Below, in pieces: positions 1 to 64,000 of a DNA stretch of 64,000 nt. The translations under genes and the position numbers were made by a program. The notes beneath the pieces were generated by a model. The model saw only the letters and a program-made list of their open reading frames with translations. It did not search any database and was not told where the DNA came from. Source of the DNA: Zygnema circumcarinatum SAG 698-1b (taxonomy: Eukaryota; Plantae; Zygnematophyceae). The stretch is taken from the NCBI GenBank assembly GCA_037447605.1, contig CM074815.1, forward strand, positions 992,001-1,056,000, written 5' to 3'. Within the stretch, counting starts at the first letter, position 1. Each line of letters opens with the position of its first letter.

Positions 1-897
1 ATCCAACAGATCATCGATACGTGGTAAAGCAAATCGATTCTTTACGGTGATCTTGTTGAGTGCACGATAATCAATGCACATCCTCAACGAGCCATCTTTT
101 TTCCCAACAAACAAGATGGGCGCCCCAAAGGGGCTCTGACTGGGTTCTATCCAGCCCTTGTCCCGTAAATTAGTCAACTGCTTACGCATCTCTTCGGTTT
201 CTTTCGGACTTAACCGATAGATCGGCCGCCAAGGCGGCTTTTGCTCAGGCTCAAGAGGGATTGTGTGCCCCACTCCTCTAGACGGTGGCAACCCTCTTGG
301 GAGGTCATCAGGGAAAACATCCCTGAACTCATCCAACAAAGGTTGGATTTTGGGTGGAACGGCCGAAAGCACATCCGTAGATGTGATCTGCCATTCCTGA
401 TCTTCGTCATGCACATCCTCAGTGGTTGCCATGACATGCACCATGAACAAGGTGCAACCCTCCTTAACTGCTTTGGCCAATTGCATAGCCGAGCAGAGAT
501 AAGGAGTATCAACCTGCGTGGTAGCAGTGGATGTGGGTTTGCCAGGGTGCAGTGTGATGCGCCTATCACCACTGTGCAGAATGCAGTGTGGGATGGAAAA
601 GTCCAATTGGGCTTTGACCATGGTTAACCAAGCACTCCCTTAAATAACATCGGTACCAGGGGCCAGTTGTGTCAGAAGACACTTCACTGCCCCGGAGTAG
701 GATTGGAGCGTGATCTTGAGTGTGACGATGCCAGAGATCTGGCCCTTGCGTCCATCCCTGAAAGTAACACTTTCTGAATGGGGATCTGTGGTCAACCCAA
801 ATCTCTGGGTGAATGCAGAACTAACAAAGTTAGTATCTGCCCCAGTATCTAGCAGTATAACTGCTGGGTGGCCATTGGCTGACCCTCGGAAGGTCAT
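1..897 (-). mobile_element. Ty3/gypsy (chromovirus family G) pol fragment: aspartic protease to RT N-terminus
   Basis: ORF 640-897 has the protease motif LLDTGADTNFVS; downstream minus-strand sequence encodes [16 protein letters not shown]...[19 protein letters not shown], as in the other G copies; bounded by the gap at 898. Confidence 0.9.
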
Positions 898-1178
898 NNN
901 NNNNNNNTTTCCCAGCCACGTGTACTTACACCTGGCTGTGCTTTTAGCTTGTACTTTTCTGTTAGTTTAGTTGTACCTTTGCGGCTGTGTGCTTCACACC
1001 CGGCCGCCCTTGCTCAGGCTAGTTCCACACTCTTTTGTCGCGTAGCTCTAGCCGCAATGTATATAAAACAGATTAGGACATTGTACACTTTACCACGTTA
1101 ATCACACATCTGTCTTTTTGTGTCAACTCTCTCTGTCCTCACTTTGATCGTACAATGTCCACTCCGTCTTTTTCAATA

Positions 1179-1190
1179 GGTTATGGGCCC
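1179..1190 (+). promoter_or_regulatory. Primer-binding site GGTTATGGGCCC (half-tRNA-iMet type)
   Basis: Abuts the LTR end (TTCAATA at 1178); same motif as the Drosophila copia/hemivirus-type PBS; second copy on the minus strand at 37039-37050. Confidence 0.85.
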
Positions 1191-4100
1191 ACTCATGCCT
1201 CAAATGCGCTTGAAAAATTTGATGGGACAAACTGGCACGACTGGAAGTTTCAGTGCCAGCAGCTTTTTGAGGAAGAGAATCTGTGGTCTGTCGTTACTGG
1301 TCTAGAGACCTGTCCTTTGCCACTTCCCTCCACCGCCGACGCGGCCGCCTTGGCTGCACGCGCGAAGGAGATCGCCGATTGGACAAAACGCGACAAGAAG
1401 GCGTTTCTCCGCATCACACTCGGCATTCAGCGCAGTCTCATCGGACACGTCCGTGACGCCACCAGCTCCCACGACGCTTGGACTCTTCTGACCAATGCGT
1501 ACGAACCTCGGAAGTGGTCTCACAAACTCCGCTCATGGGCGCGTCTCACTAATTGGCGTGAAAAGGAATCCTCCTCAAAACCATGTCGACATATAACAAC
1601 GTACGAAATCCTTTTGCTAGGATGGCTTCTCGCTAAAGATATTTGCGGAAGTTCCAGCGATGCATAGATCATTCAATCTTTTAGGGCGGGCTGCCCTACT
1701 CTTTCCTCGTCCTTCATCTTGTCCATTGATGCTGCCTCGATCTCACTAACTGTCGCTGATCTGACCGACCTTCTTTTGAACGAGGAGGAAAAAGATTCCA
1801 CCCCCTCCAGATCCTCCCACGCGTCCGCGCTTTTCGGATCTGGTCCTCCACCGCCCAAGTCTCCTGGCGCCCTCTTTTGTCGGTATTGCAAGGAATCGTA
1901 CCACGTAAAGGGACAACCGGCCCCGCCTGGCCAATGCGAGGCGCGCTGATTTTGCTGCCTGCCCAGAGCCTTCCGCTGGGCTGGCGCGCGCGCAAGTGCG
2001 CAGGGGCCATCGCTGGGCGCCTCTCGATGGCTCCCTCGCGATCGTGGGTCCCCGGCTGGAATCCTCGTTGCATACCTTACGGGCTACCCTTCCCTCACGC
2101 TCTTGGCCACTGCTCCTTGTCCCACGCTGCCGCCCGGGCCGTGACACCCCCTCTTCATGCCTTGCCGCCCGCTTCCCACTTCTGGTGTCGCTTATGGTGT
2201 GCTTTTTCCTGGGAAGATCCTGGCCCACCCCCTAACCCCCCCAACCCCCTCGACCCACTTGGCTTATTGGACTCGGTGCCTCCCATCACCCAACTTCGCC
2301 GCAGGATCGGTTCTCCCTCGGCTCTCCCTCCCTCTCCCCATGACCATTTCTTAGGGATAACCGCCTTGACTGGCTACTCTACATGCCTGCCTGTGTTTCC
2401 ACTCTAATTGACGGCCAGCGCTTCATCATCGATGACGTCTACCTGGTGGATGGCCTCGCGAAGAATCTGTTTTCAGTAGCCTCCATCCTGATTTTAGGCA
2501 TTTCAGCTCTTTTTAGGCCAGACGGGGTTACTTTCTTCACCCCAGACGCTGTAGTTGGGCACGGCCGCAAAACCGGCCGCTTGTTTTCCCTTACCTCTTT
2601 TGCAGCCTCCCTTGGGCACGCCCATGCTCACACCACTGACCCCCCCCTTACCTTTGCTCGGTGGCACCTCCGCTTTGGCCACCTTGCTGAAAGTAGCCTC
2701 AGAACTCTCGGACAGGGCTTAGTGTTAGGTTTAGACTCTTTCTCTACCGACAAGTTAGACTTTTGTTCAGGCTGTATTCAAGGAAAAATGACAAGATTGC
2801 CTTTTCCCTCAAGCTCCACCCTTGTCTCTGAGCCTCTGGCACTCATTCATTCTGATGTCTGTGGCCCTATGCGTGATGTTAGCCTCGGCGGCGCATCATA
2901 CTTTGTCACTTTCATTGACCAAGCGACTCATTTTTCCCATGTTTTTCCCATCGCTCACAAGTCTGACGTTTTCTCCCGCTTCCAAGAGTTCAAAGCCCGT
3001 GCAGAGACCCTTCTCGGCCGCCGCATCAAGACCCTTCGCACTGATAACGGCGGCGAGTTTATGTCCACCGCCTTCTCCAAATACCTTCGCCTTCACGTAT
3101 CACCCATCGACTCATCAGCCCCTACACCCCCAAAGAAATGACGCCGAGCCGCTTAACCGCACTATTCTATACGGCTCGCCTCTATGCCTATTTTGCCGCA
3201 CTTCCTATGGCTCTCTCGCAGCGTCATCTCCACGCCACTACTCGAACCTTCCCCCACCTTCCCTCACAAGACTTCCACGAGGCCGGCAGGCGCAAGCCTC
3301 CGTCTCCCCACCCTCCCGTGATTTTTACGGGCGCAGGCCTGGTACAAAGACCGTCCAAATAAGTTCTGCAAATAACGCGGGTCGACGCCGCATTTTTCGG
3401 CTACTGCCACGCCGCCCAAGGCCTATCGTGATCTGGTGCTGTGCCACAAATCAATTGTATTTTTCGCCGACGCTGCATTTAGTCGAGGCTCCTCTCGCCG
3501 CGCGGCTCCATTCGCCACCCACCACGCCGTGACACCCTCGGCCACTTCCTCCCCGCCGCATCCCAATCTTGCTCGCATTTTATTCCCAATTTACGTGACC
3601 GCTGGATATCATTCTCCCTCGGGCTGCCGCCTCTCCCCCATTACGCCGCATATTCCTTTGTCCCGCCCCGCCGCCGCCTCTTCCCCTCCCTTCGTGTCCC
3701 CGCCCCTCCGCCGACCCTCCCCGCCCCCTCCCTCGTCCTCGCCGACCCTCCTCTGCCGAGGGAGCTTTTCCACCTCACCCGGAAATGGACGCTGACCCCC
3801 TCCCTCCCAGCCTGTGACCCTCCCCCCTCCCTTTTCTTTTCCCCTTTGCTTCTCCCCTACTAAGTAATTCTACTCCCTCTTCCCTTCACCCGTCAAAGGG
3901 GTCTTCCTCACACCCCGCCTCCGCACTCTCCCTCCGGGTGCCCCCTACTCTGCTCCCCCAGCCACGGGCATCAAGGGACGGGCGCACCATCGGAAAATTA
4001 TCGACACGCCGCCCATGCCCTCCTCTCCTCCGCCATGGCCTTCATCGCCTCCTCGTCTGCCCCCCCTACTTTTGCTGCCGCCCTTCGCACCCCTGACGCA

Positions 4101-5615
4101 GCCCTCTGGAAAGCTGCCGCTGATGCTGAATTCCTCTCCCTTCAGAAAAACAACACCTGGGACCTTGTCCCCCTCCCACCCGGTCGTCGCGCCATCGGCT
4201 CTAAATGGGTATTTAAAATCAAACAAAAATCCGACGGCTCGGTTGACCGCTATAAAGCCCGTTTGTAGCCAAGGGAGTTCTCAGCTTGAAACGCTTCGAC
4301 TTCACGGGAAACTTATGCCCACGTTGGCCAAATTCACCTCCATTCGCGTCCTCCTTGCTCTCTCCGCCACCCACGATTGGGAAATTCACCAGATGGATGT
4401 CAAAACCGCATTCCTCTACGGGGACCTTCAAGAAACGATCTTTATGCGCCAACCCGACGGGTATGTCACTCCCGGCACCGAACACCTCTTCTGCCGCCTC
4501 AACAAATCCATCTACGGCCTCCGGCAAGCACCACGCGTCTGGAACCGCACTTTGGATGCTGTCCTTCTTGCCAGCGGCTTCACTCGCATCGACGCCGATT
4601 TCAGCATCTATCTTCGTGGCCACGGTCAGACCCTCACCATCGCTGCCCGTTTCACGTTGGTAACCTCATTATACGTAGTCCTCCCTTTCCCCATTTAGGG
4701 CGTCAAGCGGCTCCTTCGCCTTATTTTGACGCATGGCCGGACCCTGCGGCCGAACTGCAATGAATTGTCTGGGGATTCCGTCATTGGTCCGGGCTGCCGG
4801 ACCCTTCACCTCGATGAAAGTATGTTTCTAAGTCTCATGACCGTTTGGGATGGCCGCTTGCAACCCCATCTCCACCCCCCTGGACGCCCACATTCACCTT
4901 ACCTCCCTTGTGGCTGGCTCCCCCGACCCCACGGAGCATGCCACTTACCGATCCATCGTGGGATCCCTTATGTATGCAATGTTGTGTACCCGGCCCGACC
5001 TAGCTGCCGCCGTCGGGCAGCTAAGCCAATACCTTCACCGCCCCTCTTCTGCTCACTTCAGCGCTGCCAAGCGTGTCCTTCGTTACCTTCAGGGCACCAA
5101 GGCCCTGAGCCTTACCTTCTCCTCTGGCTCCCCCACCCTCGTTGGCTATTGTGACTCTGACTGGGGCAGTGACCCCGACACAAGGCGTTCGGTTACTGGC
5201 TCGTGTTTTTCTCTGGGCAGTGGCCTTATTTCATGGTCCTCTCGGAAGCAGCCTACAGTGGCCACATCCTCCACTGAAGCAGAGTATATGGCCGCCTCCA
5301 CTGCTGCCAAAGAGGCTGTTTGGCTCCGATCCCTCCTCTCCAACCTCACCTTTCCTCCCCCTCACGCTACCACCGTCTTCACGGACTCTCAAGGTGCCCT
5401 TGCCCTCATGCAAAACCCCGTGCACCATCAACGTACCAAACACATCGACATACAGTTCCACTTCACTCGGGACAAGATCGAAGACGGCACCCTTACCTTC
5501 CTCTACTGTCCTACCGGCAAGCAGACCGCCGATTTTCTTACCAAGGCCTTACATCGGCCAGCTTTTGAGCTTCACCGCTCTTCTGCCGGACTCCACACTT
5601 TCGAATGAGAGGGAG

Positions 5616-5931
5616 TGTTGAGAATCCGACATTCTCAGTTTTGTCGTACTATTTTGTCGTTTTCCCAGCCACGTGTACTTACACCTGGCTGTGCTTTTAG
5701 CTTGTACTTTTCTGTTAGTTTAGTTGTACCTTTGCGGCTGTGTGCTTCACACCCGGCCGCCCTTGCTCAGGCTAGTTCCACACTCTTTTGTCGCGTAGCT
5801 CTAGCCGCAATGTATATAAAACAGATTAGGACATTGTACACTTTACCACGTTAATCACACATCTGTCTTTTTGTGTCAACTCTCTCTGTCCTCACTTTGA
5901 TCGTACAATGTCCACTCCGTCTTTTTCAATA
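5616..5931 (+). repeat. Copia A 3' LTR (316 bp, TGTTG...CAATA)
   Basis: Its 3' part is a direct repeat of 908-1178; related copies at 37051-37370 (minus) and the 3' end at ~47762-47833. Confidence 0.92.
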
Positions 5932-5939
5932 AGAAGGAG

Positions 5940-6450
5940 CAGGGACATTGAAGCCGAACGTGCTGAGTGCAGCACGGACGAAGACGGAGGAGCTGCATGT
6001 GCTACGGACAGCACATGCAACAGCCATAGAATTACCCGCACCACGGATGGGGCGAGTAACTCAAACCTGCGAGGACCTTGGAGGTCGCCCGCATCGGCGG
6101 AGTCACGCGCGCTACCGACAGCACGCGCAGCACCCGCGGATCTGCCCGCGCCATGGGGAGCACGAGCAGCGTCATCAGAACCGCCAGGACCACGGAGAGC
6201 GTTTGCAAAGACGGAACTGCATGCGCTATCGACAGCGCTTGCAATGACCGCATACCTGCCCGCGTCACAGAGGACGCGAGCAGCGCAGCCACGCGTGCTG
6301 AACGCAGCATGCGTGAAGGGGGAGCATCGGCACGCGTTTCGGACAGCGCGTCCCGCGACCGCAAACCTGCAAGCACACGAAAATCGCGAGCAGGAACGGA
6401 CCCTAACCGCTCTGGGGAGCGACCAAGATGATCGCGACGCTGACAGAGGC
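5940..6450 (+). mobile_element. Heavily degraded gypsy-type integrase relic
   Basis: Frameshifted translation resembles RHG..IVSDRDPRF and TELHAL..ALAMTAY.P (cf. LAMSTAYHPQSDGQTE); recognised by eye only. Confidence 0.4.
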
Positions 6451-6599
6451 GCTACACGCAGCGCACCCAGCAGCCATGGACCTGGCCGAGCCGACGACGG
6501 GAGCGGCCATTTCTGAACCGCGAAGGTCCCGGCGGGGGCACGCGAAGGCGAAACCACGCGCCCTACGATTAGCGCGCGCGGCAGACGCGAAATCGATAC

Positions 6600-6740
6600 C
6601 ACGCGCGCGGCGGAAGCGAAGTCGCAAAATTGTACGGACAATTTTCGCGCAAAATCGCCTAAGGACAGCGCGCGCGGCGGAGGCGAAGTTGAAAAGTGTA
6701 CGGATACTTTTTCGCGCGGAAACGGCTAAGGACGACGCCC
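6600..6740. repeat. Two ~66-bp tandem GC-rich units, each with an 8-bp hairpin and ACGG loop
   Basis: AAAATTGT-ACGG-ACAATTTT at 6626-6645 and AAAAGTGT-ACGG-ATACTTTT at 6692-6711. Confidence 0.75.
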
Positions 6741-7080
6741 GCGCCTTTGGACGGCGCGACGGCCCTATACGCCGTGACGTGACAAGTCGAAACGTTTTCG
6801 CGACCCTGGGCGGCACGCGAAACTTCACTGAAGTGACTACGGAGCCAAAATTTCAATGGGGAATCTGCGTCCGTACAGCGGGCTGCTGATTCGTCCAAGG
6901 TTTGGCACCGGCGACTTGGCCACGAGTCGTACAGCGGTCTGGAGACCCTTGCGACGCGAGTCTCGTAAGAGGGGGAAAAGGTTTCCCCTTCACGACGCTC
7001 CCGAAGGACGGGAACTGTCTGCCCCGACTGCGCGGCGGGCAAAGCACACCGTCACCCCTTCACGACCCACGGCGCGATGG

Positions 7081-9408
7081 AGTTCCGCGTGACACGGAGG
7101 TTGGAGCTGGTTCGCAGCGATCTCTGTGGACCGATCACACCGAAGGGAGGAGAGAAGGTACATGATCAACTTCCTTGATCACTACTCAAGGAATTGCTGG
7201 GCTGAGCAGTTGGCGCGAAAGAGCGCGGCATTAGGAACCTTTCCTGCTTGACAGATAGAGGTAGAAAGGACATCCGGCGCAGAAAATTCAGAGATCCAGG
7301 ATGGATAAAGGGGGAGAGGGTAGTGTTGATCCCTCCAGCCCTCTGAATAGTTACAGTCCCTTGGGATTCCAAACGCGTTCACGGCCCCGTATAGCTAGAG
7401 AGGGCACGGCGCAACCGAGAGAGAGAGTGAACCGTTCCCCTGGCGACATGACAAGGTCGAGGCTTAGTAAGTCACCCTTCACCCTTGGGGAGAAGCGATC
7501 CTTACGGCGGCCTACACCCGGAAGAAGATGCCCCTCCAGCGCGCTGAAAGTCTCCAAGGAGGTACCCGAAGAGAAGAGCACCAAGGAGAAGCAGCACGCG
7601 CGGCCTCAAGAGGAGCCGCTCCCGGTCATGAAGGTTCTCCCCTTGAGAGGGGGAGGTCCCGGGAGGTGAGGGTCTGCCCCCACCAGCGTCCACTCCGTTG
7701 GACTCACCAACCCAGCAGCGGCTGAAGCCACTACAGCGCACCGAGACGCTGCAAACGTGGAGAACCGGCTTTCCAGGAGGAACAGCCCACATCGGCATTC
7801 CCCAAGGGGGGGAACAGCCCGAATCGCCATTCCAGGAGGAACAGCGCGATGACGACCTACCCGAAGAAGACTCTGACCATCACGGTTACGATCTTACAGA
7901 GGAGAACGCGGAAGAGGCACCGGCAGCCAGGTACCAACCAGGTGGCTACCTAGGCATGGTCAAGCACCATCCCTTCACGGCACACGCCAAAGGGGTTTTA
8001 CACCCCGCTTCGGCTCCACGCCACCTCCTAGGAACAGGGGGGATACCAGACGGGTATGGGGAGTGAGAACAGCGACCAATGAGACGGCCGACGCATAGGA
8101 GCACGGAGGGGAATTCAAACCGATTACCCCTCAACTCAGCCGACTTCGTGAAGAGGCCGCCTGCCTCACGGCACACTTTGAGGAGCCGCCAACGGACTCC
8201 GACGCACAGGAGGAAGTAGACGCAGCAAAGTAGAGAGGCGGCATCGCCTCATGACTGAACAGCCTGAGGGAGAAGGGTACGCAGCGGGTGGACCCGCTGG
8301 CCCGCGCCGAGAGGCATTCAGCAAACGGGAGGCAGTCCAGAATATCGATCGATATCCCGATATCTCGATATCTCGAAGAGACACGATCTCACAATGGAGT
8401 ACGATTTGAGAGGGGGAGCGGCGGTCCCGTGTACGGACACACGGCTGCAGATTGGAGGAGTGACCCGGATAAACGAGGAGTGACCCGGATACGAGGAATC
8501 ATCCGGATACGGCCAGGTCTTCATCAGGAGACGCGTATCTTCACGCACGCGGCGTCAGCTCATCAATCAAGCTTGCTCCAGAATCACGATCTTCATAAAG
8601 GGGTGAGCGTATCCAGACCCAGCACCACTACGCGCGGGAGCTAGTGGGGGCGGGCAGACTAGCAGATCCTTTCGCAGGGACGAAAGATCTAGCAGCAGTT
8701 AATGAGGGGGACAACGGGCCAATCGCGCGGAGGACAAGTCTCCTCCCAGATCTCGGACCCTATCGAGCCTAGCCCCAAGAGGGGGATTGTTGTACGGCTA
8801 TAGAGACCGTACAACTTATGGGACATAGTCTCTCTATGACATGAAGAACTTGGGCGCGGACGCCAAGCGACAAGGTTGGTCGCGCGGGCGCGGACGCGGG
8901 AAAGTTCTAAGTTAAAGTTCACGGGACCGTGACGTGACGAACCGAACATTTGTTCGGGCGTACGGACGACGGCGACGCGCGACGCGACTAAGGAGCGCGG
9001 AGAGCGAAGTGTGAACGGAGGAGCGACGTGACAAGTTCGCGGACGCGAATCGGAACTGAACTGAACAGTTTCAGTCAGGCGCGCGGAAGGNNNNNNNNNN
9101 GGGAGCAGTGCTTCCCGACTGTGGGTAGTAAGCTGAGGAAGGGTGAGATAGTCAGGGGTAGCCGCAAGCAACGCTTAGTAGAGCGTAGGATAGAGCCAGA
9201 GTCAGGAGTAGAATACTGCCTGCACCTGTTGTATCTTTCATTGTATAAAGAAGAGGTTTTCGGCCGGTGGGCTTTTCTCTTACACTTTGTCTCACAGTTC
9301 TTGCCTGGCTCACGGTAGTCAGCATGGCCGAGACGAATGCGAGTGAAGACACGGCCAGAGGGGGCTCGGTCTACGACCCCTTATCCTCTATGAGTGGTTT
9401 CAGAACCA
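7081..9408 (+). mobile_element. Degenerate Ty1/copia relic (family E): integrase to RNase H, PPT and 3' LTR
   Basis: ELVRSDLCGPITP (7105), ERVNRS, WGEAILTAAY, and RYLEETRSHNGVRFERGSGGPVYGHTAADW (RNase H start); PPT AAGAGGGGGAT 8778-8787 then TGTTG at 8788; most of RT is missing or unrecognisable; gap at 9091-9100. Confidence 0.7.
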
Positions 9409-10932
9409 CTTCAGGGGAAACCAATTCAACAACCGCCAAGTGGCGTTGGGAAAGGTGCGAACTGCCATGTGCTGAGGAGTCAGCACATGCAGCCCAAGGA
9501 CATGGGAGGTGTTTCCCATGACATGCAAAGCATTCATGGCACATTGCATGAGGACATCATCGCCCATGACATTGAGGATAAAGATATGCCAATCACCATT
9601 CATCACTACTTCCATCAACCCAGAAGGAGTCACTACAGTGGCAGGGGAGAGGGAAATGGAAACAGGGAGGGCATCACACACAAAGAGATCGTGCATTCCC
9701 AAAGGTCTGCGAATCAATTTAAGAATGTCCAAGGTTCTAAGAAACAAATGTCCCCTAGTCCTGGCAGCAGCTTCCATTCTTTCCCCTAACCTAGCATGTC
9801 CACCAGCAGCGACCCCTAAACTGCTGGTGGGTTGGGGTTTTCCGGCCCCTTGCCCTTCTTGTCCTTGGCGTTCAGAGGGCAATCCCGGGCCTTATGCCCC
9901 TCCTTCCTACATCGGAAGCACTTATTCTCCCGCTGCATCCGCTCCATCTCTTCTGGAGTCAACTTCTGTGGCCGTGCAGGGGCTGGGCGGGCAGCCGCTT
10001 CCGGCTGCTTCCGCTTATTCTTTCCTGCCATCTTGGCAGGGGCTGAGGGTCCCGCCTTCCACGACCCCGTCACATCTCCCGACCTCTGCTGGGGCCGGGA
10101 AGGGCCTGCATCGCCTGCAGGGGCGGTGTCNNNNNNNNNNGGATCGGCGGAGTCTGCCGGTTCCAACGGCTCCGGTGGCACGGGAGGGGGGGCAGGATTC
10201 TCCGGATGACCTTGATCACCCGTGGGCTCGAGACTGGGCCCCTCCATGGGGACGGCCGCAGTCTCCGAGTTCTCCTCCATCACCTCATCCCGGGGGACGG
10301 GTGGTGGAGGTGGCGGCCCAGAGGGCCCCGGGTCCCCTCCGGCCCGGCGAGTGGTCACCATGACCAACAGGTCCTCCTTGCAGAGGAAGGCCGCAACGCG
10401 GCTCTGATACCAAATGTCACGTCTGAAAACTGCCTCTTCAGCCATAGGCGGAATAACACTCAAACTGCACTCAGCTGAGCAATCAAGAAAAGAGAGAGAG
10501 AGAGAGAGCTTCAGAGTGGGGAGCAGCCCGGAACGGGCATGCAACCGTATGCCGGTACGTTGGTTGGTTGGCGACAGCCAACCTGCCTCCAATATGCGTT
10601 TCCTCGCTTAACCTACCGCCAAAGATGGGAGGGATTGGAAGTGGCTGCCCAAAGGCAAATTCCGCCACGCAGCACCGCCTCTCAATTCTCAATGTCGAGG
10701 AGTGCAACGTATTTAACGCCGCCGCTGCTTCCTACGGGCCAAGGACGCGCGGGCGCCGTATGCCGGTGCACGTCGGATCCTGGCGCCAAGCAATGCTGGG
10801 TTGATCGGGGATACCGTCTCTGCATTCTCAACTGCACCCTAACCGCATCTGACTTAATCGACAGATTCCAAAGGGGATCAGCCGCGCCCGAGATCCAATC
10901 AGCCGATGGGTCCCAGGGTGCCGCATCCTAAC
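9409..10932 (-). mobile_element. Chromovirus family G 5' fragment: LTR, PBS, gag with zinc knuckle, pre-protease domain
   Basis: LTR from 10415; PBS TGGTATCAGAGC as reverse complement at 10401-10412; gag MVTTRRAG...CFRCRKEGHKARDC; -1 frame ORF 9882-9400. Confidence 0.9.
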
Positions 10933-11182
10933 TGCTGATGTATAGGTACATCAAGGTGTTGGTACTTAGTTCCTAGCATGAATGTTGTCCGGACATCAAT
11001 GTGGTGGTATAGGGACAATGTCATGTATGAATGGTCATGTTTGGTGTAGGACCCTAACATAGGGGTGCCCGTATCAATAGGCATGGCACGCAGGTCTAGG
11101 GAAGGTCTAGGGTTTGAATCACGCTTAGGCTTAGACCGCACTAAAGGGGTGCACGGAATGTGAGTAATACGTAACTGAACGA
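10933..11182 (+). repeat. 5' part of family-D LTR
   Basis: Matches the start of the complete copy at 46057 (catgaatgttgtc..gacatcaatgtggtggtatagggacaatgtcatg); ends at the 100-N gap. Confidence 0.8.
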
Positions 11183-11339
11183 NNNNNNNNNNNNNNNNNN
11201 NNNNNNNNNNNNNNNNNNNNNNNNNNNNNNNNNNNNNNNNNNNNNNNNNNNNNNNNNNNNNNNNNNNNNNNNNNNNNNNNNNGGAAGAACGTCTTGTTCT
11301 GAAAGGCTGCGGTAAGGATCATACAAGCTAGCGGTCACG

Positions 11340-13148
11340 GGTCTTGAGGGAATTCTTTATAGTCGATCTGGCGTGGATCATTAGCATTCATGTAGTGTGG
11401 TCGGACATGTCGGTTGCCTCTCTCTTGATCCTTCTGAATTCGCTCTGCTCTTTCTAACACAGCCTAGGCATCTGCTGGTGGGTTGTCGCGCAGTTCACGA
11501 TCCAGGTGAAGATCTTTCACCGTTGATGGCCTTTAGGAACCCTTTAGAATTTTCGGGGGAAAGTGAGGGTAGGATTTCACCGATGCGTGTTGCCATCGCG
11601 TGCAAAGCTTTCGGTGAATTCAAACGACCCGGCTCATCCTTTGTAGCACTCTATGTAAGCGAAGTCGGTCTAACCGCGGTGATTGGAGTCACGAAATCGG
11701 TGTTGTCACAAAAACTTGGCAGATGTGGCCCTGGTCGAGGTGCCAGCGACAACCGCCCATGCCGGTTGGAACTGATTTCAATTATGTTGCCTCTCCTTCC
11801 AGCGCCCCAAGGGCCAGCTTGATCCACTGGTCATCCTTCAGGTCTGCTTGCGCTGCCTTTTCCTCCAGATGTCTCAGCCAAGCTTCTGCATCTTCCTGCT
11901 TTCTAGTGAATCCTCTAGTGATGATACCCGTGGTATCGCTCACCTCACTCTTTTCAAGGATGATGGCTATCAGTTTTGTCATCATCTCTTCCATCTTCTT
12001 TGGGGACCTCCGGATAAAACGTGTGTGCTTCTCTGCGAGGTTGGTCGCGGGCCCCAGAGGTTTGCTTCGCGATCGGCTGCTCTCTTGCCCAGCAGAGCTG
12101 ACTCGCACGGGGGTTTTGCGCGGTGGAGTAAGTTGAGCGAGGGGTGAGGTGTCTTGAGGAATCCCAATTACCAGCGTAGGGTGTCTTTCTTTGTTGTCTT
12201 TGGAAGGGGCCCAGTGCGATGGCTAGTCGGCGAGGTCCGCGTGGGTTTTGTCGTGGTGGGGCTGCGGGGAGGGGATCTCGGAGTTCGAAAGGAACTCCTC
12301 TCTTCACGGCATCTAGCGGCCGTAGCGACAAGCCCAGGCGGTGACAACACGATTCTTACGGCTCGCCAGCAAAATCTATAATATCCAACTGCCTTTAGAT
12401 AATTGACTGCAGTTCTTCAATTGACTCAATCTGTTCAAGGTAGGCCAAACTGGGGTAAGGGTTATCTTCTGTGATGCCCATCTTCAGTCTTTCTCTGACT
12501 GCTTCTTCCTCTGAGTCTGAATCCGTCCTTGGATTTCCTATCGTATGCTCTTCTTGATGTCCTAAGTCTTCATCTGAAAATTCATGAAGATCTGCTTGTC
12601 CCTCTTGTTGCAGCTCTTCATCCATGGCTGCTGTGACACGGGTCACAGAATCGGCAGCCTCACGTATCAAGGTACGTGGATCTGCAAAACCTTGAGCTCT
12701 GATACCAAGATAAGTGGGGTTAAGAGGAGACTGCTGATCTAGCTGAAGGTGCTGTACGGCAACTAGTGCATCTGTCCTGAAACTAATGAAGGGTTGGATT
12801 GGGGCTGTGGGTCTGCCTGCAGTATAGAGCCAGGAACCAGGGGATTCAGAGGTACGCGCAACGGAAGACGTAGGGATCCTGAAGATGTTCCCGCCGGCGG
12901 CCGGACTCGACACGCAAAGAGCCCTTCCCTTGGGGTTCTCTTCTTCTGTTCTCTCTTCACCTATTCTCTTTGCTAGGCTCCTAGTTATCATCGGTCATTG
13001 AGAGGAATGGAAGGCAGGACAAAGCAAGTTTGGAGCTTGGCATAGAGACAGCAAAGGGAAGATAGGAATCAGCTTAGAAAAAGGGTGTGTCTTGGAAACT
13101 TACCCCAGCCAGCGGTTGGCTGGGGATTCTCATTACAATATAAGTGTC
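11340..13148 (-). mobile_element. Second Ty3/gypsy-like family: LTR, iMet PBS and degraded gag
   Basis: PBS reverse complement GCTCTGATACCA at 12696-12707; Retrotrans_gag-like QEDAEAWLRHLEEKAAQADLKDDQWIKLALGALEGEA in ORF 12108-11782; frameshifted. Confidence 0.7.
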
Positions 13149-13862
13149 TNNNNNNNNNNACGCGCACGTGTTGCGCCCTTACACTTTGTAGACGCGCGCG
13201 CTTCGTACATTCAAGTCACCATCCGTACACCCGACGAAAAAAGGTCTGTATCTATTCTACAAAAGTTTGAAACAGCATTTTTCGCTAAAAAATCCTTTGT
13301 AAAAGCTGCCCGGAGAAAAAGTGACTGCTTTCAAAAAAGAAGTGACTGTAAATAGTACTTTCCTTTCGTTTTACCGAAGAAAATTTCCGACAGGGACGTA
13401 CGGTCATTGACTTTTGCTAACGTCTGGAGCAAAACTGACTGATAAAATCGTCATCACTGTCGTCCATGACGTCATATTCCGGCTACGAACATCCCTGGAG
13501 CGCCCGTTCCATGCATCCTCTGCAGTTTCGTTGACTCTTTGGGGCGCTGACAGGTGACAGGCTGTTAGCACGCAAGACCGCCGAGACTTCATTGTCCGAA
13601 AACCGACAGCGCTCCGATTGGCTCGTGGGATTCATCGCACTTGTAACCTCGCTCCGCGATTGGTCGAGGATCAAGGGTTCCGTACGAGTACCAGAGCTGT
13701 CCGGCGCGCGTTGAAAGCCGACGGGGCCGCCCTTGGTCCCGCGACGATGTTCCGCCGCCTCTCCCTCCCCACTCCCCCCTCCCTCCCCTCTCCCCTCTTC
13801 CCCTCCCCTCTCCCCTCTTCCGCTCCCCTCTCCCCTCTCCACTCTCTTATCCCTCCCCCACC

Positions 13863-16360
<2,498 letters not shown>

Positions 16361-16457
16361 GTAAGCCCTCCAAGCATTTCTATCCCCATTTTTTTAAACA
16401 TAGGATCTTTTCTGGAATTATGAAGGAAAAAAAGGGAAATGGAAAGGGCCTTGTTCT

Positions 16458-17373
16458 TGTTGAAGCAGGGGTCTGCTCCCCACTTCCGGCGCCACCTCGG
16501 GTGTCGCCCTCCATTGGAACTTGAGTTCCCACGGATGAAGACATTCAAACACTCAAAGCTCTATCTTACTTCACTCATCGCCCATAACAACAGAATGAAG
16601 CTACAAGACAAGCACAGCGGAAATCACAATGAGAGAGTGTTAGGAGAAAGCTCACGGCTCCAAAACTCCTTATAATAAAACCGTCTTCCCACAATGAAGT
16701 TCTCCCACCACTTCAAGGTCCCTCTTACTCACTACCTCACGACACAAGTGTAGGCAGCCTAGCAGCACGAGCAGGCTCTGAATAAGACCCGAGACTATGA
16801 CAGAGTAGTGTGGGTGGGGTACTTCCCATAGTAAAACTACACACTATATAATATGGCGTCCGTGACGTGACACACATGTCACGTCGCGTCTGCCATTGCA
16901 AACCCATGCACTAAGTCTGAGTGGGCGCACTCAAAAATAGCGACTAGTTAGCTGCCTTGTAAACCTACGGCGGCGCCGACCTAGTTCTTGTCGGATCGTA
17001 CATCCGTCCGTACTGTTTCGCCGTTTCGCCAGCGCTCCNNNNNNNNNNCGCGCCGCAACTTTGCGCTCCGCGTTTTGCGCCCGCGCCGCGACCAATCAGA
17101 GTCGCGCGCATCCGTACTTCGCGAATCCGCGGCCGCGCCTCGACCAATCAAAGTTGCGCGTCCGTACTCCACTTACTTGTGTCAGCGCCGTGACCAATCA
17201 GCGCCGTTCGTTCGTACTCCGCGCACTCGCGGCGCACTCACCAAAGTCAGAGCACCGACGTTTACAAAACCTAAGAACACTACGCCTAGCAGACCTCATG
17301 TTCTAGAAACTGAGTACCACAACAAGTTAGTGTGTGCCATACAATGTCTAACTATCATACACTAACACTAACA
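16458..17373 (-). repeat. Copia family-B LTR (solo, probably recombinant or chimeric; gap inside)
   Basis: Reads TGTTAGTGTTAG...TTCAACA on the minus strand; homologous to 33285-34227, 38337-39390 and 45019-46032; flanks GTTCT and GGGTG do not match each other. Confidence 0.9.
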
Positions 17374-17631
17374 GGGTGGCCACGTAAGCTGTACGACAGG
17401 TTCAGCGAGGGACCGAATCGCAGGGGCCAAATCGGAGTTCGCCGCGATATTTGCCGCGCCGACGAGTGGAGGTACGGACGGGCGCGGCAAAAGTCGGCGC
17501 GCCTCCTTTTTGGCCAGAGCGGGACAGTTGTCCTTTCCGTGAGTCTGTTCCTTACAATACCGACAAAAAAGGCTGCCAGGAGTCTTGGACGGAGGAGGAC
17601 CAGATTCTAAGAGCGCGGACGCGTGGGCGGA
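17374..17631 (-). mobile_element. Copia A gag fragment (zinc knuckle), part of the element starting at 37370
   Basis: HASALLESGPPPSKTPGSLFCRYCKEQTHGKDNC matches the copia A gag at 1820-1900; contiguous with 36422 once the gypsy insertion is removed. Confidence 0.85.
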
Positions 17632-18136
17632 TGTCACGACTGAAATCTCGCCCCTTCAGCGGTGTGCGGAATTGCACTAAGTTCTGCACTCAGAGTTCAG
17701 CAAGAGAGAGAGAGAGAGCTTCAAAGAGAGGCGCAGCCCTCGGTAGGGGTGCAACCGTATGCCGGTACGTTGGATGGGTGACGACAGTCCCCCACGCCCC
17801 TTTACGCTTCCCCCGTTGAACCTCCTACCAGCATGGAGGATTGGAAGCAGGGCTGTCCAATGGCAGACTGCCACGTGTCCCTCTCTAACCCGAATGGGTC
17901 AGAGGTGTACAACGTACGAACGCTCGCCGCATTCCGCGGCGCATGCCGCGACGCGGCGCGCCGCCGTACGTCGGTGCACGGTCGGATCCTACGCGCGCGG
18001 CGCGGGGCCCGACTGACAGTCCGTCCGTACCAACGGTAACCCGCGATTGTACGGACGACGGTTACGTTCCAAAACGTTACAAACCCTTACGACTTCCGCA
18101 AGGTTCAATCCTAAGACCTACCAAGNNNNNNNNNNA

Positions 18137-19243
18137 GCTCGACAATTGGTTAAGTTGCCCTCGGCTTCCCATGTGCTATGTTCAACCCCATAGCCCAACC
18201 ATTTCACGAGGTATTCGTGACGGGAAGATCGACCCTTTCTCACAATACGGTGGGCTTGAATGGTTTCAACTTCATAGTCAAGTTCACCTTCAAGTTCCAC
18301 TGGTGGGGGAGGTGGCTGGATCCTCCCATCGCTACGGTAGGCTTTTAGCAATCCCACATGAAAGACCGGATGCACCTTCATATGAGCTGGTAAATCCAAC
18401 CGGTAAGCGACATCATTGATTCGCTTCACGACCTTAAAAGGTCCGATGAAACGGGGCCACAGCTTACGTGTTCCGCCATAAGCCTTGAGTCTCAAGTTCG
18501 CCGTACTTAACAACACCTCATCGCCCTCCTTGAAGGTGAGTTGAGTACGGTGACGGTCAGCATAGGCCTTTTGTCGCGACTGGGCCGCTAGCAGGGTCTG
18601 CCGTGCCCTCTGCAGCGCCTCAGACATTAGCCGGACAAAAGACCTGACTGCGGGAGGTTGAGTCCGATGAGTTCCTCTCAGCTTCCAAGGATCGGGGGTT
18701 CTGTGGACACCCATGTTCCACGGATCAGGGGGCTGATCCCTTGGTTGCAGGGGATTTAGGGGATGCTGACCAAAGTTCAGGAAGAAAGGGGTGGTACCAA
18801 TGGATTCCTGGTAAGCATTATTGATGGCGTATTCAGCCACTGGGAGCAGTTCATCCCACCCATCCGGGGTGGGTCCCACATAATGCCGGAGGTAATCCTC
18901 CAAGATGCTGTTCACCCGTTCTGTCTGGCCATCGGTTTGTGGGTGGAAAGCTGTACTCAATGCCTGCTTGGTCCCCACGATTTTGAGCACTTCCGTCCAA
19001 AAATGGCAGGTGAATCGTGGGTCATGGTCAGACACAATTTCCGACTGAAGACCATGCTGGCTCCACACTGTCAACATACAACCGTGCAATCTCGTCGGCC
19101 CCAGCTGTCTTAGTAGTTGGCGCAAAATGCACCATCTTGTTGAGCCGATCGACGAAGACGAGGATGGAGTCATGCCCTCGAGGTGTCACAGGAAGATCTG
19201 TGATCAAATCCATTCCCACACTGTCCCATTTCCGAAAAGGAGG
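18137..19243 (-). CDS. Integrase C-terminal part plus chromodomain of the outer chromovirus
   Basis: IVSDHDPRF, STAFHPQTDGQTERVN, GPF/Y motif (WPRFIGPFKV), chromodomain YEVETIQAHR..EYLVKWLGYGVEHSTWE. Confidence 0.92.
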
Positions 19244-19889
19244 TGTAGCGAAACGCTACAGTTACCCACGGGAGGTGAACTTAGGGCGTACTCCGTCCCA
19301 ATACTCTCACCCCGGGCGCGGGCCGAGTGGTCAAGGCGCCGGGGACCACCTAGGACCAGATAGGTCTTAGGATCGAACCTTGCGAAAGTCGCAAGGGTTT
19401 TGTAACCTTTTGGAACGTAACCGTCGTCCGTACAATTACGACCACTTGCCGGGCCGGAGGGGACCCGGGGCCCTCGGGGCCGCCACCTCCAGCACCCGTC
19501 CCCCGGGACGAGGTGATGGAGGAGAACTCAGAGACTGCGGCCGTCCCCATGGAGGGGCCCAGTCCCGAGCCCACGGATGACCAGGGTCATCCGGTGAATG
19601 CTGCCCCTCCTCCCGTACCACCGGAGCCATCGGCTCCAGCAGAATCCTCCGATCCCATGATCGGGGCCCACATCACGGTGGGCGCGTCCTTGAAGATGAG
19701 GAAGAGGATTGACGATCTGGGAAAGGACGTAGCGCAGCAGCGCGTCTCCACCATGGCGTGCTCGCGGAAGGTGGAGACATGGAGCTCACGGTCCACCGCC
19801 TGGTGGACACGCTCCAAATGGAATTCAGGGGCCTTTCAGATAGGCTCTGGAGGATCGAGGAAGGTATGCCCCACACCCCCCCTCAGGCT

Positions 19890-20448
19890 GTAGAGGGTTT
19901 TTAGGGTTTTTAGGTTATAGGTTAAGTTCATGGAGGCGAGTAGTGCTTGGCTTCTGCAGTTGGGGTGTAGGCTATCTATGAGAGGATAGGATAGTGCTCA
20001 TGTGAGGAGGAGAATCTAGCATAAGGGATCTATGTAGATTTCCTCAAGAGCTTGTATTACACTCATGGAGTTTAAGGAGTTTTAGGGCCGTGGGCTTTCT
20101 CCTTACTATTGTATCATCTGTCATGTGAGTCCTCGTGTTGGATTAGCGTGGTGGATGAGTGGAGGCGACCATTGTATGGGCGGTGTGTTGCTCCACACGA
20201 GGAGACCATTGGAGGAGCGTGGAGTTGAGGAGCCGAGACCATGGAGGAGATGAAGAAGTGCACTTGTTGAGGTGGGGTGTTTAGTTTCCGCTGTGCGCAC
20301 CTGGCAAGAGGTGGACGAGAAGGCATATCGTGGCGGAAGCGGTATGTGGCCCAAGGAGAAGAAAAAGGAAAGTTTTGAGCTCTGATACCCAACGCATGTG
20401 TTGCCCTTTCCTTGTGTCTTTCCTTTCTTGCTGCCCCTTGCACCAACA
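19890..20448 (+). repeat. 3' part of family-D LTR interrupting gypsy gag
   Basis: Near-identical to ~47020-47542, ends CACCAACA; gag resumes at 20449 (NWDKFRDEL). Confidence 0.88.
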
Positions 20449-21034
20449 ATTGGGATAAGTTCAGAGATGAACTTATCAAACATTTTGGGTCCCTGGACCC
20501 GGGTTTGGAAGCCAGGGATAAGTTTCAGAACATGGTCCAAATCGGCAGTGTCAAGCAGTTTCTGCGAGACCTGCGTCAAGTGGTGCCTCAAATCACCACA
20601 CACAAGCCTGGACAGGCTGAGTTTTTCTACCACTTCAGGAACGGCTTGAAGCCACACCTGAGGAAGCTGCTAGGGACTAACCCACGGACTCTGAAACCGT
20701 GGGACCCCGCTGACTCTGAGCTGTACTTTGATGCAGCCATTCAGTTGGACACCGCCCCTGCAGCCGATGCAGGACCTTCCCGACCCCAGCAGAGGGCGGG
20801 TGATGTGCAAGGGTCGATGAAGGCGGGACCCTTAGCTCTTGCCAAGCTGGCAGGAAAGACTAAGCGGAAGCAGCCGGAAACGACTGCTCGCCCAGCCACT
20901 GCGAGACCGCACAAGTTGACTCCAGAGGAGATGGAGAAGATGCAGCGGGAGAACAAATGTTTCCGTTGCAGAAAGGAGTGCCACAAGGCCGGTGATTGTC
21001 CTTTGAACACCAAGGACAGGAAGGGCAAGGGGCC

Positions 21035-21078
21035 GGAAAACCCCAACCCACCAGCAGCTTAGGAGTCGTTGCTGGTGG
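21035..21078 (+). promoter_or_regulatory. Predicted -1 ribosomal frameshift signal (gag to pol)
   Basis: Slippery G_GAA_AAC 21035-41 in the gag frame, 6-nt spacer, 11-bp stem CCACCAGCAGC/GTTGCTGGTGG (21048-58, 21068-78); the pol ORF is -1 relative to gag; conserved in the minus-strand copies near 9800-9845 and 34298-34345. Confidence 0.8.
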
Positions 21079-21604
21079 GGAGGATAGGCTAGGGGATAAG
21101 GGAGAAATGGCTGCCATCAGGGTTAGGAAATGGTTGTTCCTTAAAACTCTGAACATTGTGAAATTGATGGGCAGACCTTTTGGAGTGCATGACCTGTTTG
21201 TGTGTAATGCGCTTCCGGATTCCATTTCTCTCTCCCCTGCCACGGTAGTGACTCCTTCTGGATTCATGGGTGTAGTGATGCATGGTCAATGGCATGTCAT
21301 TATCCTCACTGTAATGGGCGATGATGTCTTGGTGGAATGTTCCATGGATGCTTTGCATGTCATGAGGGACACATCCCACATCCTTGGGCTACATGTGCTA
21401 GTTCCTCAGCACATGGCAGTTCGCACCTTTCCCAACGCTACTTGGCGGTTGGTGAAACAGTTGAGGAAAGGGCATCAGGTGGTGCAACTGATGGAAGGAT
21501 CCACCAGTTCGCTGGTTGGATCACCCTACACCTTGGTGTGGAGGTCGGCTTGTCCTCAACCCTCGCATATAGTGCGATCTATGTTCCATCTTGCCCATCG
21601 GGCC
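21079..21604 (+). CDS. Uncharacterised ~170-aa domain at the Pol N-terminus, upstream of the protease
   Basis: Open in the pol frame in three diverged copies (here, 9790-9409, 28935-28490) with many third-position synonymous differences. Confidence 0.8.
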
Positions 21605-24498
21605 ATGACCTTCACCGGGTCAGCCAATGGCCACCCAGCAGTTATACTGCTAGATACTGGGGCGGATGCTAATTTTGTTAGTTCTGCATTCACCCAGAGA
21701 TTTGGGTTGACCACAGGTCCCCATTCAGAAAGTGTTACTTTCGGGGATGGACGCAAGGGCCAGATCTCTGGCATCGTCACACTCAAGATCAAGCTCCAAT
21801 CCTACTCCGGAGCAGTGAAGTGTCTTTTGACACAGCTGGCCCCTGGAACTGATGTTATTTTGGGGAGTGCTTGGATAACCATGGTCAAGGCCCAACTAGA
21901 TTTCTCCATCCCACATTGCATTCTGCACAGTGGTGACAGGCGCATAACCTTGCACCCTGGCAGATCCACATCCACTGTTACCAAACAGTTGGATGACCCT
22001 TATCTCTGTTCGGCCATGCAACTGACCAAAGCAATAAAGGAGGGTTGCACCTTGTTTATGGTGCATGTCATGACAGCCACTGAGGATGTGCATGACGAAG
22101 ATCAAGAATGGCAGATCACACCTACGGATGTGATCTCGGCTGTTCCATCCCAAATCCAACCTCTGTTGGATGAGTTCAGGGATGTCTTCCCTGATGACCT
22201 TCCAAGAGGGTTGCCACCTTCTCGAGGAGTGGGGCATACAATCCCTCTTGAGCCTGAGCAAAAGCCGCCTTGGCGGCCGATCTATCGGTAAAGTCCGAAA
22301 GAAATCGAAGAGATGCGTAAGCAGTTGACTAACTTACGGGACAAGAGAAGATAGAGCCCAGCCAAAGCCCTTTTGGGGCGCCCATCTTGTTTGTAGGCGA
22401 GAAAGATGGCTCGTTGAGGATGTGCATTGATTATCGCGCACTCAACAAAATCACCGTAAAGAATCGATTTGCTTTACCACGTATTGATGATCTTTTGGAT
22501 CGTCTTCACGGCGCCAAAGTGTTTACATCACTTGATCTTGCTCAGGGGTACCATCAAATCCGCGTCACGGAAGCTGATGTGCCAAAGACTGCGTTCCAGA
22601 CGCCGATTGGTCATTTCCAATATAAGGTGTTGCCCTTTGGATTGACTAATGCTCCGGCGACTTTCCAGGCGATAATGAACGAGATGTTCATCTGCATGGA
22701 CGAGTTTGTTTTGGTTTACCTCGATGATATCCTTGTCTTCAGTAAGACAGAGGAGGAACATCTTGAACACGTTCGGAAGGTGTTTGAAACCCTGAGGAAA
22801 CACCAGTTTTATGCCAAGAGGAAGAAGTGTCACTTCATGCAGCGCGAGTTGCTTTATCTTGGGCATATTCTCAATGATCAGGGCCTTCGGCCTGACCCTG
22901 CCAAAGTTTCAGCGGTAGAAACTTGGGCAGAACCAACTGACTTGCATCAGTTGCGATCGTTCTTGGGATTTGCGAATTATTTTCGTAAGTTCATCCAAGG
23001 GTTCAGTAAATTGGTTACTCCCTTGACTAACTTGACACGTTCCGGTGTCCCCTTTGTGTGGACCCCAGAGTGCTAGGAAGCATTCGAGGGTGTATGCCAT
23101 GCACTGGTTACCGCCCTTACACTCCGTTTAGCGGACCCGTCCAAACCATATGAAGTGGTTTGTGATGCTTCGGGATTCGCCTTGGGTGCCGTCTTGTTTC
23201 AAGATGGCCAACCTTTGGCGTATGAAAGTCGCAAAATGAATCCCGCTGAGCGCAACNNNNNNNNNNCTCCGGCATTATGTGGGACCCACACCGGATGGGT
23301 GGGATGAACTGCTCCCAGTGGCTGAGTATGCCATCAATAATGCTTTCCAGGAGTCCATTGGTACCACCCCTTTCTTCTTGAACTTTGGCCAGCATCCTCT
23401 AAATCCCCTGCAACCAAGGGATCAGCCCCCTGATCCGTGGAACATGGGCGTCCACAGAACCCCCGATCCTTGGAAGCTGAGAGGGACTGATGGGACTCAA
23501 CCTCCCGCAGTCAGATCTTTTGTCCGGCTAATGTCCGAGGCGCTGCAGAGGGCACGGCAGACCCTGCTAGCGGCCCAGTCACGACAAAAGGCCTATGTTG
23601 ACCGTCACCGTACCCAACTCACCTTCAACGGCGGCAGTATTTACATTGTATAGCGGCGGGGCTGCAGCTTATGGCCGGAACACGTAATTTGTAGCCCGCT
23701 TCATGGGGCCCTTCAAGGTAAGGCGGCATAAATGGTCAACACGGTTGGATTTGCAGACCATATGAAGGTGCATCCGGTCTTTCATGTGGGATTGCTAAAG
23801 GCCTACCGCAGCGATGGGAGGATCCAGCCACCTCCCCCACCAGTGGAACTTGAAGGTGAACTTGAGTATGAAGTTGAAACCATTCAAGCCCACCGTATTG
23901 TGAGAAAGGGTCGATCTTCCCGTCACGAATACCTCGTGAAATGGTTGGGCTATGGGGTTGAACATAGCACGTGGGAAGCCGAGGGCAACTTGACCAATTG
24001 CCAAGAGCTCATNNNNNNNNNNGTTCGTACAATTACGGGTGACCGTTGGTACGGACGGACTGACAGTCGGACCCCGCGCCGCGCGCGTAGGATCCGGCCG
24101 TGCACCGACGTACGGCGGCGCGCCGCGTCGCGGCGCGCGCCCGCGGAACGCGGCGAGCGTTCGTACGTTGCACTCCTCTGACCCATTCGGGTCAGACACG
24201 GACACGTGGCGGGTTGCCACTTGACAGCCCTGCTTCCAATCCTCCATGCTGGTAGGAGGTTCAACGGGGGAAGCATATAGGGGCGAGGTTGGCTGTCGCC
24301 AACAAAACCAACGTACCGGCATTTGGTTGCACCCCTGCCCAGGGCTGCGCCTCTCTCTGAAGCACTCTCTTTTTCTCCTGTTTTCTTGATTGCTCGGCTG
24401 AGTGCAGACTGAGCGTATTCCGCGCATGACCGAGGAGGGATTAGCCCCGCGGTCGTTACAGGAGGTGTGAGGGGTTGCAGCTGGCCAGGAATCTTGCC

Positions 24499-27400
24499 AG
24501 TGCGGGGTTTGTTTCGTTGACAAGGTGGACAAGCGAGTACATACGCTTTCACGTCCCTCGAGAGTCCAGGCCACCAGAACTCTCGGAGCAGTGCCTCACG
24601 GGTTTTGGCAACTCCCATGTGACCTCGGTACGGAGGATCATGTAGCTCACTCAGAATGAGCTGCCGTACAGTCCCGGCCTTGGGCACGACCAACTGCTGG
24701 CCGTGGTACCAGAATCCGCCCTTAGACACCACTTTGTCCTTATAGCCATTACCTTGGCCATCCAAGAACAAAGGATTCACCAGCGTACCCCTCCTGAATC
24801 ATCTGTCTGAGATCAGAGAGAGCAGAAGGGTTGACTGCGTCACTGGTGGAGGGATCTATGACAAAGCATGCTGGAGACGGAGACTCGGGGTTGGCCAGCC
24901 CCTCACCTCTGTCATCTCGTTCCACCAACACTCGAGTCGACGAGCGCACCATCCAGGCAAGATGCCGAGGCTGCTTGCTTAGTGGGTCTGCTACATTCAG
25001 CCTTCCGGGCCGATAAACCCACTGGCAATCAAACCTTTGGAGGAACTCAGACCAGCGTGCCTGCCGCCTAGACAGGGTCTGTTGGGTTGAGAGGAACGTC
25101 AGCGGCCGGTGGTCAGTGACCAGCGTGACCACTTTCGCCCCCTCCAAATAGCACCGCCATGTCCTCAGGGCGTGAACAACTGCAAGCAATTCCTGTTCTG
25201 TTGCAGAATAGTTGCGCTCAGCGGGATTCATTCTGCGACTTTCATACGCCAAAGGTTGGCCATCCTAAAACAAGACGGCACCCAAGGCGAATCCCGAGGC
25301 ATCACAAACCACTTCATAAGGCTTGGACGGGTCCGCTAAACGGAGAGTGGGCGCGGTAACAAGTGCATGGCGCACGCCCTCGAATGCTTCCTGACATTCA
25401 GGGGTCCATGCAAAGGGGACACCGGAACGTGTCAAATTAGTCAAGGGAGTAACCAATTTACTAAACCCTTGGATGAACTTACGAAAATAATTCGCAAATC
25501 CCACGAATGATTGCAACTGATGTAAGTCAGTCGGTGCTGCCCAAGTCTCTACCGCAGACACTTTGGCAGGGTCTGGCCAAAGGCCTTGATCATTCAAAAT
25601 ATGCCCAAGATAAAGCAACTCAGGTTGCATGAAATGACACTTTTTTCTCTTGGCATAAAACCGGTTCGTCCGGTGTACCTCAAACACTTTCCGAACGTGT
25701 TCAAGATGTTCCTCCTCTGTCTTACTGAAGACAAGGATATCATCAAGGTAAACCAAAACAAACTCGTCCATGCCGATGAACATCTCGTTCATTACAGCCT
25801 GGAAAGTCGCCGGAGCATTAGTCAATCCAAAGGGCAACACCTTATATTGGAAATGACCAATCGGCGTCCGGAACGCAGTTTTTGGCACATCAGCTTCCGT
25901 GACGCGGATCTGATGGTACCCCTGAGCAAGATCAAGTGAAGTAAACACTTTGGCTCCGTGAAGACGATCCAACAAATCATCAATACGTGGTAAAGCAAAG
26001 CGATTCTTTACGGTGATTTGGTTGAGTGCGCAGTAATCAATGCACATCCTCAACGAGCCATCCTTTTTGCCAACAAACAAGATGGGCGCCCCAAAAGGGN
26101 NNNNNNNNNTGCCAGTGCGGGGTTTGTTTCGTTGACAAGGTGGACAAGCGAGTACATACGCTTTCACGTCCCTCGAGAGTCCAGGCCACCAGAACTCTCG
26201 GAGCAGTGCCTCACGGGTTTTGGCAACTCCCATGTGACCTCGGTACGGAGGATCATGTAGCTCACTCAGAATGAGCTGCCGTACAGTCCCGGCCTTGGGC
26301 ACGACCAACTGCTGGCCGTGGTACCAGAATCCGCCCTTAGACACCACTTTGTCCTTATAGCCATTACCTTGGCCATCCAAGAACAAAGGATTCACCAGCG
26401 TACCCCTCCTGAATCATCTGTCTGAGATCAGAGAGAGCAGAAGGGTTGACTGCGTCACTGGTGGAGGGATCTATGACAAAGCATGCTGGAGACGGAGACT
26501 CGGGGTTGGCCAGCCCCTCACCTCTGTCATCTCGTTCCACCAACACTCGAGTCGACGAGCGCACCATCCAGGCAAGATGCCGAGGCTGCTTGCTTAGTGG
26601 GTCTGCTACATTCAGCCTTCCGGGCCGATAAACCCACTGGCAATCAAACCTTTGGAGGAACTCAGACCAGCGTGCCTGCCGCCTAGACAGGGTCTGTTGG
26701 GTTGAGAGGAACGTCAGCGGCCGGTGGTCAGTGACCAGCGTGACCACTTTCGCCCCCTCCAAATAGCACCGCCATGTCCTCAGGGCGTGAACAACTGCAA
26801 GCAATTCCTGTTCTGTTGCAGAATAGTTGCGCTCAGCGGGATTCATTCTGCGACTTTCATACGCCAAAGGTTGGCCATCCTAAAACAAGACGGCACCCAA
26901 GGCGAATCCCGAGGCATCACAAACCACTTCATAAGGCTTGGACGGGTCCGCTAAACGGAGAGTGGGCGCGGTAACAAGTGCATGGCGCACGCCCTCGAAT
27001 GCTTCCTGACATTCAGGGGTCCATGCAAAGGGGACACCGGAACGTGTCAAATTAGTCAAGGGAGTAACCAATTTACTAAACCCTTGGATGAACTTACGAA
27101 AATAATTCGCAAATCCCACGAATGATTGCAACTGATGTAAGTCAGTCGGTGCTGCCCAAGTCTCTACCGCAGACACTTTGGCAGGGTCTGGCCAAAGGCC
27201 TTGATCATTCAAAATATGCCCAAGATAAAGCAACTCAGGTTGCATGAAATGACACTTTTTTCTCTTGGCATAAAACCGGTTCGTCCGGTGTACCTCAAAC
27301 ACTTTCCGAACGTGTTCAAGATGTTCCTCCTCTGTCTTACTGAAGACAAGGATATCATCAAGGTAAACCAAAACAAACTCGTCCATGCCGATGAACATCT

Positions 27401-27720
27401 CGTTCATTACAGCCTGGAAAGTCGCCGGAGCATTAGTCAATCCAAAGGGCAACACCTTATATTGGAAATGACCAATCGGCGTCCGGAACGCAGTTTTTGG
27501 CACATCAGCTTCCGTGACGCGGATCTGATGGTACCCCTGAGCAAGATCAAGTGAAGTAAACACTTTGGCTCCGTGAAGACGATCCAACAAATCATCAATA
27601 CGTGGTAAAGCAAAGCGATTCTTTACGGTGATTTGGTTGAGTGCGCAGTAATCAATGCACATCCTCAACGAGCCATCCTTTTTGCCAACAAACAAGATGG
27701 GCGCCCCAAAAGGGCATTGG
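24499..27720. repeat. Apparently identical ~1.6-kb tandem duplication across a 10-N gap
   Basis: 24499-26098 repeats at 26110-27720 (offset ~1615) with identical ORF translations; probably unmerged contig overlap. Confidence 0.85.
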
Positions 27721-28935
27721 CTGGGCTCTATCCAGCCTTTCTCCCGTAAAGCAGCCAATTGCTTTCGCATCTCTTCGGTTTCCTTCGGACTTAACCGATA
27801 GATCGGTCACCAAGGCGGCTTTTGCTCAGGCTCAAGAGGGATCGTGTGCCCGACTCCTCGAGACAATGGCAACCCTCTTGGGAGGTCATCAGGGAAAACA
27901 TCCCTGAACTCATCCAACAAAGGTTGGATTTTGGGTGGAACGGCCAAGAGCACATCCGTAGATGTGATCTGCCATTCCTGATTTTCGTCATGCACATCCT
28001 CAGTGGCTGCCATGACATGCACCATAAACAAGGTGCAACCCTCCTTAACAGCTTTGGCCAAGTGCATGGCCGAGCAGAGATAAGGAGTATCAACCTGCGT
28101 GGTAGCAATGGTGGTGGATTTGCCAGGGTGCAGTGTGATGCGCCTATCACCGCTGTGCAGAATGCAGTGTGGGATGGAGAAATCCAATTGGGCCTTGACC
28201 ATGGTTAACCAAGTACTCCCTAAAATAACATCCGTTCCAAGGGCCAGTTGTGTCTGAAGACACTTCGCTGCCCCGGAATAGGATTGGAGCTTGATCTTGA
28301 GTGTGACGCTACCAAAGATCAGGCCCTTGCGTCCATCCCCAAAAGTAACGCTTTCTGAATGGGGGTCTGTGGTCAATCCAAATCGTTGAGTGAACGCAGA
28401 ACTAACAAAGTTAGCATCTGCCCCAGTGTCCAGCAGTATAACTGCTGGATGGCCATTGGCTAACCCGGTGAAGGTCATGGCATGATGGGCTAGATGGAAC
28501 ATGGATCGCACTACATGCGAGGGTTGAGGACGAGCCGTCCTCCACACCAAGGTGTAGGGTGATCCAACCAGCGAACTGGTGGATCCATCCATCATTTGCA
28601 CCACTTGATGCCCTTTTCTCAACCGTTTCACCAACCACCAAGTGGCGTTGGGGAAAGTGCGAACTGCCATGTGCTGAGGAACCAGCACATGCAGCCCAAG
28701 GACATGGGAGGTATTTCCCATGACATGCAAAGCATCCATGGCACATTGCATGAGAACATCATCACCCATGACATTGAGAATGGACACATGCCACTGGCCA
28801 CGCATCACTATATCCAGAAACTCAGAAGAAGTCACCACACTGGTTGGGGGAAAAGACATGGAATCTGGGAGCGCATTACACACAAAGAGATCATGCATTC
28901 CCAAAGGTCTGCCCATCAATTTAAGAATGTCCACG

Positions 28936-31900
28936 TGTTAGTGTTAGTGTGCTATAGTTAGACATTGTACGGGTTCACACTAACATTGTTGTGGTCCTCA
29001 GTTGGGAAACATGAGATCTGCTAGTAGTGTTCCTAGGAAATACGGTCGGGCCAAATGTCGGTGGCCCGTACGCTTTTCGGGCGCGGAGGATGTCGGTGAT
29101 GTTGGCGGAACCGCNNNNNNNNNNGTGCTACCGGAGGGAGCCACGGCGGAGCAGCAGTCGGAACACGAAGTGGCGCTCGCCAGATGGAGTGCCAAGGACA
29201 ACAAAGCGCTCACCGAGATCGTCATGAGTGTGAGGGGAAGTCCTTCGTCCATGCTGTATGATCTCAAGACCTCACATGCTTTGTGGAGGTGCTTAGAAGA
29301 GATGTATGATGTAAAGGATAACGTCACGATAGTGAGTCTTTACACGCAGCTTGGGAAGATGAAGATGACTTCGGATGAGAATATATGGTCAAGTTTGATA
29401 CCTTGATGGAGAGGTTCATAGCTCTACAGAAACCGTTAGAGAGTGACCATAAGATCAGCCAGTTCTTGGGGGGATTGACCTCTAGATTTGATGTAGCAGT
29501 TGCAGCGCTTAGGACTGTCCTAACAAACTCGAAAATGACCCTTAAGCAAGTGAAGCGGAGGATCAAGGAGGAGGACACCGTCCAAGACACCGGGAGCACC
29601 GAGGAGAAGGTGCTAGCGCTGCACTCACGACAAGACCGAAGAGGAGGTGCGCCGAAGTCGGACCGAGGAGAACGCCCTACGGGAGCGTGCTACACGTGTG
29701 GGAAGACCGGCCACTACTCGGCAGACTGCTACAAGAACAAGAGTCCCCAAGATCGAGTGAGGAGGCGCTACCGGGCATTCGCAAAGAAGGAGAAGAAAGG
29801 GCTTCAAGGATCTGCTTCATGCGCTAGCGAGGTCACAAGAGCACCGAATGCAGGGCCTAATGAGACCAACTGATGATGGCCGAAGGCCCGGTTCCGACTT
29901 TGTTGGGAAGATCCAGTTCAGGATCCAAGCGCCCCCGGGTTGATCGACTCAGCGCCCACACACATGTGTGGCGACAAGCAGATGTTCCACGTTGGACACG
30001 CCGAAAAGACTCGACCGCTCACTCCTGAACCTGAGAGGGAGTGGACAAATACTTAAGGGTGGAGTAAATAAGATGATTCCTGAGACGACTGGCCATCTAC
30101 GTAAGAGGAGAGGGAGGAGCGTTTGTGTATCGGGTGATGTACTCCACACTCCAGCCGAAATGTAACTTCGGCGTCTCAAGTAGCCGTGCGTAAGAGGCAA
30201 TGGTGATCACGCTCAAGGAGAAGTCTTATGTGAGCTACCACGCAAAGGATCGAAGCTACCGTTTGAGGGGTATGAGAAGGAGGCCCGTGACATTCATTAT
30301 AGAAGCTTATCGCAGGATGAAGATGTGATGGTCGGGTTTAAACCGCTAAGGCACCGCATCGTAGACTTGGACATCTTAACCATCGGGGGTTGCAACAGCT
30401 CGCTGCTAAGGGGCTAGTCCGTGGGTTAGACGTAGATGTCGTGGAGAAGGAGCTCGGCTTTTGCAAGGAGTGTGTAGAGGGGAAGGCGCATCGGAAACCA
30501 TTCGCGAGGAGCGGAGAGGAGGCGTACCATGCGCAGGAGAAACTGGAGTTGGTTCACACCGACCTTTGTGGCCCCGTGACACCGGCAACGAGTGGAGGAG
30601 CTCGGTACTTCATCACTTTTCTCGACGATTTTTCGAGGAAAATTTGGGTGAAATTTCAAGAACAAGTTCAGGCTTTCGAGCCTTCTCGTAGAGATTGGCG
30701 CATCTCAGATGGATGAGAGAGCGGACAGAAATCAAGACTCATACACTGCATAACGGAGGGAGTTCAAGTCAGGCGAGTTCATGAGTACCTCAAGACTCGT
30801 GGAATTAGGTATGAATTTTCCGCCTCCCTACCCTCAAAGTAATGGAGTCAGCCGGAAAGGGTAAATAGACGCTAGGGACATGTATGCTGACCATGCTCAT
30901 AGATTCCCCTTCCCGCTTCTTTCTCGGGAGAGGCTATGATGACCGCAGCCTACTCAGAATAGATGCTCATCTTCTCGTGTCTGGCGACCGTGTTCCCGAG
31001 GAGGTGGAGGGGAGAAAGCCTACTCGCTTCTACCCGGTTGCTTTGAGCGCTGGTCGATGCGTCGTAAGGCGAGACAGTAAGAGGAAGTTTGACCCGCGAG
31101 CCGTTGAAGGGTATGTTCTCGGCTACAACATTGATAGTCGCACCTACAGGATTTGGAACCCGCGAGCAAAGGAAGTGCAGAGCTCGAGGGACATCACGGT
31201 GGACGAGAAAGGGGCGGTGGCACGGCTAGGTGAGACCCAGCCCCAAAAGGCAAGATTGGAGATTGTGTATAAGGACGTGGAGACCAGCGGAGAAGGCATT
31301 GAAGCCTCTCAGGTCCTGGCTTTGGAGGAGATCAGCATGCCGGAGAGCGAAGGAGCTGACTCGGGAGCAATGCCGAACGTCGAGGCGGAGGCGGGAGTCG
31401 AACCCGAAGTGCCGCAAGCGGGGGAGCCGGAGAAATCACGAGACGCCCCACTACACACTCAATTGCCGATGAGGAAGACTGGCCGAAACTGCATCTTTGC
31501 ACTCCATTGTGAGTCTCGAGGACTTGATATACCGAGAGACGCTGATGAGGGTAGCGGGATGCCTCCCGGATTTGTTCCCGAATTTTCTTCAACTCGAGGA
31601 GTGGGAGAACGCAAGGACCGCGGAGGAGCACCCGTGTGGTGAGGAGGCCTGAACGATACAGGCCGTCGCAGACTAACCTGATGCAGGAGAGAGTGCCTAC
31701 GGACTCTGCTGACCTCGCAGGAGTTGCCCACTGCTACATGATCACTGAGCCGCAAACCTTTGAGGAGGCTCATGATGGGGTCGATGGAGCAAAGTGGCGA
31801 GCAGCGATCGATAGCGAGTGGAATAGTCTGATAGAGAACGGAACGTGGCGACTGGAGAAGCTGCCGAAGGGAAGGAGAGCTATTGGATGCAAATGGGTGT

Positions 31901-34227
31901 TCAAGGTGAAGCGGAAGGCGAACGGGAGTGTCGACCGTTACAAGGCGCGGCTGGTGGCGAAGGGATACAGCCAGAAGTACGGAATCGACTACACGGAGAC
32001 TTTCGCCCCGGTGGTGAAGTTTAACTCCCTCCGTGCCCTAATCTCGATCGCAGCTGCTGAGGGGATGCATGTCCATCAGTTAGATATCAAGACCGCGTTT
32101 CTGTACGGAGATCTTGCTGAGGAGATCTACATGGAGCAGCCCGAAGGGAAAGTTGTCTCGGGACAGGAGCATCTCGTCTGTCGCCTAGTGAAGAGTCTGT
32201 ACGGACTGAAGGGCAGGCACCCAGGATCTGGTACGAGANGANNNNCNNNNNNCNGAGGNGNNANNGATTNNCNNNNNNNNNNNNNNNNNANNNNGTCTAC
32301 CGANNNNGANANNNGGGAGATCTCATATACGTTGGGATCTACGTGGATGACCTCATTATGGTGAGTCTCTCACTGGAGAGAATCAATGATCTGAAGAAGC
32401 TTTTGCAAGCTAACTTCCAAATGTCGGATCTAGGGGAGGCGCAGTATCTCCTGGGGATACAGCTGAAGAGGGGGCAGGACGGAAGTCTGTTCCTAAGTCA
32501 GAAGAATGCACAAATGTCTCAGCAAGATTCAATATGGAGATTGCAGCAGGTACACATCGATGGAGATCGCGGATGAAGGGTGTGGAGCCCACGAGCAGAC
32601 AAGCGAAGGTGCGGCGCATGTCGAGTGCCGTAGGTCTGCCATCGAAGTTTAATGTCCTGATGAATGGTCTCCGCGGACTCGCGAGGTTCTGGGGGCGCCG
32701 CAAGTCAGTTCATGGAGATCCCAGCCTACAACATTGGGAGGCCGTAAAGCTAATCTTTAGGTTCGGTGGGATTCCTGGAGTGCAAACTTCGTTGAGGAGA
32801 CGAGCAGAGTGATCAGATACACCGACTCTGAAGTCGGAGGTAACATGGACACATCGCGAATCGACCTGCGTTGTTTGCTGAATCCGGTGAGACGATCTCA
32901 TGGAGTTCGAAGCTGCAGGGATTTCGGTTCCAGTTGTTCTGGCACGAAGGCGAGTACATGGGAGCATGTCACGCAGCGAAGGAGGGAGTTTGGTTCCAAC
33001 ATTTCTTTGATGAGTGTAAGGCGCGGCGTCCTTGACTTTGTTCACGATAATCGTCATCATAGCTCTTGTTGAAAACCCTGTGTTTCATAAGAGGACAAAG
33101 CACATTAGAGTGCAATACCACTATGTGCGAGAATTGGTAGAGGGGATGATTGTTGTGAAGTTCGTGGGGACGAAGGAGCAGGCTGCGGATATGTTGACTA
33201 AAGGAGTTAGTGGTGAGACGCTACTAGTGAATAGCAGACTCATTGGGCTAGGGCCCATGAGGAACTGAGGCCCAAGAGGGGGATTGTTAGTGTTAGTGTG
33301 CAATAGTTAGACATTGTACAGGTTCACACTAACATTGTTGTCATCCTGAGTTGGGAAACATGAGAATCAGCTAGTAGTGTTCCTCAGAAACTCCGGACCC
33401 GGCCAAATGCTCGGTGGCCCGTACATTTCAAGGGCACGGAGGATGTCGGTGATGTCGGCGGAACCGCGTCGGACCCTTAGTGGTCCGGGCTGTGACGGTG
33501 CGGCTGCGAGGAGCCGGTCAGCGGCGCGGCAGTGAGCGACGCGGAAATGCGACGGCGGAGATTTCATCGCGCGGGCGCGCGGATGTGTGGCTGCAGCACA
33601 GAAACGGATCTGCGCACGCGCGCGGGCGCGCCGGGCGGCGGCGGAAGTTCTGCGCTGGAGCGGGCGACGCTCAGATGGGCGGCGGAGATGGGCGACATCG
33701 CTGGGTCGTTCTCGCGTGATTCCGAGGCCGCGGCTGGATGTTGAGCACGTCTCGATCCTGGGCGCATGAGGGCAGCAGTGACATGGGCATCGATCAACAA
33801 GGGAAGATGTCACGTGAGCACGGCCATGGCGGTGTATAGGGGTTAGTTTTGCTATGAAGGATAACCACATTAGACTCCTGTGACAAATAAGGCTTATTCT
33901 GTAGTCCTTCCGTATTCCCTAGAACTTTCTACTGTGTCGCAAGGTGGTGAGTAAGGGGAGAAGTAGCTAGTGAGAGGGGAGAACTTCATGTGGGTGACAT
34001 TCTTATTATAGAGGAGTTTTAAGAAGCCATAGACTTTCTCTGTATATCTCTCGTGTGTGATTTCCGCTGTGCTCGTCTCTGCGTTCATTCAATGAGTTAT
34101 GGGCTATGAGTGAAGTGAGATAGAGTGAGAGAGAGTGAAGATGTCTTCATCGGTGGGAACCGGAGTTCCAATGGAGGGCGACACGCGAGGTGGCGCCGGG
34201 AGCAGCGAGCAGATCCAGACTCCAACA
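28936..34227 (+). mobile_element. Ty1/copia family B element, frameshifted, inserted in the gypsy pre-protease domain
   Basis: Starts TGTTAGTGTTAG; 3' LTR 33285-34227 after PPT AAGAGGGGGAT; exact TSD CCACG (28931-35, 34228-32); CYTCGKTGHYSADC, ELVHTDLCGPV, WVFKVKRKANGSVDRYKARLVAKG, HKRTKHI; the gypsy sequence is continuous across the insertion. Confidence 0.93.
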
Positions 34228-36421
34228 CCACGGTCCTAAGAAACACTAGTCTCCTAACCTTGATGGCAGCCCTATTCCCTTCCCCTAGCCTAACATCTCC
34301 ACCAGCAACGACTCTTATACTGCTGGTGGGTTGGGGTTTTCCGGCCCCTTGCCCTTCTTGTCCTTGGCGTTCAGAGGGCAATCCCGGGCCTTGTGCCCCT
34401 CCTTCCTACATCCCGGAGGCCCCTTGTTCACCCATTGCATCGCTCCATCTCTTCAGGAGTCAACTTTTGTGGCGGGCGAGTGATTCGGTGCTTTAAACAC
34501 GATTTCTTTCTACTTGGGTTTGGCGGGAGGAGGGTCCGCCTTCCGCGACCTGTCACATCTCCGACCTCTATGCGAAGGGTCGGGCGGGGAACTACCGCTG
34601 CGGTGTCAAGCCGGGTATTTTGCATTAAAGTCTGACTGATGTGTGGGGGTCCCGCGGTTTTAGAGTGAGTGGGTTGGTCGCATACTTGCCTCTTGGGTTG
34701 TGGCTTCAAGCCATTCACGGAAGTGGAAAAAGAGCTACGGCACAGCTAGGCTTGTGGGTGGTGATTTGTGGCACCACCTGACGCAGGTCTCGCAGAAACT
34801 GCTTGACGCTGCCGGTTTGGACCATGTTCTGAAATTTATCCCGGGCCTCCAATCCGGGATCCAGGGCCCCAAAGTGTTTGATAAGTTCATCTCTAAACTT
34901 ATTCCAATCGTCCCCAATCTCATCAGAGAGGCCCTCATACACACGGTATGCGGCTCCTCTGAGTGTTGGGTAAGCAAAGCTTACCCACTGGAGGGGGGGA
35001 CAGTTGGTCGCAAGAAGGTAACCCTTCGTTTGACCCAACCACTGCTCGATGGAGCAGTCCGTGGTAGGATGTTCACCCCAAAAGGAGAGCGGGGCTACCT
35101 TCGCTCGATTCCGTTTGGCATCCTCAGTGGGTTCGCGAAGGGGCGGCCAGGCGGGATCTCCTCCACTTCCAGCGGTTGCGGTGAAGTGCGCGGCTGGTTA
35201 AGCCACCAGGAGAGTGGCTCCCCCGTGGAAGCGGTATGTGAGACCTCTGCGAGCGCTTCCGGTCGGTAGAGGCGTCGGGGAAAGAAGGACAGCGACGAGG
35301 TGTGTTTCTAACCCCATCCCGGGGTCTGGCATCTCTTTGCCTCTACAACACAGAGTTCGAGAACTTACCTTCTAGCCGATGACCGGAGCCTCTCGCCGGG
35401 CCTGAGCTTCCATGCGGAGGCGTATCCACCAGCAAGCGGACCGTTAGCTCCATGTCATCCACCTTCCGCGAGCAAGCCATGGTGGAGACGTTAATCCGAG
35501 TCACCTCCTTCCTCAGATCTTCGATCCTCGTCCTCATCTTCTGGGCCGCGCCCACCGTGATGTGGGCCCCGATCATGGGATCGGACCCAGCCATAGCCGC
35601 TACCGGAGCCGATGGCTCCGGTTGGGGAGGGGGTGGTGTGATATTCTCCGGATGACCTTGGTCATCCGTGGGCTCGGGACTGGGCCCCTCCATGGGGACG
35701 GTCGATCTCCTTCTCCTCATACTCGTCCGTAGGACGGTGGTGAAGGTAAGCGTGAGGCCCGGTCTCGGCCGGCGGTGATGCCGCGGCCCACTACGTCTTT
35801 TTCCCAAAACGAAAGCTTGCCCATAGCGGCGGCTCGATACAAATGTCGCGGCGAAATCTCGCCCCTTCCAACCCGTCTTGCTTGAGAATTGCACTAAGTT
35901 TGCACTTTCGAGGATTAGGCAAAGAGAGCTTTAGAGAATAGCGGCCACAGGCATCCGCATGCGATACGTTGGTTGGGTGACGGCTTGATCCCACGCCCTT
36001 ACGCTTCCCGTTGAACCTCCTACGGCATGGAGAGTTGGAAGCGGTACGTCAATGGCGGCTGCCCGCGTGTCCTCTCGGCCGAATGGGTGAGGTGTACAAC
36101 ATCACCCGAGCGCTCCGCGTAGCGGCGCCGCCGCGGCAGCGCTTGCCGCCCATGCGTCGGTATACGGTGGTCCGGATCCTACAGCGCCTTGGCCTTGAGC
36201 CCGGCCCGGCGTTCCGTCGTACCAGCGGTAGCCGTTATGCGGACGGCGATTCACGTTCCAAAACGTTACAAACCCTTACGACTTCCGCAAGGTTCGATCC
36301 TAAGACCTACCAGGTCCTAAGTGGTCCCCGGCGCCTTGACCACTCGGCCGCGCCGAGTGAGGAAGTACTACAGAGTCGCCCTTGGAAATTACCTCAGTAG
36401 GCGGCGTAGCGTTTTGCTCTG

Positions 36422-37370
36422 GCCGGATGCAGAGGTGGAATCTTTTCTTCCTGCGTTCAAGAAGGTGGAAGGAATTGAGATGGCGGTTGAGCGAGGATGG
36501 CGGCATCAATGGACAGCGAGATGAAAGACGCCAGGAAAGAGTCGTCTTGAGCCGCCCAAGAGATTACAAAATGATCATCATCATAGTATGCAATCAATGC
36601 TTTAGCGAAGCCGTCTAACTAAGCGATTTGGCCAGCGGTCGATTATAAGTCGGCATGGTTTTAGGGAAGATTCCTTTTAGTTAGTGAAGGCCGCGTGGCG
36701 ACTTGTGGACCACTTCGAGGTTCGTACGCGTGGTCGGGGGAGGGTCAAGCGTGGAGTGGGAGGAAGGTGGCGTCGCGGATGTGCGGAATTAAACTGCACG
36801 TTGAATGCCCGGCGTGTCTTGGACAAACTTAACTTCTTAATGGCGTTTTGTGTATCGGCGATCTCCCTTGATGCGTGCAGCAAAGGCGGCGTGTGGTGGA
36901 GGAAAGTGGCAAAGGACAGGTCTCTGAACGAGTAACGACAGACCACAGATTCTCTTTTTCAAAAAGCGGCTGGCACTGAAACTTCCAGTCATGCCAGTTT
37001 GTCCCATCAAATTTTTCAAGCGTATTTGAGGCATGAGTGGGCCCATAACCTATTGAAAAACAGAGTGGACATTATGCGATCGCAAGTGAGGGGCGGAGAA
37101 GTTGACACAAGGCGGATGTGTGTGATTAAGCGTGGTAAAAGTACAATGTCCTAATCTGTTTTATATACATTCGCGGCTAGAGCTTCTGGCGACAAGAGCG
37201 TGGAACTGGCACGAGCAAGAGCTGGGTGTGAGAAGCGAGCGCCAAAGTACAACTAAACTAACGAGAAAAAGTACGGGGCTAAAAGAGGGCGGCCCGGTGT
37301 AAGTACACGTAGGCTGGGGAAAACATTTAAACTAATGCGACAAAACTCACAATAATGGGATTCTCAACGT
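36422..37370 (-). mobile_element. Copia A 5' end: LTR, half-tRNA PBS and degraded gag
   Basis: LTR 37370-37051 homologous to 5616-5931; PBS 37050-37039; gag matches 1190-1830. Confidence 0.88.
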
Positions 37371-37756
37371 GTATCACTCCCTCTGAGGCCAATGCCTCGC
37401 ACCAGCTCTGGCTAATTCCTACATTTTGTTTTACCCTAAAAATCCTCTTTATTAGAGGTGAAATATGCCTTGATTATAGAAAGTACCCTTTATTTCCCTA
37501 CTCTTACAATTCTTTAAACGCAAAGTACAATATCAATCAATTTTCTTCAAATTTGTACATCCTGAGGTTCGTTTGTGAGTCGCCCGAGAGATTTGCGAGG
37601 GAATCACCTCTCACCTCCAGCTATTGCACTTGAATGACCAATTCGCAATACGGACAAGCATTAAGCCTCCCCGTCCCATGTCCAATAAGACACGGTTCTA
37701 GCGTGAGCCTGTGCTGTGATAGAGCTGATGGGGAGGACTTGGCGACGAGCCTGCAC

Positions 37757-38336
37757 TCAGTGGTGGCTACAATGGAGGTGTAGCCCTTGTGGGAAGGTAA
37801 GCGCAAAGGTCCTTTGTCCCAAAGGAGCCCAGACTGTGCCATTGGCCCACGCGGGGGTGCCATGCCTCGCCATACTCGTCCATGCAGTGAGTACAATGTG
37901 GGAGAGTTCCACTTCCACCTGCACATGCACCACGCCATTAGTGATCCACTAATAGGGATACTCTACATGACGACAAGGCATTGGGATAAATGGCTGAAGA
38001 AGGCGAAGTATATTGTTGGATTGTTTGCTTTTTGGGTAAAACGTCAATGATCTCGCTTTGCAATGGTAAGAAATAAGGGGAGAAAGTACGGAGGGCACAG
38101 GTTAGGATACCGGAGTGAAGGTGCATTCTTAAATTTCGGGGAAATCGGTTGTCGAGTTCGAATCTGAGAGTCAATCTCCGGCGTGGCGCTTTGGGCTCTA
38201 CAAACTTCGAGGGGGCAGGGATGGCGCATAGCATACCCAGGTGGAAACGGGACTAAGAGTACCCAGCGTGCCGGAAGGCGGTGAACTGGGCAATTGAAGA
38301 GAATGTCGGTGAGGATTTGAACAAGGCGGGCGAATT
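37757..38336 (-). pseudogene. Carboxylesterase C-terminal exons (second half of the gene at 13863-16360)
   Basis: EFARLVQILTDILFNCPVHRL (38336-38263, joining 44865-44846 across the copia B TSD); PTIYFAFFSH near 38000; exon 37918-37757 VEVELSHIVLTAWTSMARHGTPAWANGTVWAPL, matching the E..LS..M..AWTNFA..G.P motif of the family. Confidence 0.82.
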
Positions 38337-41300
38337 TGTTGAAGCAGGGGTTTGCTCCCCACTTCCGGCGCCACCTTGGGTGTCGCCCTCCATTGGAACT
38401 TGAGTTCCCACGGATGAAGACATTCAAACACTCAAAGCTCTATCTTACTTCACTCATAAGCTATAGCTGTGAGAATGGCTACATAAGACAAGCTTACCGG
38501 CCGAATCAAAATGAGAGGGAGGTGTTAGGAGAAGCTCCGCGACTCCTAAAACTCCTTATAATAAAGCTACATCTTCCCACAATGAAGTTCTCCCACTACT
38601 TCAAGGTCCCTCTCACTCACTACCTCACGACTCAAGTGTAAGCAGCCTAGCAGCACGAGCAGGCACAGAATAAGACCCGAGACTATGACAAAGTAGTGTG
38701 GGTGGGTTACTTCCCATAATAAAGAAACTATGCACTATATAATATGGCGTCGTGGCCTTGACACACATAATCCGCGTCGCGTCACGCTCATTACAAGCTC
38801 CAATGCGAGAGGAGTAGAGGTGGAAGCACTCAGGAATATATGACGACTAGGCGCCTCGTGAACCTACGGCGGCGCCGACCTAGTTCTTATTAAAACCGTA
38901 CACCTGTAAATACCGGTTTAGCGTTCGTAGCGCTCCTTCCCGGTCTGCTTCCGCCGACACCTCGCATTGTTACACTTTCGAACTTCAGCGGACCCACATT
39001 GCGAGTGGTCGCAAATGGCGCATTCGGTTAGCGCCAAATATCTTACATGTCGTTTCAGCGCGCAACTGCGCTCAGCGTTTAACGCCAGCGCGCTTGTGCA
39101 TAATCAAAGTTGTCGCGCGTCCGTACTTGTGAATCAGCCGCGCACCTGTAAACCAATCAAAGTTCTTGGCGTCAGTTCCTCAGCGCGCACATGTGTGGCC
39201 GCGCGTCAATCCCGGCGCCGCTTCGTTAGTACTCCAGCGCTTTCGCTGGCCTTTGCCCACTCCACCTGAGTCGAGGAACACCCGACATTCCTAAATCTAA
39301 GAGCACTACGCCCTTGGAATATATTCTGGCGGCACACAACAAGTTAGTGTGTGCCATACAATGTCTAACTATCATACACTAACACTAACAATCCCCCTCT
39401 TGGGACTCAGTTCCTCATGGGCCCTAGCCCAATCAATTTGCTGTTCACTAGTAGTGTCTCCCCACTGACCCCCTTTGGTCAACATGTCTGCAGCCTGCTC
39501 TTTTGTTCCTACAAACTTCACCACTATCATCCCTTCCTCTACCATCTCTCGTACATAATGATATTGCACCCTAATATTGCTTGGTTCTCTTATGAAACAC
39601 AGGGTTCTCCATGAGGGCTATAGATGACTCGTTGTCCGTAAAAAGAGTCAATGGTGTTTGTGGTTGCTTACATTCATCAAAGAAATGTTGGAACCACATC
39701 CCCTCCTTCGCTGCATGGCACGCTCCCATGTACTCTCCTTCGGTGCTCGACAGCGCCACCGAATCTTGTAACTTCGAGCTCCATGAGATCGCGCCTCCTC
39801 CGTTCAGGAACACAAATCCTGACGTCGATCGTGACGTGTCCACATCACCTCCCCAATCAGAGTCGGTATACCCGATCACTACGGTTGGCCCCCCCTTCAA
39901 ATCTGAACCGTAATCAGGTCCCTTTCCGCGAATCTGAAAATCAGCTTCGACTCCCAATGTTCAGGACCGGGATTCTCCATGAACGACTTCTAGCTGAGAG
40001 CTCCACGGCTTTGCTAAGTCAGGGCGATTACCTATCATCAAGATACATTAAACTCCGGGTGCGATGCATGCGGCACTCCGTACATTCTGTACCTCATACA
40101 TTGCCCGGCATCGCATCTCGACAATGTCGCATTCCGGTCTCCATCCGGACTCGAACAAGGGCGGCACTCACCCGTTTTGAACACCAGCAAGTATATACTG
40201 CGGTATTGCCTAGCCGACAAAAGAAATAAGCTACCCGTCCACGCCCCCCCTCTTCAATTTGCATTCCTAGGAGATACTGCGCCTCCCCTAGATCCGACAT
40301 TTTGAAGTTAGCTTCTAAAAGCTGCTTCAAATCATTGATTCTCTCCAATGAGAGGCTCACCATTATGAGGTCGTCCACGTAGATCCCAACGTACATGAGA
40401 TCCGCCTCTTCTCCTTGTCGGTACACGGAATGATCCGTCTCGAATCGCGCAAATCCGTTACTCCGCAGGAGGTCATCAATTTTCTCGTACCAAATCCTGG
40501 GCGCCTGTTTCAGTCCGTACAAACTCTTCACAAGACGACAAACGAGATGCTCCTGCCCCGGGACAACTTTCCCTTCGGGCTGTACCATGTAGATCTCCTC
40601 AGCGAGATCTCCGTACAGAAACGCAGTCTTGATATCGAGTTGATATGCGTGCATCCCTGCAGTAACGCAATGCGATATTATTATTAGAGGCCTTGCGGAG
40701 GAGTTAAGACTTCTCACCCGCGAGAAGATGCACCGTGTAGTCGTCCGTACGCCTGGTGAAGCCCTTCGCCACCAGCCACCGCGCCTTGTCGGTGACCTCC
40801 CGTAGCCTTTAAGCTTCACCTTAGACACCCTGCATCCAATGGCCCTCCTTCCTACGGCGGCTCCTCAAGTCGCCATGCCCGTTCTCCGCTTAGTATCCCA
40901 CTTTCAGCATCGGTGCTGCTCGCCGCTTCTCCATCGACCCGTCGTCGCGGCTTCCCTCAAAAAGGTTTGCGGTTCCCGGTGATCATAAAAGCGATTAAGG
41001 CTCAGTCGGCTGAGTCTGTAGGCACTCTTTCTGTACTAAGGTTAGTCTCGCGAAGGCACACGTAGTGATCAGGCCTCCCTCACCACAGGTGCTCCTCCGG
41101 TCACTTGCGCTCTCCGGCTCCTCGTGTTGAAGAAAATCCCCGGGACAAACCCGGGAGGCATGCTTGACAACATAGCCTCTTTCTCAGCCGTCTCCAAGTC
41201 CTCATACTCCTGTCCATGCAAAGGTACAGTTTCGGCCGAGTTCTCCTCGTTGGACAGGTGAGTGTGTAGTGGTGCCGTCTCCGTCGAAGGTTGCGGCTCC

Positions 41301-44300
41301 CCCGCTTGCGGCTCCTCCGGTTCAACTCCCACGGCCGCCTCCACGTTCGGCGTTGCTTCCGGCTCAGCTCCCGCGCTCTCAGGCGTGCTGATCTCCTCTG
41401 AAGCTGGGACCTGAGAGGCGTCCATGCCTTCTTAAGCTAGTCTCCACATCCCCTGCATTACACAATTTCCAAACCTACAGCGGGTGCAGGTCTCCACTCT
41501 TGATCACGCCCCCTCTGGAGTCAATAGCGTCTCAGAGCTCTGCGCCGTTTGCTTTCGAGGGTTCCTACCCGATGGAATGCGGCTATCCAATATTTAACCC
41601 AGAGGCACCCTTCCACGGCGCAGGGGGTCGAACTTTCTCTTCTGCCTGCGCCCGGCACCATCGACCAGCGGTATCCAAAGGTCTTGGTGGGACACCGTGG
41701 GTTTCCATCCCCACTCCACACCTCTTGAGACGATCTTTAAGCGAGAAGATGGGCATCTATTTCTAAAGGTAAGAAGTTGCGATTATGCACAGCCTCTCCC
41801 AAAAGGATGCGGGAAGGGGAATCCCCATCCCGGCATGGTCAGGCATGTCCCCAGCGTCCTATTGTTCTCGGCAACTCCATTACTTTGAGGGTAAGGCCGA
41901 GAAAATTCATGCCTTATTCAGCGAGCCTTCAAGTACCCGCCGAACTCCTTCGACTTGAATTCCCCTCCGTTGTCCGAGCGCAGCGTCTTCAGTTTCTGAC
42001 CGCTCTCTCGCTCCATCTGAGTCTGCCAATCTCTGAACGCTCCGAAAGCTTCAGATTTGTACTTGAGAATTTTCACCCAAATTTTCCTCGAAAAATCGTC
42101 GAGGAAGGTGATGAAGTAGCGAGCTCCTCCGCTCGTTGCCGGTGTCACGGGTCCACACAAATCGGTATGAACCAATTCCAGTTTCTCTGCGCGTGAAATG
42201 ACTCCTCTCCACTCCTCGAGAAAGGTCTCCTGTGCGCTTTCCCCTCTACACACTCTTTGCAAAGCCTAGCTCCTTCTCCTTCGTCAACGTCTAACCAGCG
42301 GACCAGCCCTTTCTGCGGCAAAACATTTGCGATCCCCTATGGTTTAAGATGGCCAAGTCTACGATGCCAAAAGGATTTACTGCACCCTCGATTACAGCCA
42401 TCACACCCTCATCTTCTTCTCTCCTATAATGAAGGTAATACAGGCCTCCCTTCTCATACCCCTCAAACAGCCGCTTCCCCGACTCTAGGTGAGTAGCTAC
42501 ACAAGACTTCTCCTTAAAGGTGACTTCGTACCCCCTCTTACATACTTGACTAACAGACATGAAGTTCTGTTTCAGGTCAGGAGTATGAAGTACGTCACCG
42601 ATGCACAACCAACTCTTCTCTTTCTTCTTAAGTAGATGATAGAGCGTCTCCGAGATCATCTTTACTACCTCCTTTTTGTAGCTTTGTCACTCCCTCTCGG
42701 TTCTTGGTGAACAGATACGGTCCTCTCCAAGGTGTCAGCCGAGAACATTAAACGTAAGCCACACGTAATGCGTGGAAGCGCGCGGAGTCCCGATCGACCA
42801 TGGCAGCTTGGATCCATAACCTGGATCTTCCCAACAAAATCCGAGAATGTTCAGTCGGCATGAGATTCGTCTCCACACGCCACTCTGCAATCCCTGGCGA
42901 AATAGCGGCTGCTTTACTTGCATTTAGCGATTCCTTGAATCCCTTCTTGACGGATGACGATGCTCCTCCACCCCGATCTTGGGTGTTCTTGTTCTTGTAA
43001 CAGTCGGCCGAGAAGTGGCCCGTCTTGCCGCACGTGTAACACGCTCCCGCAGGGCGTTCCCCACGGTCTGCTCTCGGCGCACCTCCTCTTCGAACTTGTC
43101 GTGAGTGCAGCGCCAACACCTTCTCCTCGGTGCCTCCAACGTCTTGGACAGTGTTCTCCTCCTTGATCCTCCGTTTCACTTGCTCAAGGGTCATCACGGT
43201 GTTCGTTAGAACAGTCCTAAGAGCTGCAACTGCTACATCCAATCGGCCAGGCAGTCCCCCTAGAAACCTGCTGATTTTATTGTTATCCTCTTACGGTTTT
43301 TGCAGCGCTATAAATCCCTCCATTAGAGTATCAAATCTGACCATATATATTCAAACTTCTCGCCCGGACATCTTCATTTTTTCCCAAGGCTGGGTGTAAA
43401 GGTGGGCTTATCGTTCGTTATCCTTTACATCGCCACATCTCCTCTAAGCATCTCCACATAGCATGTGAGAGTCTTAAGGTCATGCACGGCATGGAAGAGG
43501 GACTTCCCACTCGCTCATGGCCAGTCACGGGTGAGGGGCTTGTTGTCCTTGGTCCTCCCATCTGGCTTATTTGCGTGAAATAGAACTCCGACTGCAGCTC
43601 CGCCGTGGCTCCCTCCGGCTGCACCGGTGCCTTGATGGTGCTGTCAACGTACCCCAACAGCCCCTTGCCCACGAGCAAGGGAACGCCCGCCATCTCCACC
43701 CCTTGTAGTCCGAACCGCCGAGCGGGATGCTGAACTTCCGTGGTCTTCCACCAAGCCACCCCTTGGGCTCACATTACCACTTGTTGAAGCCCGGGGGTTT
43801 GCTCCCACTTCGGCGCCACCTTGGAGTGTCGCCCTCCATTAGAACTTGAGGTTCCACGGGATGAACATTCAAACACTCAAAAGCTCTATCTTACTTCACT
43901 CCTTAAAGCCCCACTTAACAAGGAATGGCTTCTACAAGACAAGCCTGGCCGAGGAAATCCACAATAGAGAGTGTTAGGGAAAGCTCCGGCTCCCAAAACT
44001 CATATAATAAAACTGTCTTCTGTGAAGTTCTCCCCCACCACTTCCAAAGGTCCCTCACCTCACTGCCTCCACGACACAAGTGTAGGCAACCCTAGCGGCA
44101 CAGCGGGGCTAAGATAAGACCCGAGACTTATGACGAGCCAGGTGGTGGGGGTACTTCCCATAGTAAAACTACACACTATATAATATAGCGTCATTGACGC
44201 ATGACACACATGTCACGTCGCGTCACCATTACAAAGCACATGCGGAGTGCGGTGGGCGCGCACTTTCAGTGAGCCATGACCCAGCTACTTTGCCTCGTAA

Positions 44301-44845
44301 ACCCTGGCTGGCCTTGGGCCCTGGTGCACGGCTCGGGGATCGTGCATCCGTCCCGATGCCGGTTTACGCTTCGTTAAGCCGAAAGCGCTCCTTCGGTCTT
44401 AAGCCGGCGACATCACCGAGCGTACACCGAGCTTCAGCGGACCCACATTGCGAGGTGGTCCCGCGTGGCGCATTAGGTTAAGCGCCAAATATCGCCACAT
44501 ATGCGTTTCGGCGCGCAACTGCGCTCAGCGTTTGGCCGCCCAGCGGCGACAATCAAAGTTCGCGGCGGCGTCCGTGCCAGCGAATCCGCGGCCCGCGCCG
44601 ACCAATCAAGTTTAGCAGCGTCGTTCTCAGCGCACATGTATGACACCCAGCGTCCAGTCGGCGCCGGCTGATTGGTACTCCAGCGCTTTTCGCGGCGGCA
44701 GCACTCACGAGTCGAGGCGGCGTTTCCTAAATCCTAAGAGCACTACGCTGGCGGATCTCATGTTACGCAAACTGGGTACACCCTTGACAAGTTGGTGGTA
44801 TTGCCATACAATGTCACAACTATCGCTCTGCAATACAACACTAGG
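38337..44845 (-). mobile_element. Ty1/copia family B element inserted in a carboxylesterase exon
   Basis: LTRs 38337-39390 and 43782-44845; PPT at 39391-39401; TSD GAATT (38332-36, 44846-50); gag knuckle CYTCGKTGHFSADC, ELVHTDLCGPV, YVGIYVDDLI, YTDSDWGGD; many frameshifts. Confidence 0.9.
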
Positions 44846-44865
44846 GAATTCGGGCTGAGGATCAA
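44846..44865 (-). pseudogene. 5' stub of the carboxylesterase exon disrupted by copia B
   Basis: CT-rich intron (45018-44866 on minus) ends TTCAG; phase 1 matches the donor at 16360, giving ...PSFA-I-DPQPEFARL. Confidence 0.75.
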
Positions 44866-45018
44866 CTGAATTCAGAGAGAGCAGATATAAAGAAAGGGAG
44901 TAAGTGGTAGTGATGCCTGATAAGGACGGAGAGGAAGGAGTGGTGGGAGGAAAGGGTGACGAGAGGAGGAATGGAGTCCAGGGATGGAGAGAGTCGTGGA
45001 TGAGAGAGGGAGAGGAAC

Positions 45019-46032
45019 TGTTAGTGTTAGTGTATGATAGTTAGACATTGTATGGCACACACTAACTTGTTGTGGTACTCAGTTTGTAGAACATGAGGTC
45101 TGCTAGGCGTAGTGTTCTTAGGTTTTGTAGATGTCGGTGCTCTGACTTTGGTGAGTGCGCCGCGAGTGTGCGGAGTACGAACGAACGGCGCTGATTGGTC
45201 GCGGCGCTGACACAAGTAAGTGGAGTACGGACGCGCAACTTTGATTGGTCGAGGCCTGGCCGGCCAGTTCCCTTGAGAATGCGGATGCGTAGCGACTCCC
45301 CGTTGAGAATGCGTGGCCTTGGTGGCAACCTTGTGGGCGCAAAGTTGCTTGGCCTTGAGCTTGACATGGAATATATTTGGCGAACGGAATCGCCGCGTGG
45401 ACCGCACTCACTGATATTGGGTCGCGAGTTAATGCGGTAGAGATAGCCGGCGGCGAGAAAGGCTGGCCCGAAGCCTTGGCGAGAAGCGATGCAGGCGGAT
45501 GTGCGATCAGGCAAGAACTGGAAGTGAGGCGCCCTTGGTAGGTTCTGGCGGCTAGCTAGTATTTATTCACGAGTCGCCCACTTTCGGACTTCGTGCATGG
45601 GTTTTGCAATGGCGGGGCCAGCGACGTGACATGTGTGTCATGTCATGGACGCCATATTATATAGTGTGTAGTTTTACTGTAGAGTACCCATTACACTACT
45701 GTCATGATCTGGTCTTATTGAGCTTTTGCTTTCCGTCTTTGTAAAAATTTTTACACTTGTGTGCGTGAGGTAGTAAGAGGGACCTTGGTAGTGGGAGAAC
45801 TTCATTGTGGGTAGACAGTTTTATTATAAGGAGTTTTGGAGCCGTATGAGCTTTCTCTAACACTCTCTCATTGTGATTTCCAGCTGTGCTTGTCTTGTAG
45901 CTTCATACATTTGTTATGGGCGTGGAAGTAAGATAGAGCTTTGAGTGTTTGAATGTCTTCATCAGGTGGGAACTCAAGTTCCAATGGAGGCGACACGAGG
46001 TGTAGGAAGTGAGAACAGACCCACAGCCAACA
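45019..46032 (+). repeat. Copia family-B LTR (solo, probably recombinant or chimeric)
   Basis: TGTTAGTGTTAG...CCAACA; flanks GGAAC and CACCC are the reverse complements of the flanks of the 16458-17373 copy (one mismatch). Confidence 0.9.
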
Positions 46033-47833
46033 CACCCTCCCTCCACGTTCCCCTCTTGTTGATGTACGCCAAAAGATGCGTCAAGGTGTTATTACTTAGT
46101 TCCTATAGCATGAATGTTGTCAGGGACATCAATGTGGTGGTATAGGGACAATGTCATGTATGAATGGTCATGTTTGGTGTCGGACCGAACATGGGGGGTG
46201 CCCGTATCATTAGGCCATGGTACGGCAGGTCTAGGGAAGGTCTAGGGTCGTAGAATTACGGCTTAGGCTTAGACCCGTACCAAAGGGGTGCAGATATTGT
46301 GACGAGGGCGGCGGCCCGTCTGGGGCCCGGCGTAGCGGCTGGCATGGTGACGAAACAAATGGACAGGAGATATTTGGTAGCGGCCCGGTTCACGCGCGGC
46401 GACATGATTGGTCAGCGCCGGCGGTCGCGGATAGCGGCGCCAGTCGCGGGCGTGACGTGACGCGGAAGTCGGTTGAGGCGAAGATATGCGGCGAATGAGG
46501 AAGCTGACGCGTGGCATTGCGTGTGGACCCTTAGTGCGGTCCTCGGCTCACGGCGAGGTCAACTCAGAAGGGGACGAGTGAGGATCTTGGCCCAGGAGGA
46601 GGCTGACATATGCGGTGGGCGGCGGACGTGTGTACGGCCGGCGTGAACAGTACCGGGCGACCTTCGTGGGTCGGTCTTTGGCGTGGAGTTCGTGAAGTCG
46701 TGTGGTAGGTTGTTGTGAGCGGCGTGGGCGGCGTTGAAACTGGCGTTTGTTGATGCATCGTTTGCTAGTCTTTGTGGCGTGACATCGGGTGTCACGTCAC
46801 GCCATTCATAGTTTAAGAGAACAAGCTTGGCTCTCTCACTCACTCACTCTCTCTGAATGTTATCTTTCGACCATTGTTGTATAGGAAGAGTAAGAAATTT
46901 GAGAGCTTCGAGGTCGACGCGCGTGTATGAGAAGGTCGTGAAGGAACTAGCTCTCATCATGCTAAGCTTTAGTGAAGAAGTTAGATGATGTGTCCCTCAT
47001 GTGTTGAGGTAGAGGAGGAGTTCATGGAGGCAAGTAGTGCTTGGCTACTGCAGTTGGGGTGTAGGCTATCTATGAGAGGATAGGATAGTGCTCATGAGAG
47101 GAGGAGAATCTAGCATAAGGGATCTATGTAGATTTCCTCAAGAGCTTGTATTACACTCATGAAGTTTAAGGAGTTTTGGGGCCGTGGGCTTTCTCCTTAC
47201 TACTGTATCATTCGTCATGTGAGTCCTCGTGTTGGATTAGCGTGGTGGATGAGTGGAGGCGACCATTGTATGGGCGGTGTGTTGCTCCACACGAGGAGAT
47301 CATTGCAGGAGCGTGGAGTTGAGGAGCCGAGACCATGGAGGAGATGAAGAAGTGCACTTGTTGAGGTGGGGTGTTTAGTTTCCGCTGTGCGCACCTGGCA
47401 AGAGGTGGACGAGAAGGCATATCGTGGCGGAAGCGGTATGTGGCCCAAGGAGAAGCAAAAGAAAAGTTTTGAGCTCTGATACCCAGGGCATGTGTTGCCC
47501 TTTCCTTGTGTCTTTCCTTTCTTGCTGCCCCTTGCACCAACACCTACCGCTCCCTTGGCCCCGCCCCCTCCGCCGGCCGTACACCCCTCTCTTCACCCCG
47601 GTTTCCCCCCCCCCGGCCGCCCCGCCTCCCACCCTGGGAGTCGTCTATGGTGCTCCCGAGTTCGGTCACGCCTTTTTGGCCGCGGACCCTTTTGGGTATG
47701 ACCCCTCTCTCCCTGAGTCCACTTGGCTTATTGACTCGGGTGCCTCCCATCGCCTAACTTCCTATCTGTCTTTGTGTCAACTCTCTGTGTCCTCACTTGC
47801 GATCGTACAATGTCCACTTTGTCTTTTTCAATA
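46033..47833 (+). mobile_element. Remainder of the copia A element (protease, deleted to the LTR 3' end) with LTR D inserted
   Basis: STWLIDSGASH at ~47718-47750, then LTR A end ...TTTTTCAATA at 47833; 3' flank GATAC equals the reverse complement of 37371-75. Confidence 0.8.
46057..47542 (+). repeat. Complete family-D solo LTR (~1.49 kb, TGTTG...CCAACA)
   Basis: Both ends are matched by the partial copies at 10933, 19890-20448 and 52345; TSD imperfect (CCTCT/CCTAC); no internal domain of this family in the window. Confidence 0.8.
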
Positions 47834-47869
47834 GATACGAGAGGACTTTAGGCTCCAAAGGAGCACATT

Positions 47870-50800
47870 TGTAACGGACCGCGGGGCTAATCCCTCCTCG
47901 GTCGTGCGATGAATCTCCCTTAGCCTGCACTCAGCGCCTGAATCAAGAAATCGAGAGAGAGAGAGAGAGAGAGAGCGTTAGAGAGTGGCGCAGCCCCGGG
48001 CAAGGGTGCAACCGTATGCTGGTACGTTGGTTGGGTGACGACAGTCACCCACGCCCCTTTACGCTTCCCCCGTTGAACCTCCTACCAGCATGGAGGATTG
48101 GAAGCAGGGNNNNNNNNNNAAGTTCGCCGTACTTAACAACACCTCATCGCCCTCCTTGAAGGTGAGTTGAGTACGGTGACGGTCAGCATAGGCCTTTTGT
48201 CGCGACTGGGCCGCTAGCAAGGTCTGCCGTGCCCTCTGCAGCGCCTCAGACATTAGCCGGACAAAAGACCTGACTGCGGGAGGTTGAGTCCGATGAGTTC
48301 CTCTCAGCTTCCAAGGATCGGGGGTTCTGTGGACACCCATGTTCCACGGATCAGGGGGCTGATCCCTTGGTTGCAGGGGATTTAGGGGATGCTGACCAAA
48401 GTTCAGGAAGAAAGGGGTGGTACCAATGGATTCCTGGTAAGCATTATTGATGGCGTATTCAGCCACTGGGAGCAGTTCATCCCACCCATCCGGGGTGGGT
48501 CCCACATAATGCCGGAGGTAATCCTCCAAGATGTTGTTCACCCGTTCTGTCTGGCCATCGGTTTGTGGGTGGAAAGCTGTACTCAATGCCTGCTTGGTCC
48601 CCACAATTTTGAGCACTTCCGTCCAAAAATGGCCGGTGAATCGTGGGTCACGGTCAGACACAATTTCCGACTGAAGACCATGCTGGCTCCACACTCTGTC
48701 AACATACAACCGTGCAATCTCGTCGGCCCCAGCTGTCTTAGTAGATGGCGCAAAATGCACCATCTTGCTGAGCCGATCGACGAAGACGAGGATGGAGTCA
48801 TGCCCCCGAGGTGTCACAGGAAGATCTGTGATCAAATCCATTCCCACACTGTCCCATTTCCGAAAAGGAGGTGTGAGGGGTTGCAGCTGGCCAGGAATCT
48901 TGCCAGTGCGGGGTTTGTTTCGTTGACAAGTTGGACAAGCGAGTACATACGCTTTCACGTCCCTCGAGAGTCCAGGCCACCAGAACTCTCGGAGCAGTGC
49001 CTCACGGGTTTTGGCAACTCCCATGTGACCCCTGTACGGAGGATCATGGAGCTCACTCAGAATGAGCTGCCGTACAGTTCCGGCCTTGGGCACGACCAAC
49101 TGCTGGCCGTGGTACCAGAATCCGTCCTTAGACACCACTTTGTCCTTATAGCCATTACCTTGGCCATCCAGGAACAAAGGATCACCAGCATACCCCTCCT
49201 GGATCATCCGTCTGAGATCAGAGAGAGCAGGAGGGCCGACTGCGTCGCTGGTGCAGGGATCTATGACAAAGCATGTTGGAGACGGAGACTCGGGGTTGGC
49301 CGGCCCCTCACCTCTGTCATCTCGTTCCACCAACACTCCCGAGTGACGGCGCACCATCGAGCAGATGTGAGGTACGCTTTCGGTGGAGTACGCTACATTC
49401 GGCCTTAGGGCGAATAAAGCCTTGCTTGTGATCAAACCTTTGGAGGCTTCCGGACCGGCGTGCACACTGGCACCGGGGGTGTTGGGTTGAGAAGAGCGCG
49501 TCGTGGCGGTGAGTGGTGGCGGTGTGACGCTTTAAGCTATCAAAATAGCACCGCCATGTCCTCAAGGCGTGAACAACTGCAAGCAATTCCTGTTCTGTTG
49601 CAGAATAGTTGCGCTCAGCGGGATTCATTTTGCGACTTTCATACGCCAAAGGTTGGCCATCTTGAAACAAGACGGCACCCAAGGCGAATCCCGAAGCATC
49701 ACAAACCACTTCATATGGTTTGGACGGGTCCGCTAAACGGAGTGTAGGGGCGGTAACCAGTGCATGGCGTACACCCTCAAATGCTTCGGCATTGAGGGGG
49801 TCCATCTGGACACGGAGCGTGTCAAATTAGTCAAGGGTAACCAATTTTACTAAACCTTGGATAAACTTACGAAAATGGTCGCAAATCCAAGAATGATACA
49901 TGGCTGATGTAAGTCGGTTGATGCCCAGTTTCGGTGAAACTTTGGCGAGGGGCGAAGGCCTTGATCGTCGAGAATATGCCCAAGATAAAGCAACTCACGT
50001 TGCATGAAATGACAATTTTTCCTCTTGGCATAAAATCGGTTCGTCCTCAGTACCTCAAACACTTTCCGAACGTGTTCAAGATGTTCTTCCTCCGTCTTAC
50101 TGAAGACAAGGATGTCATCGAGGTAAACCAAAACAAATTCGTCCATTGCTATGAACATCTCGTTCATCGACTTGGAAAGTCAGCAGGAGCATTAGTCAAT
50201 CAAAAGGCGCTTACCTTATATTGGAAATGACCAATGGAAGCGTCAGGAGCATGGATTTTGGTACACATCGGCCTCGCGTGACGCCCGGATGCGATGGTAC
50301 ACTTACTGACAAGATCAGGTGAAGTAAACACTTTGGCTCAGGTGAAGGCGATCCAACAGATCATCAATACGTGGTAAAGCAAAGCGATTCTTTACGGTGA
50401 TTTTGTTGAGTGCACGGTAATCAATGCACATCCTCAACGAGCCATCCTTTTTGCCAACAAACAAGATGGGCGCCCCAAAAGGGCTTTGGCTGGGCTCTAT
50501 CCAGCCCTTCTCCCGTAAATTAGTCAACTGCTTACGCATCTCTTCGGTTTCCTTCGGACTTAACCGATAAATCGGCCGCCAAGGCGGCTTTTGCTCAGGC
50601 TCAAGAGGTATTGTGTGCCCGACTCCTCGAGACGGTGGCAACCCTCTTGGGAGGTCATCAGGGAAAACATCCCTGAACTCATCCAACAAAGGTTGGGTTT
50701 TGGGTGGAACGGCCGAGAGCACATCCGTAGATGTGATCTGCCATTCTTGATCTTCGNNNNNNNNNNCATCACCTCGTCCAGGGGGACGGGTGGTGGAGGT

Positions 50801-51450
50801 GGCGGCCCAGAGGGCCCCGGGTCCCCTCCGGCCCGGCGAGTGGTCACCATGACCAACAGGTCCTCCTTGCAGAGGAAGGCCGCAACGCGGCTCTGATACC
50901 ACTGTAACGGACCGCGGGGCTAATCCCTCCTCGATCGTGTGCGGAATCTCCCTCAGCCTGCACTCAGCGCCTGAATCAAGAAAGCGAGAGAGAGAGAGAG
51001 AGAGAGAGCGTCAGAGAGTGGCGCAGCCCGAGGCAAGGGTGCAACCGTATGCTGGTACGTTGGTTGGGTGACGACAGTCACCCACGCCCCTTTACGCTTC
51101 CCCCGTTGAACCTCCTACCAGCATGGAGGATTGGAAGCAGGGCTGTCCAATGGCAGACTGCCACGTGGCGCGCCGCCGTACGTCGGTGCACGGTCGGATC
51201 CTACGCGCGCGGCGCGGGGCTCGACTGACAGTCCGTCCGTACCAATGGTAACCCGCAATTGTACAGACGACGGTTACGTTCCAAAACGTTACAAACCCTT
51301 ACGATTTCCGCAAGGTTTGATCCTAAGACCTACCAGGTCCTAAGTGGTCCCCGGCGCCTTGACCACTCGGCCCGCGCCCGGGGTGAGAGTACCAGGACGG
51401 AGTGCGCCCCTACGTACACCTCCCGTGGGCGACTGTAGCGTTTCGCTACA
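47870..51450 (-). mobile_element. Chromovirus family G element, collapsed by gaps
   Basis: LTRs 47870-48109 (gap-truncated) and 50903-51450; PBS reverse complement 50890-50901; exact TSD ACATT (47865-69, 51451-55); integrase ORF 49465-48120, RT and RH fragments. Confidence 0.92.
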
Positions 51451-52344
51451 ACATTTTTGAAGGAGCTTGTTGTGGTTGACCAGCCTCTTCTAGGCTGCCG
51501 TAGCCAACGGCGGATCCAGGAGTTCAGATTAGGGCGAGCTGACTAGTGAGTTGGGAAAAGAATCTAAAATTTGAGTGTATTTTTGCTATTCAACCTCCAA
51601 AGGCGAACAGCTTTTCAAAATCTGATGGGGGGAGGGCTTAGCCCCTTTAGGGAACAGCGCGGGTCAGTCACTCGCCGTAGTGTCATTGGAGTGGTGAAGT
51701 TTTGAAGTTCTCTTGCCAACATTCTTTTTTGTGGATTGGATAACCTGTGACCTCGGTGCTACTTCAAAGCTGACGCGTTTTCTGCCCGTCCCATGAGTCA
51801 CCGCCTGCTCGGACTTGCCTCCCTTCACGTGCGTTGACTGAGCTCCTTCATTTCTTCGCATTTTTTGCCAAAACATTGTTTGCCAATGCTTGATAACCGT
51901 TGCCACGGGCCAACCGGCTTCCAACCATTGGCTGGTTTCTCTGGCTTTGTCGAGGAGAAGGCTCCTCCCGTCTCGCCATTTATATGTTTCCAGAAACTTT
52001 CCTCCCCTTGGCACTACCGTGGGGCATGAAGTTGTATGACGCACGCTGGCCGAAATATTATAAAATTTTCAATTTACAGCAACATTTTCCAGCCCAGTCT
52101 CATAAAGCAGTCCGGCTTAAACTAAAATTTATCGCCATCAATCAAAACACTAAGGCGACCATACCCAAATTGCGAGCTTCACAACTCGTGTGGCCCAGAT
52201 TGAAGGCTACGGTCGGTGCCCTATCGAGTGATTTAGTCGATTAGAACAAAGGGTGTGGCATTGATCTCACGATGGCGAGGCCATAATGTACATGGCCAAT
52301 TAGTATCAGTCGATTATTGTTTAGGCAGACTTTACCGCCTCAAT

Positions 52345-52893
52345 TGTTGATTTATAGGATACATTAAGGTATTGGTACTTAGTTCCTCACATGAATGTTT
52401 TCCGAGACATCAATGTGTTGGTGTAGAATGTACAAAGTGGTATAGGGACAATGTCCATGCATGGATGGTCATGTTTGGTGTAGGATCGAACATGGGGGTT
52501 GCCCGTATGATTAGGGCACGGTACGGCACGTCTGCGGATGATCCAGGGTCGTAGGTTTGCGACCTAGATAAGGACCGTACCAAAGGGGCTGCGCGGAATG
52601 CAACACAGTAGGACCCCGTCATATTTTCCACCTTCAAAAGTGCGTCCCCAAGAAATTCGCCCCGATTTTGCCGAAACCACCTTTTTGTACGGAAAATGAT
52701 ACATCGGCCCCACATTTTGGATATCGGCGCCCCCTTTTGGGAAAAAATGTACTTTTTTTTTTTGGCTAATCACCCCCCCCCCCTTGGATCTTTCGGGAGG
52801 AGAGATCTTGTAGACAATCGGACCCCGCGCCTCGCGCGCAGGATCCGACCGTGACACTGACGTACGGCGCCGCGCCCCTTGGATCTTTCGGGA
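52345..52893 (+). repeat. Diverged LTR D 5' fragment followed by a degraded LTR G fragment
   Basis: 52345-52600 aligns by eye to 46057-46300; 52815-52880 resembles 24060-24125. Confidence 0.6.
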
Positions 52894-52933
52894 NNNNNNN
52901 NNNCCCTCCTCTTCTCTCCTCTTCTCGGTTGCA

Positions 52934-54845
52934 ATGTCCACAGAAATGCTACCAACTGAGTATGAGACCCGCGATGAGCTTATACAAGTCATGACCGAGC
53001 ACTACAAGCACGAAGGATTTCACATCAAGATCGGTCCACATGGCGATAGTCGCCGATTCTACCTACAATGCTTGAGCGGGGGAACCTACAGGGATAAAGG
53101 TCAAGACGAGAGCAGCAAGAAGAGGCATACCTCTAGCCGCTTAAAAAATTGCCCTTTCAAGATCAAGGCAACGTTTTCTAAGAAGAAGAACATGTGGGCT
53201 GTAAAATCCATCGTTGAAGAGCACAACCACGTCATTTCAAGTGGATATGCCGAGAATAGGCGCTTGAATACTCGCAAAAAGGAATGTGTTCGAGAGATGG
53301 CACAAAACGGCGCTAGCATTCCATCCATAATGTCTACCCTTCAAAACCAGTACGGGAACCAGCATACGACCAAAAGAGTAGTGTACAATGAGACCGCTGC
53401 AATGAGGACAGATTTCTTGGCTGGTCGAACCCCCATTGTAGCCTTAATTGAAACTCTAAGTGCTGGCAATTTCATCTTTGAAGTTAGTTATGGGATCGAC
53501 GGCGCTGTTACAGGTTTGTTCTTTACTCACCGGGATTCAGCAAAGCTTGCGAATGAGTACAACAATGTCTTCGTAATGGATGCAACTTAAAAGACAAACC
53601 GATTTGGAATGCCTTTGCTGAACATTGTTGGGATAACTGCCACTTATTCGACTTTTAATGCTGGATTTGCGTTTTTACGGGAAGAAACGAAGGAGGCATA
53701 CGTTTGGGCCTTGCAAGCATTCCGCGCTGTGGTAACACCTAAGCTTATCGCTACTGATCGTGAACTAGCGTTGATGAACGCGATCTCAGAAGTCTTCCCT
53801 GACACTGTGAATGTTTTGTGTGTATGGCACGTTAATAAGAACGTGCTTGCAAACACTAAGAAGCATTTCGAGGACAATAATGAGTTTGAGATATTTATGA
53901 AGATGTGGAATGCGTGTTTATATTCCACTACAGAAGAAACTTATCATGGCAATTGGGCAGCGATGGAGAGTTACTCTAGCTCACCGGAATGGACGGCTGC
54001 CCTTCACTATGTGTCAAGATGGTGGCAAGAGCATCGGGACAAGTTCGTTAGATGTTTTGTCGACAAGAACATGCACTTGGGAACGGGTTCTACATCTCGT
54101 GGGGAGGGAAACCATCATCTCCTAAAGCGATACATCCAAATTCCAACTCTTGATTTACTTACAGTTTTCCAACGGCTAAATCTGATGCTCCAAACCCAGT
54201 TTGTCGAGCTTAAGCAGATGATTGAAGCTGAGAAGATTTTGATTTGTCTTCATCACAAGAAGCCGTATTTGGAAGAACGCATGGGCCTGTAGTTCAAAGT
54301 TTGCATTCGCAGTTGCATAATATGAAGGAGAAATTTTGGCAAGCGACAACGTTGGGGCCCTTGTGGTGGGTATTTACTTCAGGGGGCTCCCTTGTAAACT
54401 TATCGCATTTCGAGCCCGATCTTGACGGAGGGAGAAAATCTTACTTACAGGACATCAATCGTGATAGTGGTTAGACCAAGAGTTTTATCAAGTCCAAAGA
54501 AGCCGACCACAATTCCACAGTTGGATCATCGTCGCATTCCGCGGCCCGGGCAATGACAATCCAGGCATTAACAACCCGAGGGTTGTTTGCAAATGATTCT
54601 TCGTAACATTGGTCGCTAGCGTCTCAAGTAAGATGAACTTTTGGCTGAACCCTTTCGCGGTTGCAAAGGCCCCCGCAGGTTACAAAGAAGCGAGGTGCGA
54701 CAACCTACTAGTTACTTGCGTGGTTTGTAATCCCAGCGGGACAGAGCCATTTTGAGGTATCTTGAGAGGTAACAAATGTTCTGAATTGTATGGCTTAACC
54801 CGGGGCCACAACTCAGGGGGCACTAGTGAAGAAAAGCAATGCTTT
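52934..54845 (+). pseudogene. MULE (Mutator-like, FAR1-type) transposase
   Basis: N-terminal C...CPF...W...HNH domain; catalytic region MDAT*KTNRF (TAA 53588-90 at the consensus Tyr), ATDRELALMNAI, LCVWHV, TSRGEGNH; same frame to 54292; degraded GLPCKH and a C..C...GHNS knuckle downstream; TIRs not visible. Confidence 0.88.
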
Positions 54846-55042
54846 NNNNNNNNNNNNNNNNNNNNNNNNNNNNNNNNNNNNNNNNNNNNNNNNNNNNNNN
54901 NNNNNNNNNNNNNNNNNNNNNNNNNNNNNNNNNNNNNNNNNNNNNCCGTCAAAGCACTGCTATAGTAAAAAAACTTATGTTACATGAAGCAACGTACACA
55001 AAACAACCCAATAACAAAAAGGAAAAAACCTGTCGATGTTAC

Positions 55043-56764
55043 CTTGAAAGTCATTCAGGGGGTCCCCTGTGTAGTTTCCGTAATAGTCGTCTGAAAAGAA
55101 AAAGCTTTGCAGTGGATCCTTCTCATTCAAGTAATCCCAATACGGCATAGCGAGGCTGGGATCTATGGACTGCCCCACCACATGAAGGTAACGTTAGAAT
55201 CACCCGCGCAAACAACACAGATACACTACCTAAAATTTGAAGCATCATGATTTATTGTTATGTAAAGCAGGCATGTCGAAAGGGCCCCATGATTGGGAGA
55301 GCAATGCACCTGGAGTGAGAGCTCGAACATGCGCAGAAAAGCGCGGTGGAAGGTGACGAAGGCGGGCCCGTGATGGCCGAAATCGCACTCTGATGCCTTC
55401 ACCCACACGGCCGCGGTGTGGAGTGCCGCCATCTCCATGTAGCTGTAGAACCTGCGCGGAAACAGCGCGTGGAGCGGCATTGTGTTAGAGTGGCGCTTCT
55501 CCAAATGACAATTTTCCTTAGAGAAAGTCCCATGAAGGAGCCGCTGTGGGCGAGCAGGAAGGGGGAAGGAGATCAACCGAGAACGGATAGATATGGACTG
55601 ATGGGGGACAGGGGTGCAAAAATAGGGAAGGAAAATCGTGGAAAAAAAGGAAGGGAGGGAGGGAGGGGCGGGATGGTACGCCTGAAAGGGCAATACCTCG
55701 GGCCAAATATGGCCTGGCCTCCTTCTGTGGTGTGGTTCCGCATCACTTTGATGGCCGAAAAGTATTTCTCCAACTCGGCTTTGTCAAGGGAGAGTATGCT
55801 CCTGCGGACGTAGTTGACACGCACAGGCACGAGGAAGGTCTGCCAATAGGGTGGAAAACATGAAAACAAAACAAATAGTCGTAGGAATATCGAATGGTCC
55901 AAAATCGCGTTAACAAGGACAAGAAGCGTGTTCTCCAGCACTCAAAGAGTCTCGAGAACCCAACCCCTTGTGGGAATTCTTTGGGAAGTAGGTTCTACCC
56001 ACCGCCGTGCTTGCGCCCGTCGAGCAGTCTTCAGAGGAGTCGGCGGAGATCGGGCAGGCGGAAACTTTGAGATGCTGCTGACCGGGCTCGTAGAACGTGA
56101 TGTTTCCTTGGCGCCCAAAAATTTGTTGTCCCTTGGGCCCCTCGGCGTGGAGGAGCCACCCCTCTGAAATGTTGCGGTTTTGCTTGAAGAGGCTGAACGC
56201 TGTGGGGTCCAAAAGCGAAGGAGAAGGGAGCCCTTACTCAGCATGTGCCCATATGGAGGAAAGCTCAAGTTTTTATGAAGATGGGGAGGAGGAGGGTCCA
56301 AGGTGAGAGCGCTCACAGAAGGCGGTGGGTTTGTGGGGCTCCGCGAACACGCCCAAGTGCGCAAAGGCCGTGGCGGTCGCCACTTCCAACTCCACACCCG
56401 ACGCGTCAAAGATCGCCAAACCGCCTCCGCCATGGATTGCCTGCACAGCGTACCCTCCTCACATAAGGTGGAATGAACTCAAGCCTACCCCGTATAGAAA
56501 CAGAAAGCTACTCAGCATCGAAGAGTCAATAAAAATTGAACACCTTTGTGGATCACACTCTGCATTGACGCAAAGCCGCAAGAGGAGCACCTGCTGTGTG
56601 AGTGCGCTCCCCCTCTCAAGAACCTCTGCCTCCAGGGATGGAGAGAAGCGGGTCGGGTGAGTAGGCTTGGCGGATGGCAGGCGGCGCGCATGTGCGTGCA
56701 TGCCACCGAAGTATGCGGCGCCGCAGAGCGCGAGGAACAGCGCCAGCCATGGCCTCTGTCCCAT
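55043..56764 (-). CDS. Secreted-type tyrosinase / type-3 copper protein, 5' partial (6 exons; the rest is lost in the gap or truncated)
   Basis: Exons 56764-56591, 56440-56317, 56199-56003, 55839-55697, 55451-55310, 55169-55043 with GT-AG ends and consistent phases; signal-like MGQRPWLALFLALCGAA; VRRSILSL; CuA LH...CDFGHHGPAFVTFHRAFL; IDPSLAMPYWD; CuB not seen. Confidence 0.88.
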
Positions 56765-57265
56765 CCTGCACCGCACCGCCTCGCCACCAGGAGGAGGAGA
56801 AGGTTTGAGCACAGGAATACCCCTTGACTCGTCCTCTAACCTTTCCCTTTCTGTACTTATTGGTCCTTCTTAGTTTTTGTGACGACCTCTCCGTCAAGTG
56901 CTATGTTCCAAACGTCCATTCGAGGATTGCTTCCATTTTTTATCAATCGCGGCATCTCGTATTTTTCAGACATAGCTTATTTGAATCCTCCCTGTTCCTT
57001 TTCCTGCGTCACCTGCGCCCCGACTTTCCTCTCCGCTACCACTTCTACTCTCCACCCTCTCCGAATCTCCCTTATCTTCTGACTCTCTGTTCACTCTCCC
57101 CTCTTAGCACACACTGAATGCCCTTTCCTCTTTCTCCCGCTGACTGTCCCTCGCCCTCTCTTCTCTTCCCTCTCCCAACCTCTCTCTATTTTTAAGCTTC
57201 TCTCTCGCCTCTCATTCTTGCGCTTTGTCACATTCGACAGAATGCGGCCAAACAGGCCGGAGGGA

Positions 57266-57402
57266 CACGTGGCGCCGAAGGATTAGTAAGCAATAGTTTC
57301 TCGCGTCCTTTGTACGGCGAACCATCAACGGTCCGCGGTTGGTCGGCCCATAGGTATTTTGGCCGCTTCTGCTTTCTGGTAGAGTGACTCTGCCACGTGG
57401 CA
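57266..57402. promoter_or_regulatory. G-box/ABRE-like sites upstream of the tyrosinase
   Basis: ACACGTGGC (core CACGTG 57266-71) and perfect palindrome TGCCACGTGGCA 57391-57402; function inferred. Confidence 0.45.
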
Positions 57403-57624
57403 TCCCTACTGGCCCATCTTTGGCCGCGTATCACGAGCCCCGTCGCTGACTCTATTCTTTGTCGTTTCCTGTTCGGTATTGATGGCGTGGCGAGCGCTGA
57501 TTGGACCGCGACGGTGAGCGGCGCGTGCGGTGGGGACTCGCGGCGACAGGACAGCGCGGGGACCGTATGATATGTACGGTATTGTACGAACGTGTAACGG
57601 TCCGTCGTGAGCAAGTGTCCGGGG

Positions 57625-58020
57625 AGGGGCGAGGGAGAGAGGGAGGGAGAGAGGAGAGGGAGGGAGAGGAGAGGGAGGGAGAGGAGAGGGAGGGAGAGGA
57701 GAGGGAGAGGAGAGGGAGGGAGAGGAGAGGAGGGAGAGGAGAGGGAGGGAGAGGGAGGGGGAGGGAGAGGGAGGGGGAGGGAGGGAGAGGGAAGGGGAGG
57801 GAGAGGAGAGGGAGGGAGAGGAGAGGGAGAGGAGAGGAGAGGGAGGGAGAGGGAGGGAGGAGAGGGAGGGAGGAGAGGGAGGGAGGGGGAGGGAGCTGGG
57901 GAGGGAGGTGGGGAGGGAGGGCAAGGGAGGGAGGGAAAGGGAGGGAGCTGGGAGAGAGGGAGAGGGAGGGAGCTAGGGAGGGAGCTGGGGAGGGACGGAG
58001 AGGGAGGGAGCTGGGGAGGA
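57625..58020 (+). repeat. Homopurine GA-rich low-complexity tract
   Basis: Degenerate GGAGAGGAGAGGGAG-type repeats, almost only G and A to ~57895. Confidence 0.95.
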
Positions 58021-58484
58021 AGTGGGAGGGAGTGGCAACGGAGGGGAAGAGAGCTGAGGTGAGCGGCAAGGATATAGAATTGGAGTCCAGGAAGGGAAGG
58101 AAGAGTGATTGGGGAAGGAAAAGTCAGCTGAGAGCGCGGGAGTAGAGAGGAAAAAAGAGAGAGAGAGAGTAAAGAGGGAGTACGAGAGGAAGCGGTAGAC
58201 AAAGGTGAAGGAGCGAGTGAAGGGAAGGACTTCAGTGATAGGGAAAATAAGATTACAAGGGCGGAATGGGAATTATTTGTGGAGAAGTGAGGAATAATCG
58301 TCGGTAAGGGGTAGCCGAGAGGAGAGGCGGGGCTCAGGTGACGCAAGAAAAACAACAAGGAGGATTCAAAGAAGGTATGTCTGAAAAGTGTGGAATGGCA
58401 CAATCGATGAAGAAATGGAAGGAATCTCCGAAATAGACGTGTGGGTCCACTGCATTGGCGTGTGATGATGATGATGCTACGGGT

Positions 58485-58560
58485 TGTACGGACTGTTGTA
58501 CGGAATCTGTACGGATATATGTACGGACAGGTGTACGGATACTGTACGGAATATGTACGG
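58485..58560 (+). promoter_or_regulatory. Array of 7 TGTACGG motifs in LTR U3 (also 63358-63433)
   Basis: Starts at 58485, 58497, 58508, 58520, 58532, 58543, 58554; reverse complement CCGTACA matches the SBP/SPL-domain GTAC-core consensus. Confidence 0.7.
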
Positions 58561-58991
58561 GCGAAAGAGAGACTGCGCATGTGAGAGAGTTCAGGAAGGT
58601 CTGTGCAGGAAGAGAAGTGTCAGGCGGAGGAGAAGCGTCTGGCGAAGCGTCGCAAATGTATGGTGCTCAAGAAGGAGGATTCAGAAAGGAGAATTCTGGA
58701 AGCTTCGACATTGGGTAGAAAAGAAGCGCTGCGCAGATGTAGAACACAGTGAAGAGAGAACAGGAAGAGAGAAGAGAGGATGAAGTGATCTGTAATGAGG
58801 CCTCATATGAAATAAAGAAGTGTTTATGAGTTGTGTGTTGATCTTGTGAGAACATGTGTTTTGTATGTCAAGCTTGAATGTGTTCTCTTCTGTCACAATG
58901 TGGTATCAGAGCTGAGTGATTGAAAGCTGGTTGATAATTTATTGAGAGAGCAAGTGAGTAAGCAAGTGAGTGATTCTGAGTGAGATCGAAA

Positions 58992-61900
58992 ATGAGTAAG
59001 CGGAGTGATGAAGGGAAAATATTCTTCGATGGAACTAACTATGCAGCATGGGAGATATTCGCGAAGATCAAGCTGCAGAAGAAAGGATGCTGGAAAATCG
59101 TGGAAGGTACATCTGCTAAACCAGCGGCGGCAGGACCAGAGTTGGAGAAATGGCAGGAATTAGACGATGAGGCAAAATATCAGATTGCTAGCTTAGTAGA
59201 TAAGAAGCATCTTATTCTGCTAGGGGGCAAGGATACTGCGAAGGAGATGTGGGATAAGTTAAAGGAGATTTATTTGAAGAAGTCTATGGCTGTGAGAAAT
59301 TCCCTCTGGACAGAATTGACGACCTTAAGTCTATCAAGGAGAGAGTCAATAGATGAGTTTATTTTAAGATTTGAAGTTCTGGTAAGACAGTATGAGGATG
59401 TAGGGGGAACTATCTCTGAGGAACAACAGGTCCATACGATCTTACGGTGTTGTGAAGAGAGAGCCTCCAGAGATGTCGGGAACATAAAAACTCAACAGTT
59501 GAGCGATGTAGAGTCAGTGAAAGCTATTTTAAGGGCAGCAGAATCTGAGCAGAACGATAAGCAGAGGTTTCAGAAGTTCATAGGTCATAGGCCTCAGACT
59601 AGTGAGGCCTTCCACAGTCAAAGCGGAGATGAGGATGGAGGAGAACAGGTGGAAGCCTACGCAGCCAACTACAGAGGCAGAGGACGTGGAGCAAGAGGGG
59701 GTGCCTTCCGTGGAGGTCCATCGTTTGGACGAGGACGCACAGGTCAGGCCCAGGCCCAGCAGGCAGCATGTTTCAATTGTGGAAAACCTGGACATCTTGC
59801 CAAGGATTGCTGGAGCAGTTCAAGGAGTTCTGGAGCAGGAAATGGTGCAGCTACCGGAAGAGGCGTTTGGAGAGGCGATAGTGGACAGAATGAAGACACA
59901 AGAGGAGAAGGATGTTTTGTGTGTGGAAAGCCAGGTCATTTTGCTCGGGATTGCTTTCATAAACCGCAAGGTAGAGGAAGAGGCGGCTATGGTAGAAGAG
60001 GCGGCATTAGAGGACTTGCAGCTTCAGTAAGAAATCCTCAAGGAGGTGCAGAGGAAGATGAGGAGTCAGCTTATCGTTTGGAGGAGAAGGAGCAACGTGC
60101 AGATTGGATAGTGGATAGTGGCGCATCACATCATATTTGTGCAAATAGAGACGAATTTGTGGAGATGAGGAAATTGGCAGTTCCAAAGATCCTTCGGACA
60201 GCCAATGGAGGAGAGGAGATCGTGGATGAAGTCGGGACAGTGAAGCTGAATTTGATAATGCGACCACAACAAGAGGAAGTACTCGTTTCAGAGGTCATGT
60301 ATGCTCCAAGCCTTGAAAAGAACCTAATGTCAGTGAGGCAGCTTGCTAGAAATGGCATGAATGTTAATTTCTTTGGAGATAGATGCATAGTGAGAAGGCC
60401 AAATGGGCACTTGGCTTTGGAGGCATATGATGATGGGAATCTCTACAGAGTTAGATGTGCAAGAGGCAAGAAAGGAAGGAATTTTATAGAGTCACATGTG
60501 TTGAGAGCATACGCTGCAGATGCTGATTTATGGCACAGGAGGTTAGGCCATCTCAGTTGGAGGTCGTTAGTAGCAATGAGTAAGAAGGAGATGGTGGCAG
60601 GATTGGAGGCTTTGAGCAGTAAGGAAATGCAGCATAGTTGTAAAGGATGTGAGGAAGGGAAACTAAAGCAGAAAGCATTAAAGCGGCTGGATGAGACCAT
60701 TCGAACAAGGAAACGATTGGAGCTTGTGCACATGGATGTGTGCGCATCAGATGTAGAGAGCATTGGCGGCAATCATTATTTCCTTACTATTGTTGATGAC
60801 TACAGCAGGAAAGTTTGGGTGCGGATGATCCGGCATAAGCATGAAGTCTTCAAAGCTTTTCTGGGCTGGAAAGCAATGGTGGAGAGAGAGAGTGGAGAGT
60901 TAGTGAAAAGGATAAAGACTGACAATGGGGGCGAATTCAAAAACAGGAGTTTTGAACAGATGTGTGCAGAGACAGGTATAAGGCAGGCATTCACTGCCCC
61001 TTATACACCGCAGCAAAATGGAGTTGCAGAGAGGATGAACAAGTCCCTCATGGACATTGCAAGGTGCAACCTGGTGGAGAGTAATCTTCCAGAAAACCTC
61101 TGGGCTGAAGCAGTCACTGCAGCAGCCTACATCAAGAACAGGAGCTACAACTCTTTGCTGAAGGAGCAGACTCCACAAGAAAGGTGGGCAGGTTCAAAGC
61201 CCAATATTTCTCATCTTAGAGTGTGGGGGAGTAGGTGTACTGTTTGGATCCCTCAACATCAGAGAAGTTGGAAGATGGCAGCTAGAGGGAGAACAGGTTT
61301 TATGGTTGGCTATAGCCGGGACAGTTACCAGTACAGGATTTATGACCCTCAGATGCAGCAGGTTATCACGAGCAGAAATGTGCAGTTCTATGAGGATGAG
61401 TATATTCAGAAGGAGGACAGGCAGCAGCCAAGGAGATTCAGTTATCAGCCCGCAGATGATAGTGATGAGGAGGACACAGATGAGAGTGATGATGAAGAGA
61501 CACCAAGGAAGTCAGCAAGGAAGGAGACAAGACCAGTGGAGACAGCGCAGGAGGAGCAGCCTCAAAGGGAGACAAGAGGAGATTCCAGCGCAACAGAATT
61601 GAGGAGATCAGAGAGACCAAAGAAGCCGATAGTGAAGTTGACATCAGACAGAATTGGAGAACTACATATGGCTGAGGAGAAGAAAGGAGGGAGACATAGA
61701 CTTTCAATTGGGACAATTTATTGCAATCAGGTGGTAATTGGAGAACCACAGAGTTATCAAGAAGCTTTGGAAGGAGAAGATGGAGAGAAGTGGAAAGGAG
61801 CAATAGATAGTGAGTGGAACAGCTTGTTGGAGAACAAAACTTGGACTTTGGAGGAGTTGCGAGAAGGGAGGACAGCAATTGGCGCTAAATGGGTGTTCAA

Positions 61901-63302
61901 GAAGAAGCTGAAGTCAGATGGAAGCATTGAGAGATACAAGGCCAGATTAGTTGCCAAGGGATATAGTCAGATTGAAGGGATTGATTTCACAGAGACTTTT
62001 GCTCCAGTAGTGAAGATAGAGAGCTTGAGGAGCATGTTAGCTATTGCAGCTGAGAAAGGATGGCACATTCATCAGATGGATGTGAAGACAGCCTTTCTGA
62101 ATGGAGAATTAGAGGAGGAGATATTCATGGAGCAGCCAGAAGGAAAGGTGGAGCCAGGAAAGGAAAATTTAGTTTGCAGGTTGAAGAAATCCATCTATGG
62201 ACTGAAGCAAGCTCCAAGGCTTTGGTATGAGAAGCTTCATCAAGTGTTGTTGAAGGAGCAATGTGAGAGGTTTGATTCAGATCATTCAGTTTACAGAAGA
62301 GGAGTTGGTGAGAAAATGGTTGTTATTGGTGTGTATGTGGATGACTTGGTCATTGCTGGACCAAGCTTGCAGGAAATCAAGAAGCTGAAGAAGACTTTGA
62401 TGAGACACTTTAAAATGTCTGACTTAGGGGAAGCTGAATACATTCTTGGTATCCAGATTCAGAGGGGGACAGATGGATCTATATTTATGAATCAGAGGAA
62501 GTACATGGGGGAGATCTTGGAGAAATTCGAAATGAAGGATGCTAAACCAGTGAGTACCCCATTAGATGTGAGTGTGAAGTTGACAAGTGAAATGTGTCCC
62601 AGGACTGAGAGAGAAAGGGAGTACATGAAGGGGGTCCCTTATAGATCAGCAGTAGGAAGTCTGATGTATCTCATGACTTCTACCAGACCAGATCTTGCAG
62701 CGGCTGTTGGAATGCTGAGCAGGTTTCTGAATGATCCAGGAAAGGCGCATTGGGAAGCAGTGAAGAGAGTCATGCGCTATGTGAAGGGGACTTTGGATAC
62801 AGGATTGAAGTTCCAGAAGATTGAAGGAGAGCCAACAGTGATTGGCTATTGTGATTCAGATTGGGGAGGATGTGTTGATACAGGCAGAAGCACCAGTGGA
62901 TATATCTTTGTTTGTGCAGGAGCAGCGATTTCATGGAACAGCAAACTTCAGGAGTGTGTGGCGTTGAGCAGTGCAGAAGCTGAGTACATGGCGGCGTGTC
63001 ATGCAGCGAAAGAAGCTAAGTGGCTGCAGCAGTTGTTTGCAGAGTTGAAGGAACCGCAGCCAAAGTTATTAATGTGGAGTGATAGTCAGAGTTGCATTGC
63101 TTTAGTTAAGAACCCAGTTTATCACAAGAGGACAAAGCATATAGATTTGAAGTATCATTTCATTCGTGAGTTAGTGACCAAGAAGGAGATTGAGCTGAAA
63201 TATGTTCATACGACTGAGCAGGCAGCTGATATGATGACTAAGGCAGGGACAGGACCAATGATTGGTAGATGTTGCAGACTTGTAGGTTTGATGAGTGCTT
63301 GA
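58992..63302 (+). CDS. gag-pol: Copia Gag-Pol polyprotein (1436 aa from the first ATG)
   Basis: Two CCHC knuckles, protease WIVDSGASHH, integrase (LVHMDVC, KTDNGGEF, NGVAERMN), RT (GVYVDDL), RNase H (GYCDSDWGG, TKHIDLKYH, QAADMMTK); no stops. Confidence 0.97.
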   Translation: MSKRSDEGKIFFDGTNYAAWEIFAKIKLQKKGCWKIVEGTSAKPAAAGPELEKWQELDDEAKYQIASLVDKKHLILLGGKDTAKEMWDKLKEIYLKKSMAVRNSLWTELTTLSLSRRESIDEFILRFEVLVRQYEDVGGTISEEQQVHTILRCCEERASRDVGNIKTQQLSDVESVKAILRAAESEQNDKQRFQKFIGHRPQTSEAFHSQSGDEDGGEQVEAYAANYRGRGRGARGGAFRGGPSFGRGRTGQAQAQQAACFNCGKPGHLAKDCWSSSRSSGAGNGAATGRGVWRGDSGQNEDTRGEGCFVCGKPGHFARDCFHKPQGRGRGGYGRRGGIRGLAASVRNPQGGAEEDEESAYRLEEKEQRADWIVDSGASHHICANRDEFVEMRKLAVPKILRTANGGEEIVDEVGTVKLNLIMRPQQEEVLVSEVMYAPSLEKNLMSVRQLARNGMNVNFFGDRCIVRRPNGHLALEAYDDGNLYRVRCARGKKGRNFIESHVLRAYAADADLWHRRLGHLSWRSLVAMSKKEMVAGLEALSSKEMQHSCKGCEEGKLKQKALKRLDETIRTRKRLELVHMDVCASDVESIGGNHYFLTIVDDYSRKVWVRMIRHKHEVFKAFLGWKAMVERESGELVKRIKTDNGGEFKNRSFEQMCAETGIRQAFTAPYTPQQNGVAERMNKSLMDIARCNLVESNLPENLWAEAVTAAAYIKNRSYNSLLKEQTPQERWAGSKPNISHLRVWGSRCTVWIPQHQRSWKMAARGRTGFMVGYSRDSYQYRIYDPQMQQVITSRNVQFYEDEYIQKEDRQQPRRFSYQPADDSDEEDTDESDDEETPRKSARKETRPVETAQEEQPQRETRGDSSATELRRSERPKKPIVKLTSDRIGELHMAEEKKGGRHRLSIGTIYCNQVVIGEPQSYQEALEGEDGEKWKGAIDSEWNSLLENKTWTLEELREGRTAIGAKWVFKKKLKSDGSIERYKARLVAKGYSQIEGIDFTETFAPVVKIESLRSMLAIAAEKGWHIHQMDVKTAFLNGELEEEIFMEQPEGKVEPGKENLVCRLKKSIYGLKQAPRLWYEKLHQVLLKEQCERFDSDHSVYRRGVGEKMVVIGVYVDDLVIAGPSLQEIKKLKKTLMRHFKMSDLGEAEYILGIQIQRGTDGSIFMNQRKYMGEILEKFEMKDAKPVSTPLDVSVKLTSEMCPRTEREREYMKGVPYRSAVGSLMYLMTSTRPDLAAAVGMLSRFLNDPGKAHWEAVKRVMRYVKGTLDTGLKFQKIEGEPTVIGYCDSDWGGCVDTGRSTSGYIFVCAGAAISWNSKLQECVALSSAEAEYMAACHAAKEAKWLQQLFAELKEPQPKLLMWSDSQSCIALVKNPVYHKRTKHIDLKYHFIRELVTKKEIELKYVHTTEQAADMMTKAGTGPMIGRCCRLVGLMSA

Positions 63303-63981
63303 GTTGATCAACCCTTGCATCAAGAGGGGGAATTGTGATGATGATGATGCTACGGGTTGTACGGACTGTTGTACGGAAGCTGTACGGATATATGTACGGA
63401 CAGGTGTACGGATACTGTACGGAATATGTACGGGCGAAAGAGAGACTGCGCATGTGAGAGAGTTCAGGAAGGTCTGTGCAGGAAGAGAAGTGTCAGGCGG
63501 AGGAGAAGCGTCTGGCGAAGCGTCGCAAATGTATGGTGCTCAAGAAGGAGGATTCAGAAAGGAGAATTCTGGAAGCTTCGACATTGGGTTGAAAAGAAGC
63601 GCTGCGCAGATGTAGAACACAGTGAAGAGAGAACAGGAAGAGAGAAGAGAGGATGAAGTGATCTGTAATGAGGCCTCATATGAAATAAAGAAGTGTTTAT
63701 GAGTTGTGTGTTGATCTTGTGAGAACATGTGTTTTGTATGTCAAGCTTGAATGTGTTCTCTTCTGTCACATGGCGGAGAGGCCCGACACAAAAACCAAGG
63801 GACTAATAAGTACAGAGAGGAAAGGACAGGGAGGCAGAGAACGGCGAAGAGAAGTCGAATAACGGGGACAGGGAGAGACTAGGATCTTGAAAGTTCGTGC
63901 GAAAGGGTAGAGGAAGTGGTAGACGGTAAAGTACCACTTAATTATGGCTTGCATTCCTGCTCTTTGACGGGTCGGTGCAGG

Positions 63982-64000
63982 ATGGGACAGAGGCCATGGC
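63982..64000 (+). CDS. Start of a second tyrosinase paralog (MGQRPW...), head-to-head with the first
   Basis: 28 nt (cggtgcaggATGGGACAGAGGCCATGGC) are identical to the reverse complement of the gene-1 start; upstream homology continues on both sides of the copia insertion. Confidence 0.7.

Follow-up and report, generated by a model that had tools for sequence, protein, structure and literature searches.

In the genome of the alga Zygnema circumcarinatum, a retrotransposon encodes a stretch of protein between Gag and protease that raises a twofold question: what is it, and why has it been kept? The last Cys of the Gag zinc knuckle and the catalytic Asp of the protease lie 218 residues apart, against about 45 in the fern chromovirus relative P0153, and about 170 residues are therefore extra. 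An earlier note, made from the letters of this DNA, had likewise placed an additional region of ~170 residues here and had proposed that it is a remote methyltransferase homologue lacking the catalytic motif [DNSH]PP[YFW], perhaps turned to binding nucleic acid or to countering silencing. Here, we consider the coding status, ancestry, predicted fold and possible role of this region in turn.

The stretch of DNA analysed (termed the window) is 64,000 nucleotides long and is a dense patchwork of transposon fragments. Eight other long open reading frames (ORFs) of the window were checked: six are derived from transposons (copia, MULE and chromovirus) and two are without a Pfam match. The element that carries the additional stretch is a chromovirus (Ty3 type; Metaviridae), because reverse transcriptase (RT), RNase H, integrase and chromodomain follow in the copy at 20996–22291 and in a neighbouring inverted copy. 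The order is gag, protease, RT, RNase H and integrase with a C-terminal chromodomain, the RT, RNase H and integrase ORFs having been read in copy 2, and in an RT tree the element places in a clade of algal chromoviruses. None of the copies within the window is intact. The family is represented at a summed thousand-fold depth in public runs of the same organism (n = 4), which are kept as contigs, and this depth is therefore no measure of expression. The read contigs and the window differ at 265 positions in total. The features of the element and its copies are as follows.

20412–21062, plus strand: gag ORF, with a capsid-like domain and a CCHC zinc knuckle, ending in a TAG stop at 21060–21062 (Pfam Retrotrans_gag, E 4.4e-6).
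20996–22291, plus strand: first pol-frame ORF, comprising the overlap with gag, the pre-protease domain, the protease and the linker to RT.
21033–21079, plus strand: probable −1 frameshift signal, with the candidate slippery sequence A AAC CCC at 21038–21044 followed by a 12-bp stem-loop at 21047–21079.
21080–21604, plus strand: pre-protease region of 175 residues, a putative decayed Dam-like methyltransferase domain (stop-free pol frame, profile, hhalign, fold).
About 21131–21562, plus strand: modelled alpha/beta core, residues 18–161 (AlphaFold model).
21308–21319, plus strand: T77-V78-M79-G80, aligned with catalytic motif IV (NPPF in the relative P0122) by MAFFT and hhalign.
21617–21874, plus strand: retropepsin core, with the catalytic DTG at 21653–21661 (Pfam gag-asp_proteas, Asp_protease_2 and RVP_2).
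22387–23076, plus strand: RT of the same copy, beyond an in-frame stop at 22289–22291 (translation with YLDD).
23732–24010, plus strand: chromodomain end of the integrase (translation).
28479–28934, minus strand: second copy of the domain, without its first 23 residues, continuing into protease and RT (tblastn, 79% identity).
9424–9798, minus strand: third copy of the domain, ending after domain residue 125 (tblastn, about 72% (72.6%) identity).

The Gag translation shows the knuckle motif CFRCRKECHKAGDC, and the Pfam matches to protease lie at residues 208–309 of the ORF at 20996–22291 (E 3e-7 to 1e-5), after some 200 residues that have no assignment. The RT at 22387–23076 is 92.6% identical to that of copy 2. 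A further copy of the chromodomain is found at 18139–18384 on the minus strand; it is 97.6% identical to the one at 23732–24010, and its ORF has Pfam matches to SH3_Tf2-1 and Chromo. In the third domain copy, the end of gag and the junction lie upstream, to position 10130. The coordinates at which the earlier note had placed the second and third copies (28935–28490 and 9790–9409) lie close to those found by tblastn.

The pre-protease stretch is coding and is under purifying selection. There are no stops in the pol frame of any of the three copies (0 in 175, 152 and 125 codons), as had been noticed before, against 1–15 in each of the other five frames; it is the sole frame that is stop-free in all copies. 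Codons are read from 21080, so the range first proposed, 21079–21604, begins one base off, at a position that gives stops, and is otherwise sound. Differences between the three pairs of copies are distributed over codon positions 1/2/3 as 22/8/37, 27/12/32 and 16/6/22, an order of third, first and second that bears out the excess of synonymous third-position changes on which the earlier note had based its claim of a selected coding region rather than spacer. Only the pair formed by copies 1 and 2 shows this synonymous excess at clear significance (binomial p between 1e-5 and 3e-4); in the other two pairs it is marginal. Over the Dam-like part, the ratio dN/dS (NG86) is 0.27, 0.40 and 0.50 in the three pairs, an estimate that rests on three copies and includes the two marginal pairs; a ratio near 1 had been named beforehand as evidence against function. 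The corresponding values are 0.12–0.19 for the protease and 0.20–0.25 for the stretch after it, and the lowest within the domain, 0.11–0.12, occur in its middle, around the position of the former motif IV.

Expression of the domain depends on the junction between gag and pol. The pol frame is −1 relative to gag, and the arrangement is the same in the three copies. Expression by −1 frameshifting at the end of gag is likely, though inferred, because the stretch containing the slippery site is identical in the copies and is followed by a stem-loop with invariant arms. The 16-mer at 21033–21048 is found unchanged in all three copies, whereas none of 100 shuffles gave three matches. The stem-loop at 21047–21079 lies within a fold with a minimum free energy of −33.4 kcal/mol (z −2.2), and all changes among copies fall in its loop.

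Searches carried out directly with the domain returned nothing that identifies it. None of the three copies matches any Pfam family up to E 10, Dam included, and the gathering score of the Dam family (PF05869) is not reached; a search of PDB sequences gave no match, and an all-against-all HMMER comparison with 1.84 billion protein representatives gave 0 matches. A word-indexed homologue search restricted to the domain and a scan of metagenome contigs with it were both blank. In the ESM Atlas, the best feature score (0.81) was to fragments of viral polymerases, which is the stated noise level of the tool. The motif [DNSH]PP[YFW] is absent from the whole of the domain.

Progress came from relatives of the protease next to the domain: a search with the whole ORF yielded 33 proteins. 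The relatives that carry a Dam-like domain have RTs 49–62% identical to that of the element. The earlier note had asked whether algal relatives retain NPPF, and one such protein was found: P0122 (L007 in our numbering of loci), from a JGI metagenome, has 231 residues ahead of its protease and an intact CWFNPPFG. It matches Pfam Dam at E 3.2e-4 as a whole protein and at E 4.7e-5 with the domain alone, with a score of 20.9 bits that lies below the gathering score of 28.1. A metagenome scan with the P0122 domain revealed three long polyproteins, L008–L010, in which the domain lies immediately before the protease (tblastn E 1e-13 to 5e-8) and motif IV reads LYPE or LHPP. Contigs of further RT relatives, L012–L015, all carry the domain (profile of L007–L010, E 5.6e-18 to 4.4e-4), with ISTP, LNAV, INAK and LHPA at motif IV. 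Relatives interrupted by frameshifts entered the analysis piece by piece. Once the profile was widened by these four, the pre-protease region of the Closterium element L003 scored 20 bits and that of L005 scored 7.7 bits. Every related algal chromovirus sampled that gave significant hits has a Dam-like domain immediately ahead of its protease. In the RT tree, these relatives and the Zygnema element fall in one algal chromovirus clade (SH-aLRT 99), over whose sub-clades the relatives are spread. Two relatives stand apart: L002 is decayed and of no use as a bridge, and L001, the closest relative by RT (67% identity), carries before its protease a stretch of equal length for which no test gave a match. 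Given L001, it is conceivable that the domain was replaced in this lineage rather than decayed. Against PDB sequences, the best match of the relatives' profile is PCIF1, at a non-significant E of 1.2.

Does the domain of the Zygnema element belong to this family? Early comparisons with few sequences gave no signal: the pairwise comparison with P0122 has a z of about 0, when the profile comprised only the first four relatives (P0122 and L008–L010), between 7 and 21% of shuffles scored as well as the domain, and a first hhalign run gave P 0.57. A profile built from 11 relative rows, none of them from the window, scores copy 1 at 9.4 bits and copy 2 at 7.9 bits, values reached by 0/1000 composition-preserving shuffles in each case; copy 3, whose sequence ends just before the best-matching part, does not score. 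When the window was scanned blind in six frames (686 segments), the two domain ORFs came first and second (E 0.19 and 0.7). Comparison of the three copies with the eleven relatives by hhalign returns P 0.0071 for 104 columns in colinear order, and since several profile versions were tried, at a cost in multiple testing, the real significance is put at around 1e-3 to 1e-2. MAFFT, run unsupervised, aligns the sequences colinearly along their whole length, starting with the L.G..F..D block at the N-terminus and ending with the C-terminal strand, and NPPF is aligned to T77-V78-M79-G80 by MAFFT and hhalign alike. A chain of intermediates therefore runs from Dam to P0122, on to L008–L010 and L012–L015, then to L003 and L005, and finally to the element's domain, the last link being modest. 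Common descent with the Dam-like domain is, from the significance of the profile together with the identical position and length, rather likely. The blocks of P0122 that recall PF05869 (L.G, F.LD, a strand with motif IV, hhVP, LLKQ..R.F and YY.PP) are followed colinearly by the element; the domain differs from PF05869 in having no match to its HMM and no NPP[YF], and in the replacement of most signature residues.

Structure prediction was a further check proposed at the outset. A single-sequence AlphaFold model was unusable (pLDDT 32.6). With an alignment of 15 rows made by MAFFT, AlphaFold2 reached a pLDDT of 64 and a pTM of 0.60, with pLDDT of 74–83 over residues 60–130; this alignment included the Dam-like relatives, and the model is hence not independent evidence. 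The predicted topology is one of alternating strands and helices followed by a beta meander, and TVMG is placed after strand E73–78 and before helix H81–97, which is where motif IV belongs. Foldseek gave nothing at an E of 1e-3 or better; its best 50 matches (E 2e-3 to 5e-2) are nearly all S-adenosylmethionine (SAM) methyltransferases, HemK, M.BceJIV, CcrM, RlmJ and PCIF1 among them. Comparison with 48,161 representatives by VIA-align gave a best Z of 7.1, at an rmsd of 3.8–3.9 over 123–126 residues, to the adenine-N6 methyltransferases KsgA, DIMT1 and Erm; E. coli Dam has a Z of 5.3, and methyltransferases make up most of the best 50 rows. A shape search of the ESM Atlas returned a cluster from chlorophytes, 75% of whose members have PF05869 (TM 0.52 over 127 residues), the other clusters returned being generic methyltransferases. 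Values of Z between 5 and 7, like the other fold scores, lie in the range that the tools call common. The model is consistent with a class-I methyltransferase-like fold, without amounting to proof, and to that extent is compatible with PF05869.

Catalytic motif IV has been lost, with TVMG in its place. This loss predicts that no methyl transfer takes place: because the NPP[FY] loop is replaced and few of the flanking signature residues remain, the domain should be unable to methylate. Two intact relatives, L008 and L009 (1470 residues), both read LYPE at motif IV, and their domain has a dN/dS of about 0.16 with dS saturated. Since purifying selection acts here and in relatives with equally degenerate motifs, the domain is most likely kept for a non-catalytic role. 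Taking these lines together, we consider that the stretch is probably a decayed Dam-type N6-adenine methyltransferase which has lost its catalytic motif and is retained in Gag-Pol in a non-catalytic capacity. Its homology to the Dam-like domain and its fold are supported at moderate strength, as is the remote relationship that the earlier note had suspected; the non-catalytic role is one that we infer.

What would such a history entail? The ancestor would have been a PF05869-like N6-adenine methyltransferase domain, of the kind that algal chromoviruses of one clade carry immediately ahead of the protease. Length and a methyltransferase-like alpha/beta fold would have been kept while the NPP[FY] loop gave way to TVMG, and purifying selection on a non-catalytic function would persist both in this element (0.27–0.5) and in its degenerate intact relatives (about 0.16). 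The domain would be translated as part of the Gag-Pol of a very high-copy chromovirus, only after a −1 shift at the end of gag, and would accordingly be present at Pol stoichiometry.

Among other explanations, the one that survives best is that the stretch is a transframe spacer, specific to this lineage and evolving fast, which has no methyltransferase in its ancestry and is selected solely for flanking the protease on the N-terminal side (for instance to set the timing of protease activation, like p6*/TFR of HIV), and that its resemblance to Dam reflects chance and a shared position. This is unlikely but deserves weight: every direct comparison of the domain is non-significant, fold-match scores are middling, and no test relates the stretch of like length in L001, the closest element by RT, to the domain. 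The N-terminal third of the domain (21105–21230), moreover, has far lower read cover at 80% likeness than the rest, and is therefore more diverged among genomic copies. Chance does not readily account for a profile of relatives alone that places two copies above 1000/1000 shuffles and at the top of 686 segments, or for an hhalign match (P 0.0071) whose register agrees with that of MAFFT. The fold matches, too, are nearly all methyltransferases and include the chlorophyte PF05869 cluster, and a Dam-like domain occupies the same exact place in every other sampled sub-clade.

It is improbable that the stretch is a functionless, decaying relic, in which the apparent constraint stems from recent shared ancestry or from neighbouring signals such as the frameshift structure and the N-terminus of the protease. 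Such decay would fit the loss of the catalytic and flanking motifs, a dN/dS higher than that of the protease, and the two of three pairs that are only marginally below neutrality. It fits poorly with three copies free of stops over 175, 152 and 125 codons where other frames have up to 15, and with a length conserved across the clade; the minimum of dN/dS (0.11–0.12) is found mid-domain, far from both frameshift signal and protease, and in intact relatives whose motifs are degenerate the domain persists at a ratio of about 0.16, albeit with saturated dS.

That the domain is an active methyltransferase whose catalytic loop departs from the canonical one is very improbable. The fold seems to be retained in the model and constraint peaks in the core surrounding the former motif IV, but TVMG has no Asn/Asp-Pro-Pro-aromatic feature of any kind and a SAM-binding signature is not recognizable in the domain. 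According to the accessible text of a May 2026 preprint (Fernandez-Moreno et al.; 10.64898/2026.05.21.726589), even canonical eukaryotic DAM domains gave no gain of N6-methyladenine (6mA) on expression in E. coli. Least credible of all is that the domain is a decayed internal duplicate of the RT or protease of this very element, a reading that is suggested by three colinear weak BLASTP segments against its RT (E 0.18, 0.25 and 57), by a z of about 3 for two copies under lenient gap costs and by the weak leaning of ESM features (0.81) towards polymerase fragments, but is contradicted by an RT profile of 103 rows (102 hits and the window's own RT) that scores the domain within the range of shuffles, by an hhalign P of 0.29 with a different region aligned and by the lack of signal from the second copy. 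A duplicated retropepsin had been suggested by the likeness of VIILTVMGDD to VILLDTGADA and by ILG motifs, for which BLASTP finds six residues only, and it was dropped. A dUTPase was rejected too: it is not matched by the domain, and those relatives that have a dUTPase carry it after the protease and not before.

The preferred reading, a decayed Dam-type domain kept without its catalytic motif, can be compared with several known systems. The preprint cited above is the first report of DAM domains in LTR retrotransposons (DAM-LTRs), and its accessible text includes a chlorophyte clade that is chromovirus-like (10.64898/2026.05.21.726589). Its elements, which were found with a DAM profile, have a conserved Asn-Pro-Pro pocket, and DAM-LTRs are described there as absent from Streptophyta; in the same text, gag and protease go unmentioned and 'degenerat' is used only of orphan DAM-only remnants (10.64898/2026.05.21.726589). 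The Zygnema element resembles these elements in being of Ty3 type, in its chromodomain, in its occurrence in green algae and in a prokaryote-derived Dam-like domain in pol, and it shares an RT clade with Dam-carrying elements. It differs in that its domain is invisible to Pfam and has TVMG at motif IV, whereas the elements of the preprint, as far as its accessible text goes, keep Asn-Pro-Pro. As defined in that text, a DAM-LTR has a profile-detected DAM domain in or next to an ORF of an LTR element; the domain described here escapes such detection, and a Pfam-based screen would miss it. Because LTR elements carrying DAM have already been described in the preprint, the Zygnema element is best regarded as a derived-state member of a recently described kind. 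It is therefore a degenerate derivative of the DAM-LTR kind, with the domain between Gag and protease, the motif lost and selection still in force. What is new relative to the accessible preprint text is that most metagenomic relatives have degenerate motifs and that a streptophyte element, in Closterium, carries a degenerate copy.

A second comparison is with DIRS1-type elements, which likewise have a Dam/PCIF1-like domain inside a retrotransposon polyprotein. Iyer et al. (2016) related the methyltransferase domain of DIRS1 to PCIF1, judged all copies likely to be inactive and proposed a binding role (PMC4738411). The two systems differ in that DIRS elements have a tyrosine recombinase and no protease-adjacent placement of the domain, whereas in the Zygnema element, a chromovirus, the domain sits between Gag and protease.

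Methyltransferase folds that remain under selection after the loss of catalysis are also found in METTL14 and DNMT3L, which act as binding or scaffolding partners. The inactivity of METTL14 is noted in PMC4738411. Both are host proteins with known active partners, and the Zygnema domain is likened to them as a working model. By analogy, the domain may serve as a scaffold that binds nucleic acid or a cofactor, much like METTL14 and DNMT3L; about equal weight is given to a second version, in which it is a putative N-terminal flank that governs the folding and release of the protease. The HIV p6*/transframe region and the betaretroviral dUTPase are made only in a frameshifted precursor and adjoin the protease. 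The Zygnema domain would share both properties with them, and neither has a methyltransferase fold. A more elaborate version of the binding role is doubtful, and is put forward as a tentative proposal: a working pseudo-methyltransferase that would enter the particle and pre-integration complex with Gag-Pol and bind new cDNA, RNA:DNA hybrid or SAM, or recruit AMT1/MT-A70-type complexes or readers of 6mA chromatin.

If that last proposal were true, new insertions would be treated as active chromatin without an enzyme of the element's own, and there would be a large unseen class of Pfam-invisible DAM derivatives in algal chromoviruses, including those of streptophyte algae. If the broader reading holds, the domain has survived the loss of its catalytic activity in a family of thousand-fold read depth and in several intact relatives, which would point to a non-catalytic use and would agree with the old suggestion that the methyltransferase domains of DIRS1 are inactive binders. 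Elements with the motif intact and elements with the motif lost would form a natural set with which to ask whether 6mA at insertions needs the element's own enzyme. Censuses based on profiles would then undercount domains of this kind, and may wrongly report their absence from streptophyte algae.

The pre-protease domain of the chromovirus Gag-Pol, read with moderate confidence as a decayed Dam-like methyltransferase, is preceded by a gag/pol junction made up of a short conserved sequence and a hairpin:

21033-21079 (+), gag/pol junction: conserved 16-base sequence with a candidate slippery site, followed by a 12-bp stem-loop
9830-9845 (-), further copy of the 16-base stretch, identical to that at 21033
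34329-34344 (-), further copy of the 16-base stretch, identical to that at 21033

The 16-base stretch is thus identical in three copies, though one of these is just ~75% identical elsewhere. In the stem-loop that lies 3′ of it, the arms are invariant among copies and every change falls in the loop. The junction at 21033-21079 probably serves as a -1 frameshift signal. Within the domain itself, summed depth at 21105-21230 (contigs of three DNA runs, 80% likeness) is 10- to 100-fold below that of gag, the protease and the remainder of the domain, so genomic copies are far more diverged in its N-terminal third.

The rest of the window is likewise transposon-derived, and none of the long window ORFs tested matched a host gene family:

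24495-26099 and 26110-27714, two-unit direct repeat, 1605 bases, 100% identity
53609-54292 (+), MULE transposase fragment
58980-63302 (+), uninterrupted ORF of 1440 residues

The repeat lies inside copy 2 of the element and its units meet at a run of N, read as XXXX in ORF translations; the duplication was probably introduced during assembly or scaffolding.

The closest reverse transcriptase relative (L001, 67% identity) has an open stretch between gag and protease:

L001, 1155-1688, open stretch of 178 residues

This stretch matched nothing searched, the window domain and the Dam-like profile included, and reflects either extreme divergence or replacement. The protease relatives P0127, P0132, P0139 and P0140 encode a different accessory domain in a neighbouring position, a dUTPase directly downstream of the protease (Pfam E 1e-26 to 1e-32).

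Dam-like domains precede the protease in metagenomic chromoviruses, including:

L008, 120-635
L009, 220-726
L010, 305-769

Most such elements (L008-L010, L012-L015) have lost the catalytic NPP[FY], which is replaced by LYPE, LHPP, ISTP, LNAV, INAK or LHPA. Despite this loss, L008 and L009 remain intact across 1470 residues, and the dN/dS in their Dam-like domain is ~0.16.

A streptophyte alga, Closterium sp. NIES-54 (GCA_949281255.1), also has a chromovirus with a degenerate Dam-like domain:

L003/L004, 3942-4478, upstream of the protease

This domain scores 20 bits against the relatives' profile and reads CDHHNL in the motif IV region, whereas DAM-carrying LTR elements are said, in a 2026 preprint (bioRxiv 10.64898/2026.05.21.726589), to be absent from Streptophyta.
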